A stretch of 64,000 bases of DNA. Source: Podarcis pityusensis (taxonomy: Eukaryota). Shown here one piece after another: positions 1-64,000 of the stretch. The notes below the pieces were generated by a model. That model searched no databases and was not told the DNA's origin. It saw only the letters and a program-made list of their open reading frames with translations. Position 1 is the stretch's first letter. Each line of letters starts with the position of its first letter. The position numbers and the translations under genes were made by a program. The stretch lies in assembly GCA_964106645.2 (NCBI GenBank), contig OZ067039.1; one strand, 5' to 3'.

Positions 1-259
1 CCCAATGTGGCTCCCACATTTCCATGAACAAATTGGCCACATGGTGGGGGCAATTGAAGTGGGTCTTTCTCATGGGATCAGTGTGATTCTGCACACCTGA
101 CTGAATCAATTACATACAACCCCAATTATAAGGGAACTTTTCATGGAAAAATAGCTTCCATGAAGCTGGGGCTGCATGTAAAGGACACCTTAGAAATGAC
201 ATGGAATCTTCTCACAGAAATGCTCCAAAGGCCTTGCAGACCCAGAAAGAACATGAAGA

Positions 260-2377
260 GACTTCCGGGTTGGCGCCTCCAAGCAATGGCGGAGTTCCTC
301 CGATCGGGAGGAATTTGCTCCACGGAAATTAGGGTCTGACTGCCACGGCGAAGGCAGAGACCCACTGAAATCACAGGCGGGAGAAGCCTGTGAACTTGGG
401 ATTCGGCTGGCACCCTTTGCGCCTCCCCTACTCGCGGGGAAACCCTGATTTGGGGATCCAGAGCAAAGTGGGGTGAGTGGCGCGGTGCTTCGAATTGATT
501 GCTTCTTTCACGGAGTGAAGCCGCATCGCTGTTGCCGGAGAGCGCTGACTTTTTCCTGTGGACAATTGGATTTTAAACAACTACCCGTGAGTAGAACGGA
601 AAATTAGATCCTTAAATTCATTAATTTGGCATCGAAACGGGAAGGTTCTAAACAGGAAGTCCGCCTTCCTTTTTTGTAAACAGATTGAAGCAAAGAAGTT
701 GCAAGTTAAAGCCTTGGAAAGTTTATTTTTGTAAAGGATTAAATCTCCATCAGTTAAAACTATTAAACCCCCCTTGGAAGCAGGAGAAGAGGGGGGAAAT
801 TTTGGACCTAGTGAGCCTGCAGGAGAGAGTGAAAAACCAAATTACCACTGCTCCGAACCTGGAAATGGGCTGCCAGAAAGAGTGACGTTTTTTGACAGCT
901 AGCAATAAGAGAAATATATTGTTTCCATTGTACTCATCTGCGTTTAAAAAGTAGGAAAAGAAACTCTCTTTATAGTTTAAACTGTGTTTGAAAGGATTGA
1001 TACAAGTGGAGACTGTTTCCCTCTAGAGGGAGCTTTTGAAACAGTTACAAGAGTGGAGCTGGGGTTTTTCCAGTTGCAAGATAAGAACTGTGTGAAATAG
1101 AGATCGACCTTGGACTTTAAGAATGTTGACAGAAGGAGCCTTAGTGACTGTATTATGTAAGATAAGCTATTCGTTGGAACAGCTCCACAAGAAGACGGAC
1201 GCTATGAATACCAAACTTGAGAACTTGGGACAAAAAGTGACTAATTTGGAACAAAAAGTGACCATTAATACAGAAATTGTTCAGGATTTGACACAGGAAC
1301 CTACTTTGACAGGACAAACTGGGGAGAAGACGAAGGAGAATGTTCGTGTTGTTAAACCTAAAATAATACAAGTGGAAGCCCCGGTTTTACAGAGGCAAAC
1401 TGAGGACTATAAGTGGAGGCCTTTTATGAATGAATATAGAAAAAGTCAGAATTTGAAGATTGGAGTCCTGTTTGGATTGAAGAAGGAAGGTTGGATAGAC
1501 TCTTTCATGCAGAGATTTACTGACCTTTGGGTCTTGAATCTGGGTCAGGAGGTGATTGGAGTTGTGGGGGCCTTTGGATCTGGGGGAGCCTTGAAACATG
1601 ATTTGAGATATTGTATGGACACTGGTTTTAGCTGTGGAGAGTTGGTTGGTCTGTCGAGAGGGAATGGGGGTATGGTTGGGTCGGGGTCCCCCCAAGACCT
1701 GCGCTTCAGCACCCTCAGCATCAAAGAATATGAAGAAAAACTGCAGAAGGGACTTGGAAAAGATTTAAGAGCCTTGGACAGAAGATCTCCAGGTTGATGA
1801 ACTATATGGAATGGACGGAAATGACTGGCAGAATCCGAGACCAGGGAGAAGAGATGGTGGTAGAAGATTGGGAAAGTTTAAAGTTTATATATAGAAATAT
1901 TGTAAATTTAATGAGTGTTAGAAAATTGTTGGAATGAAATTTTATGGCTTTAGCAGAAATGTTATAAGGAGTTAGGTATAAATATGTATTTCAGTATTAA
2001 TGGAAAATAAGGTACAAAATATGTTAAGATATTCATAATGATAAAAATAGAGAAAGATGGAAAGGAATTGCTGAAACAAGTAATAGAAGTGGAATACAAA
2101 AAGGGAGGTGAGAGGAGGTCGATGAAATAAGGGAATGTAAGATAGAGTAATGAAATGGTATGATATATGTTTTTAAATTGTTGTTCTTTTGCTTTGTTTA
2201 GTTTAGTGTGTTAAGGTTGTGTTTTGTATTGTTTATTGTATTGTATTGTATTGTTTTTTCTTTTCTTTCTCTTTTTTTTCTTCTCTGCTCTATTTTGTCT
2301 TTTTCTTTCGCCTATTTTCTTTTTTCTTCTTTTCTTGTAAGTTTTAAAAGCAATAAAGATTATTTTTAAAAAAAAAA
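260..2377 (+). mobile_element. Non-autonomous L1-like retroelement, copy A (2118 bp) in CFAP52 intron 8, antisense to the gene
   Basis: 17-bp TSD cagaaagaacatgaaga (243-259 / 2378-2394); CpG-rich 5' end; AATAAA 2352-2357 plus A tail; single ORF; L1 ORF2 C-terminal relic. Confidence 0.85.
1123..1797 (+). CDS. 224-aa ORF of retroelement copy A; N-terminal coiled coil, function unknown
   Basis: Intact ATG to TGA; heptad pattern LEQLHKKTDAMNTKLENLGQKVTNLEQKVTINTEIVQDL; homologous frame in copy B. Confidence 0.6.
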   Translation: MLTEGALVTVLCKISYSLEQLHKKTDAMNTKLENLGQKVTNLEQKVTINTEIVQDLTQEPTLTGQTGEKTKENVRVVKPKIIQVEAPVLQRQTEDYKWRPFMNEYRKSQNLKIGVLFGLKKEGWIDSFMQRFTDLWVLNLGQEVIGVVGAFGSGGALKHDLRYCMDTGFSCGELVGLSRGNGGMVGSGSPQDLRFSTLSIKEYEEKLQKGLGKDLRALDRRSPG

Positions 2378-3242
2378 CAGAAAGAACATGAAGAAGACTG
2401 TGCATATAAATCTGTGTATAAATCTACTTGCAGTGCAGAATTTGGCAGGTGTCTAGTCATCACTGAAAGGTAAGAGAATGTGAGGGCCATATTTGCTGAA
2501 ACATCAATGAGCAAAGCAAATTTTATTGGAGAGCAGCACTAGCGAGAGTGTAACCCCCCCCCCGCCAAGCTCCTATTATGTGAGTATCCAGCTGTTTCTT
2601 TCCATTCATCCTTGCCCAAAGTATTCTATTCTCTAAATTCTCTTCTTTTCCCCAGAATGTGCCAAACCCAGAGCACTGGGATTGAATAGACCTTGGGCTT
2701 ATTAGAAAGAACCACCAACTTGAGGGTTGCTTCCAACATTATTGCTTTGCTGGGTGTGCTCACATCTTTTCTGGGAAAACTTATGTGTGCATTATGTTTT
2801 GCCATGCATCTTAACACATTGGTTTGCATGCCGATGTCTTTGAAAATAACATAAGCAGAAATGCTATGATACGTCTCTGTGCAGTGTCAGCATAGGGCGC
2901 CTTATCCAAAGCTCCAAGGCAGAGCTATTGTAACCATGCAGAGAAAGCAGAGAGAAAGCCTACAAAGAATCAGATAGTAAAACCACAACCTGGTGCACAC
3001 CAGATGTTTAAGACTACAACCCTCCAACCCCATTCCGTTGCTTTCTTGTCTGTCCTGCTTCCTGGAATTTCCTGCAGGCTAGAGCCTACAGTTTACTAGC
3101 TGGTTTTGTTAACCCTAAGTGCCCCCCTTTGCAAATCAGTGAACATACAGGACCATCCAAAAGATTAAGATTGCTGCCTACCAAACTCACTGTACCTTGT
3201 ACATATATGCAGGATTAACAAAATTCTTTGGATCATACTTAC

Positions 3243-3413
3243 TATGGGAAAATGATATCATGAATGGCCTCATTGTGGCAGGTGGCTATGAGCTCATCCC
3301 TAAAGTCCGAATACGAGAACCGATAAATCTGTGCCTCCTCAGTGCCCACAAAAAACTGGTGCCCCTGCCCTCGTGGCGTGATGGATGTGACAGCACCTTC
3401 CAACTGAACTTTT
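3243..3413 (-). CDS. CFAP52: CFAP52 exon 8 (171 nt); later exons lie beyond the left edge
   Basis: KVQLEGAVTSITPRGQGHQFFVGTEEAQIYRFSYSDFRDELIATCHNEAIHDIIFP; tttacag acceptor, GTAAGT donor. Confidence 0.95.
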
Positions 3414-4005
3414 CTGTAAAGCCAAAAGAAAGTTTGGTACTGAAAATGACTTTTTTAAAAGACCATTCATCCTACCCAGGCCTTGCTTGTTTAAGTTAAT
3501 GTTTGTTTTGTGCATTGTTATCCTTTCTTCCACCAATAGCCCATGGTAGGACCTGGCTTCAGTACTCGGTCTGTAAATTGAGAGATTAGGAAGCATTTAA
3601 TATTCCTGTTTCTCCTATTAATTGTTGTTGCTGTTGTTGTTATTAATGCTTCTTTGTGATTTTTTTTTTTTAATCATGTTCCGAGAAAAAGCTGTGGATA
3701 TTTTCCATAATCTATTAACTGAAATTGGCTGAAAAATAAAATTGGTTTATTTTTGAGCACAACTGGATGACAAGAATACACTTTAACAAATCTATAGTTC
3801 CGCATTGGATTTTGTGAACTGAAAGCCATCAAATTAAGCTAGCAATTCTTGTGTGACGATCCATATTTAGTGATTTTGGTCTGAAGTTCTCTTGACAAAA
3901 TGGAACTTCTAAAACAGTCAAAAGCTCTCTTTTCTAGTGGTCTAGCTAAGAGCACCAACACTCTATTCTCTAGTTTCTCTGCTTACAAAGTAGAAACAAA
4001 ATGTA

Positions 4006-4430
4006 CTGCATTTTTCGCTCCATAGGGCGCACCGGACCATAGGGCGCACCTAGTTTTTAGGGGGGGAAATAAAGGGGGGGAAAATAACACACACCCCTGG
4101 TCCAGGAGCAGCAGCAAGATTGCGCGCAACCTCGCCGCCACTCCCGGAGCTTGCGGGGCTGGGGGCAGGGAAGCCCGAGCTTCCCCTGACCCCAGCCCCC
4201 AGAACAGGCAGATATCTGCAAGCCTGGAGAGCGCGGCGGGAACTCCCGCCGCGCTCCGAAGGCTTGCGGATAGCTGCCTGAAGCCTGGAGAGCGAGAGGG
4301 GTCGGTGCGCACCGACCCCTCTCGCTCTCCAGGCTTCAGCGAAAGCCTGCATTCGCTCCATAGGACGCACACACATTTCCCCTTCATTTTTGGAGGGGGA
4401 AAAGTGCATCCTATAGAGCGAAAAATATGG
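4006..4430. mobile_element. Tc1/mariner-superfamily (Tc2-like) non-autonomous DNA transposon
   Basis: TA flanks; TIR ctgcatttttcgctccatag / ctatagagcgaaaaatatgg; internal perfect palindrome. Confidence 0.75.
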
Positions 4431-4759
4431 TATTTGACATTCAAAATAAAATTCAAATTTTGTTTTAATAAATTCAAAACTGACTCACTTCACCCCATGG
4501 AAAAAGTAGGTGGCATAATGTAATCATACATTTAGTTCATTGTCCTCTAAATTGTGATCATTAAGCCTGCTGTCCTCTTGGAAGAAAGTCCCATTGAACT
4601 CAGCCGATCTGAAGTCCAGCACCATCTAACTAAAGCTCATGCTAAACAACTGTGAATTGCTTTACCATTTTGTGCAATGTATGTTTCACATTATTTCCAT
4701 GTTGAATGCAACTACCAGGGTGCACTAATATCCTTGCTAATGAATGTTCAGAAACTCAC

Positions 4760-4860
4760 TTTATTACTTTATAGTTCGATTCTGAACAAAGAGCTACAAT
4801 TCCAGCTCCTGTACCAATGACTAAGTCTCCCGTCTTCAGTAATAGCAAAGATGTCACTCC
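4760..4860 (-). CDS. CFAP52: CFAP52 exon 7 (101 nt)
   Basis: GVTSLLLLKTGDLVIGTGAGIVALCSESNYKVI; ctacag acceptor, GTGAGT donor. Confidence 0.93.
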
Positions 4861-5262
4861 CTGTAGGGGGGAAAAAAAGCAGGATTAAGACACTTATATG
4901 CTAGCCAAATCACTGTATTTGTGCAGGATGATTGGACAGATCAGAGTATTTGCCTTGCAAAGGTGGTGTGTATGCAATTAAGATTACTCTTTTACCAGTG
5001 CTGACTTATCAAAAGAGGGAAAGTTGTTGTTATTCAGCAGTGTAAAAATAACCAAGGAAAGAAACACCTTTTACAACTCTATTCATATCAGGTTGAACAC
5101 CACCTCCCTGGACAGACAAGCACATTCATTTTATGTGGTCCTTTAGTATTTGTGGTAAGCACATAAAATATGATGTGCATTCCCCAACACAAAGTGTGTA
5201 TCTGCAGGAAGTGGGAGCTTCACAGTGTTCAGGTTCGGCAGGCTCTTCCTGCATCTTTTTCT

Positions 5263-5291
5263 GGGTGGTGGTGGTGGTGGTGGTGGTGGTG
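5263..5291. repeat. (GGT)n microsatellite
   Basis: Direct reading. Confidence 0.9.
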
Positions 5292-8200
5292 TGTGTCTCC
5301 CCTTCACACTGCATGCACTTAGGTCAGCCTTTTCCTGAGAAGTCACATAAAATGTCAAGTGTCTTTTAGAGTTAAAGATCCAATTCAAGAAAATATAGAC
5401 ATAAATTTAGGAGAAGGACATTAACAGGATGAGTTTTTGAAAATGAATGGACAGGGCATGTAGAATGCTGAATGACAATGAAGAAGGGAGGACTGTGAAG
5501 CACGTAAGAGGAAGATCACGACAAGAAGTCTTCATTAAGATTATTTACATGATAAGAGAGTGCTCTCTGAGTGTTTCATTGCTCATTTAGCAGTCACATA
5601 AGAACTTCCTTCCTGAACCAGATTAATAGTTTATGCAGCCCTCTATCTTCTTCCCAAAATGTCTCCATTTGTCATTTCTGCATTTATTTCAGCATAGGGC
5701 ACCAATGGATGATTCTCCTCCTCCCTTGATTATTTCCAGGTTTTTACTGCCAAACACTATGGGACACCCTCAGCAATCTTAGGTCTGATTTGTATTGCAG
5801 AGGTAGCTAACCTGAGGCCCACCAGATGTTGTTGGTATGACCCACAACTCAAAGAGACTATGAGTTGTGTGGCAGAGAAGAACAAGACTTCATCTTTGTC
5901 CTTGACAGAAGAACTTCCAGGACAGCACAGCCCCAGCTAAGGGACAGAGCCTTGCCAGGCTCTTCCAATTTGAAGGAGACCCCCAGTGCACCATTGTCTT
6001 TCCAGCTCCATAGGGGTAAAAGGCTGCAGAACAAGGTCCCTCAACAACCAGCAGGCTGCAAAGATACCATAGCGGGATATTGGAACTATCCAAGGTCCTG
6101 CAAGTGTTCCAAGTGCTTTCAGTTCCTGCTTTGGCATCTTGGTGGGGCACTGCTGCACTTTCCATGAGCCTTGAGCTATTGTAGTTTAAGACAGTTGAAT
6201 TTCAGCTCCTATCAGCACCAACCAGAAAGGCCAATGATCAGGGAAGACAGGAATTGTAGTCCAAAATCATCTTGAAGATAGCAGGTTCATCACCCCTGTC
6301 ATATATGCAGCCAATCACATGAACATTTATGAGCAGAGCTCTTGTGAAGTCTGGGTAAATTTTAACCATGCAAACACAACCTCATAGTCTTCCTCAAACT
6401 GACAGTCCAAAACATCTGGAAGACACAGCTCCCATTATCCCAGACCATTAGGTTTGCTGTCTGGGGTCAATGGGAGTTGTAGTCAAAAACATATGGAGGG
6501 GGGCAACAGTTTGGAAAATGTCATATTGTTTCAGTGTTCCAAGATGTAGGGTTGCCATATTTCAAGAAGTAAAAATCCAGACATCCCAAAAAATTGTTGA
6601 GGTTCCCAAAAATGTGATTTCTGCTGCCTTCCAGAAATTCCCACCAAAATTACCAAATGTAATGCCCTTCTAAAACAAAGAGGCATAGAAGAAACATCTG
6701 TGAATGGTGAGGAAAAAATTATTAGCCAAATGGTAGGTGTTCCTATTCTCTATAAATTATTATCCAGAAGCAGGATTACTTTTAAACACAAATCTTTCTT
6801 AGGGGTGTCAATGGGACTTTACAAGTGTCCAAATATCAAATCCACAACAGCTCTGTTTTTTGATATGTTGCAGGATACTACTTCCTAAGACAGGACTTGG
6901 TTTGAAGAAGGGGAAAAAACACACAGTTGGCACAATTACATATAAACTCTCTTACATTTGAGAAGTTTCATGATGACAGGTTTTCACTACCTTGCTAGGT
7001 AATGTGTGGTGTTAACACGATCCTGTCAGGGCTTTAATTTTCCTGGATAGACTGCTGACATCACTCAGTCCTAAACAGCTTGACTTGGAAGCAAGTTCCA
7101 ATTATTGCAACGGAATCATATCAGAAACCAACTAACAGCTACCAAAAAAGAGAATCTTCAGACGGACAAGGCCTGCCTATGATGACTGTCCCTTGAATCA
7201 CAGTGAGAAAGCAGATAGCTTTATAATCCACACTTGTTATTCATAATGCTCAGTAGTTCATATTAATGATGCAATACTCCGCTTTACACCCTGCCATTTC
7301 CCTTGTGAGCTAAACACAAAGGCTGCTGGATGGCTTAACATTTCTTTTATTATTTACATGTTACACAAAGAAATCACAGCCATGACTGATTCCGATTACA
7401 AGAGATAACTTCCAAGCCAAATAAAGCTCACTTATTTCCCTGCAGGAAAATGAAGCTCTGCATCCATCCCAATTGCTTTCAAATGTAAACATCCCACTAT
7501 CTCTGATAAAACCCCTTTCCAAGACACACAATTCTTTCTTTTTACTTGAATAACTCAGGCTGCAATGTGTCTATAATGAAATGCCTTTTTCCTTACTTTG
7601 CTTTCAAAGCATCTTTCATTGTCAGTTGAAAATAAAACCATATCCAGATAGTTACAGTATTGATAACTCGGTGGAGAACATCTCTGCTGCTTGCTTCAAT
7701 GCATTTCCTATTAAACCAACTATAAAAAATCCCAATGATTTAAATGGCAATATAATTGTTTTATTTTATTTCTTTTAAATCTGAAGCCCACCCTTCATCG
7801 AGTTAATGATCCCAGGGCAGGTTACAGCATGAAAAGATTAAAAAAAGATCCCAGTCAAAGAATGAAAGCAGATAAAAGATCATAGTCCAAACCATCACAT
7901 ATTATTCTAAACTGTCTTAAACCTACTATAGTTGACCCCCATTGTTTAACAGATCAGCTGAACACTATTAAGTAAACAAGGCTGGTACCAGCTATACTTC
8001 AGAAGGGAAGGGCATTCCGTAAGTGGGGGTCACCACAAAGAAGGCCCTTTCGCACATTACTTCAAGAAACAGCTACCCTGGAGAAGGGTCAGAAAGAAGG
8101 GCCTATCCTGAAGATCTTAAAGACTGGACTTGGAGTCTGGAAACAATCAGCTACATATTTAATGGGGGAATATATTCAAAACTTAAATAAATAAAGGGAT

Positions 8201-9246
8201 TTATGTGAATGGGGTTACTTGCTTTACTTTTTATTTACCTTTTTATTTTTTGTGGCATTTCATTCAGTAGATGTTACTGCAGTTTATTATATTTAAAATG
8301 AATTATGAAGCTCTGCTAATGAGATCCAAATTTGATAAAGTACTGAGCTCCAGAAGCCAGCATGAGAGTCTCCTTGTGTGCTATTTACAATGTTTTATAG
8401 AAAACATGTTTTCATGTACATTGTATCTGAAAGCTGAGGGTTTTTGTTTTTTTTTAATTAAACCAATTTCCTGTCTTGTGCTTCTGATGATATGGCTGAA
8501 TCTCTCATAAGTCTGAAAACTAGAGAAAGAAGAGGTGAAGATATAGCAAATAAATAATCTTTAACAGGTGTTTGGTGACTGGAGATTTTGCTTCATGTCA
8601 AATATTTGGATTGTGATGTTCTGCTCCAGTTTTATAGGCCTATGATATCAAATCAACCATTAACATGTCTCTGGCCCATGTGTGTCATACATTAACAGGC
8701 AGCATATCCTGGGTCCTTCAGACATTATGTTAATGGAGTACACTATCATGAAATAGAATCTCTTTCTAATGTTTTCGTTGGCTCTAGAAAACTACTGTCT
8801 GGCTCTAGAATAAAGAATATTTGAAGGACAGTATACTTTTCCTATCTAGTCTGTGCAAACGAGTAAGAATTAACTTGCACATCTCAAACTGTCAAGAACC
8901 ATCCAAGCTCTGCATCTGTCATCAACGTCATTTATGCAAAAGACTTATAAAGAACAAACAGAGCATGAGGCTCCTAAATTACAGTTGATGAACAAATATA
9001 TATCTCCCTTTGAATAAAGATTATGACTGATTTACTCACTACAAAAAGTAATTGTCCCTAGTGTGATGTCATGCACATTGAGCACCACTGACTTCAAGTG
9101 ATTGGGTATTGTTGACTTTGTTGATTGGATCATGTATCGTATTCTGTCTGAGTACACTGCAGTTGTTTTACTGTGCTTGCCATTGTGCTTTTGAATGTTT
9201 TTATTATTTTCTTATTTTATGACTGGAAGCTGTCTCAAAGCTGCTT

Positions 9247-9291
9247 GATGAAGATGATGATGATGATGATGACGACGACGACGACGATGAT
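9247..9291. repeat. Compound (GAT)n(GAC)n microsatellite
   Basis: Direct reading. Confidence 0.9.
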
Positions 9292-9593
9292 ATGAGCACA
9301 GGCCCAGGAGGGGATAATTATTTGCAAGATGGGATGAAAAAGATAAAGGAATGAATCCTGATACCATTTTTAAAAAAGAGTCTTAGGACATCTTAGAAGC
9401 TAAAACAAATATTGTGGCATAGGTTTTTGTTGGATAGAGCCTACTTCATCGTACACATTTTTGTGGCTCGATCTATATGAAATGCCATGAGTATAGCAGA
9501 GAGAATAATGTACCTTCCTTCAAGTTTTTACTTCATGTATGTAACAAAGCTCTAGTCCACAAAAGCTTACATGTTTAATCCTCTATAAACATA

Positions 9594-9819
9594 CAGTGAT
9601 ACCTCGGGTTAAGTATTTAATTTGTTCCGGAGGTCCATACTTAACCTGAAACTGTTCTTAACCTGAAGCACCACTTTAGCCAATGGGGTCTCCTGCTGCT
9701 GCGACACCACCGGAGCACAATTTCTGTTCTCATCCTGAAGCAAAGTTCTTAACCTGAAGCACTATTTCTGGGTTAGCGGAGTCTGTAACCTGAAGCATAT
9801 GTAACCCAAGGTACCACTG
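9594..9819. mobile_element. Tigger/pogo-like MITE
   Basis: TA-cagtgatacctcgggtta ... taacccaaggtaccactg-TA. Confidence 0.8.
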
Positions 9820-11071
9820 TATAGAAATATGTGTTTAATCTTAAAATGCCTCAAGAGTCATATCCTGCAACACACACACAAAGAGATATAGAGCAAAACA
9901 CATATAGATTATGTTAGGAAGACTCCTTTAGGTCAGCATTCCACAAGCTGGTGCCTTCCAGATGTTGTTGGACTACAACCCTCATCAGCACCAACCAGAA
10001 TAGACAATTGGTTAAGACTGATGGGGGCTGTAGTCCAACAACATCTGGAGAGTACAAGTTGAGGGAAGAGTGCTCCAAGTGAGCAGTCCACATCCAAATT
10101 GTTGACATAATTTATTAGACTAGAATGGAGAGGTGAGAGAATCACACTGCTAGCCACATGGTATTTTCCTTCTCCCTTCTGTAGAGAAGAAATGCTGCTC
10201 CTCTCGCCATTTAATATTCAGTACCAGTCAATGCAGATGCTGTACAGTCATAGTTAGAAGGCTTATAATCTACAAAAGGCACACGATGTAAAGGCAAGTA
10301 TCATAGAGCAGTGAGTGAAATATCAAATCAGGGTGAGTCTAGAGTAACTCAGGGAAAGCTTTGCTAATGAAGTAGGTTTTTCAGGAGGAACGGAGGAGAG
10401 AAGGGGAAAGCTTTCCTAATCACAGGATCAGCATAGCACAAGACACAAAGATAGGAATGGGAGAATGGGGAAAGGGAAGCCAAGAACACATCTGGAGCAA
10501 TTCTGACTTAGGATGAAGGGGATGCATAGGAAAAATTGAGTGGGAGGACAGATATGATTGAGAAAAATTGTCAACAGAGAGCAAACAGTAAACAAGTAAA
10601 GACTAGAATTCTGATACATAGCCAAGAGTCAGTGTATGTAATGAGGAAAAGAGCTGATATAATTATGAGAGTGTTGGGAAGGACAGATTAATTTCACCAG
10701 GTATTCAAAATTGCCCACACAATGGCAGTTTACTATGTTCCTAATACTTACTGTTAGGGATCCCATTTTACAGTGGGAAACGAAGGTTGGGAGAGATTTG
10801 CCCACAGACACTTAGACATACCATAGTTTACTGGAGATGTGAACAAGTCCATGCCCAACTATCAGGTAGTCCAGAGAAAAGAAGCTAGGTAAGTGGTAAA
10901 ACTTCCCTGCAGATACACACCAAAAGGCAAGGCGGAGGTAAGCTCAGTCTGCACCCAAATAACAAGTTGCTCAGAATGAAGGGTGCACCCAAAGTCAGGA
11001 GTTTTACACAGGATCAGATGCAACTATATTGGCACTTTGTCACCTGACACCTGCTAAATGTTTGTTACAAC

Positions 11072-11194
11072 CAGAGATTTTGCTCAGCAGGAACTCAGCT
11101 CTGGCACCTCTTAGGTGGGCACCATTGCCATTATAAGAGAACAAGGGAGACCGTTCATGGTTCTGGCACCTCTTTTTCTAGAAATAGAGCACTG
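11072..11194. mobile_element. Short hAT-like MITE
   Basis: 8-bp TSD gttacaac / gttacaat; cag..ctg termini. Confidence 0.55.
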
Positions 11195-11273
11195 GTTACA
11201 ATGGTTGGTTGTTGCTATACTATCTGCATGACTACACTCTGCTAGTGAGAGGTGGAGCACAGCAGCCACTTAC

Positions 11274-11390
11274 CAGGCTGAATTTCTCCTTCACTGGGCC
11301 AAAGGTACTCATCAATGTGCTTTTTGTATTGAGTTTGAGGACATCACCAGTGGATGTCCCAATATAAAAATAACTGTCATCATCAGTCAT
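11274..11390 (-). CDS. CFAP52: CFAP52 exon 6 (117 nt)
   Basis: MTDDDSYFYIGTSTGDVLKLNTKSTLMSTFGPVKEKFSL; ccccag acceptor, GTAAGT donor. Confidence 0.95.
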
Positions 11391-11811
11391 CTGGGGAAGA
11401 ATGAAGAGGAGAAGGATTAGAAGCACACGCCACACCTTTTAAGATGACAAGTAATCCTAAATTCATTGTCATAATTTCTTTTGAGTGATATAGGATAGAA
11501 ATTTGATGCCATCTCACATAGGACCTGGAAATCACAGGGAGAAAGTTCTTCTTCTGTGTCTTTATGTCTCAAACACTACTGCTGTTCAGCTTATTTATTT
11601 ACACACTCGGAGACAGATGGATGCCAACCAATTTACTTATTTTATTAAATTGTACCCCACACCTTCTAAAAATATTTTTACTTGGCACAATTAAAAAAAG
11701 ACTAAATTGCCAAAAAGTATTAGCAAGCAATGAAAACAAGCGATAGCAAAGTAAAACACAACAGCGGAGTTCACTAAAGCAATCCAACTGTTAGACCAGC
11801 AGCTTGCTTAC

Positions 11812-11911
11812 CATAGCACATGTAACTATTCTTTTCAGCTGCCCTGTTTGACACTCAGTTGGTCGGATTTTTCTGTTGGGTAAATCCAATTCCCATACGC
11901 GAATGGTTCCA
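11812..11911 (-). CDS. CFAP52: CFAP52 exon 5 (100 nt)
   Basis: GTIRVWELDLPNRKIRPTECQTGQLKRIVTCAM; ctgcag acceptor, GTAAGC donor. Confidence 0.95.
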
Positions 11912-12582
11912 CTGCAGCCAAAAAACATATTTCAAAATTGATTCTAAATAGAAAAAAATGTCACACAAATTTCTTGATCATAGTATTCAAAGGTGAATCT
12001 ACTATTTGTCTTCCACCTACCAATGCCTGGCAGCTTTCAAAAAGTATATGCCAACTAACGATGTGTCACTGCAGTGTATTAAGAAGCTAAACACAAACTC
12101 ATTCTATTCTCTTGTTATCCAGGGACAGAAGGCGGAACTGGTTGGTTGATTAGATCATTTCAGAGAAAATAAATATATTTTCTGACCATAACATAAAGCT
12201 CCCACATACTACATTATTTTCTATGGAAACTGCCTGCAATTGGCTATAAGTAGTAATCATTCAAGATACAGCAAGCCCCAACAAAAATGCAGGTGACTGA
12301 TTCCTCTGCCTCACTCTCTATTAAAGCAGATGATTGCATACCATGGGTGATGAAAGAAAGAAACCAGCAATTTCAAAAACACCCTCCTTCCAGTATTAAA
12401 AGGCCACAGTGCAGAGCAATTTTACATTGCCCGGCCATTGTAAACGTTATAGGAGGTGTCTGCTGTACAACCTCTTGTTAATCACAAAATTTGAAGATTT
12501 AGCTCTTTCTCAATACACTGGTAAGTTTAAAACTGGTGGAAATGCCTGTCAGGAATCCAAAACCATTCCATCATTACTACTA

Positions 12583-13323
12583 CAGTGGTACCTTGGTTTT
12601 AGAACAGCTTAGTTTATTAACAACTTGGAAATAGATCGCTGGTGTTCCAGTTTGTGAACTTTGCCTTGGAAGCTGAATATGTTCCGCTTCCTGTTGAGTG
12701 TGTTCCGTTTGTAAATTGAGTCTCCCCGCTGCTAATCAGAGGCTTCCTGTTGAGTCTGTCAGCTGCTGAGTCCCAAGCACCCATGCAACACAGAGGTGAT
12801 ATTTGGAGCTTTTGTTTTTGTTATTTTTTTGTGTTTTTGTTTGTGTGGCTTTTTCATTTTTTTGACTGTGATTTGTTCTTCGTTTTATGGGATTGACTTG
12901 TGACTGTGGCTTATGATTTCATTTTTGTGACTTGTTTTTGTGACTGTGTGGAACCCAGTTCAGCTACTGATTGATTGATTGATTGTATGACTGCAGAAAT
13001 GGATAAAAGCCCCCCCATAAAAACAATGACTATCATCAGTGCACGTAAAGAATTTTTAAATTATTTTTTATCACCTACAATCCTGTCTTATTTATTTTAT
13101 AGTACAGTACATTGATTATTGCTTTCATTTTATGGATCAATGGTCTCGTTAGATATTTAAATTCATGTTAAATTTCTACTTTAGGGGTTGTTTTTAAAAG
13201 TCTGCAACAGATTAATCCATTTTGCATTACTTTCTATGGGAAAGAACGCCTTGGTTTTAGAGACAGACAGGTTTTGAAACAGACTTCTGGAACAGATTAA
13301 GTTTGGGAACCAAGGTACCACTG
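12583..13323. mobile_element. Tigger/pogo-like non-autonomous element (longer form)
   Basis: TA-cagtggtaccttggtt ... aaccaaggtaccactg-TA. Confidence 0.8.
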
Positions 13324-13457
13324 TACTCAGGAACACTGAAGGAGAAGCCACTCTCTTGCTCATTCAGCATTCCTGACATTCACTTTTGTACAATGAAATA
13401 GATTTGCAGAGTTTGAAGTTCTAAAATGAAATGGGTGCCTTTGTCACAAAGCCATAC

Positions 13458-13586
13458 CTTCCAGCAGTAATGAACATTTCATCCCTGCAGTTGGAACACA
13501 CCAATGTGGTGGGGTTCCCAGCACTACGTGCAGCAGCAGGGCTACCACAAATGGCCTCTTTCTTTGGGATGCTCCACACTACCACG
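13458..13586 (-). CDS. CFAP52: CFAP52 exon 4 (129 nt)
   Basis: VVVWSIPKKEAICGSPAAARSAGNPTTLVCSNCRDEMFITAG; AG/GT boundaries, phase consistent. Confidence 0.95.
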
Positions 13587-14987
13587 CTGCCAAAAAGGGG
13601 AAATAATTTTTAGCCAGTCATCCATTCATTTAACATTGTTCTCCGGTCAGCTTACAGCATAACGTGATAAAATACAATGAAGAACTTCCCGCTGAATTAT
13701 GGCTCCAATGTAAGTATGCACAAAATCAGAATCTTAGAAGCGTGACACGTAGAATTGGGTTCAGGCATAACAACAAACCATGGCATGGCATTACAAAAGC
13801 AAGCAGTCAAGGAGCTGCTCAGTCTTGCATGCTCCATCCTCCTCCCCTTGCACCTGCTGCTTTCCTATCTTCAAATGCTGGTTTCTGATTCCCATTTACA
13901 GGGCAGGCACAAACTATAGGTTGCCAGTTCAGATAAAATGTTTCAAATCAGGAAGATAGGCAGAAAATCATGGAGAACAAGAGAAAGGAGCACACAAAAC
14001 CCGCAGCTCCTTGACTCCTCATTGATCACTAAACCATCATTTGTTACATAGCTGTTCTAAAGAAACTGATTTTTCCATTTTGAAATACTCCCCCTCCCTA
14101 AGTTAAGTCCAACACTCAAAAGATAGTTGGGTAGAAGTGAATCTCATCTGGACTATTCCTTGGGGCATGAGTACCTTAGAATTAGACTGTAAATTTAACT
14201 TTGCCAGTGAATAGGACTGAGGATATTGACTACAACATCTCCACAACGTCACAAAACATATTGATGCCAATATTTCAGGTGTTGCAAGCAGATAAACTGT
14301 TACCAGGACCCAAACATGGTGGGGGAAGATACACTTTACTGGGACTAAGATCAAGGGGGGGGGGGGTCCAGCCTAACTTATTTTGCTGTATCAATGTACA
14401 GTACTTAGTAGTCAGATGTTATGAGACTTGCTGGAGTCAATCAGGAGTGTTAGGGTAGAACAAGCATGATTGTGAAGTGTATGTGTTTGTTTGTGTGTGT
14501 GTCCAGGCTTCCAGGAGCCCACCCACCATTGGCATTGTATTTTAGTCTGCTTTATTACTTAACTCACAAAGATTGAAGGCTGATTCTCTTAACCCTTATT
14601 TTTCTATTTCTCTTACATTTGTGTCAAGAGTTAGAGATAGAAAGGCCAACAGTGTAAACGGTAAGACTAGATCAGTCAGACATGATTTTGACTTATTTAA
14701 TTGACAGACCAGTTTGCAGCAGTTTTGTCACTTGTGCATATCAGCCTCATTTCAAAATTACAAATACATCATCTGCTAATTTCTCCCAGCTTCCACACAT
14801 GCATCTTTGGGAAACACATGAGTAGGGAAAAGTAATGTTGGAGTTGTTCTGAAAAGAACTCAAAGCAAATAAATGGAAACAGACATAGACAGACAGGCAT
14901 AGACAGGGGTTGTCATCTACTTCACATTTGATTCCTGGTTTATATAATGAAAAAGGAAAAGGAAAGCTACTTTTCAATTAATGTTAC

Positions 14988-15124
14988 CTTCCATCATCCT
15001 GACCTCCCAGCGATACTAGGTAAAGGTCATTTGGAGAGAATGCTAGACTTTCAATTTTACCCTTGTGAAGTGATAGCCGAGTCAACATCTCTTTTTTCTG
15101 GTAATCCCATAAAATTATATCAGC
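14988..15124 (-). CDS. CFAP52: CFAP52 exon 3 (137 nt)
   Basis: ttccag acceptor; ADIILWDYQKKEMLTRLSLHKGKIESLAFSPNDLYLVSLGGQDDG; donor GTAACA. Confidence 0.95.
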
Positions 15125-15990
15125 CTGGAACACACAAAAATAAGTATCAGCATAGTAACAACACTTAGGTCAGTTCCAAAACATGTGATGTGAAAGATAC
15201 TGGAACAAAACAAAACCTGAAATTTAAAAAGCCATAAACAACTCATCTTAAACAGCCCTATGGATCAGCTACAGGCTTACTGAGTAAGAGAGCTTGCTGA
15301 ATCAGTTACCTAACACAAGCATATCTCACTTTAAAGGCAAATGGCAGGGCCAAGAAGAATGTACCAACACAAGGCAGAAGTGCTGAAAAACATGAATGGT
15401 TTGACGTGATCCATATTTTTAAAGCATTGTCAAGTTTCTATTCAGTCTTCAGTCTAGGTGTTTACACAGTAATTAAGCAACACTGTTGGCTTCCATATAA
15501 GGAAGTAAAAGTTTCTAAGGCAGAGATGGCTAACCTGTGGGCCTCCAGATACTTTTAGAGGTCCAACTCTCATCAGCTGCAGGCAGCATGGTCAGGAATG
15601 CTGGGAGCTGTAAGCCAACATGGAGAACCACAGGTTAGACACTCTTGCTTGAAGTGATTTGCTCAGGGCCACATGGTATGCTATGAAGTAAATCAGAAAT
15701 TCAACATCTTCCTTGTCGTTTAAAATTTGGCTTGCAGCATCCCCCTCCGAATTGCATGTTTACAACTGCACTGGGCCCACATGAAAGTAAATAAAACAAG
15801 GTTATTCAGAGGTATTGCTCATGGGTGTAATGTTATGAGACCTAAACCAGTAGACACGACACAGCCTAAAGGCTAAACAACCAGGCCAGTATTGAGAAAC
15901 CAGATATCAGAACCATGCTTTTGCTAGGTCTTTGTTTGCAGCACCCACTGGGTGTCCAATACATTTTTTAAAAGGTGTCCTTTTATGCAC

Positions 15991-16190
15991 CTTGAATCCC
16001 ATGAATGTGATCTGTCCAGAAGCCACATAGGATCCACTTGAAGAAACCGTGACACAGGAGACATTGTTGGTGTGACCGTGTAGAAAAGCCTGAGTGCGAA
16101 TATTTATGCCTTGGACAATGACTGTGCAGCCCAAAGGGTAGATGAGGTGCTCTCGATCTGGGTGGCAGATGAGGCCAAAGGGTACATGCC
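15991..16190 (-). CDS. CFAP52: CFAP52 exon 2 (200 nt)
   Basis: ttacag acceptor; GHVPFGLICHPDREHLIYPLGCTV...SGQITFMGFK; donor GTGCAT. Confidence 0.95.
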
Positions 16191-17798
16191 CTGTAAGCAA
16201 AGGAAGGACATGAAAGAGAAAGTCAGAGTCATGTTCTAGGGAACTCTGAGCATTAGTTAGCTGCACTGAGGTGAGGGAGGGTTCTTCTTAGATACCTTCT
16301 ACTGTCCTTTCCACATGCAGTAAATGACAGTTCGTGATAATACCGTATGAGCACAGGATGTCTGTTCTATGCTAACCCACGCTGCTCAGAATACAGACTG
16401 CTCTGCACTTCACAAGTGTTTGATCATGCTTCCTGCCACTCAGATTTTCTCCCAATCTCTCATTCCACTCTGCTCTTCCTAGGCATTAGGGAATATACTG
16501 AACTGAATACAGAGTTTGATCTAGCCTAAAGTTTTAAGGCAGAACTCTGTGCTCAGACCCTTTTTGATCCATACAGATTGGCTCCCAGTGCGCCCTACCT
16601 TTGGGCAGAGATCTAAGAGATAGAAGGTTGTGGTTCTCAGTTGCTTTAAATATTTAACCTAATTTTTTCCCCCAGTTATGGCTTCTGGGAGAATGCTGAA
16701 GGAGCTCCCATTCCACAGTCTGAACCGCAACGGGATTGCTGAAAAACTTAGATGCTCAAATCTTTTCCTGCAACTCTGTGCTTCCTCCAAATCAAAACGC
16801 ACAAGTCTCACTCACTCTGTGAACTGAACTCTACATTTTATGTCCCCACTAAACCCTTTAAAATGCAACTATTGTACTTTCCGTAAAAAAAATGCCTAGT
16901 CGCCAATGCTGGTTTTCCATTGTTTGCTTTTCATGGAAAGTTCCCCAAGGTGAGCAAGTATTCTGAACTGAAGCTCCTCCTTTAATATATTACAAACTTA
17001 CAGAGAATGCCTTCAGCCAGAGAGGGCATCTGGTTTGCTTCCATGAGGACTTTAAAAGCACGCCAAATAAAGCCCAGCAACTGATCACTCCTCCATATCC
17101 AGACCCCTGAACCAACTCACTTCTCATTTCTTGGTACTGCACCCTAAAGACTCCACTAGACCGTAAACAAAGCTCACCGAGGTTACATCCCAGAACGTTA
17201 TTTTATTTTTGTGTGTTGGTTAGACTTTCCCCTTGGTATGCTCAGAGCAACTAACAAAATAACCATTGCACAAAACAGTTACAGCAGTTTGGTATAAACC
17301 CGTAAGAGGCACAAGCTTTGTCACAGGAAAGCTTATTCTTGATTGAGAGACTTGGAAAACTGGATTTGGCCACTTCTCTCGGCCGCTGTCAATTATACGT
17401 CTTGCTGCTGCAGCAAGAATGGAAAGAGGAAATGTAGGGATGGAAATGGGAAAGCTAGATTTATTAGCACTACCCCCCCCCTTCCCCACAACTGGCGGGT
17501 AAAGTACGGTATATGCACGTGCAAAAGTTTTTTTTTTTTTTAATACTTATATCTCGCCATTCCACAGTTCTGAGAGGCGGTTTTGAAAGCCACAGCTAGG
17601 AAAGAAGGCAGGTGCCCTTGAGCATGGAGTAAGACGGCCCTTCACCAGCTTCCGAAACCGGGGCGTCCCACTTCTCCAGGCACCCGACTTTGAGCCCCGG
17701 CACCTTTTCTTCCAGCGAGCGAGCACTCAGCGCCCCTGCCCCCTTCACCTCACTCAGGCACAGGCGACAACCTCCCCGCCCCTCTTCTCGCCTGGTAC

Positions 17799-17883
17799 CA
17801 TTGAAGCCGATGATCGCCTCCAGCTGGAGGCCTTCCAGCTCTTCCTTGGTGGACCCGCTCTCCCCGTTCGGGAGGGCCGCCAT
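17799..17883 (-). CDS. CFAP52: CFAP52 (WDR16) coding exon 1
   Basis: MAALPNGESGSTKEELEGLQLEAIIGFN-G matches recalled human ..ELELDAVIGFNG; lies in a CpG island; phase-1 donor G|GTACCA. Confidence 0.9.
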
Positions 17884-17920
17884 GGCCTCCTCCTCCAGCG
17901 CTCAGGGGTTGTGTACGGCC

Positions 17921-17934
17921 GTCGCCAAGGAAAC
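17921..17934. promoter_or_regulatory. RFX X-box
   Basis: GTCGCCAAGGAAAC (reverse complement GTTTCCTTGGCGAC) fits the X-box consensus; 38-51 bp upstream of the ATG of a motile-cilia gene. Confidence 0.7.
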
Positions 17935-18463
17935 CGCGCAGGCGCGCAGGAGGCCCGCGCGCTCTCACACGCCTCTGCCCCAGGACCTCTGCGCGCGCGC
18001 GGGCGCCTCTTTGGTGGAAAGCAAAGGAAGCAGAGCGTGGCTTCGGTCCACGGGAGGAGACGCGTCTCTTGGTTCCTCCTCCTTTTGAGGCGCCCGCAAA
18101 GCTACTCGGTCGGCGGGCGAGAGGGGACATCATTCTGAGCTGTGTGGGGCAGCAGGTTCCTTCCTCCTGCAGACGCCTAAGTGGGGACCACGAGGGCTCC
18201 TTCTGACCAGATCATAATAACCCCAAGCACGCTGTTAAGACGCGGGTGCGGAAGGGGCTCTCCAGGCTCCCAGTGGCCGCCTGCCCCGCACCCCTGGCTT
18301 GATACAGTTCGTCCTGTATTTCGGGTCTCCCCTCTCTCTCTCCTCTCCAAATACAAATGTTTGAAAGGTCACGGATTTAAGCTCTGAGTTGCAAAGCACA
18401 GGCAGAGTTACAAATTCACGTGTGTGTGTGTGTCAAATTCCAGAGGCGCCGTCCTGTTAGGCT

Positions 18464-20339
18464 CATAGCTGTCAACTTACAGATTTGAAAATAAGGGACC
18501 AGCAGCCTTGAAAATAAGGGACCAGCAGCCAAAATATGGGACCTGCAGCCTCACCTGTTCCAGGCACTCCAGTCTTCCTGTCCTCCTGCAGTCTGGTCAA
18601 ACTCATGCTGGTAGCTTCGAGAACACTGTCCAACCAACTTTGTAACCAGAGATTCAACTGAATAGAATCTGAATCACATGCACCACAAGGCCTATGCAAC
18701 CTCAGCTTAAGATGGCTCCCCGGCCTGGCTTTGCACTGCAAAGTTTGCAGCAGCACGTGCAACAAAATGGCGTCCAACATTCAAAAAACTCCTCAGCTTG
18801 CATTAACTAGCCACACACAAGGCATGCAAGCTCCACCCCCCAGTCATTCTTAGACTTCTTATTGGGTGAGCAACACAGCCAAGCAACACAGTTGGAGCCT
18901 CCCTCCTCCCTGGCCAGCAGGGAGGGAGGGAGATGAGCTGCTTCCTTTGAAATTTAAGGGACATCATTTAAGGGACAGATGGCCAAGCATGCAAAAGGAA
19001 GGGAGATAGTAGTAATGGGGGACTTCAATTACCCGGATATTTGACAGAATTACAAGCCTGGTAGATGAAGGGAACGCAGTGGATGTAGCCTACCTTGATT
19101 TCAGCAAGGCATTTGACAAGGTGCCCCATGATATTCTTGTAAAGAAGCTGGTAAAATGCGGTCTTGACTATGCTACCACTCAGTGGATTTGTAACTGGCT
19201 GACTGACCGAACCCAAAGGGTGCTCATCAATGGTTCCTCTTCATCCTGGAGAAGAGTGACTAGTGGGGTGCCACAGGGTTCTGTCTTGGGCCCGGTCTTA
19301 TTCAACATCTTTATCAACGACTTGGATGATGGACTCAAGGGCATCCTGATCAAATTTGCAGATGACACCAAATTGGGAGGGGTGGCTAACACCCCAGAGG
19401 ACAGGATCACACTTCAAAATGACCTTGACAGATTAGAGAACTGGGCCAAAACAAACAAGATGAATTTTAACAGGGAGAAATGTAAAGTATTGCACTTGGG
19501 CAAAAAAAATGAGAGGCACAAATACAAGATGGGTGACACCTGGCTTGAGAGCAGTACATGTGAAAAGGATCTAGGAGTCTTGGTTGACCACGAACTTGAC
19601 ATGAGCCAACAGTGTGACGCGGCAGCTAAAAAAGCCAATGCAATTCTGGGCTGCATCAATAGGAGTATAGCATCTAGATCAAGGGAAGTAATAGTGCCAC
19701 TGTATTCTGCTCTGGTCAGACCTCACCTGGAGTACTGTGTCCAGTTCTGGGCACCACAGTTCAAGAAGGACACTGACAAACTGGAACGGGTCCAGAGGAG
19801 GGCAACCAAAATGGTCAAAGGCCTGGAAACGATGCCTTATGAGGAATGGCTAAGGGAGCTGGGCATGTTTAGCATGGAGAAGAGGAGGTTAAGGGGTGAT
19901 ATGATAGCCATGTTCAAATATATAAAAGGATGTCACATAGAGGAGGGAGAAAGGTTTTCTGCTGCTCCAGAGAAGCGGACACGGAGCAATGGATCCAAAC
20001 TACAAGAAAGAAGATTCCACCTAAACATTAGGAAGAACTTCCTGACAGTAAGAGCTGTTTGACAGTGGAATTTGCTGCCAAGGAGTGTGGTGGAGTCTCC
20101 TTCTTTGGAGGTCTTTAAGCAGAGGCTTGACAACCATATGTCAGGAGTGCTCTGATGGTGTTTCCTGCTTGGCAGGGGGTTGGACTCGATGGCCCTTGTG
20201 GTCTCTTCCAACTCTATGATTCTATGATTCTATGATTCTAAGGGACATTTAAGGGACATCCATCAATAAGGGACAGCAGCAGGACATGGCGCTGGAATAA
20301 GAGACTGTCCCTTCAAATAAGGGACACTTGACAGCTATG
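18464..20339. mobile_element. hAT non-autonomous DNA transposon hosting a CR1 insertion
   Basis: TIR catagctgtcaa / ttgacagctatg; perfect 8-bp TSD gttaggct; repeated AAGGGAC subterminal motifs. Confidence 0.85.
18978..20238 (+). mobile_element. CR1 LINE, 5'-truncated and internally deleted; RT fragment ORF 19079-20062
   Basis: [18 protein letters not shown] and FADD RT motifs; (ATTCTATG)n 3' tail. Confidence 0.95.
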
Positions 20340-21545
20340 GTTAGGCTGCGATAGGTTGCAATGGATTGCTTTGAAGTCACTTCAACACCAGATGGAAATA
20401 AAATCCCAACCGCCCTGCTTCACCTTGTCCTGTATTTTGTCAGAACAAAGGTGGCAACCCTAGTTGGACTTCAGTTCCCAGCAACAGCGCCTTTCGTCAA
20501 TGGCCCATGGAGAGGGATGGTGTGAGTTGGAGTACAGGAATATATATGGGTGACTGCAGGGTTCCCCGCGCCTGCTATGAGGCGATGCCCTCAGCTCCTT
20601 GAGGAGAAGCTGCAAATCTCAGCGAAGGATTCATAGAAAGAGTGAGAAAGGCCAGCTTTTCTCTACGTTCTCCTCAAATCCTCCCCCCTCTCCAAAAGCG
20701 TTCTTTGTCAGTTTGAAAACTGTGTGATCCTATGCACGTTTACTCAGAAGTTAGTGGAGTTGTGTTTTATGGGGCTTGTGGCCAGGAAACTATGCATAGA
20801 GTAGTATATGGGAAGGTTGGAGGAACTGGGTATACTTAGCCCAGAGTTGAGATGTGATGCCACTCTTCAGATGCCCTTGCCGTGTAGGGAAGAGCAAATG
20901 GACTTGTTCTTTGCTGCCACGGAGAGCAACAGACCTAAGGTGAATTTCAGTTGAACAGTAGGAGACAGTTCTTTATAACAAGGGCAGTTGAACAATGGGA
21001 TCAATTACCTGGAGAGATCAGAAGACTTCATGACTGGATGTCATCAAGCAAAGGCTGGACATGGTTTTCCCTCTAGATTTTCTGCTTAAAACAAGGTGTT
21101 GAATTAAATGGCCTCCAAGCCTCTCCCGCCTCCTTCCCAACTCTCTGGTTGTTTTTGTTTATTTCTGTGTTTCTGTGCTGCTTTTCTGCCACCAAATGGC
21201 TCTCCAGGAAGTTTACAATCGGTGCTAAAAAGAAATCATATGTAAACAATCAATATCACTGAACAATACTGTCTAACAAACAAATTAAAATAGACATCCA
21301 GTTATGAAGGACAGCAGCAGTTAAAACCGTCCTCAAAATTTAAAACAGGAGAGCAGGATGCATAAAATAACTGCTTAAGGAGACCTTTTAAAAAGGCTGC
21401 TTTTAAAAGCTTTTTGAAAGGTTGCTATGGTTACATCTTTTTTACACCACATAATAACCACATATTCAGGTCTCCTGAATACATATGCATAGTCTGAAGT
21501 ATGGAATGGGTTATTCATTCCCTAAACAGTGCTTCCCTGTCTATG

Positions 21546-22466
21546 CCTTCTTCTTCTTTGGCAATCATTCGTAGCCGAGTAAGATTGTCTTCCATAAACA
21601 CAGTTTTAACAATGAGTCCGTAAGTGACTGTGGAGGCCAATTCTGGATCCACACATCCTTCCACAGTGGGGACATTGGTTTCCAGGTGGGAGTTGATCAC
21701 GGTGTGGATTTGCCAAGCATGCCTTCCTCTTAGCACTTTTTTCCTTTGCGTCCTGAGTTCGAGTGTCTTCAAAGCCCATGACACCTTTGATAAAGGCTGT
21801 TCTCCAACTGGAGTGCTCGCAGGCAAGTGTTTCCCAATTGTTAGTGTTTATACTACATTTTTAAAAATTTGCCTTGAGACACTCTTTAAACCTCTTTTGT
21901 TGACCACCAGCATTACTCTTTCCATTTTTATGTTCGGAATAGAGTAGTAGTTGCTTTGGAAGACGATAATCAGGCATCCACACAACATGACCAATCCAAT
22001 GAAGTTGATGTTGAAGAATCATTGCTTCAACACTGGTGATCTTTGCTTCTTCCAGTACACTGGTATTAGTTTGCCTGTCTTTCCAAGTGAAGTGTAAATT
22101 TTTTCGGAGGCATCATTGATGGAATCTTTCGAGGAGTTGGAGATGGCGTTTATAAGTGGTCCATGTTTCACAAGCATACAGTAAGGTTGGTAGTACAATA
22201 GCTTTGTAAACAAGCATTTTGGTTTTCCTGAGAATGTCCCAGTCCTCAAACACTCTACACTTCAATCAGGAGAAAGCCGCACTCGCAGAGCTCAGGCGGT
22301 GCTGGATTTCAACATTAATGTCAGCCCTTGTGGAAAGATAACTGCCCAGGTAGCAGAAGTGATTGACATTTTCCAACGTTACACCATTGAGTTGGATTTG
22401 TGGTGCTGCAGAGGGGTTATTTTGTACTTGTTGGTGCAGCACTTTGTGTTTTTTGTGTTTTTGTTT
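21546..22466 (-). mobile_element. RTE-clade LINE 3' fragment (degenerate)
   Basis: Minus-strand frames give YKAIVLPTLLYACETWT and a C-terminal Cys/His knuckle CPHCGRMCGSRIGLHSHLRTH; (GAA)n tail; possible TSD tgtctatg. Confidence 0.85.
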
Positions 22467-25400
22467 TGTCTATGTACTATGACATCCGTTGATGTGTGAA
22501 GCAGAAGGGCTCAGAGTCATGCTCCCAGTCACCTCCCCAATACATAAGGAAACAAAAGTCTCCTCTTTTCTGTGGCATAATTATGACTAAATGTTGATCA
22601 GCTATACAGACAGGGAGATTTACAGTGCAATGAATACACGTTTGCTCAGAATTAAGCCCCATTGAGTTCAATAGCACTAAGATTCTGTTTAGGGGAAAAT
22701 AATCGGTTTCTTGCAGCTCTTTGAAGATCTTCTTTTATAATGTTGCCATGTAGAAATGTGGAGTAGAATACATAATGTATACAAACGTCATAGCTCCAAA
22801 GAAACATAATTGATGTGTGCTTCCTCTCACCTGTTCAAATTCACCTACTCGTATCATGGGGGAGCCTGGTCCCTCTCAGGAAGCTGAATTGGAAGTATGT
22901 TCCCCCTCAACTCCACTGAAACTAGAAGTCTGGGACTTACAGTGCAATCCTATGTGTATCCAGGCCTGTTCAATGGGACCTTATTTCCAGGTGAGTGATA
23001 GAGGGTTACAGCCTTAGAAAGCTCATCTTCATCCTCCGTGGTCTGTCCAAACCACTTCCAAATGGTTTCAGAACGTTGAATAACTGAACAAAGCATAAAT
23101 AGAATATGGCAGGCACTGATAACAAGATTCAACATTTTCTGAAATGGGATCTGGAGGAGTTAAATCTTGCCTTTCTGGGAAATTCCAGGGCCCCATCACT
23201 CCCAATTAAACAATAAGGAGCCTCATATGCACTGCTCTGCTAAGGCCTAGTGAAGATGACTTGTTTCTTAGAAGATGCCATTGTATCAATATACTAAGTT
23301 TTAATCTCCTTAGCTATCGCAGGGAGAGGAGAACAATTAGGAGATATGAGAATGCCATAGGGACAGTGTAAATATCTTTATGTTTATTTTTTTAATGTTC
23401 TGTGCTGGTTTTTTATGTGGATTTTGACTTCTTTTGATGCTTTATATGTTTTCATCTTGGTTGTATTAATCTGGTTTTCAATTATGCTTTGATGTGTTTG
23501 AACATGCTGTTATATTGTTTTGTGAATTGCCCAGAGGCCTTGTTTTAATGGGTGGTATATAAATGTCAAAATTTAAATTAAAACAAATTAAATAAAATAA
23601 AGCCTGACATGCTAGAAGCTAAATCCTGGCTGGAATCAGGTCCCAGACAAGTTCTTATTTCTGCTCACTGATGCCGCAGGACACCTAGCTCGCTCAACTG
23701 TTTGAAAAATGCTCCAATGTCAAGTAATCTTTTGAGGGAGAACCACTCTTCTCCTCAGGCTGTAGCAATGATTGTTGGGATCACTGCAGCTTCTTAGGGC
23801 TGCCACTATACTCAAGCTGTAAATGGACAAAAATGTGTAAGCTTCTGCCTTTTTCCATATTTTTAGGATTCTGTTGAGAGAGTAATGCCAGGATTAAATA
23901 TTTATAGGGGCACTGCTAACAAATTCACCCAAAGTGTCATTAAGGGTTCCCTGGAACGTGGCAAGGCTCTTAGCTCGATCGGGTGGTTCATTGTCAAATG
24001 CACATTCTGGGAGCTTTTCCTTTTGCATGGAGCAAAGCAATCATTTTGATAAACTAAAGTGTCTTGAATCAATCTGCTTCCCGCCCCCCTCTCTTCCAGT
24101 TGACTTGCTTCCTTTCCTTCTAGCTACTGTAGGGTAGAGAATCCTCCTTTTGATAGGGGCTGCCCTACTTTCAGGCAAGCTGCCACTATTTTAGTTTTTT
24201 CCTAAGGTAGGACAGGCAGCCAATTATGCTATCTTTGGCAAGTGCTGGTGTGTGTATCTGTGTGTCCTACTTTATCAGGCATCTGTACCTGTTCCGACTA
24301 AAGGAACACTTTTTCTCATCAGGAGTCTGTGTGCTTTGTGGAGATTGAACAGCCTGTATGTATCTGCCCTGACTCTGCCTTCTAAGCCTGGTTAAGGAGC
24401 TGGTGTGTTTCTCAATTCACGGAGCACTGGTCATATCTATGAGAAATTGAGCACATTAGTGTCAGGCAAGAAGGAGACAAACAGTAGTCCTGGAATACAG
24501 CAGGCCACTGCTTTTATCTGATTAACTACAGAAAAATCAATTTATGTCAGTGTCTGTGTGAAAGAAAAAAGGATGGGGCAGGCAAGGAGTTTGATGTCTG
24601 TGCTGCCTGCATGACTGGCCTGGAGCTCCATGGCACAATTGCCTTCAAGCCTATTGACTATACCAGTTGATGGGAATCAGTGTCCTGTTTGCCATAAGCA
24701 TCTAGTTGACCACTGGAAACAGAATGCTGAACTAGATTGACTTTTGGTCTGATCCAGCAGGGCTCTTCCGATGTACATATATTCAACAAAGAAGCTCTGT
24801 GTGTGTTGTGAGAGGGGTCACAATTCAGTGGAATTAAATGCCGTGCTATTATGATTGTTCCATCAGTGCAAGCATTTCTGCTTGCCAGATGAAACAAATC
24901 TCTCCTTCCCTGTGCATTGTTCTGGGGGTTCTCCCAAACCTCCAGAATAGATTTGGGGAAGGAGAAAAGGCTCATTGCACTAGTGGAAGTCCTTGCACAG
25001 GCTTTCACTACTGTACCAAGTTGGTTGAATCTGGCCCTCTCTGGTGGAGCACATAGTTCAACCACAGCACATTCTGGTTCCCACAGCTGCCTAGAACCTG
25101 CAGAGTGGTCCTCAGCTACCCCAACTTGTTTACAGGTGCCTAGCATGTTAGCACAGGTTTCTTGCTTCAGCATCAATGAGCCTTAATCTCCCTTCCCTCA
25201 CTATTCCACCTGTGATGAAATCTATTGTCAGTAATAATTAATGCCACATTTTAACTGAAAGGCAATAACACAAAGAAGGTGTACATGCCTCGCCACTGCC
25301 ATTTAGGACAGCATGAAACCATTCCTTCCTGGCACTCAGTAGACCTGGCTACGGACTAGAATATCTTGACAGCATCAGAAGATGGATGGGTCCCACAGTC

Positions 25401-25702
25401 CACCTGACCTGAATATGACCAAGCTAGTGGTCATATTGGCCTTATATAGTTGCTCATATGTGTTCACAGCGCGCTGGACATATGCAAAATATGAATGAGG
25501 CATCTCACCTACTTTAACACTGTATATTGTCTTGAAGCGAAATGAACACAAGCAGAGCTGGACTGAAGTATTTCCTTTTCAGACATGGTTTGTTTGTTTG
25601 TTTGTCAGAATTGAGTCCTACGTAAAAAATAAGAATTGGAACCAAATAGTAGTTGAAAGTTAACTTGCATTTCTAATAGCTGACAAAATGTATGAACATA
25701 GG

Positions 25703-27810
25703 GGGACTTCTGGAGGTGGCGCCAACGGCAATGGCGGATTCCCTCTAATTCGGAGGGAATCTGCTCCACAGAAATTGGGTCTGACACCGCTTCGGCGCAG
25801 CGGGGACCCTTTAAATCACAGGCGGGTGAAGCCTGTGACCCTGGGACTCGGCGGGCACTGTTTGCGCCCCCCCAATCTGTAAAGGAACCCGGCAACGGGC
25901 TCCAGAACAGAGCGGGGAAGTGGCGCTGTGCTGTGAGTCGTCTGCTTCTTTTGTGGAGTGAAGCCGCGTAGCTGTTGCCGGAGAGCGCTGCCTTTTTTCC
26001 TGGACAATTCAGACTTTAAAACAAATACCCGTGAGTACTTAGAATTTGAACAAATGGGACAGTAAATGAAGATTTGTGAAAAGGACAGAATTGGACTATT
26101 AAAAAAAAAAGAAAAAAATCTATTGCATTCGGTACGGAGCGGGAAGGGCTAAACAGGAAGTCACCCTTCCGTTCTTTTGTAAATAGAACAAAGCAAAGGC
26201 AATTTACACTAGAGCTTTGAAAATCGCTTTTAAAAGAGTGGATTCCAACATTCTAAATTGGGAATATTTTTTTGGACTACTTGAAGTAGTAAAAGGAAGT
26301 TATTTTCGTCCTGATCCTGGAGCGGGGAAGTCAGGACTGACGTGAATTTATCAAGATAACTGTGTGTGACAGATAGCTAAAAGAAGAGAATCTTTGTGAC
26401 TTTACTGTTCCCTTTCGCATTTTAAAGGAATATATATGGACAAAGTATTTCAAGTATTTTGGAAATGTAGCAAAAACAAATATAAGTCTTCCCCCTAGGG
26501 GGAGCCTTTGAAACTGTAACTAATTTCAAGGACTTGACAGCTGCTACAAAATAACCGTGGGAAAGTGTGACAATGTTTTCAGAAGTTGTGGTGTGCCTGC
26601 TTTATAAAACAAATATTCTACTGGAAGAATTACATGATAAGGTGAACCGGATGGCCAATTCGACTGGAAATCTTAGACAGGCAGTCGAAGGTTTTGACCA
26701 GACTGTGGGAATATATGTGGAGTCTATCCAGGACTCAAACCAGGAGTGTGTTTTGACAGAACAGGGGTTTGTGGCATTAAATCAGGAGTGCGTCTTGACA
26801 TAACAGTCCCAACAGGAGTTTGATCCTTCGGATTTGACAAAGGAACTTGGAAAAAACCAGATCTGGGAAGGGAAAGTTTGGTGTGGTTTGGAAATGGGGG
26901 GCTGGATTGACCCCCCTATGTCGGGATATCTGGACTTTTTAAATACAGTAACAGGCTGCGATATGTTTGGAATTGTGGGGGCCCACAATTTCGGAGGGCC
27001 CTTGAAGCATGCTCTTAAATACTACATGGAACGCAGCGATGAATACGGAAAAGGGTCTGATCTGATGAGAAGGGCTAAAAACACTACTAAGTTGGAGTTA
27101 TCACGAGCAAGTGACTACAGCCACAAATATGAAGAAAAGCCGTGGAAGGGCCATGGAAGTGACCTGAGGGCCTCGGACATAAGGTCACCGGGTTAGATTG
27201 AGGAATAAGGACTGACAAATCCCGGAACCAGGAGGAAGGGACGTTGGATAAAGATTGGACTTGTTTATATGCTTTTTTCTCTCTTTTTTTAACTAATAGA
27301 ATGTTTTATAAAGTTGATGAATGATAGAATGATAGAAAAATGAATGATAGAAAAATGTTGGAAGAAATTACCTGGCTTTAGTAAAGATGCATAAAGAATT
27401 ATGAAAGAACATTATGAACACAAGAAGTTGGTAAAGTTAAGACTTAAATTTTAAACTTTAAGGTTTATTTTATTATAGAAAGACAGGATTAAATTAGTTG
27501 AGAATTCCTTTTATGTTGTTTTTTTTGAAATATGGAAAGGAAAGGATTTGCTGGGATAATTAATAACTAGAATACAAAGGAAGGGAGGAGGAGGAGGTCT
27601 AAGAAAGAAGGTAATGACAGTTAAGGATCTGAAAATAATGAATTTGTTCTGTTTTCTTTTATTTTTCTTCTGTATCTTCTATTTTCTCATATTTTTATTT
27701 TTATTTTTTGTATTTTTTGTGTGTAAGCTTTTGTATTTTTTATTTTTTGTTTTTGTGTAAGCTTTGTATTTTTTGAAATTTCAATAAACATCATTTAAAA
27801 ACAAAAAAAC
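25703..27810 (+). mobile_element. Non-autonomous L1-like retroelement, copy B (2108 bp)
   Basis: TSD caaaatgtatgaacatagg (25684-25702 / 27811-27829); 5' end alignable to copy A; T-rich 3' UTR, AATAAA and A-rich tail. Confidence 0.85.
26573..27196 (+). pseudogene. ORF of retroelement copy B with one nonsense codon (TAA 26801-26803)
   Basis: ORF-track pieces 26567-26803 and 26834-27196 are in the same frame; ends DLRASDIRSPG* like copy A DLRALDRRSPG*. Confidence 0.7.
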
Positions 27811-27947
27811 CAAAATGTATGAACATAGGAAGCCGCCTTACTCTGAGTCCGACCATTGTTCTTTGTAGCTTAGTTTTGTTTGACTCCCTAGATTTCCAGA
27901 TGGGGCATTTCCATCTCTACCTGCAGATGCCATGGATTGAATCAGGG

Positions 27948-28377
27948 TAAGAGGCACCTAAAAGATTGTCTCTTCAGGTCCAGTGCAGAAAGGGATTTAA
28001 CCACGATTGCCTCTACCAAAAGTTCACCATGGTTCCCATTTATCAAATGGCTGCTGAATGATACTGATGACTTCATAACTTATAAAGTAGTACTATATGT
28101 GTTGGCAGCTAAAAAGATCAGGAGAAAAGAACTAGTTAAAATAGCGGTCAATTGCAAAAGTGATTCAGACATTTAAGCTGCCACATTCTATCTGAGAACC
28201 CCCTGCTATTATATCGTTTGCAACAAATAATTTCCAGGAGACGTGACCGTGGTTCACTGTGTTTGCAGTGCCTGATGTTTTATGGTTTTTATGGTTATTT
28301 GTTGTTTTTCTTTTTGTTTCCTTTGTGAATGATGCCATGACCTTTGGCTAGTGCAATAAAGTTTATGATGATGATGA
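27948..28377 (+). mobile_element. LINE 3' fragment (probably RTE-X) inserted in a Squam2-like SINE
   Basis: TSD tgaatcaggg; WLLNDTDDFITYKVVLYVLAAKKIR; AATAAA plus (TGA)n tail. Confidence 0.6.
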
Positions 28378-28476
28378 TGAATCAGGGACCTTCTGCATGC
28401 AAAGCAGATGCTGTACTATTGAGCTTTGAATTTCATGTAGCACGTCTGTAGTTTTTATCCCCTATGTGGATAAATG

Positions 28477-28790
28477 GATACATATCCATTCTTAAGGAAA
28501 TCAGCCCTGAGTGCTCACTGGAAGGACAGATCGTGAAGCTGAGGCTCCAATACTTTGGCCACCTCATGAGAAGAGAAGACTCCCTGGAAAAGACCCTGAT
28601 GTTGGGAAAGATTGAGGGCACAAGGAGAAGGGGACAACAGAGGACGAGATGGTTGGACAGTGTTCTCAAAGCTACAAACATGAGTCTGATCAAACTGCAG
28701 GAGGCAATGGAAGACAGGAGTGCCTAGCGTGCTCTGGTCCATGGGGTCATGAAGAGTCGGACACGACTAAACAACCAAACAACAACAACA
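28477..28790 (+). mobile_element. BovB LINE 3' fragment
   Basis: LKEISPECSLEGQIVKLRLQYFGHLMRREDSLEKTLMLGKIEG; (CAA)n tail; 13-bp TSD atgtggataaatg. Confidence 0.93.
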
Positions 28791-31700
28791 ATGTGGATAA
28801 ATGCAGCTTTGTTTTTATTTTATAAGCACAGCAGAGTCAAGAAAGGCAAAGGTTGGGTTTTTAAGACAACCTCATTCATTCATTCATTCATTCATTATAT
28901 TTGTATGCTGCTTTTCCACAAAAAAAGAGCATCATGCTCAAAGCTGCTTACAACAAAGAAATGGATGCATTTCAAACAAACACTACAAAAACAATTTCAT
29001 AATAACATAGCAAACAACACAGCACGGCAAATGACATAGCAAACAACACAGCATGTCAATAACAGCAAAGCAGTAACATAGTAACAATTTAATCATAATT
29101 TAGCAAAACAATAGCAAATATACAAAAAAACCTGATATTATAAATAGAACTATAACAACATGCAGCATACAACAGTAAAAATAACAAGGGAGCTTCACAG
29201 TTTCACCTTATTCCTAGAAGCACCACTCCTTTACCTTTTCCTCTTCAGCTGCACAGAGTTTTGCATCATTTTAGATTACAAGTTGTCAGCTTCATGATGC
29301 AAAAGAAATGTGCAACATGACAGTTACTCATTAGGGGACTCCTGAAACACAGTCTAATCATCAACATACATCACTGTTCTCACTGCATATTTATTAAGGT
29401 GTTTTGAAATTTCTGTATTTGCTGTTGGCAAACCCTCCAAGGGCTGCATGCCAGTAGTGACCGTGACCAAGGCAAAAGTGGGTGTGGACAATGTTTGTGC
29501 ATGCACACACACATGCAGACAAGACAAACAGATATCCACACACAAGCAGGTGAATAGGGAAACATGCAGACGGGCATTTCAGCTCTAATGGGTCAGACAA
29601 CCTATTTCTGCTCCTCAGGACAGTGGCAAGAAGAGTGACCCACTCAGGATAAGAGACCTCACTGGGGGCATCTTGCTCAAGGGCCTCCCAAAATCTGGAG
29701 CTGACACTTAGCCATGTGCTTATCTGCCCATGTGTACTTACCTCAACTGGGTCTCAGTTCATGCCACGTTAAACTGAGATGGTGTGGTTAGTTATTGATT
29801 GGTGGCTACTGTCTGCCTCTGTCAATCTGTCACATTGATCATGCCTGCTTTCCACAGGACAGGTGCAAAGTCTTTCATTCCTACCAGTCTTTCGAATCTT
29901 GCCGCATTTATGCCTGGGATATCATTGGATATCAGTTCTGAGTTTACTTAGATTGAGAGATGGCTAAATAGTTGAATCTGCATTTTCATTGCTGAGTGGG
30001 CATTTGAACATACATTTCCCCCACGTTGCTCAGTGCTGAACTCAAACTGGCCTGCCACAGTGACCTTTGTAAAGAACATTATCCCTTAAGCATCTCTCAT
30101 AGGCAGAGACATTCCAAATTGGCTTCCATTTTTAAACTTCATGCTACCTTTTCTAGCTATCTTTGCAAAATTCTGGCCTTTCACCAGAAGTTCTTGGCCG
30201 TTAGGATTTATTCTGAGGATTTGGGGCTCACATTTTAGACATTGTCTGGTCTAACATTAGAGAAGGAATTCGGCACAATTGGGAACTTTTGCTCCCCAAG
30301 CTGAATAAGTTGACTATTAGTGCTTTAAGTGACTGTCAGCCTTTAATCGCCCTATCTGATCCCCAGAGTCCACATCATGTGCCAGTTTCTTCTGCCAGGC
30401 TTATATTTCAGGTAATGGGGGTACATGCAGAAGCCTGCAACATCAGCTTCACTGCATAGGGAGGGAGGTCCCCTGGCAGAAAAGGTACCTGTCATTTCCA
30501 AGGACACTGCCTTTTGGTGTTGCATAAAATGTCAGATGATGTGTGTGGGAAGCTGGTGAACAGACACATTCTGGAGTAATTGCAACAATGTGCATATACT
30601 GTAACATCTGAAGTTCCTCACTGGCAATTGGTGTAGAATAAATGGATAGGAATATATCTGTTTGCTGGATTTATGCTACGGTAAATTCTATACATTTATA
30701 GTTCTACTGAATTAGAGAGTAGGGAAACAGGCTAACTCTTCTGGGAATGCTATTAAGCACAGGCAAATCTATGTGGCCTTTTCTGTCCTGCACTCTGGGC
30801 ATCCAGTAAGAGGGTCAGGTAATGCCAATGCTGCTTCTAGTCAACGTTATTGATGTAGTTCATCTGTCCCCCAGAGCATATACTACAACGCACCAATTCC
30901 TAGGCATTAACTAAACATTTTTAGAACTTTATTCCCACTAAATTCCTAACAACTACCCTGCTTCATTTCTTGATTCTGAACCAGATCAATTTTATTTTAA
31001 GAAGTCTTTCTGGTACACCCAGGAAACCCAACAACACACTCCCCCATTGGAAACAGCCTAAGTCAACCATATCTTACAACTGTGCACAAAAAAATGTGCA
31101 GTTTGGAACAATCCCTTTAAACAGCTTATTCCTAAGCATTCAGACACTGAGTCCATTTAGACACTTGTTTTTGTCTGCTTGCATTAGAATGTATTAAAGT
31201 ATCCCAATAGTACATTAAGTAGTTAACACGTGTTGTCTAAATTATACTCTTCCAGGAGATGCAAGTTCTAGTTACCATGTGCGCAACAATTTTTTTCAAG
31301 TGGCTGAATGCTGAGTTAAAGTGATCATGTCAGATCTTCACTTCTCTCTATTGGCTGCCATTCACATTCAATGCAAAACTTATTTACTTAGTAGTATTTT
31401 CATGGCATTCCCCTACCCTGCTATTTTGGTCCTTTATTCTGATATATCCCTGCAAGAGACATTCCCCATCACTACTCTGTCACCCATGTTCACCCCCAAG
31501 GTTTCCTGCTCCTTTCTCTCTCTGGTTATCAGTGTGCTGGAACTCCTTTTTAGATGATCTATGATGGAATTATTATATCTGTATCTGTCCCCTGACCATA
31601 ATCACATAGTTAAAAAATCTCAGTTATGACCTTCATTACATTTATTTGTGCTTTTTGTCATTTTACCTTACACTGCCATAGCCTTTTTATGCTACCTTGG

Positions 31701-33710
31701 GTATATTGATCAGTTATGTGTTCGATAGATAGAGAAAATAAGAGCAAGAAAACAGAGGTGCAATCAGGAACATATATACTGAACACATTTTCCAGAATGG
31801 TAGTTGTGGTAATTGCTTGAAAACAACTGGAAAGAGTCTTGTTGTTACACTTTAAACTCTAAACCATTTATTAAGGCACAAAGCTCGATGGATTAGAGTC
31901 CACCTCCTCAGATGCAACAAGCCTTATCCTCAGGTACTCTTCTTGTTTGCCATCCCAGAAAGCATCTGGTTTAACAGATAGGCTCTAAAACCTACTAAGT
32001 GTTGTGTATCTCAATGCTACCCATATATATAGACTCTGTGCTTTAGTGAATGTGCTATATACTTTTATATTTTGAACAACAATGATGCTTGTTGGTGTCT
32101 GGTGTCAACCATGCTACCAATCTCTTTGTTGTAAATATACATCTTTGATGACAGTGAGATGGCACATAGCATTGTTTATTCATCAGCACAGGAAGAAATG
32201 TGGAATGATTGGCAGCCCTGAAGGGCAGAGACAATTTTATTTCCTTTCATCTTTAGGATGTAGGTGAATTGGGAAAGTAGGTTCCCTGTTTTCATCCCTT
32301 ATCTAAAAGTATCCACTCTTTCAGAGGAAAGGGCCATTTTATGGCAAATCTTTTGCTGACATTTCTTAATTATATCCAGCATGATGCCCAGAGGAACTGC
32401 AGAACTGTTTTGAAGTGTTGGTGCGGTGGGAGGTAGTCCAGAGAGCAGCCCAGTCACCAGATGTCTCCTGCCTTTTTCTTGAGAAGGTCTGTGGTGGCTC
32501 AAGGGCATTCTGAACTCTTGTTTTGGCCACAGGGAGAGGCTACCTGCTTGTCTGTCTGAGTCTGTCGTACAGATGCAGAACGACACAGGTGTGCATAACA
32601 AGTGCTGCTGAATGTAACAGGAGCTTTACAAATGTGGCCTTTTATTCTCCAGAATTACATTTTAAAAAGAGAGGCAAGAATTAAGGGCCAAGGGAACAAT
32701 GTTGGTTGCGCTCTCTCTCTCTCTCTCTGCTGGCAAAATCAGCCACCCAGCACAACAGTTAAGCCAATGTATACTATTTCTCATAGTCAGGTGATTTTAA
32801 AGACAGTTGTTGGTCCCTCTGCTTAATAGTATCATAATCTTATGGGGCAAGAAAGGAAGATCCAGACAGTAATCATTAAGTCACCGTAACAAAGTTTATA
32901 TTACACGGGTTGGCTGCAGTTGGGGTGGGAATTATGTAAAGTTTGTAGGATGACCAAAAAAACCCCAATCAAGAATAAAATAAAATAGCTGGGAAACAAA
33001 GGATTTGGTTCTGAGTTGCATATGAAGATTAAATATTATCTTAAGAGCCTCCCTTCCCCACTCAGTGTGGAGAAGTGAAAATGGAAAAAAGAGGATATGT
33101 TAAATGGAGCACATGGCAGCAACATTTCACATGTGAGAACATGCTTCAAAAGCATTATTTATTATAACAAAATTTGAAAAACAGTACATATCTCAAAATA
33201 TAAAGATACCTGAAGGAAAATGCATCATACACAAAAAAATTAGATTGATATACATTACCTTAGAATTTATTATTTCAATGATTTATACACTCATTTTAAA
33301 AAAGCAAAAAACAAAAACACCTGCTGTTCTTTTGCTCTAGTATATGACATTATTATTATTATTAAGCTACTATCTATCTTTGCCCCAAAGAATCCAATAT
33401 AAAAGGAGTTCTTGGAAATTGTCATTCAGTCTGTCTAATAAAAGTGAGCAGACTGCTTCTGTATCGTCATTAAAATTAAACCTTTCAAACATCTAAGTAG
33501 AACAGTTTTCAGAGCAAATGACAAAAGCAGAGGTTGGGAAGATGTGGCCTCCCAACTCCCATCAGCCCCAACAACATGGCCAGTGGTCATGGTTGTAGGA
33601 GATGGAGTCCAACAACAAGTTGGAGGGTCACAGGTTTCTCATCCCTGTGGTAAAATAATATATTTTTTATTATCACCAGAAAGCCTTAGAGACATACATT
33701 GGTTTTAGCT

Positions 33711-33984
33711 CAGGGGTCAGCAAGGTTTACCTCGCCTGGGTCAGTTCACTCCAGTGGAGATCCCTCCGTGGGCCAGATAACGTGCATGCCCACAGTTTTC
33801 AGCGTCTCCACATGCACAGACGCGATTTTTGGCGCCGCGGAAGTGAGTCACCACGCTGTGCCGGTTTAGCACAGCATGCGGGGGCTTGCCAAGCAGGCAG
33901 CTCAGTTCAGGGGCAGCTCGTGGGCTGGTTAAACGACCCCTGTGGGCTGCTTGTGGCTCATGGGCCTTAGGTTGCCGACCCCTG
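33711..33984. mobile_element. hAT (Charlie-like) MITE
   Basis: TIR caggggtcagcaa / ttgccgacccctg; perfect 8-bp TSD ttttagct. Confidence 0.85.
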
Positions 33985-34025
33985 TTTTAGCTGGTATTTC
34001 ATCTTATTAAAAAACTTTTCATATA

Positions 34026-34240
34026 CAGTGATACCTCGGGTTAAGCACTTAATTTGTTCTGGAGGTCCGTTTTTAACCTGAAACTGTTCTTAACCTGAGA
34101 CACCACTTTAGCTAATGGGGCCTCCCACTGCCGCCGTGCCATTTCTGTTCTCATCCTGAAGCAAAGTTCTTAACCTGAGGTAATATCTCTGGGTTAGCGG
34201 AGTCTGTAACCTGAAGGGTCTGTAACCCGAGGTACCACTG
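34026..34240. mobile_element. Tigger/pogo-like MITE
   Basis: Same family as 9594-9819; TA flanks. Confidence 0.8.
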
Positions 34241-34517
34241 TACTATAGCTACTACATCAGTTTATTCACATTTTTATCCCATTTCCCCCCCCATCTTATT
34301 TATAGTTGGTTGGGACTATTTCCCTTTGTTCGTATTGTTCACTAGAAAGTCTAGTGCCAAAAGTCTTGCATTAGTGAACAGTTTCCAAAATGTGTGAAAA
34401 TGTTCTGCTCCTGACATCTCCAGATACCACCTTGTGTCATTTCTTTCGCTACCAGTTGTCATGCCCAGTGCTGTGGAGATGAATGTCAGCCTGAAATATT
34501 GCATCTCATTGGCGCTA

Positions 34518-34663
34518 TCAGGAGTTTTGAAAGCCCCAGACTTCTAGAAGCTGCACCTGGAAGTTTTCTTGGCAGAGAGGAGGGTTGTCAAATGTTTCGC
34601 AGTGCTCCGTTCTCCCATGATGCAGATCAGCGTCAATAAACAGAGCTTGGCCTCCTCCACCAC
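34518..34663 (-). CDS. TBC1D24-like: TBC1D24-like last coding exon (TLDc C-terminus, TGA at 34518-34520)
   Basis: [47 protein letters not shown]; a minus-strand AATAAA follows at 34261-34266. Confidence 0.93.
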
Positions 34664-35742
34664 CTGGGGGGAAACGAACAGAGATTTGTTATGGGCTGTT
34701 GCTGGCTATGAAAAGCAAACTGAAATGCTGTCCTCTGTTGTATGATCAGTAGCAGATTTCATTGCTGTGAAGTTAAATCTGAAACACTCTGATTGGAGGA
34801 CAGCAGCATATGCAGGGGCACAGAAAAGAAATGTGTGTACGGTATATCGGCCCCAAATTTTGTATTTTGCAAAACTAGTTCCTTTTCATTATAGAGTTAC
34901 TCTGTGAACAAACCACCTGCTGAAACATAGTAACAACCATTCAAATGACTTCATCTAAATAATTGAACTGGTGAAAGACAGCAAAGGGATTAATCTTGCA
35001 TTTCCAAAGACTAAACCTGACCTAAATTTCAACACGGTTTGCAAGGAGCTCCAAAATAAGCTTTTAAACTGGAAAGGCATATGCCTATCTTACGCCAAAG
35101 TACTTGGGAATATTTTCTGTGCTAATGTGATCATGTAGCCTCCTAGTGGCTGTCATCAGTAGCCATAGTTTTCTCAAGCTGCGTGTGCTGCTAGGTTGCT
35201 CACGTATAGCACAGCACCCCTGCATTATATATGAGCACAAAGGTCTCTCAGTTTAGATTAATGCCTTATTCTGCATGCAAACAGTGTAGACCGTAGGTGT
35301 ATATTGCTGCATGCTGCATGCAAGCAGTCAGGCCTCACTGAACCATCACTGGTAGGCTGTCAAGTTGATATTATTTGTGCTACCTTACATAGAGCTGTAC
35401 CTGATACCAGTGCAAGGCTTCTCATCACTCAGTTCCTCTATGAAATGTTTTGGTTTATCCTTTACCCCTAACAGCAGGGATGCGGGATCTGTTGCTAAAC
35501 TGCAACTCCCATCAGACCCAACCAGCATGGTCAATGTTTAGGTGTTTGTGCAGGATAGGTCACATGGCACATTCAGTTCTACCCCAACAACACCATGCCA
35601 CTGCTGCCTTCCTTCCCTGCCAGCAACTGCCGCTTGAGGCAGCTTCCCCACTCTAACGATAGGGCCAGTCCTGGGCACCAGAAATGTCTGTGGCACTACG
35701 GTCTCTGTGACAGCTATAGTGTCATAGTAGAAGCATAGCTAC

Positions 35743-36007
35743 CTATGATGATCTCTTTCTGAGTTCCAGACATGAACATGGAGGCTGTTTTGGAAGGCAG
35801 CTTGAAGTGTCGAATTGCCAGGAATGGAGAGAGGCGGTATTTAATCATGTCCAGCACTGGCACAGTGAGGTGGTTTGAGCTGGTTGTTGAGTGACCCTCG
35901 GATGAGAAGGGAGACGGAGAGCGCGGGCGTGGGGATCGAGGCAGAGCTTTAGCTTGTTCCGGCTTCTTGATGAACACCCACTCGTATCGCTCCATTTCTG
36001 GGTGAAC
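35743..36007 (-). CDS. TBC1D24-like: TBC1D24-like exon (265 nt)
   Basis: VHPEMERYEWVFIKKPE...RLSPFLAIRHFKLPSKTASMFMSGTQKEIII-G; phase-1 donor GTAGCT. Confidence 0.92.
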
Positions 36008-36243
36008 CTTTCAAAGCAAAAGAACATAAATCAAGTATATTTTTCCATTGCGGTTGCTCTGCTAGGGCAGCACAGGAACAGGAGGGCACATAGGACAGCT
36101 GCCTGAGCCCATCTGACTGGCAAGAGCTCCCCAGGGTTTCAGGCAGCGGTCTCTCCTAGTCCTGGAGGTGCCAGAGATTGAACGTGGCACTATTTGCATG
36201 CTAAGCAGATGTGATACTCTGAGCTGTGGCCCTTCCCCTAGGA

Positions 36244-36449
36244 CAGAGCTTTCCAAACCTTTCCTGTTGGTGACACACTTTTATGACATGTATCATTTCA
36301 TGATACAGTAATTTAGTTTTACTAGCAAACTGGAGGTCAAACTACCCCCTTTCCAGCCCTGGGAGGTGCCCAGGGAGTTTTCATGCGGCACACCTACACA
36401 CTGGAGGCAACACACTAAAGTGTCACGACACAGAGTTTGGAAAGCTCTG
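36244..36449. mobile_element. hAT-like MITE
   Basis: TIR cagagctttccaaac / gtttggaaagctctg. Confidence 0.7.
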
Positions 36450-37882
36450 CCTCAGGGCATGACTCCTTGAGGGAACTGGTTCCAACTGAGCTCCTGGTAA
36501 ACTCAATATGAACATAGTGCACATAGAATTTCAGGGTTGGAGGGAACCTTCAAGATAATCTAGACCAGGGTTTTCCAAACTTGGGTCTCCAGCTGATTTT
36601 GGACTACAGTCCCAGTCATCCCTGACCACTGGTCCTGCTAGCTGGGGAAGATAGGAGTTGTAGTCCAAAAATAGCTGACGAAGCAAGTTTGGGAAACCCT
36701 GAAGTAGACCAACCCCCTGATTAGCGCAAGTGGAATGTTGCAACTTCAGGTTGTTATGAGCCCTGAGGAGATATCTTGGCAGGGCTGGTTGGAGGAGGGT
36801 TGAGATATGATGGATGAGCTGGGTCCTGGGAAGGGGCCAAGTGGTCTAGGAGATGCCAAGCAGGACCTGGTGGGGACAGGACGGAGTCATTATTTTGGAG
36901 ACATTCCTACCATGAAAGTGGCAGATATCTGAACTGAAGAGGGGGAGCTGCCCGACTCAGCCCCCAACCCACTTCCAGCTAATGACAATTCCCCAGAAAC
37001 CAGGGAGGTGCCTGAATTTTGGCCAGGCAGTGAACCAGACTCCATCTCCCAAGTACACACCAACATGAATGCTACTGTGAGCAGACACAGCCTGCTCACA
37101 GGAGTGCCTACTTGCTTGCCCAGTTGTGTTACTTGGATCCACACAAATGGCTGTGCCTGCCCTATTCTTCAAACAGAAAGCCAAGGAGGCATGACAGGGG
37201 TTGAGACCACCTGGCCATGAACTTAGAACTCTGCTTATGAACTGTGTAACCTGCACCCTGATTTATGTTTAGGCCATGCAGTGAACTGTGGAATGAAGCC
37301 TTTGGTAGCAATGAAGCCCAGTGTCCATGTACTGTGTCTGAGAAGGGAAGCCAGGACATAGATAGCCATCCAGCCTCTGCTTAAATTCTGCCAATGAAGG
37401 AGGGTATGTCACAGTTATTAAGCAGTGGTTGTAGTTGGCTGCAACACCCAGACTCCTAGTAGTGAATTGGTTGGTTCACTACTTGGTGAAGCTGCTCTGG
37501 CAACTTCTGTACATGCAGGAAGCTCACTGTGTTCACATGCCATGCTGCACTTTCAGAACAAGGTGGCGCAGAAGAGGAAATTGCAACTCTTCTACAGCCG
37601 GCTGGCCGCCTTACCTAGTAGGGGTGTTGAGACTCACAGCTACATTTTGGGATAGGCAGAGTGGGCTTCAACTTAAGCCTGAAAATGCATTTTGAGGCCC
37701 ACATTTAATTTTTACTGCTTATTTATATGGTGTTGGTGCTGCTGGTGGGACCCATTTTAGTTCGGACTGTGATCCAGTATTGGTCAGGCTGTGACCTACC
37801 AGTTGAAGGCCAATGAATAAAAGGACTTTAAAAATTGTAAAATCAACCCAATCTCCATTGCGGGAATAAATTTTAGACTCAC

Positions 37883-37978
37883 TGTGAAAACAAAGCATTC
37901 TCCTGTGCCAAAGAAACTTGATGCCCCCCCACTTTTTTTCCTTTCGCTCCAGTCGGAGGACAGAAATGCTCCACACAC
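37883..37978 (-). CDS. TBC1D24-like: TBC1D24-like exon (96 nt)
   Basis: [32 protein letters not shown]; donor GTGAGT. Confidence 0.93.
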
Positions 37979-38591
37979 CTGTATGGAAGGAAGAGGCAAG
38001 AAGCAATGAATTCTGTCATTTGTCATTCCTAGAGGATCTCAGAAAAAGCTGAGGAGCCAAATATCTATATTTTATCACAGAAGATTGATAGGGTCACTCC
38101 CTTCGAACACTTTAATTGGAGCAGCACAGCCATAATTGGATATGGCTATGTACCAAATAGAGTAGTGTCACAAAATGAGATACTATCACAGTCTTTTAGC
38201 CATTTTATGACAGCATAATAAGGAGATAAAACTGGAGCAAATATTAGGATAGGGACTTTGGATTGACAGAGAGCTTAAGGTTTGTAATTTGTGATCTCTC
38301 GCTGTTAATTAAACTAAATTTTAAAATTTGTCTTCCCTTCAATGACATGCAGATCTGGGGTGTCTAACAAATCAAAGAAACATGAATTACACGCTATAAT
38401 TCAAGCCTTCTTTTAAAAAGTTTTAAGCTAAACAGCATGAAACCAGAACATTAAAAAGTTAAAAACTTTAAAGAGCACCATAAAATTCCCCAGAAAAGTC
38501 CTGAAGGCTGAGCCTTCTTGGAGAGAAGATTGTAGAGGCAAAGCACCACAACAGAAAAGGCCTCTCCTCACTCACCTCTGATCACCTAGAC

Positions 38592-38729
38592 CAGTGGTTC
38601 TCAACCTGTGGGTCCCCAGATGTTGTTGGACTACAACTCCTATCATCCCTGAGCTCTGGCCTTGCTAGCTAGGGGTGATAGGAGTTGTAGTTCAACAACA
38701 TCTGGGGACCCACAGGTTGAGAAAGGCTG
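38592..38729. mobile_element. Palindromic hAT MITE; degenerate relatives near 6.2-6.5, 9.9, 15.5, 20.5, 33.5, 36.6 and 61.4 kb
   Basis: Fold-back sequence with ggactacaactcc / ggagttgtagttc; perfect TSD acctagac. Confidence 0.85.
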
Positions 38730-39534
38730 ACCTAGACAGAGAGGGGGGCCTGAGCAGGTTGAGGTGGAAGCAAGTGTTCCTTCAGGTACCCAGCCATGAA
38801 GATAAGCACCACCCACAATGTGTCAATGTCACTTTAATCTAGTTAAAGGAAAGCCTGGACCATTTCATGTGTTACATTTTGAAGTGTACACTTAAGATTG
38901 TGAGTGGAAAGCAATGTGTTGTCCTTGGCTCCAGCTCCCTATCGAGTATGAAAACTTCGTGGAACAGAACTCAGTTGTGGTTCTTTTTCCTTTCTCAGGA
39001 GTGAAACAGATATGCAACTGGCATGTAACTGACATCCAAAGTAGTACAGTTACGAATAAATACACTCATTCATTTGTTACGACAAAATAGCTTAGCCTGC
39101 CCAGTATTGCTGTCTTTAAGAGTGACCCAAGAAAAGTAATAGTGCCTTCTATCAATTCTGAAAGAACAGTACTGTTTGGAAGCATCCCTTTCACCTGGGG
39201 GTAAGGGAACCTGTACTGTCCCGTGTCTCGAAACAGATGCTCTTTATAGCCTTACTAACCATTCTGACCCAGATCTCAATTTGCCTCCACCATCCCCACT
39301 CTTCCCGATTTGGCAAGCATTAGAGTGAGTTACAGATATGAACGAACAAATGCTTGTGTTCACTATTCAGCGAGCATCCTTCAGCAGAGAACTTTGGAAC
39401 TTGTTGCTAGTCCAGGCAGCATGTACAGAGTACTCTACCGATGGTTTCTGACATTTGTTATTTGCGTTTTCAGCCTAGACCCATAGAAGAAAGGCCCGAC
39501 CCGCAGGTCTCTCGGATGCTCAGAAGATACTTAC

Positions 39535-39598
39535 TTCCCCCAGTGTGGTTTTTAACAGCAGTACCGTTGGTTCGTAGCCTTCACAGCAGGAATAAAAC
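39535..39598 (-). CDS. TBC1D24-like: TBC1D24-like exon (64 nt)
   Basis: FYSCCEGYEPTVLLLKTTLGE; ttgcag acceptor, GTAAGT donor. Confidence 0.92.
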
Positions 39599-40899
39599 CT
39601 GCAAGAAACAAAAATGGAAGAAGGATGAGCTAATGTCAGGGAAAGCAATCCCATTATAGCACTGAGGTGGAAGTCGAATGGACTGTGACCTGTCAGCACA
39701 GTACATTCTACTTTAGTGCATTACTAGGAAGCCTGGGGCAATGAAAGCATCAAGGTGAAAGCTAAACTGGCTTCCTGCATATTCATCCAGATCCACTGCA
39801 TGCTTTCCACGTTAAGAACAAGAGTCCTGCTGGATCAGGCCAAAGGCTCATGTAATCCACCCAAACTGCCTGTTGCACTCTATGCTCTTCTGTTTCTTCT
39901 TGGGCTGGACCCCATGATGCTTTGCGTCCTCCTGCCTGGGTTTGGGGGAGGATTTTCTGGATTAAGTCCACTGCTGGTGCAAGAAGAAGTAACGCAGGGA
40001 GGAGATGGGATGGCTCTGAGTTGCAACACTGATACTGCAAGGTCTCTGCAGAAGTTGGACGTAACTTCACCCCTTTGGTGTTTTCATGCATCACAGAGAA
40101 ATCTGTCTGTGCATCTCTTTTGATAGGTCTGGACGTTACTAGTTTAAATACCTGGAGGAATAGCAGTACGTAGTGACAGTCATCAATCTCCTTGTGCTTA
40201 CCACTGCTGTGTTAAACAGGCAGCCTTTGCAAACTCATAAAGGAGAGGTGGCAAAAACACTCCTCCGCTCATTTTCAGTATTGTTTAGGGATGTGTAATA
40301 ACAGGCAAGGCTGGCATGCTATGTGGAGTTTGAAGCCAGAATTTTTGCTCAGTGGTGCAGGTAATTGCTCAGATAAAATTTTAAGCACAACATAATCTCA
40401 GGGGTACATGCAGGATCTTGACATACGATTCCTAGGTCTGAAATCAGGCAGCTTAATTGTGATTGTGAAAGTATATTTCTTTGGATATGGGTGTGTCTTA
40501 ACTATTATTTGCCCCAGGACTGTGACACTGATCAGATATCTTCTGAGAGGGCAGGGGGCACTTTCACACTTCTACCAAGCAGACCATCTGGGCTGTTTTC
40601 TAACGAGATTTGCTGTTGTTACATGTGTCCCAGTGTACCTGGCCAGACTTCAATATTTACGTTCTTTTACTTTGGAAATGTCAATAGAAAATAGCTCTAG
40701 GCCTATCTCTTTGTAATGACAGAATGGCCAGGTGCTAGTATGAGATGCATGGCCTGCAAAGTGAGTCCTGGGAACTTTCCAAGGTAGTCATCACAAATTC
40801 ATGGTTGACCCTTCTGACATTAGCAGGCTGCATCCCTATAGCCACTTCTGCATGCACATTTTCAAAACAGCGGGGGGAGGCAGCAGCCTCCAAATGATC

Positions 40900-41142
40900 C
40901 ATGGAACAAATTTAAGCAGTCTTTCCCCTCGCTTATTTGTGTGTTGCGTCTTATGGAGCGAATGCAGGCTGCACAGCTATCCCAGAAGCCAGAACAGCAA
41001 AAGGGATTGCTGCTTTCACTGCATAGCGATCCCTCTTGCTGTTCTGGCTTCTGAGATTCAAAATATTTTTTTTCTTCTTTTCCTCCTCCAAAAACTAGGT
41101 GCGTCTTGTAGTCTGGTGCGTCTTATAGAGCAAAAAATATGG
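40900..41142. mobile_element. Partial Tc2-like MITE related to 4006-4430 (left limit approximate)
   Basis: Same terminal motif tcttatagagcaaaaaatatgg-TA and ggagcgaatgcaggct; internal hairpin. Confidence 0.6.
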
Positions 41143-41724
41143 TAAATGTTATCGGGCAGAAGCATAGGAACACTTCCTTTCCATCAGCCTGCAGCAGAGG
41201 AAGAGAAGGGAAGCAGGGCCACTCCAGAGAGATCAGCTCCATTTTGCTCCTTCTCTTCTTCAACTGTTTCCACCCCAACTGATCCTTATACAAACTTTAA
41301 AAACTGCTCCTGGAGTTTTCTTATTCCCTTTTTATCATGTTGTATCATGCTAGTCTGAGAGCACACACTATTATCGATCTCATGTCAGCTACCTTGGGAG
41401 CCCTTTTGGCTGAAGAAATGTTTTAAACAAACATTATCCCTATGGCAATTTCTGTGCAAAAAAAAATAATAATAATAATAATCATTGGGGCACATTCTCA
41501 CATTAATTCTTAAGCCTAGATAAATGCCCTGAATAATAAGCAACAGTCCAGCATCCTGTTCTCACAGTAGCCAACTAGTTGCTTCTAGGAAGCTCACAAG
41601 CAAAAGCTGAGTGCAACAGCAGTCTTCACACTTGTGATTCCCAGAAACTGGCATTCAGAGGCATACTGCCTCCAACAGATAACTTCTTCTTGTTGTTATT
41701 TATTAAATTTGTGTGCCTCCTTTC

Positions 41725-42425
41725 CAGGGCCAGATTTAGGTTTGATGAGGCCCTAAGCTACTGAAGGGATGCAGGTGGCACTGTGGGTTGAACCACAGAG
41801 TCTAGGGCTTGCCGATCAGAAGGTCGGTGGTTTGAATCCCCGTGACGGGATGAGATTGCTCGGTCCCTGCTCCTGCCAACCTAGCAGTTCGAAAGCACGT
41901 CAAAGTGCAAGTAGATAAATAGGTACCGCTCTGGTGGGAAGGTAAATGGCGTTTCCGTGCGCTGCTCTGGTTCACCAGAAGCGGCTTAGTCATGCTGGCC
42001 ACATGACCTGGAAGCTGTACGCCGGCTCCCTCGGCCAGTAAAGCGAGATGAGCACCGCGCCGCAACCCCAGAGTCGTCCGCGACTGGACCTAACAGTCAG
42101 GGATCCCTTTACCTTTTAAGCTACTGAAGGTAATGGGACCCTTTATATGTCCAACTGTCCTTTGTCAACAACAAATTGCCACTGTTTTTTTTGTGTTGAA
42201 TATTTTAGGGAGCAGGCTAGCAGGCGGGGCCCATTACTTACACATCATAGGAGCCTACACAACACAAAACACTGTTGCTGTATGTAGGTTTTATTTTATT
42301 TGTTTTTTATCTTATATTTTGGAAATGTACATCCAGGTTTTTTCCCCTTTACATTTTTTGGGGGCCCTCAAGAGAGTGGGGCCCTAAGCTATAGCTTGTT
42401 TAGCTTATACATAAATCTGGCACTG
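41725..42425. mobile_element. hAT-like MITE hosting a Sauria SINE
   Basis: TIR cagggccagattta / taaatctggcactg; degenerate 8-bp TSD. Confidence 0.65.
41766..42116 (+). mobile_element. Sauria SINE
   Basis: tRNA-like head, ACCTTT tail, TSD taagctactgaagg. Confidence 0.9.
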
Positions 42426-43067
42426 CTCCGTTTATCTGAAGGTCACAGGGTGGTTCACAACATAAAAATACAAAGTGAGAACACAAAATACATAATAAAC
42501 CCAAACCCAAAAGCAACGCACCATTCCAAGGCAAACTAACACACTTCACAGGATATTACCTCATTTCGTCCACAACCTTGAATTATTCCCCAAGCCTCAC
42601 TGAATGAACTAGCCCTGTTGTGGCTTGTAACCATTGATACCCATATCCATGAATTTTTTTCTCTTTTCCTTCTAAAGCCATCCAAATTAGTGGTCATTCC
42701 ATAGGTTAGCTATGCACTGTGCAAAGGATTGCCCTGAGTCTTCATTGGATAGTCCCAAGTCTTCTATGGAAGAGGGAGAAAAATCTCTCTCCACTGGTTT
42801 AGCTATGTACTATGTGAAGAAGTATTTCCTTTTATGCTTCTTGAAACTTCCCACATTCAGCTTCACTGGATGGCCCCAGGTTCTAGTATTATGAGAGATG
42901 AAAAAAAGCTTTTCTTCTCACCATGCATAATTTTATAAAACCACATCATGTCTCCCATTACTTGCCTTATAACTAAACTAAAAAGCCCCAAATGTTTTAA
43001 CCTTTCTGTTCATTTTCTTTATCCTGTTGAGAATTCTGATGGTTTGAAACTCACTGTGCAAACTTAC

Positions 43068-43226
43068 CTCTGCAAGCTGTATCCATTTTCTGAAGTTGAG
43101 AATATGCGGACAGGTGAGAACAAAGAAAATCGTTCAGGGATCCAGGACCAGACAACACGCATTTCCTGAGCAGTAACAATGGTGGAAGAGAAATTGTGGG
43201 CATTCACAGTGAGGTGAAATGGTTGC
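43068..43226 (-). CDS. TBC1D24-like: TBC1D24-like exon, start of TLDc (159 nt)
   Basis: QPFHLTVNAHNFSSTIVTAQEMRVVWSWIPERFSLFSPVRIFSTSENGYSLQ; AG/GTAAGT. Confidence 0.93.
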
Positions 43227-44190
43227 CTGTACAGCAGACGAGAGAAGGGGAAAATAATTAATCCTGTACTGTAAATAGCTCCATAGATCCCAATCCTGAG
43301 GACAAAGATTTTTCTTCCAAAGATACTGCTAACCAAACACACAGCCAGCTCTTCATATGTTATGTCCAATGGTAGTAGACATAACAGACTGTTGTGTCAG
43401 TTCCAAAGAATGAGATCCAAAATTAGTCAAGGCAATTACTTTTTCCTACCGTTGGAGAGAACGAATGCAACAATTGGCAATGTGATATAGATTAATTCTA
43501 AAGCAGCTGATTCAGAAATATCAATTTACCAATGCCATGTGCCTTTGTGCTTCCTAAACCCCTTTGTCACTTGGGACAATCCTGGTCCTTTTTGTGCTTC
43601 TACACTGAGGCCACAATCACACCATACTGTACATTTGAAGCACTATCAGTCATGATTCCCCCCCCAAAAGATTATGGGAGCTGTAATTAGTTAAAGGTGC
43701 TGAGAGTTGTTGGGAGAGTCCTGTTCCTCTCCCAGAGCTACTATTTCCAGAGTGGTTTAACAATCAATCCCCAGGGAACTCTGCAAATTGTAATTCTAGA
43801 AAGGGAATAGGGGGCTGCTATCAACTTTCAGCACCTTTAACAAACTACAGCTCCCAGAATTCTTTAGTCGCAGGTCAGGACTGTTTAAAGTGGGGACCAC
43901 AGTGCTAGCAGGAAAAAAATCTGTATGAGATTATCCTATGGAGATTGAATGTCTCTGGTCATCTGTAGCTGTACTGTGTAGTGCTCTGTAATTGACTTAG
44001 CCGTAGTGTTTGGTGACGTCCTTCTCAAAAGAGAATGTGCAATATCTAAAGCAGAGTTGGAAGGGACCATGAGGGTCCTCTAGTCCAACCCCCTGCAATG
44101 CAGGAATCTTTTGAACCCACAACCTTGAGATTAAGAGTCTCATGTTCTACTGACTGATCTAACTGGATGATGCCTCATGGCCTTTTGTAC

Positions 44191-45223
44191 CTGTGCTGCA
44201 CTGCGGTCACTCCTTTCTCCACTAATGCCTTCCTGTTAGCCATTTGAAGGAGCCAGATTTCTTTGCGGGAGAAAAGCCGGATGCTGAACGCCTTTTCCAG
44301 AAGCTTGTCGGTGGTCATGTGCTCACGAATGCCCTGCATGAAACGCCACAAGCTCCCTTTGATATCCACCACCTCCAAGCCTTGCGAAGCCACGGACAGC
44401 TGGAACTGCTTGAGCAGGGCCAGCGCGATCCGGTAGAGGACTTTCTGCCCCTCCAGAAGGTACACGTCAAAAATGCGGATGACATAATCAAATGGGAGGC
44501 CATCGAAAAGCCAGACCAGCCAGTCGGAATACACCTCAAATATGTTGTCCGATGAGCTCGCTATCAGGCGGTGGGCAGCTGGGCAGTGTTTGTTGGCCAG
44601 GTCCCCAAAGGTCATGCATGAAGCCTCGTGGGTGAGGAAGGAGTGGTCAATGTAGGAGGTGTGGGGAGCATTGCAGTAGAGGAGCCGGCAAGTGTCCTCA
44701 AAGCACTGGCCCTCGCCTTGGCTGTAATGGAGCATCAGGGCAGTCACAGCGGGAAGCAGGGGGCAGTAGGTGATGTCGGGGTATAGGCTGGAAATGCAGA
44801 TGAGTATCCTTTTCACTGCAGTTACCCCTTCTTCAGAGAGGCAGTATTCGGGCATGATGCTTCCTTCCAGGAATTCAGGTAATGGGTCAAAGCTCTCGTT
44901 CGGGGCTTCAAACAGCTTGCTGGCAACATCTCTGTAGACTTCAGCGTCAGGGGTCATGAGCCTGCACGGTATGTGCTGGATCACATGCTGATAAGCCTGC
45001 GCCCTCAGAGCGTGACTTCCTGCCCAGCGCCCCTCCCTCCCCAGTTTTTTGAGCTCCTTCATAGACTTGCCAAACAGGTGCTCCTGACTGTCCTGCTGTT
45101 CGTTCAGCTTGGGCATCTTGTTCTGGTCCACAAATTTGCTACAGCGTAAGCAGGAGGCTGCGTCCATGTCCATCGCAACCACCAAAGGGATTTGCAAGGA
45201 GGCCTTAGATAGATCGGTGGTCT
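44191..45223 (-). CDS. TBC1D24-like: TBC1D24-like paralog, large TBC-domain exon (internal Kozak ATG at 45173)
   Basis: FVDQNKM..ELKKLGREGRWAGSHALR..IPCRLMTPDAEVY..SCMTFGDLANKHC..EGQKVLYRIAL..LLEKAFSIRLFSRKEI aligns with recalled TBC1D24; acceptor tgcttttgctccacag; donor AG|GTACAA. Confidence 0.92.
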
Positions 45224-45544
45224 CTGTGGAGCAAAAGCACCATGGTTCAGCATGATTCACATCTCACCATTGGGCAGATTGCTTAAACTGTTCCTGACAA
45301 CCATGGGTGAAAAGCACTGGGATTTTATCCGGTCTCTTGGGAGTTGCAACCACAGACAATTCCCACTTAAAATTTAAACACAAGCACCGGTCATAGTTAT
45401 CACTTGTCACCTCACAGGCTTTCATTTAGTCTTCTAGGTATTTGGGGATGCTTCCATCTCTCATGTAAATCAAAGCTATTTGCTCATCATTAGTTATAAA
45501 GGTAGAACAACAAAACATTTAAATGTGAGTAAGCATAGAACATA

Positions 45545-45901
45545 GGGACGTGGGTGGCGCTGTGGGTTAAACCACAGAGCCTAGGGCTTGCCGATCAGAA
45601 GGTCGGCGGTTCGAATCCCCGCGGCGGGGTGAGCTCCCATTGCTCTGTTCCAGCTCCTGCCAACCTAACAGTTCGAAAGCACATCAGAGGGCAAGTAGAT
45701 AAATAGGTACTGCTGTGGCGGGAAGGTAAACGGCGTTTCCGTGTGCTGCTCTGGTTTGCCAGAAGCGGCTTAGTCATGCTGGCCACATGACCCGGAAGCT
45801 GTACGCCGGCTCCCTCGGCCAATAAAGCCAGATGAGCGCCACAACCCCAGAGTCGGTCACGACTGGACCTAATGGTCAGGGGTCCCTTTACCTTTACCTT
45901 T
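45545..45901 (+). mobile_element. Sauria SINE
   Basis: gggacgtgggtggcgctgtggg head; (ACCTTT)n tail; TSD taagcataga. Confidence 0.9.
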
Positions 45902-47666
45902 AAGCATAGAGCAAGGGTGGTGGACCTCAGGCCTGGTGGGCTGAATGTGGCCCTTCAAGTCTCTCTGTCTGGTCCTTGGGACTCTCTCAAAGCCATACCC
46001 ACCATTAGCCTTGCTTCCCACCCTCCTTGAGTGTTTTTGCCAGGCTGGAACGTGTCTTTTAACTCTTTACTTCCTTGGGTGGAGCAGAGATAAAGGGTGT
46101 GAGAGTGTGTGTAGAAACTAGCCTACTGTCCAAGGGTAAAACTTCCATTCATTGCCCCACCCATGTTTGCCTCTGGCCTTGCTCAGCAATGGCACGCGGC
46201 CCCCAGAAGGTAATGTGGCCCTTGGGCTGAAAAGGGGTTTCCAATCCCTGGCACAGAGAATGTAGATCCATATACACATTATGCAACATATAAACATAGG
46301 CTTGTTGGTTAGGAAATCAAAATCATTAGGCATTGTTAGAATGAATAAATGGTATTCTAAAACTGATTTATAAACCACACTTTATCTTAAAGTGGTACGA
46401 AAAGGCAAAAGGAACTATTTGCATAGCAACAGGATTTTCAAAGTGCATTTTCCCAGACTGTATTTGGAGCCTAAAATCACCCAAGTAGGGAGTTCGGGAA
46501 CCTAGGAAGTATTCCATAGGCTTCCTCCAGAAAGCTTCAACTCCATTTAGATCTGAAATCAGAATCTCCTAATGTGAAATTGTTGGCATGGGCAAAAGGG
46601 TATCCACCTGCTTGATGATATGGGCCGTTCAATGTTCTAGAGGCAGACTTTTGAAAAGCCAATCAAGGAGCGAATAATATCATGCAATCTGAGCCAGGCA
46701 ACTGCATCTTCTTCAAGTAACAAGGTAGATTATCATTTAAATGAGAGAGAGGTGGGGACAGGCAGGCAGGCAGGCAGGCAATTAATAACCACTTCCTGGG
46801 AAGGCCTCCTCAGGAGAAAAGAGATGCCATGCCTGCAGCTGCAGATGACAGCCATAAAATAAACAGATGGGTTACTTTGCTGATTCTCCCCATGATGGAG
46901 TTTAGGGCTTTCTAAAATTGAAGATAGAACGTAAAACCAGTGAAACGTTAGAAATCATGGTGAATATAGGTCACATTAATCACAGTGTGTTTAATACTTA
47001 ATTGATCCTGCTTCCTGATCTGCTAAAACATAAGTAATAAAATAAAATTTAGGTTGGAATGCCCCATGCAATGTATTGTTAAATAATGTATACAGCTTTC
47101 TGTGTCTGTTAGCTATCAGGGTTGTCAAACTTTTTGTTTGCCTGGGTATCTTGCTGTAGATATCTGGATTGTGAAACATTGCAGTTAGAGCAAGGAGGCT
47201 ACTTTTATAGCGTTGCAGTATTTATGTGATGTGTGTGAATGCAATGATGTAAGAACATAAGAGCCCTGCCAGTTCAGGCCAATGGCCCATCTAGTCCAGC
47301 ATGCTGTTTTTACAGTGGCCAACCAGATGTCTGTGGGAAGCTAAACACAAGACCTAAATGCAGCAGCACTCTCCCCTCCTATGGTTTCAAGTAACTAGTA
47401 TTCAGAAGCATACAATGAAAGCATATCCTAGTCACAGTGGCTAGTAACTTTATGTTCCATCAATTTATCTAATCCTCTTTTTATTTCCATCTAAGTTGAT
47501 GACCATCTACATCCCAACACTGCTTCCCATGGGTGTTTATTCCATAATTTAACCATGTTCTTCTAGATTCAGGTACGTAGCCGTGTTGGTCAGATGCTGT
47601 TAAAATAATTTTTTTAAAAAAAATGTCCAGTAGCACCTTAGAGACCAACTAAATTTGTTCTGGGTA

Positions 47667-47892
47667 CAGTGGTACCTCAGGTTAAGAACTTAGTTCATTC
47701 TGGAGGTCTGTTCTTAACCTGAAACTGTTCTTAACCTGAGGTACCACTTTAGCTAATGGGGCCTCCCGCTGCCACCATGCCACCACCGTGCAATTCCTGT
47801 TCTCATCCTGAAGCAAAGTTCTTAACCAGAGGTACTATTTCTGGGTTAGCAGAGTCTGTAACCTGAAGCGTCTGTAACCCGAGGTACCACGG
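47667..47892. mobile_element. Tigger/pogo-like MITE inserted in a Penelope-like fragment
   Basis: TA flanks; interrupts gttctgggTAtaagctt of the host repeat. Confidence 0.8.
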
Positions 47893-47956
47893 TATAAGCT
47901 TTTGTGTGCATGCACACTTCTTCATATACCTTAGAGACCAACTAAGTTTGTTCTGG

Positions 47957-47993
47957 GTATAAGCTTTCGTGTGTATGCACACTTCTTCAGATA
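47957..47993 (-). ncRNA. Minimal type I hammerhead ribozyme (Penelope-associated)
   Basis: Minus strand UAU-CUGAAGA-A-GUGUG(CAUA)CACAC-GAAA-GCUU-AUAC: conserved core, stem II, palindromic mini stem III. Confidence 0.65.
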
Positions 47994-49430
47994 ACTATGT
48001 GTTGTGTAGCATATATTTGCATTTTGCTTTTCTACACCCAAGAGCACAAGATTGTGTATGTTTTCCTCCCCTCCCCATTTTACATTTGCAACGGCCCTCT
48101 AAATTAGGCTAGGTTACATTAATCTATCTGCCTAAGCAGCAGTTCTTGTCAATAGATTGGGGGTTGGGATGCAGGGACCCTAATCCCTATACAGTATACT
48201 GTTTACAGGAAATTCTGTTGACATCTCTGATGACATGATAGAGTAAGAACTTGCATGTTTTTACCAAAATCTGTTCCGAATAGCATGCCTCCAAGAATGG
48301 CTGCCCAGGTCCTAATGCTATTCACCCCTGCATTAGGTTTAGAAGATACATTGGCAAGAGTAATTCCCAAAGCACCTTAGAGGCTGAATAGTTAAAGCTG
48401 AAATATACTGGGAGTGATATCACTGTGATTTTGCATGGTCCTGCAGGTGGGAGAGATAACAGTTCAGTGCACACTTGCTGTTGTAGGTTTGGAGTTGATA
48501 AGGTCCAGAACTGTTTTCCCAGAATCCTTCATAATGGCTGCAAGTTAAACTGTGCTAATGCTTAGCATTCAGTTAACACCTGTCGCCTAACAATTTATAG
48601 CATTGTTATATTATTAATTTGTACTGCAGAGATGCTACAGAAATAGAAATGCCAGAACAGAAACACGGGTGTCAGCTGCAATGGCTCATTGCTTGGGGAA
48701 AGAAGGGGGGGGGGAGAGTAGCGAGTGACAATCAAATGCAAAAAACCATCTGGAAGTTGTTGCTCTCCTCAGAGCTGAAAAGGGTGGTGTTAGTTTGGAG
48801 CCCTGATTGCAGTTACAGAGTCTGTAGCTATGGTTTCCCCACATGATGGGTCTCAGGCACTTAACAAAGTAATGTTAATGTATTTAATCCCTGGCTTTTT
48901 ATTTCTAGCCTGGGTATGTAATATCCTTCAGGGTCTGGGAAAGTGACACACTCCAGTTCACTGGTGTCTGCAGGAATATTTTAGGTGGAGGGGGGTGTAT
49001 ACATGCATACAGAACTAACATCAAAGAACATGTCTACCATTTCTGATAGATCTGGTGACAAATAGTCATTGAAGCTGGATAGGCCTGGCCTCTAAGAAAC
49101 TTATGCACCATGTCTACGGCCATCTCTCTCTCTAAATGGCTAGACCTTCTGTCTATGTCTGGCATCTAGATAACATCCTTCCACCAACAACTGAAACTTT
49201 TCCCCCTAGCTCCCTTCACCCCTGTAACTTTAATTAATTTCTCAGCTGCTACAACCAATTTCACAGTCCATCCTGCATTTCCCTTTAGGAGCAACAAACC
49301 AGAATAACAACAGCGGGGTTGTCATACAACACTCTTAACTTCGCCGTCCCTCCAGTAAAGTGGGTAAAGCAACACTGGGTGCAGGACTGATACAAACCAT
49401 ATCCTCTCAACCTCCCCACACCCAGCAATA

Positions 49431-49670
49431 CAGTGGTACCTCAGGTTAAGAACTTAATTTGTTCTGGAGGTCCGTTCTTAACCTGAAACTGTTTTTAACC
49501 TGAGGTACCACTTTAGCTAATGGGGCCTCCTGCAACTGCCGCGCCGCCGGAGCACGATTTCTGTTCTCATCCTGAAGCAAAGTTCTTAACCTGAGGTACT
49601 ATTTCTGGGTTAGCAGAGTCTAACCTGAAGCGTCTGTAACCTGAAGCATCTGTAACCCGAGGTACCACTG
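49431..49670. mobile_element. Tigger/pogo-like MITE
   Basis: TA-cagtggtacctcaggtta ... taacccgaggtaccactg-TA. Confidence 0.8.
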
Positions 49671-51669
49671 TATGGGTATAATAATGATGGATTTCTCTGC
49701 ATCGGGAAGGTTTTGTCTTTCGTTCTTACAAGTTTCAGGGAGGGGGAGAATCACGTCTTAAATATGCATTTTATGCTGTGCACTGCTCTGACATCTTTGG
49801 ATGAAGGGTGGTATCAGGCGCGCCATTTTGGCCTCACGACAGTGAGTGCCTGGGGCATGCTGATATCATCACAGTGTGCCTATGTAGTGTTGGCACACCC
49901 TGCAGCAAGAGCACAAGACATCAGCATGACCCGCAGCATGCTGACATCACTCACACACGTAACGGGGGCGTGCCAATGTCACATGCACAGGCCCTGTGGT
50001 ATGCTCACTCCGTGGAGTGGAACCTTGAGGGGGGAGGCCTTCATTAAAAAATTGTAGGTACCTGGGCACCCAGTGTTCCACATAAGTCAGTGCTTATGGG
50101 TGGTATACAAATTTAAAACAAACAAACAAGCTGGAGTTAGAAAATTCATAAATGCAGTTACGTTATCATCCTGGATTTCTGAGCTTCATTCTATGGGGCA
50201 GCAATGACATTTTCACCAGGGAAGACACACACAGACACACCTTAAAATGAACCAAGGAGTATGTCACATTCTCTTTCTCTAATTGGCTAGATCTACTTTG
50301 CATTATAATGGGACTGGCCCTGTTCTTATCACTTGGAAAGCGGGGAGCAGGTCAGAATATAGAAACCAAAGAACTGAGAGCAAGAAAGAAATGAAGAAAA
50401 AAGGCTTGCATCTGTGGTGGGAGAGTGGGGGCGGTCCTTACGTATTACTGGGATACGCCATATGGAAAGTCCTGGGAACAAAGAAGTTACATGGCAAAGG
50501 AAATCATATACAAAAGGCAAGGTAAACAAAACATGTTGGAGAAAATGGATCAAGAGATAAAAGAACCTACTGGAGAGGCTAAACTGTGCCAGGGAAGGTC
50601 ATTATAGTTGTCTACAGACCCGAGGTGTGCCTAAAACTCCTGCATTAGATGAAAACCTCTGAAATTAAATGTGTGCTGTGGGCAAGTTCTTTAGCTCTGC
50701 TGTTGAAGTTGAGTCCCCCTGGGGGAAATACTGTGCAATTGCTAAAAAGAGTTAGTTAACGATGACCTAAGAGTAGTTGGAGGGAATGTTTTCAATTTCT
50801 GGAAAATTGTGGCTTCATCAGTAACTGAAACTTATGGTTAAGTGTTTTTAGGAGGTGTTGTTGTCTTTTAACAGCACATGGATAAATAAATATATCTCAG
50901 ATAACATTATGTTCTGCAGCTTGTGCTGTTCTGTAGTTAGGATTTGCTTTTTAAACTATGTTAGTAAAGCTAGCTTATACAACAGAAAGCTTCCTGCTTG
51001 TGCCATAGCTACATGCCTTGCCTCTATCCAGAAATAAGGGCCTGGTTAGACTGAAGCTGTGTACACACTGTCATTTCTTGGGAAATGCTGCTATTTGATT
51101 CATTTCCTCCAAGCCAGCTTCAATCTGAATTATGAAAAAGAACGACTAGCTTTTTAAACTGATAAATGCATACACAAGCTGAATTGCTGAAAGTCTTGCT
51201 TTCTTTAGTACAGTACATTGTAACCCTATTGTGCAAATAAAACATGCATAATAAAAAAAATGAAATGAAACAGGAACAGCCTGTAAATGCATGCTTCCCT
51301 CCGTCTAGAACATCTCAGGGAGCATGCTAAATTGAGGGCCTGGAGCTTTAAAGCTGTATGTAGTTGCTGGGTTGCTGTATGTAGTTCAGGTGTGGAAAAC
51401 CTGTGGCCACACTGTTTGTGTACTAGCCCTCGGAAGAGAACAGACATCGGGTCTACCCCAGCCAAATGCAAAACCTTGCAATACCTGGATCTAATGCACT
51501 ATTACAACTAACTACTTGTTAAGAGCAAATAACACTTCCATCCAGGTGAACAGCTTGTTAGCCTGGGCTGCTCAAGCCACCTTCTGGTATATAGATACAA
51601 GTAAAATCTAGGCTGACTCTCTACTTTCCCCCCCCTGATGATCTGCAAGGTTGATTGGAGATGTCTTAC

Positions 51670-51859
51670 CTTGTGTGGTCTCCAGGTTGCCTTGCTTTAG
51701 CTCACCCATCATGGTGTTTGCTGTTTTCCTTGCCCTTGCTTTGTCCAAAGGGACATCTGCTCTGGGGGGCCCAGTGGGGCTGGTATAACTCAGCCCAATC
51801 TGCAGCATCCCTTGTCCTTGCTCGAATGACCTGGTTGAAGCTTTGCTCCTGTGCCTCAT
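51670..51859 (-). CDS. Candidate upstream coding exon of the TBC1D24-like gene (63 aa N-terminal extension)
   Basis: ATG-initiated open frame ending at a strong donor CAAG|GTAAGA in phase 1, which joins in frame to the acceptor at 45223 (G+AG = Glu); no recognisable homology. Confidence 0.45.
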
Positions 51860-53705
51860 TTATTGGGCCCGAGGCCTCCTGTGCAGCCAGCTCCTCCCCG
51901 AAGGAGATGCTTATTTGGTGTAAACACTAGTAAAATGTTTCCCCACCTACTCACTCATTCATGCCTGCCATATGCCTCTCTGACAAGCAGGATGTAAATA
52001 GGCAAGATACTGATCAAATTATCATCAGGACCATTAAAAAGGCTCATTTATTTTTCCAAGGGTAAACTTTATTTCCCTGTGTGGTCCTTGCAATATCACA
52101 AGAAAACGAGTCCCATGTGTACCAGAAAAACAAACATACCAATATACAGAGGAGAGGGGAGGGGAAGTAGGGGTGTCTCTCGATTTGTGTCCTTGTTTAA
52201 ACGTCCTTGAAAGGATGGAACATAAACAACAAAACTGGCTCTCCAACTGCTTCCTGCTGGTTCCTTTGTTTCTACTTGAAGATAGAAATAGAATCATGTG
52301 AACAGTGAATGCCAAGTATTTTAACTGACGAAGCTGTGAGGTTCAGAGTGTATAAAAACAAAGGGGGAAGCTGTTATAAATGTACCACAGAGCTACATTG
52401 GGGAGGCCTTTTGTTTACACAGGCTGCATACACACTACACCTTTAAAGCACATTCAAAGCTCATGCCTTCCCTCAAAGAATTCTGGGCACTGTAATTTGT
52501 TAAGGGTTGCTGGGAATTGTAACTCTGTGAGAGGTAAACTACAGTGCCCAGAATTCTCCAAGGCAAAGAATGTAATTTCAATGTTCTTTAAAGGTACATG
52601 TATAAACAGTTTTAATTTTGAGTGGAATATAATAAGCACAGGGCTGTTGTTTGAGTTTTGTCTAACCTAGGAAAGCAGGACAAGTTCTGAAGTGACTGCT
52701 ATACCTGCACTGAGAAAGAAGGTGGGACTGTTAAGATGGGAATATAATGACTGGGAATTATTCGCCATCAGAGTGCCCTCCTGCTGCTAATGTGTGTAAT
52801 ACATCAAGCTGCAGGTTGTATATATGCATAAATAAACCATGTATCATAGAGATACCACAGTCTCTGCTATCCCTCATTCTGAGGAAACCAAACCCTGGGT
52901 ACTTGCATGGAACCCCTGGAATCTGGATTAGGGTGGTATGCAACAGTATTCCATCCCTCTTAATCACAGCACAACCTTCTCCCTGCAAACATTTTCAAAC
53001 CATTCATTTCTAGCCCTAGAGCTGACCAGAAAAACAGAGTCTGGTATATGTCTGTGCCTTTAACAGAATGTTAATTGGCTGAGCATTTCACAGCCTGTAG
53101 AGATTAACATTATCATCTTCTAATTTTTATAGATCAAGCTCATGTTAAGAGAACAGGAATGAGACTAGTTAAATAAAAGTGGCACCTGTTGCTACCTAAT
53201 GGCCCCAAACAATGAAACTAATTTCTGCCCCACACGTTCTTGCTGCTGCAGCTACACTCTTGAGTTTGCATCATGTGCATCCTGATCTGTTGCATGTTTA
53301 CTCAGAAGTAAGTGCCACTGACCAAGCCTACGTTGAGAAGAGTGCCAAAATGCATTCTTCCTCGCATATTCTTGACATGCAGCAATCTGGAAGATTGCCT
53401 TCCTCTAGATGAATCGAAGCAAGCCAAATGGAGGTGGATAAAAAGAACTAATTAAAGAATTGTGAGCAAGGGATCACTCTTTCTTAAAATTTAATGGGGA
53501 AGAAATGAAATATGCAGAGGCCCTATTCCCTCCCAATGAGGAATGCAGCTGAACATGATGAATATTTCATGATTACTTCATGTCAAATGTGCAAAGACAG
53601 GAATTGAGCCCAGCATCTTCTTCAATCCACTTTGCTAAAGGGTTCAGAAAAGTGAAGCGGAAACAGAAAACTGCTGCATGGTGTGTTAAGACCAATTCTA
53701 CTACA

Positions 53706-53707
<2 letters not shown>

Positions 53708-53752
<45 letters not shown>
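53708..53752. repeat. (GA)n microsatellite
   Basis: Direct reading. Confidence 0.95.
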
Positions 53753-53755
<3 letters not shown>

Positions 53756-56002
53756 CACTACTGCCACTAGCAGAGTAATCAGTTGATCAGTGTTTCATGA
53801 TGTACGTGTCCTGACAGTGGCATGGAGAATCCAGTGGGCTTGGTTGTAGGTAGGATACAGTTCAATGCACATTTATGGAAAGTAACAAAGCAAGCCTAAC
53901 AGGGACATATGCAGCTTGGCCAGGGTGGAAGCCAGGAGGGGGCATAGTTGGGTATGTTGTTTCCACAATTGCCCCTGCTCTTTCAGGACCCCACAATGAT
54001 TATGGCCAACAGCAATAATAGTGTGTGCTCTACCATGCTTCCTATGGGTCCAGTGTAGGCTTCTGCAGCAGCAAAGCCCCCTCCCCACAAAGTCCAGTGC
54101 ACACTGGGTTAAGGATCTGCTTATCTTATTGAATTCAGTGAGACTTAACTTCTGGGTAAAATAAGGTTGGGTAGCTAGCTTGGGACAAGAGCCTTGAAAG
54201 ATACCATTATACTGTGCTGTAGTGTTTAGAGTGTTGGACTCTAGGACCAAGGAGATCTAGGTTCAAATTCCTAGTCATCCATCAGGCCTTGAAGGTTGGC
54301 CCACCAAACTGTTTTAGGCAAATGACACGCAGCTTTCCTGACCTGATATCACATATTAAATCAGGCACATGAAAGTTCAAGCCACTGCTCAAATTTTCAA
54401 GCCAAAGCTAAAAGGAAGAACCAGTGCTTCCTGTTGTTGCATTGTTGTGTTGGTCTTTTTGAATATGGTACCTTTTTCTGTGGGCTTGCACAGCTTAAAG
54501 TAATGGAGGGATAAAAATAGAATGAATAAATCATGCTCAGCATGGATTCATTGAGTTGGTTTGCACAGAATACTAAACCATGGTTTTAATGGTAACCATA
54601 GCTAAAGCTGAGGCATCAGTCACTTAAATATTGTTTATTACATCATAGAGCAATTAAAAGCACCAATGATGACAGCTGAGCCTTGGGAGGGTTTGAAAAA
54701 AAATTTCACCACCCTTTAGTCACAGTTCTGTAGCTTTTGGGTAGTGGTGGCTCAGTAGGAAATGTATACTTTTTATGCCTTCTATAATTTCCTTTTTAAA
54801 GAGGTGGTTACATGTAACGCTAAACTATGATTAACATTAATGAAGGTTTATGAACCAACTACAAACATTGTTTAATGGGCAACCTTTAAACATAGTTAAT
54901 AAACAATAGTTACTCTGCTGGGCTGGATTTACACAGAGCACTAAGCCATGGCTTAATAAACCATAGATTAATGGACCATGGTTTACATCACTATGTGCAA
55001 ACCATTGTGTGACCTTGGGTGTGTCATAATCTCTCAGGTTCAGCTTTCAATGTAAAAACTGATGAGTAAAATAAATACTGTCATTTAACTCATGAAAAGG
55101 GCACCAAAGATTTTTCTTCTTGTGGTTGATGTGTCTATTGTTACTGTCAAGTGAGCAAACACTCATTCTGGATTAATCATGCCTCTCCTCTCCTGTGAAG
55201 CTTAATCAGCATCCTGCCCTTTGTTTACCAAAACAAATCATCCTGCATTCTGTAAATTATGATGGACACGCAAAGGAAAAGCTTCACTGTTTCTGTGATT
55301 CCAGGGTGTGAGTGTGAGGAAAAATCGTTTATTGAAGAATTAATGAGGAAGAGCAGGGAAGTCCAAAAATAGACTGACCAGAAAGAGCTCCTTGCCAAAG
55401 CCAGTAAACAGTATTCTCCTATGCTAAGAAGACAAGAGAATTTTCAAATCAAGTCTCCCATTATGGAATGGCTCTCCAGATAAATATTACATCCCATTAT
55501 TTTAGTCCTTAGAACTATTTTGCCTTCCGCTTGCTATTTCCTAAGTGCTGCTTACTGATTTTATGCTGTTGGGTGGTTTCATGCTGCTTTTTATTAACTT
55601 TGAGCTGGCAGTGCTTTTCTGCATGGATTGTTCTTAGTCCTGTACTTGCATTTTATTGATTTTCAATTGTGAACCGTCCAGAGCACACAGCCGATTTTGT
55701 GGTGCAGAAATGCCTAAATAAAACAAAATAAAGGTTGTTTATGAATACATGGAAGAATAGGAACAGACCAGTCATGAATTCAGTTCAGAGGGAGGATCAG
55801 GTAAGGGAAGTGGATTAAGATTGCTGGGCTTCAATTGTCAAACTGGGAGATGCTCGTTCAAACGATCTGTTGTCAGCCATCAGGTCAATAGGCCTAGCCT
55901 CCTTCTTGAAAGAGGTGCTGTGCAGTGCTATTTACATCTAGGAGGCGGCTCATAGAAGGCTTGTTCGATAATATCAACCACCTTTTGTCATCTAGCTCAA
56001 CA

Positions 56003-56504
56003 CATAGCTGTCAACCGTCCCTTATTTGGCGGGAAAGTCCCTTATCCGAGCGCCGTGTCCCGCTGCTGTCCCATATTGATGATGTCCCTTAAATTTCCCG
56101 GGTTTCAAAGGAAGCAGCTCCTCTCCCTCCCTCCCTGCTGGCCAGGGAGGAGGGAGGCTCCAACTGTGTTGCTTGGCTGCGTTGCTCACCCAATAAGGAG
56201 TCTAAGAACGACTGGGGGGTGGAGCTTGGGTGCCTTGTGCCAATCAAATCAGCCGCGTTGCCTGGGGACTCGCCTTTGCTCAGTGCTTCCCAGCGGAGAG
56301 GTGACTGTGGTTTTCCTTGCTGTATCCCCTTTACTGGGTTGCTGCGCTGTGTGAACCACTGCTTGACACTTTGTTTGGCTGCTGACTGGGCTTCCTGCCT
56401 TTGGCTCGGAGGGGCTCAGAAGTTGAACATACCTGTGCTCTGAAAATCCCTTAATTTCGAGGCTGCTGGTCCCTTATTTTCAAATCTGTAAGTTGACAGC
56501 TATG
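56003..56504. mobile_element. hAT element of the same family as 18464-20339, opposite orientation
   Basis: TIR catagctgtcaac / gttgacagctatg; 8-bp TSD gctcaaca / gctcagca. Confidence 0.85.
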
Positions 56505-56694
56505 GCTCAGCATTGTCTACACTAGTGATGGGTAACCAGTTACACCCCCCTGACTCATTTCAAGTGGCCCAGCAGATGCTGTGGCCCCACTCTTGATCTC
56601 TGGACCACACTGAGCAAGAGGGAGAAAGAAGTAAAAGAGTTACAAGCTTGCCGGCTCTGCCCTCTTTGGGTTTTGGTTGCACCTACCATTAGCT

Positions 56695-57055
56695 GGGACG
56701 CGGGTGGCGCTGTGGGTAAAACCTCAGCGCCTAGGACTTGCCGATCGTCAGGTCGGCGGTTTGAATCCCCGCGGCGGGGTGCACTCCCGTTGCTCGGTCC
56801 CAGCGCCTGCCAACCTAGCAGTTCGAAAGCACCCCTGGGTGCAAGTAGATAAATAGGGACCGCTTACTAGCGGGAAGGTAAACGGCGTTTCCGTGTGCTG
56901 CGCTGGCTCGCCAGATGCAGCTTGTCATGCTGGCCACGTGACCTGGAAGTGTCTTTGGACAGCGCTGGCCCCCGGCCTCTTAAGCGAGATGGGCGCGCAA
57001 CCCCAGAGTCGGACACGACTGGCCCGTACGGGCAGGGGTACCTTTAACTTTACCT
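56695..57055 (+). mobile_element. Sauria SINE (different subfamily)
   Basis: gggacgcgggtggcgctg head; TSD taccattagctg. Confidence 0.9.
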
Positions 57056-58779
57056 TACCATTAGCTGCAAGCCTCCCTGCCCTATAGACTTGTCCTGTGG
57101 GTAAATGGGTGCGGAAAGATCTTCACTATGACTGGCAGACGCTCTCCATGGCTTCAGAAAGAAGTCTTTCCCAACCCTACCGGGAAATATCAGGATTTGA
57201 ACCTGGGGCCTTTGGCATGTAAAGTAGGTGCTCTATCTCTGAGCTACAGCCTTCCCTCTCAATACAAGTAGCAGCTTCAGATGAGTAAGTTTTGTTGAGA
57301 CCATGACGGGGAGGGAGAGTTAAGGTCCCTTTCCCTTTCTCAGGCCATGATCCTGATCAGAGGTCCTCTTGGCAGCTCCCCCCACCCACCCAGTGCAACA
57401 ACTCATTTACTGTAACATGGAATGTGACTGTAAGTGTAAAATACTTAGTACTGTACACCCTAAAGCAGTTGCTTTCACTTGTTTACCTATTTCTAAAGCA
57501 TCAGCAAAATAACATAGATTTACCTTACTACAGGAAATGAGCAATGGGATGGGAATGTTGCAAGGCAACAGATGCCAAAAAATGTGAACTGAGGATATAG
57601 TTCACTTCTGTAAACATTGCTGCTGTTAAACTCTTAACTGGTTGCTTTCAAGCACCAGAGAGATGCCAAAATGCCCTGTTAATGATTATTAACTTCTTGA
57701 TTGTCATGAATGTACTTAAGCAGACTGCCACATGATACGATCAAGCTGAAACAGGAGGCTTACTGAAGATAAGGTGTGAGAGTTTCACATACAAAGGGTA
57801 TTTGACACCCATGATTTAATAGGTATCCATTTATGCTTGTTTAACCCTTTTCTGTGCTCAGTGACTGGCATAATGCACCACTTCCATCCACCATGAGGAC
57901 TACACATTCTACTCTGAACACACACAACAGGAACCTTTTTCAGTGTACATCCCCCTCCATGGCCTACTGTCCCCCCTTTTCACATGGAGCTAAGGTCTTT
58001 GCATGGGACATTTCTGCCATGGATGGCTGTAAATGTTAAGTTTATATGTGTTGAAAACTCTTATTGCAGAATTATTAAGGAACGCCAATATTATTCATTA
58101 TTTAACCCAGCCTTCATCAAAGGAGCTCAGGATGGCATACATGGTTCTCCCCTTTTTACCCTCACAACAACCTGGTAATCCAGGAGTGTCCCATACAGGG
58201 CAACATGAAAAGGTACTGAATTGAAAAAGAAGCAGATTTTTTTATTCACAGGAAGAATTGGGAGCAGATTGTGTGCTCTTGATTCTTCATTACAGCTGTT
58301 GCTTGAAGTTTCCCACAGCTAGGGACATAAATGACATCAGGCACAGGAAAAGGTTGCTGTGGCCTAACTCTGTTGCTCTGTTGTAATGTAAGGTAGGTTG
58401 GGATACAATCCACCCTGTAAATTTTCTGGTTGTGTGGGGATCTGAATTCAAGTCTCCCCAGTCTAAGTCCATAGCAGTGACTCTGAAGCTTCAAATGATC
58501 AGAGTAGGATATGCTGTTTGCAACTAATGAATTGTGCAATCCTCTCCTGTATCTCTAACCTGTGCATGTTTTCATAGATGCCAGTCCTAGAGTTCAATGG
58601 GATTTAATCCCAAGTAAGTATACATAGGATTTCAGCCTTCAGTGATATCTGGATGTTAACCACTGTTAATGCACAACATACTGGCTGTGTTTGAAGCAAT
58701 AAATCTGTTTATTCTTTTGATGCATGAGCATCAAATAATCCTTGTAAGCATTTCTTCTGCCTAGTATTATCACTTTAAA

Positions 58780-58814
<35 letters not shown>
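58780..58814. repeat. (CAA)n microsatellite
   Basis: Direct reading. Confidence 0.95.
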
Positions 58815-60209
58815 GTGCCTTTGATAACAGCTTGATGTACATAAATTGAGCAGCAGATAAAGTAATGTTAGGCTATTGTCAACAGGAGGGGAACTGGGAG
58901 GGGGGTGGAAGTGGCACTCCTACTGCCTTTCTGAAATCACCAACTCTCCTCCTTTCTTCTACAAAGCATTTGGGGACTCATCAAAGTTTAACTAGACTGG
59001 TGCCATATGGTACGTGTTAAGGACCTTGTTGCATACTCCCTATTCCTGACCCACATTTAGTGAATGCCCACTCCTTAGTCTTTGTCCTGTCCCTTTATCA
59101 ACTCTATTTTTGTGTGCACTGCACCAGCCACACCACCTAACAGAAAACAAACAATATATTTTTATTAATTGGCACAATAATGTTATCTTTCTGCAGGGCT
59201 GGTTAGTAGCAATAGTAAATTATCAAAAAAGCATTTATTTGTGTTTAGCTTTCCATTACACACACAATCTTTTTATTAATGAACATAAATTTTCTTCTCT
59301 GCAGCAGTTTGCAGCTCACAATTATTACAGTAGCATAAGTCAAATCATATTTATGATTTGGGATACACTTTACATAGTTCATTGCTTTCTTCCGGCAGGG
59401 ATGCTTCCTGTGCCATCACTTAAGTTTATCTCCATGTCAAGAAAAGCTTCACCAGCTAAATTTCTGCATGCCATGCTGCTATTGAAAGCACAGGACAAGG
59501 GCCAAGTCACACTATGTATTAGCCTCCGTTATGGTGGCTGTGAGCCCTAGATTAGCAGATCTTAGCACATGTAATTTTAAAAAACAGTAATAACAATTAT
59601 TACAAAACAGCAATAACAACCAGGAAAGCAACATAATGCCTCAGGACCAGGGGACAGTAGAGTCATTTGTAAAGGAGTGTTAGACCTGTCAAGAAGAAAT
59701 GGAGTAACAAAATTAAAAATAAGAGTGTGGCAACAGTTTTAACTGATCACTCCCTTGCATGTTTGTGATTCAAATACTGATGATGCAAGCTTTGCAGTCT
59801 CTTCAGAGGTTGCAGCCTAGGTTGCCAGAAGAAAAGAGAGATTGTGAAGCAAGATTGGTGTGTGTCCTGCAGAGAACTGTAGACTGAGTGGTTCTGAACT
59901 AAGAATAATCTACAGCAGAGGTGGAGCAGCTGCAATGATGATGTTGGAAGCTAACTCTAATCAGTTCCAGGCCACATGGCCAATGGTCCAGCAGCATCTG
60001 CAAGACGCGGGCTCCCTGCCCCTGATCTGCAGTATTCTATGGAGCTGTGATAACATAAAAAGGAACAACCCTTTTTAACTTAAGGGATGTTATATAATAG
60101 CAAGATGAGCCACGTTCCTGCAAGGTTTAGTTGCAGTGATCGCTCTTGCATAGTCAGTGCTATCCCAAATAAGCCAGCAGGATTGATATAAATAACAGTA
60201 ATACCCTTA

Positions 60210-60526
60210 GGGCTTATCTGCACTTTCCAGGCATGGTCCTTGCTTTAAAGCTCCATCTCTGAGCATCTTTATTTTCCCTTTTCTTTTTTGCTTTGGACCT
60301 TTCCCCGTGAAAACCCACTATTTGGCACTCAATCGGCGCAAACAACAATCCACAGAAAACCCGCATCTGTGTTTGCGCCAATTGACCGCTAAACAGCGGG
60401 TTTTAGTGGGGCAAAAAGCAACAAAAAACAAACACCACAACCACCTAACCACACACTTGGGACACTGAGTTTTATGGCTCAGACCCGTGCCTGGAAAGAG
60501 CAGGGCAAATAAGTTTGGATAAGCCC
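60210..60526. mobile_element. PIF/Harbinger-like MITE
   Basis: TTA TSD; TIR gggcttatc / gataagccc; internal fold-back. Confidence 0.7.
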
Positions 60527-60539
60527 TTAGTTATTTCAG

Positions 60540-61310
60540 TCAGTGCCGCGAGAGCCTAACCCGGTGGCGCCAGACTGCTCGAGGACACAAAACAGGTACA
60601 GCGAATTATGCGCTGTTAATTGTTACCAATGCAACCAATGTGCAAGTTTTCCGCGTCGCACAGAATTCCTCACCAGGCTATGCCCACGGACAAGTCGCAT
60701 GTAGGCATTCCAGCCCGTATTAACGCCCTATACTGTATATCTAGGAGCAACTTCACGTCTCTGAGCACTAGAAAGCGGGAGAAGCCCTGCTGCATCCCAG
60801 AAGCTGCAGCGTGGACCCCTTAAGCTGAGCGCGAGTTGACTGGCAGGTTCGCGCACGCGCGGTTTCCGTTTTCCCTGCCCCTCCCGCCCTCTCCCTCTTT
60901 CTCTGTACCCGGCGCCCCTTTCTCTTTCGCTTTCAGTGACGCCCCGCCTTTCGGCCCCTCCGTCGAATGCGCCCGAGGGTCGCGCTTTCCTCCGTCTCGT
61001 TGGTCGCCTGAGCCTTCGCGGACGCCGTTGTCAGCTGACCTGACTAGGAACGGCTGCAGGCACGGAACTCGGAATACAGGCTTTTTGGGTGGCTGGGCGC
61101 CGCCATGGCTCCGGACCCCTGGTAAATGTGTGTGTGTGTGAGGGGGGGGGCAGACCTCTTGGTTGAAGCCGTGGAGCGTTTCCCTTCGGGGCTGCTGCCT
61201 TTGACCCAAGGGGTGGAGTTGGGGGGGGGCTTCACTCTGGGCCTGATATCGGCCAGAGAAGGGCAGGCGCGTCCTGCCCCTTCCACTTAATGCTAACCGG
61301 GCGTGGGCAG
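60540..61310. promoter_or_regulatory. CpG island / STX8 promoter (approximate limits)
   Basis: CpG-rich; GCGCACGCGC, CCCGCC boxes, TGACG, Kozak GCCGCCATGG. Confidence 0.8.
61105..61121 (+). CDS. STX8: Syntaxin-8 coding exon 1 (17 nt, MAPDP-W)
   Basis: gccgccATG GCT CCG GAC CCC TG|gtaaat gives MAPDPW, identical to the recalled STX8 N-terminus; CFAP52-STX8 synteny. Confidence 0.88.
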
Positions 61311-61765
61311 CCTGAAGGCATAGTGCTGCTTACCGCCTCTCACTTTCCGCCTTGTTAAGGCAGGGATGGGGAGAGTTTTGACCCTCCAGGTGCTTGTGGT
61401 AGCATCTCCGTCCCCGCCCCCCGCACATAGTTCCTGTCACCTCAGCCAGCATGGCCAATGGTTAGGGACAGTGGGAGTGGCAACCCAGAAACGCAGCACC
61501 CCCGTTCCCCCTGCAATATAGTATGAGGTTTGGTTTCTCCTCCTCCGTCCTCACCATTCTTCCTTTCAATCTCCTTCCTCTGGAATCAGTTGTGGGGCTA
61601 GTGCTGTAGAGATGGGAGAATTTTCACAGGTGCAGCTTCTTCCGCCTTGGTGCTGTAGCAATAGAAGACCAAAAAGCCAGCACCTAGCGTGGATACAAAG
61701 GAAGGCTTGTACTTTGATAGTAGCATAGCAGAGAGAATTTTCACATGTGTAGCTTTTCCTTGTTT

Positions 61766-62106
61766 TATTATTATTTATGATTTTCAGTTTTATACATTTC
61801 AGTAATTTTACAATCATTTCAATGTTTCAAAAACTCAACTTCCTTCCACATTAACTTAATTTACTCATTTATTCATCTACTTTAAATATATACTCATAAA
61901 ACTGCAGGTTATTACAATAATCCTGTCAAAGTTCTTATATGTTTACAGTTTATATGTAAATATTCAATAAACCATTTCCATTCTTTTATAAAAAATTTGT
62001 TATCTTGATTTCATAGTTTTCCAGTAAATTTCACCATTTAGTCATATTCCATAAGTTTTTGTATCCATTTTTCTTTTGCTGGGACGACTTCTTTCCATTT
62101 CCCCCC
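61766..62106 (-). mobile_element. 5'-truncated L1 (ORF2 C-terminus plus 3' UTR) in STX8 intron 1
   Basis: 15-bp TSD agcttttccttgttt; minus strand KWKEVVPAKEKWIQKLMEY..EWKWFIEYLHINCK. Confidence 0.8.
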
Positions 62107-63978
62107 AGCTTTTCCTTGTTTGATTCCTCCTTTGATATTGCAAGTGCTTAGGTGTAATATAGTTGTACTACTTTGCAACAGAGGGAGACAAGTTTCTCCT
62201 CCGTTAAGCACTCACACTTTGTAGTAGACTCAATCTGTTTTGGGGGCGGGGATTCCCTAACCTGTTTGCCTATTATGAGATATTTAGATAGACTGAATTA
62301 AAAAGCTAAATAAATTATATGTTCCTTGTGCTGGATAAAACACTTCTGGTTAAGACTTTTGCATTGTGCTTGGGATACAAGGCAATGCTCCCCAAGTTTG
62401 ACAAGGGATTGGAATTCTAGTCAAGATAGCTTGCTTTACTTGAACAGGGATTATTTCCAGGGCAATAACAATAGCAATAAATACCTCAAGTGATATGCTT
62501 TATTTTTTCTTTAGGTTGACTGACTGTATGTTTGCTTCAACCACATATAATTACTGTGAGAGGGGGAAGTTGACCACAGTGTTTGCATGTGAATTCAGTG
62601 TAGCACTAAGGAGATTGCTCAGTCATCACAAGCCTCTCCGCTTGTCTAATGGAACAATCTTCTTCCCTAGTACATTGTGCACAGTGTTCAAAACTCCCAT
62701 TGTTCTAGGTGCAGTACTGTGCCTAAGATTTCAGATTAAAGTGAAAGGAAAGGAGGAGCTTTTTCTGCCTCCCCACTTCCAGCTACTCTCTGAAGACTGG
62801 AGAAGAGACCCTCTTAAGAATATTAGGGGGTGGGTAAGGGAAGGACTAGACCATGTGAAAAATGAACATAATATTTTAGCTGCAGTTCATTCATTTTCAG
62901 CTTTGTTTGTATTCTTATAAAAAAGTGTGCCTAGACATTACATCGTTTTGCCCATAATCTAGGTTTAAGGTGCCATTTAGCTCCTAGCTTTCATATCTCT
63001 TTCAAACACTGATTGTACATTGTTCCAGGGATTCTCTTGACCCATGAGCAGATTTGAGAGGTGGGGCCTTGTTGCCCCCTAGGCTCATTTGGAGGAAGGG
63101 TGGAATAGAAATAAAATAGCTTACCTTGGTGCTGTTTATGAATTGTGACCGTGTGCTAAAAATCCTCAGTGGTGTTTTAGCATCCTGTGTCTTGTTACTT
63201 GCTAAAACTTGGTGGCAATTAATATATTGGCTTCTCTATAGGATGTTTGTTGGGTTAGCTTCTTTAGCTATGCTCTAAATTTGGAGGAATTATTTTATGT
63301 ATAAGCTGTCCATATTTGTTTTATTTCTTGTTTCCATCTATAGACTGCTTTACTACCTAAAATACCTGAAAGCAGTCTACATACACAGTATGTTCCACAA
63401 ACCACATCCAATGATTTGCACCACAAAATACATTTAAAAATCCATAAGCATAATATAAGATCAGAGCGAACTACTAGGCAGTATAATATAAAATTTCAAA
63501 CAGCACAGCATATGTGCAATCATTCATTCAATCTCACTCACCATCAATTTCACACAACCACTACAACCATTTGCTACACCAAACATTACCTCTATCAATT
63601 ACTCATACTTTCAACCCACACACAAAAGGTCATTGCCAAGCATACACAATAAGATTACACTTCTAATACATGAAGCAGTATTGGACTTGTGTCCCACTCT
63701 CACTGAACGATCTAATACTTATCTCCCGCCTCTCCCTGGAGTGATCCCAGGCTCTCATCCTGGAGGGTATAGAACTATTTCTGTCCATGCACTGCCAGTT
63801 ATGGAATCATAACATGCATGGTACTGCATAACCTCAAAACCTGATACAGAAACAATCAACTTGACTTGAAATAGGCATCTTTACGGGTCGAGGGGCAGTG
63901 GTGAAAGATTGAATATTTTGATGAACAATAAAGGCAGGAATGTATGTATATTAGTTAAAATATATTAACTTGTTTTAG

Positions 63979-64000
63979 GTTGTCGATGTATGAATCCACT
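63979..64000 (+). CDS. STX8: Syntaxin-8 exon 2 (truncated by window end)
   Basis: tgttttag|G TTG TCG ATG TAT GAA TCC ACT gives W-LSMYEST versus recalled human W-FSTYDST; phase matches exon 1. Confidence 0.85.

What the first reader, a model, noticed from the sequence alone, without database searches (positions are those of the whole stretch)
26573..27196. Copy B keeps the same reading frame, start and C-terminus as copy A despite heavy amino-acid divergence
Seen: the two ORF-track pieces are one frame broken by a single TAA. That TAA sits in the second unit of a 42-nt tandem duplication (NQECVLT-E-Q vs NQECVLT-*-Q), so it looks like a GAA to TAA change after insertion. Shared blocks with copy A: GLKKEGWID / GLEMGGWID, GVVGAFGSGGALKHDLRYCMD / GIVGAHNFGGPLKHALKYYME, YEEKLQKGLGKDLRALDRRSPG* / YEEKPWKGHGSDLRASDIRSPG*. 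Net indels preserve the frame. Inference: the protein was needed in the source elements of both subfamilies and evolves fast, as expected under genetic conflict.
Basis: partly seen in the sequence, partly recalled or inferred. Interest (0 to 1): 0.7.

Follow-up and report, generated by a model that had tools for sequence, protein, structure and literature searches.

The report
Lizard half-L1 with eroding open frame
This is one broken copy of a parasitic, shortened jumping gene that has kept one reading frame open through all its sampled subfamilies while most of the protein decays, likely because being translated, and predicted docking by a short front helix, helps it borrow the copying machinery of intact L1 elements.

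Summary
Observation confirmed. The frame lies in a 2.1-kb non-autonomous L1 derivative (5'UTR, one ORF, last ~40 codons of ORF2, 3'UTR, poly-A, 19-nt TSD) with over a thousand copies in a lizard-type genome. The TAA is private to this copy. The ORF is the parent L1's ORF1p minus its first 51 codons, 42 codons of the RRM and its end; start and stop shared by A and B are inherited deletion junctions. Frame maintenance is real: 18 of 18 subfamily sequences are open, against 20-87 expected stops, and ORF indels net to multiples of three. Fast evolution is relaxation, not conflict: omega about 0.8-0.9 against 0.2 in autonomous ORF1, with no positively selected class. Only the first ~53 codons (coiled coil) show significant purifying selection (omega 0.5-0.6). 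Best reading: a HAL1-like element whose translation is selected in cis, the coiled coil likely docking on helper ORF1p; selection on translation alone is the close rival. Neither is tested.

The parts
25684..25702 (.). left target-site duplication (19 nt)
   Evidence: exact repeat at 25684 and 27811
25703..26572 (+). L1-derived 5'UTR; the first ~430 nt are the slowest part of the element, likely the internal promoter (inferred)
   Evidence: 82-83% identity over ~340 nt to the 5' end of full-length L1 copies; composition-corrected rate 0.23-0.60 in the first 430 nt vs 0.79-1.08 further on
26573..27196 (+). eroded ORF1p-derived frame, 207 codons, broken in this copy
   Evidence: homology to L1 ORF1p shown through copy A (31% over 190 aa, E 4e-17) and the ladder of subfamilies
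26573..26731 (+). N-terminal coiled-coil remnant (about 53 codons), the only region with significant purifying selection
   Evidence: omega 0.49 and 0.61 on internal branches; predicted helix 2-55, block pLDDT 56-84, rest of model below 50
26738..26806 (+). 27-nt direct repeat at 42-nt spacing (26738-26764 and 26780-26806), specific to subfamily B
   Evidence: alignment
26801..26803 (+). private TAA (G>T at 26801)
27128..27196 (+). slow C-terminal block ending at the ORF1/ORF2-tail deletion junction
   Evidence: 15 of 20 residues identical A vs B against 33% overall; rate 0.42, third positions 0.59; junction
27197..27810 (+). decayed ORF2 3' end, L1 3'UTR, AATAAA at 27783 and A-rich tail
   Evidence: copy A matches the last ~40 codons of L1 ORF2 at 77%; B aligns to A and matches the L1 3'UTR more weakly
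27811..27829 (.). right target-site duplication
260..2378 (+). copy A: full-length member of another subfamily, open ORF 1123-1797, 16-nt TSD at 244 and 2379

Best explanation
The frame is the shrunken ORF1 of a non-autonomous, L1-derived retrotransposon family whose source copies kept it open while most of the protein drifted, likely because the element's RNA must be translated so that the short N-terminal coiled coil can dock, as predicted, on ORF1p of an intact L1 and so borrow its machinery. Shown: anatomy, descent from one L1 family by three deletions, loss of part of the RNA-binding domain, strong depletion of stops and frameshifts on source lineages, near-neutral amino-acid change outside the first ~53 codons. 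Inferred: transcription from the retained 5'UTR; translation; co-assembly of the nascent helix with helper ORF1p. With the RRM cut, the ribosome would be the only link between the protein and its own RNA, which would explain selection in cis; the ~150 downstream codons would act as a spacer that keeps the nascent chain attached and the stop near the 3' end (less nonsense-mediated decay). The window's copy is likely dead as a source.
For: Anatomy and TSDs. Parent ORF1p model shows coiled coil, RRM and CTD and matches human ORF1p (E 4e-8). Deletions: 156 nt with the first ATG, 42 codons covering an RRM strand and helix, 3' join to the ORF2 tail. 17 of 17 cluster sequences open (one is a single copy, one rests on two), plus K; an independent sample gave two more subfamilies, both open (11-copy majority; 2 of 2 copies). 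Expected stops 20-87, seen 0. Gap events 2.6 per 100 substitutions in the ORF vs 12-13 in UTRs; 20 of 31 vs 25 of 207 are multiples of three (p 1e-9); private ORF indels 13 of 46. Omega: autonomous ORF1 0.195; this family 0.76-0.88; codons 1-25 0.49 (p 0.0004), 26-53 0.61 (p 0.013), later regions 0.75-0.99, none significant; holds without CpG codons (0.48). Length changes inside the coiled coil are 7 codons. Precedent: ORF1-only elements are proposed to multimerise with helper proteins (PMC5786205, passage); truncated human ORF1p acts in trans through its coiled coil (PMC5605252, abstract and passages).
Against: No expression, translation or binding was shown. Coiled-coil constraint is modest and partly comes from raised synonymous rate; hydrophobic residues are not kept significantly better there than elsewhere (5 of 11 vs 10 of 35, p 0.25). 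Seven-codon indels may reflect slippage on heptad-coding repeats, as the parent family varies the same way. Within subfamilies, stop depletion is not shown: 3 stops among 236 shared non-CpG changes vs 21 among 860 private ones (p 0.45). In subfamily K, 8 of 20 copies are frameshifted at a G-run near codon 100, four with the same one-base loss, though not as one clade, so some broken copies may have been sources. In human cells, trans-mobilisation of ORF1-only RNA is described as needing a functional ORF1p (PMC11260458, passage), and truncated ORF1p suppressed rather than used L1.
Confidence: 0.55

Rival explanations
1. Translation alone is selected: the protein is inert, and an open frame ending near the 3' end likely protects the RNA from nonsense-mediated decay or keeps it on ribosomes where L1 ORF2p is made.
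For: About 82% of codons fit omega = 1; the frame is kept through regions with no amino-acid constraint; subfamily B replaced TGA by TAG at the same codon after a short deletion; net charge drifted from +7 to about -10. UPF1 knockdown raises L1 mRNA (PMC8535693, passage); ribosome association is the model for Alu (PMC11260458, passages).
Against: Omega below 1 in the first 53 codons and on shallow source branches overall (0.66, p 4e-5; 0.63 by counting) implies some selection on the protein, although avoiding toxic or aggregating products could also give this.
Confidence: 0.3
2. Genetic conflict: the protein is functional throughout and is driven to change by host restriction or competition with L1.
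For: Deep-branch omega (0.92) exceeds shallow-branch omega (0.66; p 0.026), a McDonald-Kreitman-like contrast; the stem of subfamily B is long.
Against: No omega>1 class (M1a/M2a LRT 0.006, M8a/M8 0.48); the B stem is as long in the UTRs and has omega 0.67; structural parts are deleted again and again; the lizard coiled coil is described as conserved, with no sign of an arms race (PMC5381506, passages).
Confidence: 0.1
3. No selection: the frame survived by chance or by the mutation spectrum.
For: Sense-strand C/T transitions run about 2-6 times faster than A/G ones, which helps purine-rich blocks survive (A vs B differences at 44% of purine and 54% of pyrimidine sites).
Against: 20-87 stops expected, none seen; the two other sense frames carry 10-23 stops each; the indel contrast with the UTRs.
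Confidence: 0.03

Closest known systems
HAL1 (half-L1) of mammals (PMC5753468, PMC13756887, PMC8535693: passages; Bao and Jurka 2010 not held, recalled only)
   Same: Non-autonomous L1 derivative with the L1 5'UTR, only an ORF1-derived frame, L1 3' end, poly-A and TSDs; mostly full-length copies.
   Different: Independent origin from a lizard L1; the ORF1 lacks its N-terminus, 42 codons of the RRM and increasing parts of the CTD, and evolves near neutrally. The passages seen describe HAL1 from mammals as encoding ORF1p.
ORF1-present bipartite non-autonomous LINEs: HeT-A, Ag-Sponge, HAL1 (PMC5786205, passage)
   Same: 5' and 3' ends of the parent LINE plus an ORF1-type frame proposed to multimerise with helper proteins.
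   Different: Here only the first ~53 codons show constraint, while the whole frame stays open.
Lizard clade L1 with conserved ORF1 coiled coil (PMC5381506, passages)
   Same: Parent and likely helper type: 5'UTR, ORF1 (coiled coil, RRM, CTD), ORF2; at least four ORF1 families found in this genome.
   Different: Autonomous; ORF1 omega 0.2.
SpIREs and ORF1mneoI reporter RNAs of human L1 (PMC5860796, PMC11260458, passages)
   Same: Internally deleted or ORF1-only L1 RNAs mobilised in trans.
   Different: SpIREs are described as dead ends and ORF1mneoI as needing functional ORF1p; this family founded many subfamilies with a crippled ORF1.

Membership tests
HAL1-type (ORF1-present non-autonomous L1 derivative) | 5' end derived from an L1 5'UTR | tested here: met
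   71-83% identity to full-length L1 5' ends; parent-type 5'UTR in L126 and L131
HAL1-type (ORF1-present non-autonomous L1 derivative) | single ORF homologous to L1 ORF1p | tested here: met
   parent ORF1p model matches human ORF1p structures
HAL1-type (ORF1-present non-autonomous L1 derivative) | no ORF2 (endonuclease, reverse transcriptase) | tested here: met
   only the last ~40 codons of ORF2 remain, behind the stop and in another frame
HAL1-type (ORF1-present non-autonomous L1 derivative) | amplified as a family with poly-A tail and variable TSDs | tested here: met
   A-tails and TSDs of about 13-25 nt in most of 60 loci; 1123 exact junction matches, 0 in the reversed control
HAL1-type (ORF1-present non-autonomous L1 derivative) | ORF kept open on source lineages | tested here: met
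HAL1-type (ORF1-present non-autonomous L1 derivative) | encodes a complete ORF1p (coiled coil + RRM + CTD) | tested here: not met
   42-codon RRM deletion in every sampled subfamily, including the least diverged; model of B has only the N-terminal helix. Hence filed as a variant that works like HAL1, not as a member of the mammalian HAL1 families.
HAL1-type (ORF1-present non-autonomous L1 derivative) | mobilised in trans by L1 ORF2p, with own ORF needed in cis | not testable with these tools
   needs a reporter assay; inferred from anatomy and selection
Autonomous L1 | intact ORF2 | tested here: not met
Protein under arms-race positive selection | codon class or branch with omega > 1 | tested here: not met

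The most novel reading that the evidence does not exclude
A retrotransposon family in which the reading frame itself is the selected trait: an ORF1 that has lost RNA binding is kept open as a translation device (ribosome tether or decay shield, with at most a five-to-seven-heptad docking helix). It would be a natural intermediate between half-L1s and protein-free SINE-like parasites, a route that L1 deletion derivatives in this genome seem to have entered more than once.
Probability: 0.4. Interest if true: 0.7.

Novelty: new variant of a known kind. Interest (0 to 1): 0.45.

Why it matters
How non-autonomous RNAs get round L1's preference for its own RNA is open for polymerase II transcripts (PMC11260458, passages). 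This family offers about twenty natural, young subfamilies forming a deletion series of ORF1p, all with the frame open. It lets one test directly whether translation, the coiled coil or RNA binding is what a parasite needs. It also warns that an open frame with fast amino-acid change in a transposon is not by itself a sign of an arms race.

Tried and rejected
Pfam gave only weak coiled-coil hits for both ORFs and for a lizard ORF1p, none for the parent ORF1p at E 0.01; PF02994 rang nowhere, controls included. The protein database search gave no hit among proteins of 123-392 aa; the Atlas gave no usable hit. A PDB sequence search did not find human ORF1p; the fold search did. Sequencing runs: no RNA holder listed, which says nothing on expression. 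RNA fold around the stop: a 6-pair hairpin, -4.7 kcal/mol, no compensatory change in 8 predicted pairs, so not claimed. Purine content does not explain the conserved blocks across windows (rho 0.33, p 0.16). Heptad a/d positions are not specially constrained by omega (0.59, p 0.095). Nine paper searches listed no description of a lizard HAL1-type family; Repbase and Dfam could not be searched, the HAL1 paper itself is not held and no supplements were read, so it may be catalogued. Rows left out of counts: clusters G (1 copy) and F2 (2 copies) were given a separate class or dropped (private counts; expected stops); three uncertain segments of B were masked; 17 of 81 motif-sampled places were L1s, other derivatives or partial copies. 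The script had an off-by-one error and was replaced.

Full report
Observation. The interval 26573-27196 is one frame from ATG to RSPG-stop with one internal TAA at 26801-26803; the blocks shared with copy A are as quoted. The stop is a G>T change private to this copy. The duplication is a 27-nt repeat at 42-nt spacing rather than a full 42-nt tandem unit.

What surrounds it. The frame sits in an element at 25703-27810 with a 19-nt TSD and an A-rich tail; copy A (260-2378) has a 16-nt TSD. Searches of the window's own 1.5-Gb genome returned full-length relatives with their own TSDs. A motif spanning the family's 3' junction has 1123 exact matches and excludes subfamilies B and K; a 5'UTR motif has 861 matches, and 64 of 81 places sampled from it were full ORF-bearing members, 33 of them intact. 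The genome reads as a lizard's from its L1, CR1 and Sauria-like repeats (recalled labels); an earlier AI note calls it a wall lizard (not checked).

Origin. Full-length 6.1-kb L1 copies share the 5' 340-450 nt (71-83%) and the 3' end. Copy A's protein aligns to their ORF1p (31% over 190 aa, E 4e-17). A closer L1 family, whose ORF1 runs into an ORF2 start, is the parent; I did not fetch its whole ORF2. Its ORF1p model has a coiled coil (54-176), an RRM and a CTD and matches human ORF1p structures (E 4e-8). Three deletions made the family: 156 nt with the first ATG, so that Met52 becomes the start; 42 codons (about residues 224-265 of the modelled copy), which remove an RRM strand and helix; and everything from the ORF1 tail to the last ~40 codons of ORF2, whose out-of-frame TGA is the stop. 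The start and C-terminus that A and B share are these inherited junctions. The least diverged subfamily found already lacks the RRM piece.

Is the frame selected? Yes. All 17 cluster sequences and subfamily K are open, with lengths 603-726 nt, all multiples of three; an independent sample added two subfamilies, both open. The tree holds about 6.4 neutral changes per codon, so 20-29 stops are expected from the empirical stop fraction and 74-87 from the model; none is seen. Between subfamilies the ORF has 2.6 gap events per 100 substitutions against 12-13 in the UTRs; 20 of 31 are multiples of three against 25 of 207, and the other 11 are split or edge gaps between sequences whose lengths differ by multiples of three; private indels in single copies are multiples of three in only 13 of 46 cases. 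Against: within subfamilies, shared stops are not significantly depleted (3 of 236 vs 21 of 860), and 8 of 20 K copies are frameshifted at one G-run, not as a clean clade.

Is the protein selected, and how? Weakly, and not positively. Omega is 0.76 (IQ-TREE) or 0.88 (own model; LRT 3.1 vs 1) against 0.195 for the same region among four autonomous ORF1 families. Site models find no class above 1 and put 82% of codons at 1. On a tree of 166 copies, omega is 0.89 on terminal, 0.66 on shallow internal (p 4e-5) and 0.92 on deep branches; spectrum-controlled counts agree (0.93 private, 0.63 shared). The deep-shallow gap (p 0.026) is the only hint of adaptive change. By region, only codons 1-25 (0.49) and 26-53 (0.61) differ from 1, also without CpG codons; part of that comes from a raised synonymous rate, and retention of hydrophobic residues is not significant. 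The predicted structure of an intact B protein is one N-terminal helix and nothing confident beyond. The C-terminal block is conserved far above the ORF average (15 of 20 vs 33%) but is slow at third positions and for 60 nt past the stop, which points to an RNA-level constraint or to exchange between subfamilies; no covarying fold was found. The ORF as a whole changes at the rate of the distal 5'UTR. The lineages change fast relative to the age of copies (1-3% from their majority sequence), with a sense-strand excess of C/T transitions that is also seen in autonomous L1, likely errors of the L1 copying cycle (inferred).

Mechanism. Shown: L1 origin, loss of ORF2 and of part of the RRM, an open frame kept by selection acting on the element's own copying success. 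Inferred: the RNA is transcribed from the retained 5'UTR and translated; the nascent helix co-assembles with helper ORF1p; since the protein can hardly bind RNA, the ribosome is the cis link, and the downstream codons are a spacer that keeps the chain attached and the stop near the 3' end. Multimerisation with helper proteins is the published proposal for HeT-A, HAL1 and Ag-Sponge (PMC5786205, passage), and truncated human ORF1p acts in trans through its coiled coil (PMC5605252, abstract and passages). Polymerase II transcripts need ORF1p as well as ORF2p (PMC2666806, abstract). I give this 0.55, translation-only 0.3, conflict 0.1 and chance 0.03. Neither binding nor expression was tested.

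Comparison and novelty. It works like HAL1 and meets every structural test except a complete ORF1p, so it is a new variant of a known kind. Papers seen: passages of PMC5753468, PMC5381506, PMC8535693, PMC11260458, PMC13756887, PMC5860796, PMC5786205; abstract and passages of PMC5605252; abstract of PMC2666806. Bao and Jurka 2010 was not held; my recall that it reports faster ORF1 evolution in HAL1 than in L1 is unchecked and would make part of this pattern known. Nine searches listed no lizard family of this kind; repeat databases and supplements were not seen.

Verdict. Real feature, first reading half right: frame selection yes, genetic conflict no. Interest 0.45.

Noticed in passing
L132, L266-L285 (e.g. 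L132 about 1195-2000): A second, independent ~2.4-kb non-autonomous family from the same parent L1: ORF1 coiled coil fused in frame to a post-RT piece of ORF2, 269 codons open in the majority sequence. In the ORF2-derived part 39 of 73 differences from one parent copy are A>G, against 8 of 69 in the ORF1 part, which looks like an ADAR hyper-editing event (inferred); A>G cannot create stops, so the open frame is weaker evidence of selection here.
   Followed up: partly
L126, L211, L213: A possible third derivative type: ORF1 coiled coil fused in frame to the ORF2 C-terminal segment in L126 and L211; L213 shares the N-terminal variants but is interrupted.
   Followed up: no
parent 5'UTR/ORF1 boundary, L187-L215: The 156-nt founding deletion can be read as GT...AG, as in spliced L1 RNAs (SpIRE-like), but the acceptor has no pyrimidine tract; one base of microhomology fits equally.
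   Followed up: partly
all L1-type loci sampled: Sense-strand T>C and C>T changes outnumber A>G and G>A per site by about 2-fold in private changes and more in shared ones, in this family and in autonomous L1.
   Followed up: partly
window 25684-27840: One contig of run X13 joins the two flanks without the element, i.e. an empty site in a related organism; the insertion is recent.
   Followed up: no
window 27191-27200: Subfamily B lost the ancestral TGA by a short deletion yet has a TAG at the same codon.
   Followed up: partly
window 19016-20062 (+): 348-codon open reverse-transcriptase fragment (RVT_1, E 1e-24), CR1-like by recall.
   Followed up: no
window 44175-45263 (-) and 15907-16287 (-): Host exons: a RabGAP-TBC domain exon (E 2.5e-23) and a WD40 exon.
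   Followed up: no
window 41765-42116, 45544-45895, 56694-57051; 9592, 34024, 47665, 49429: Other dispersed repeats: three ~350-nt SINE-like copies (Sauria-like by recall) and a four-copy family.
   Followed up: no
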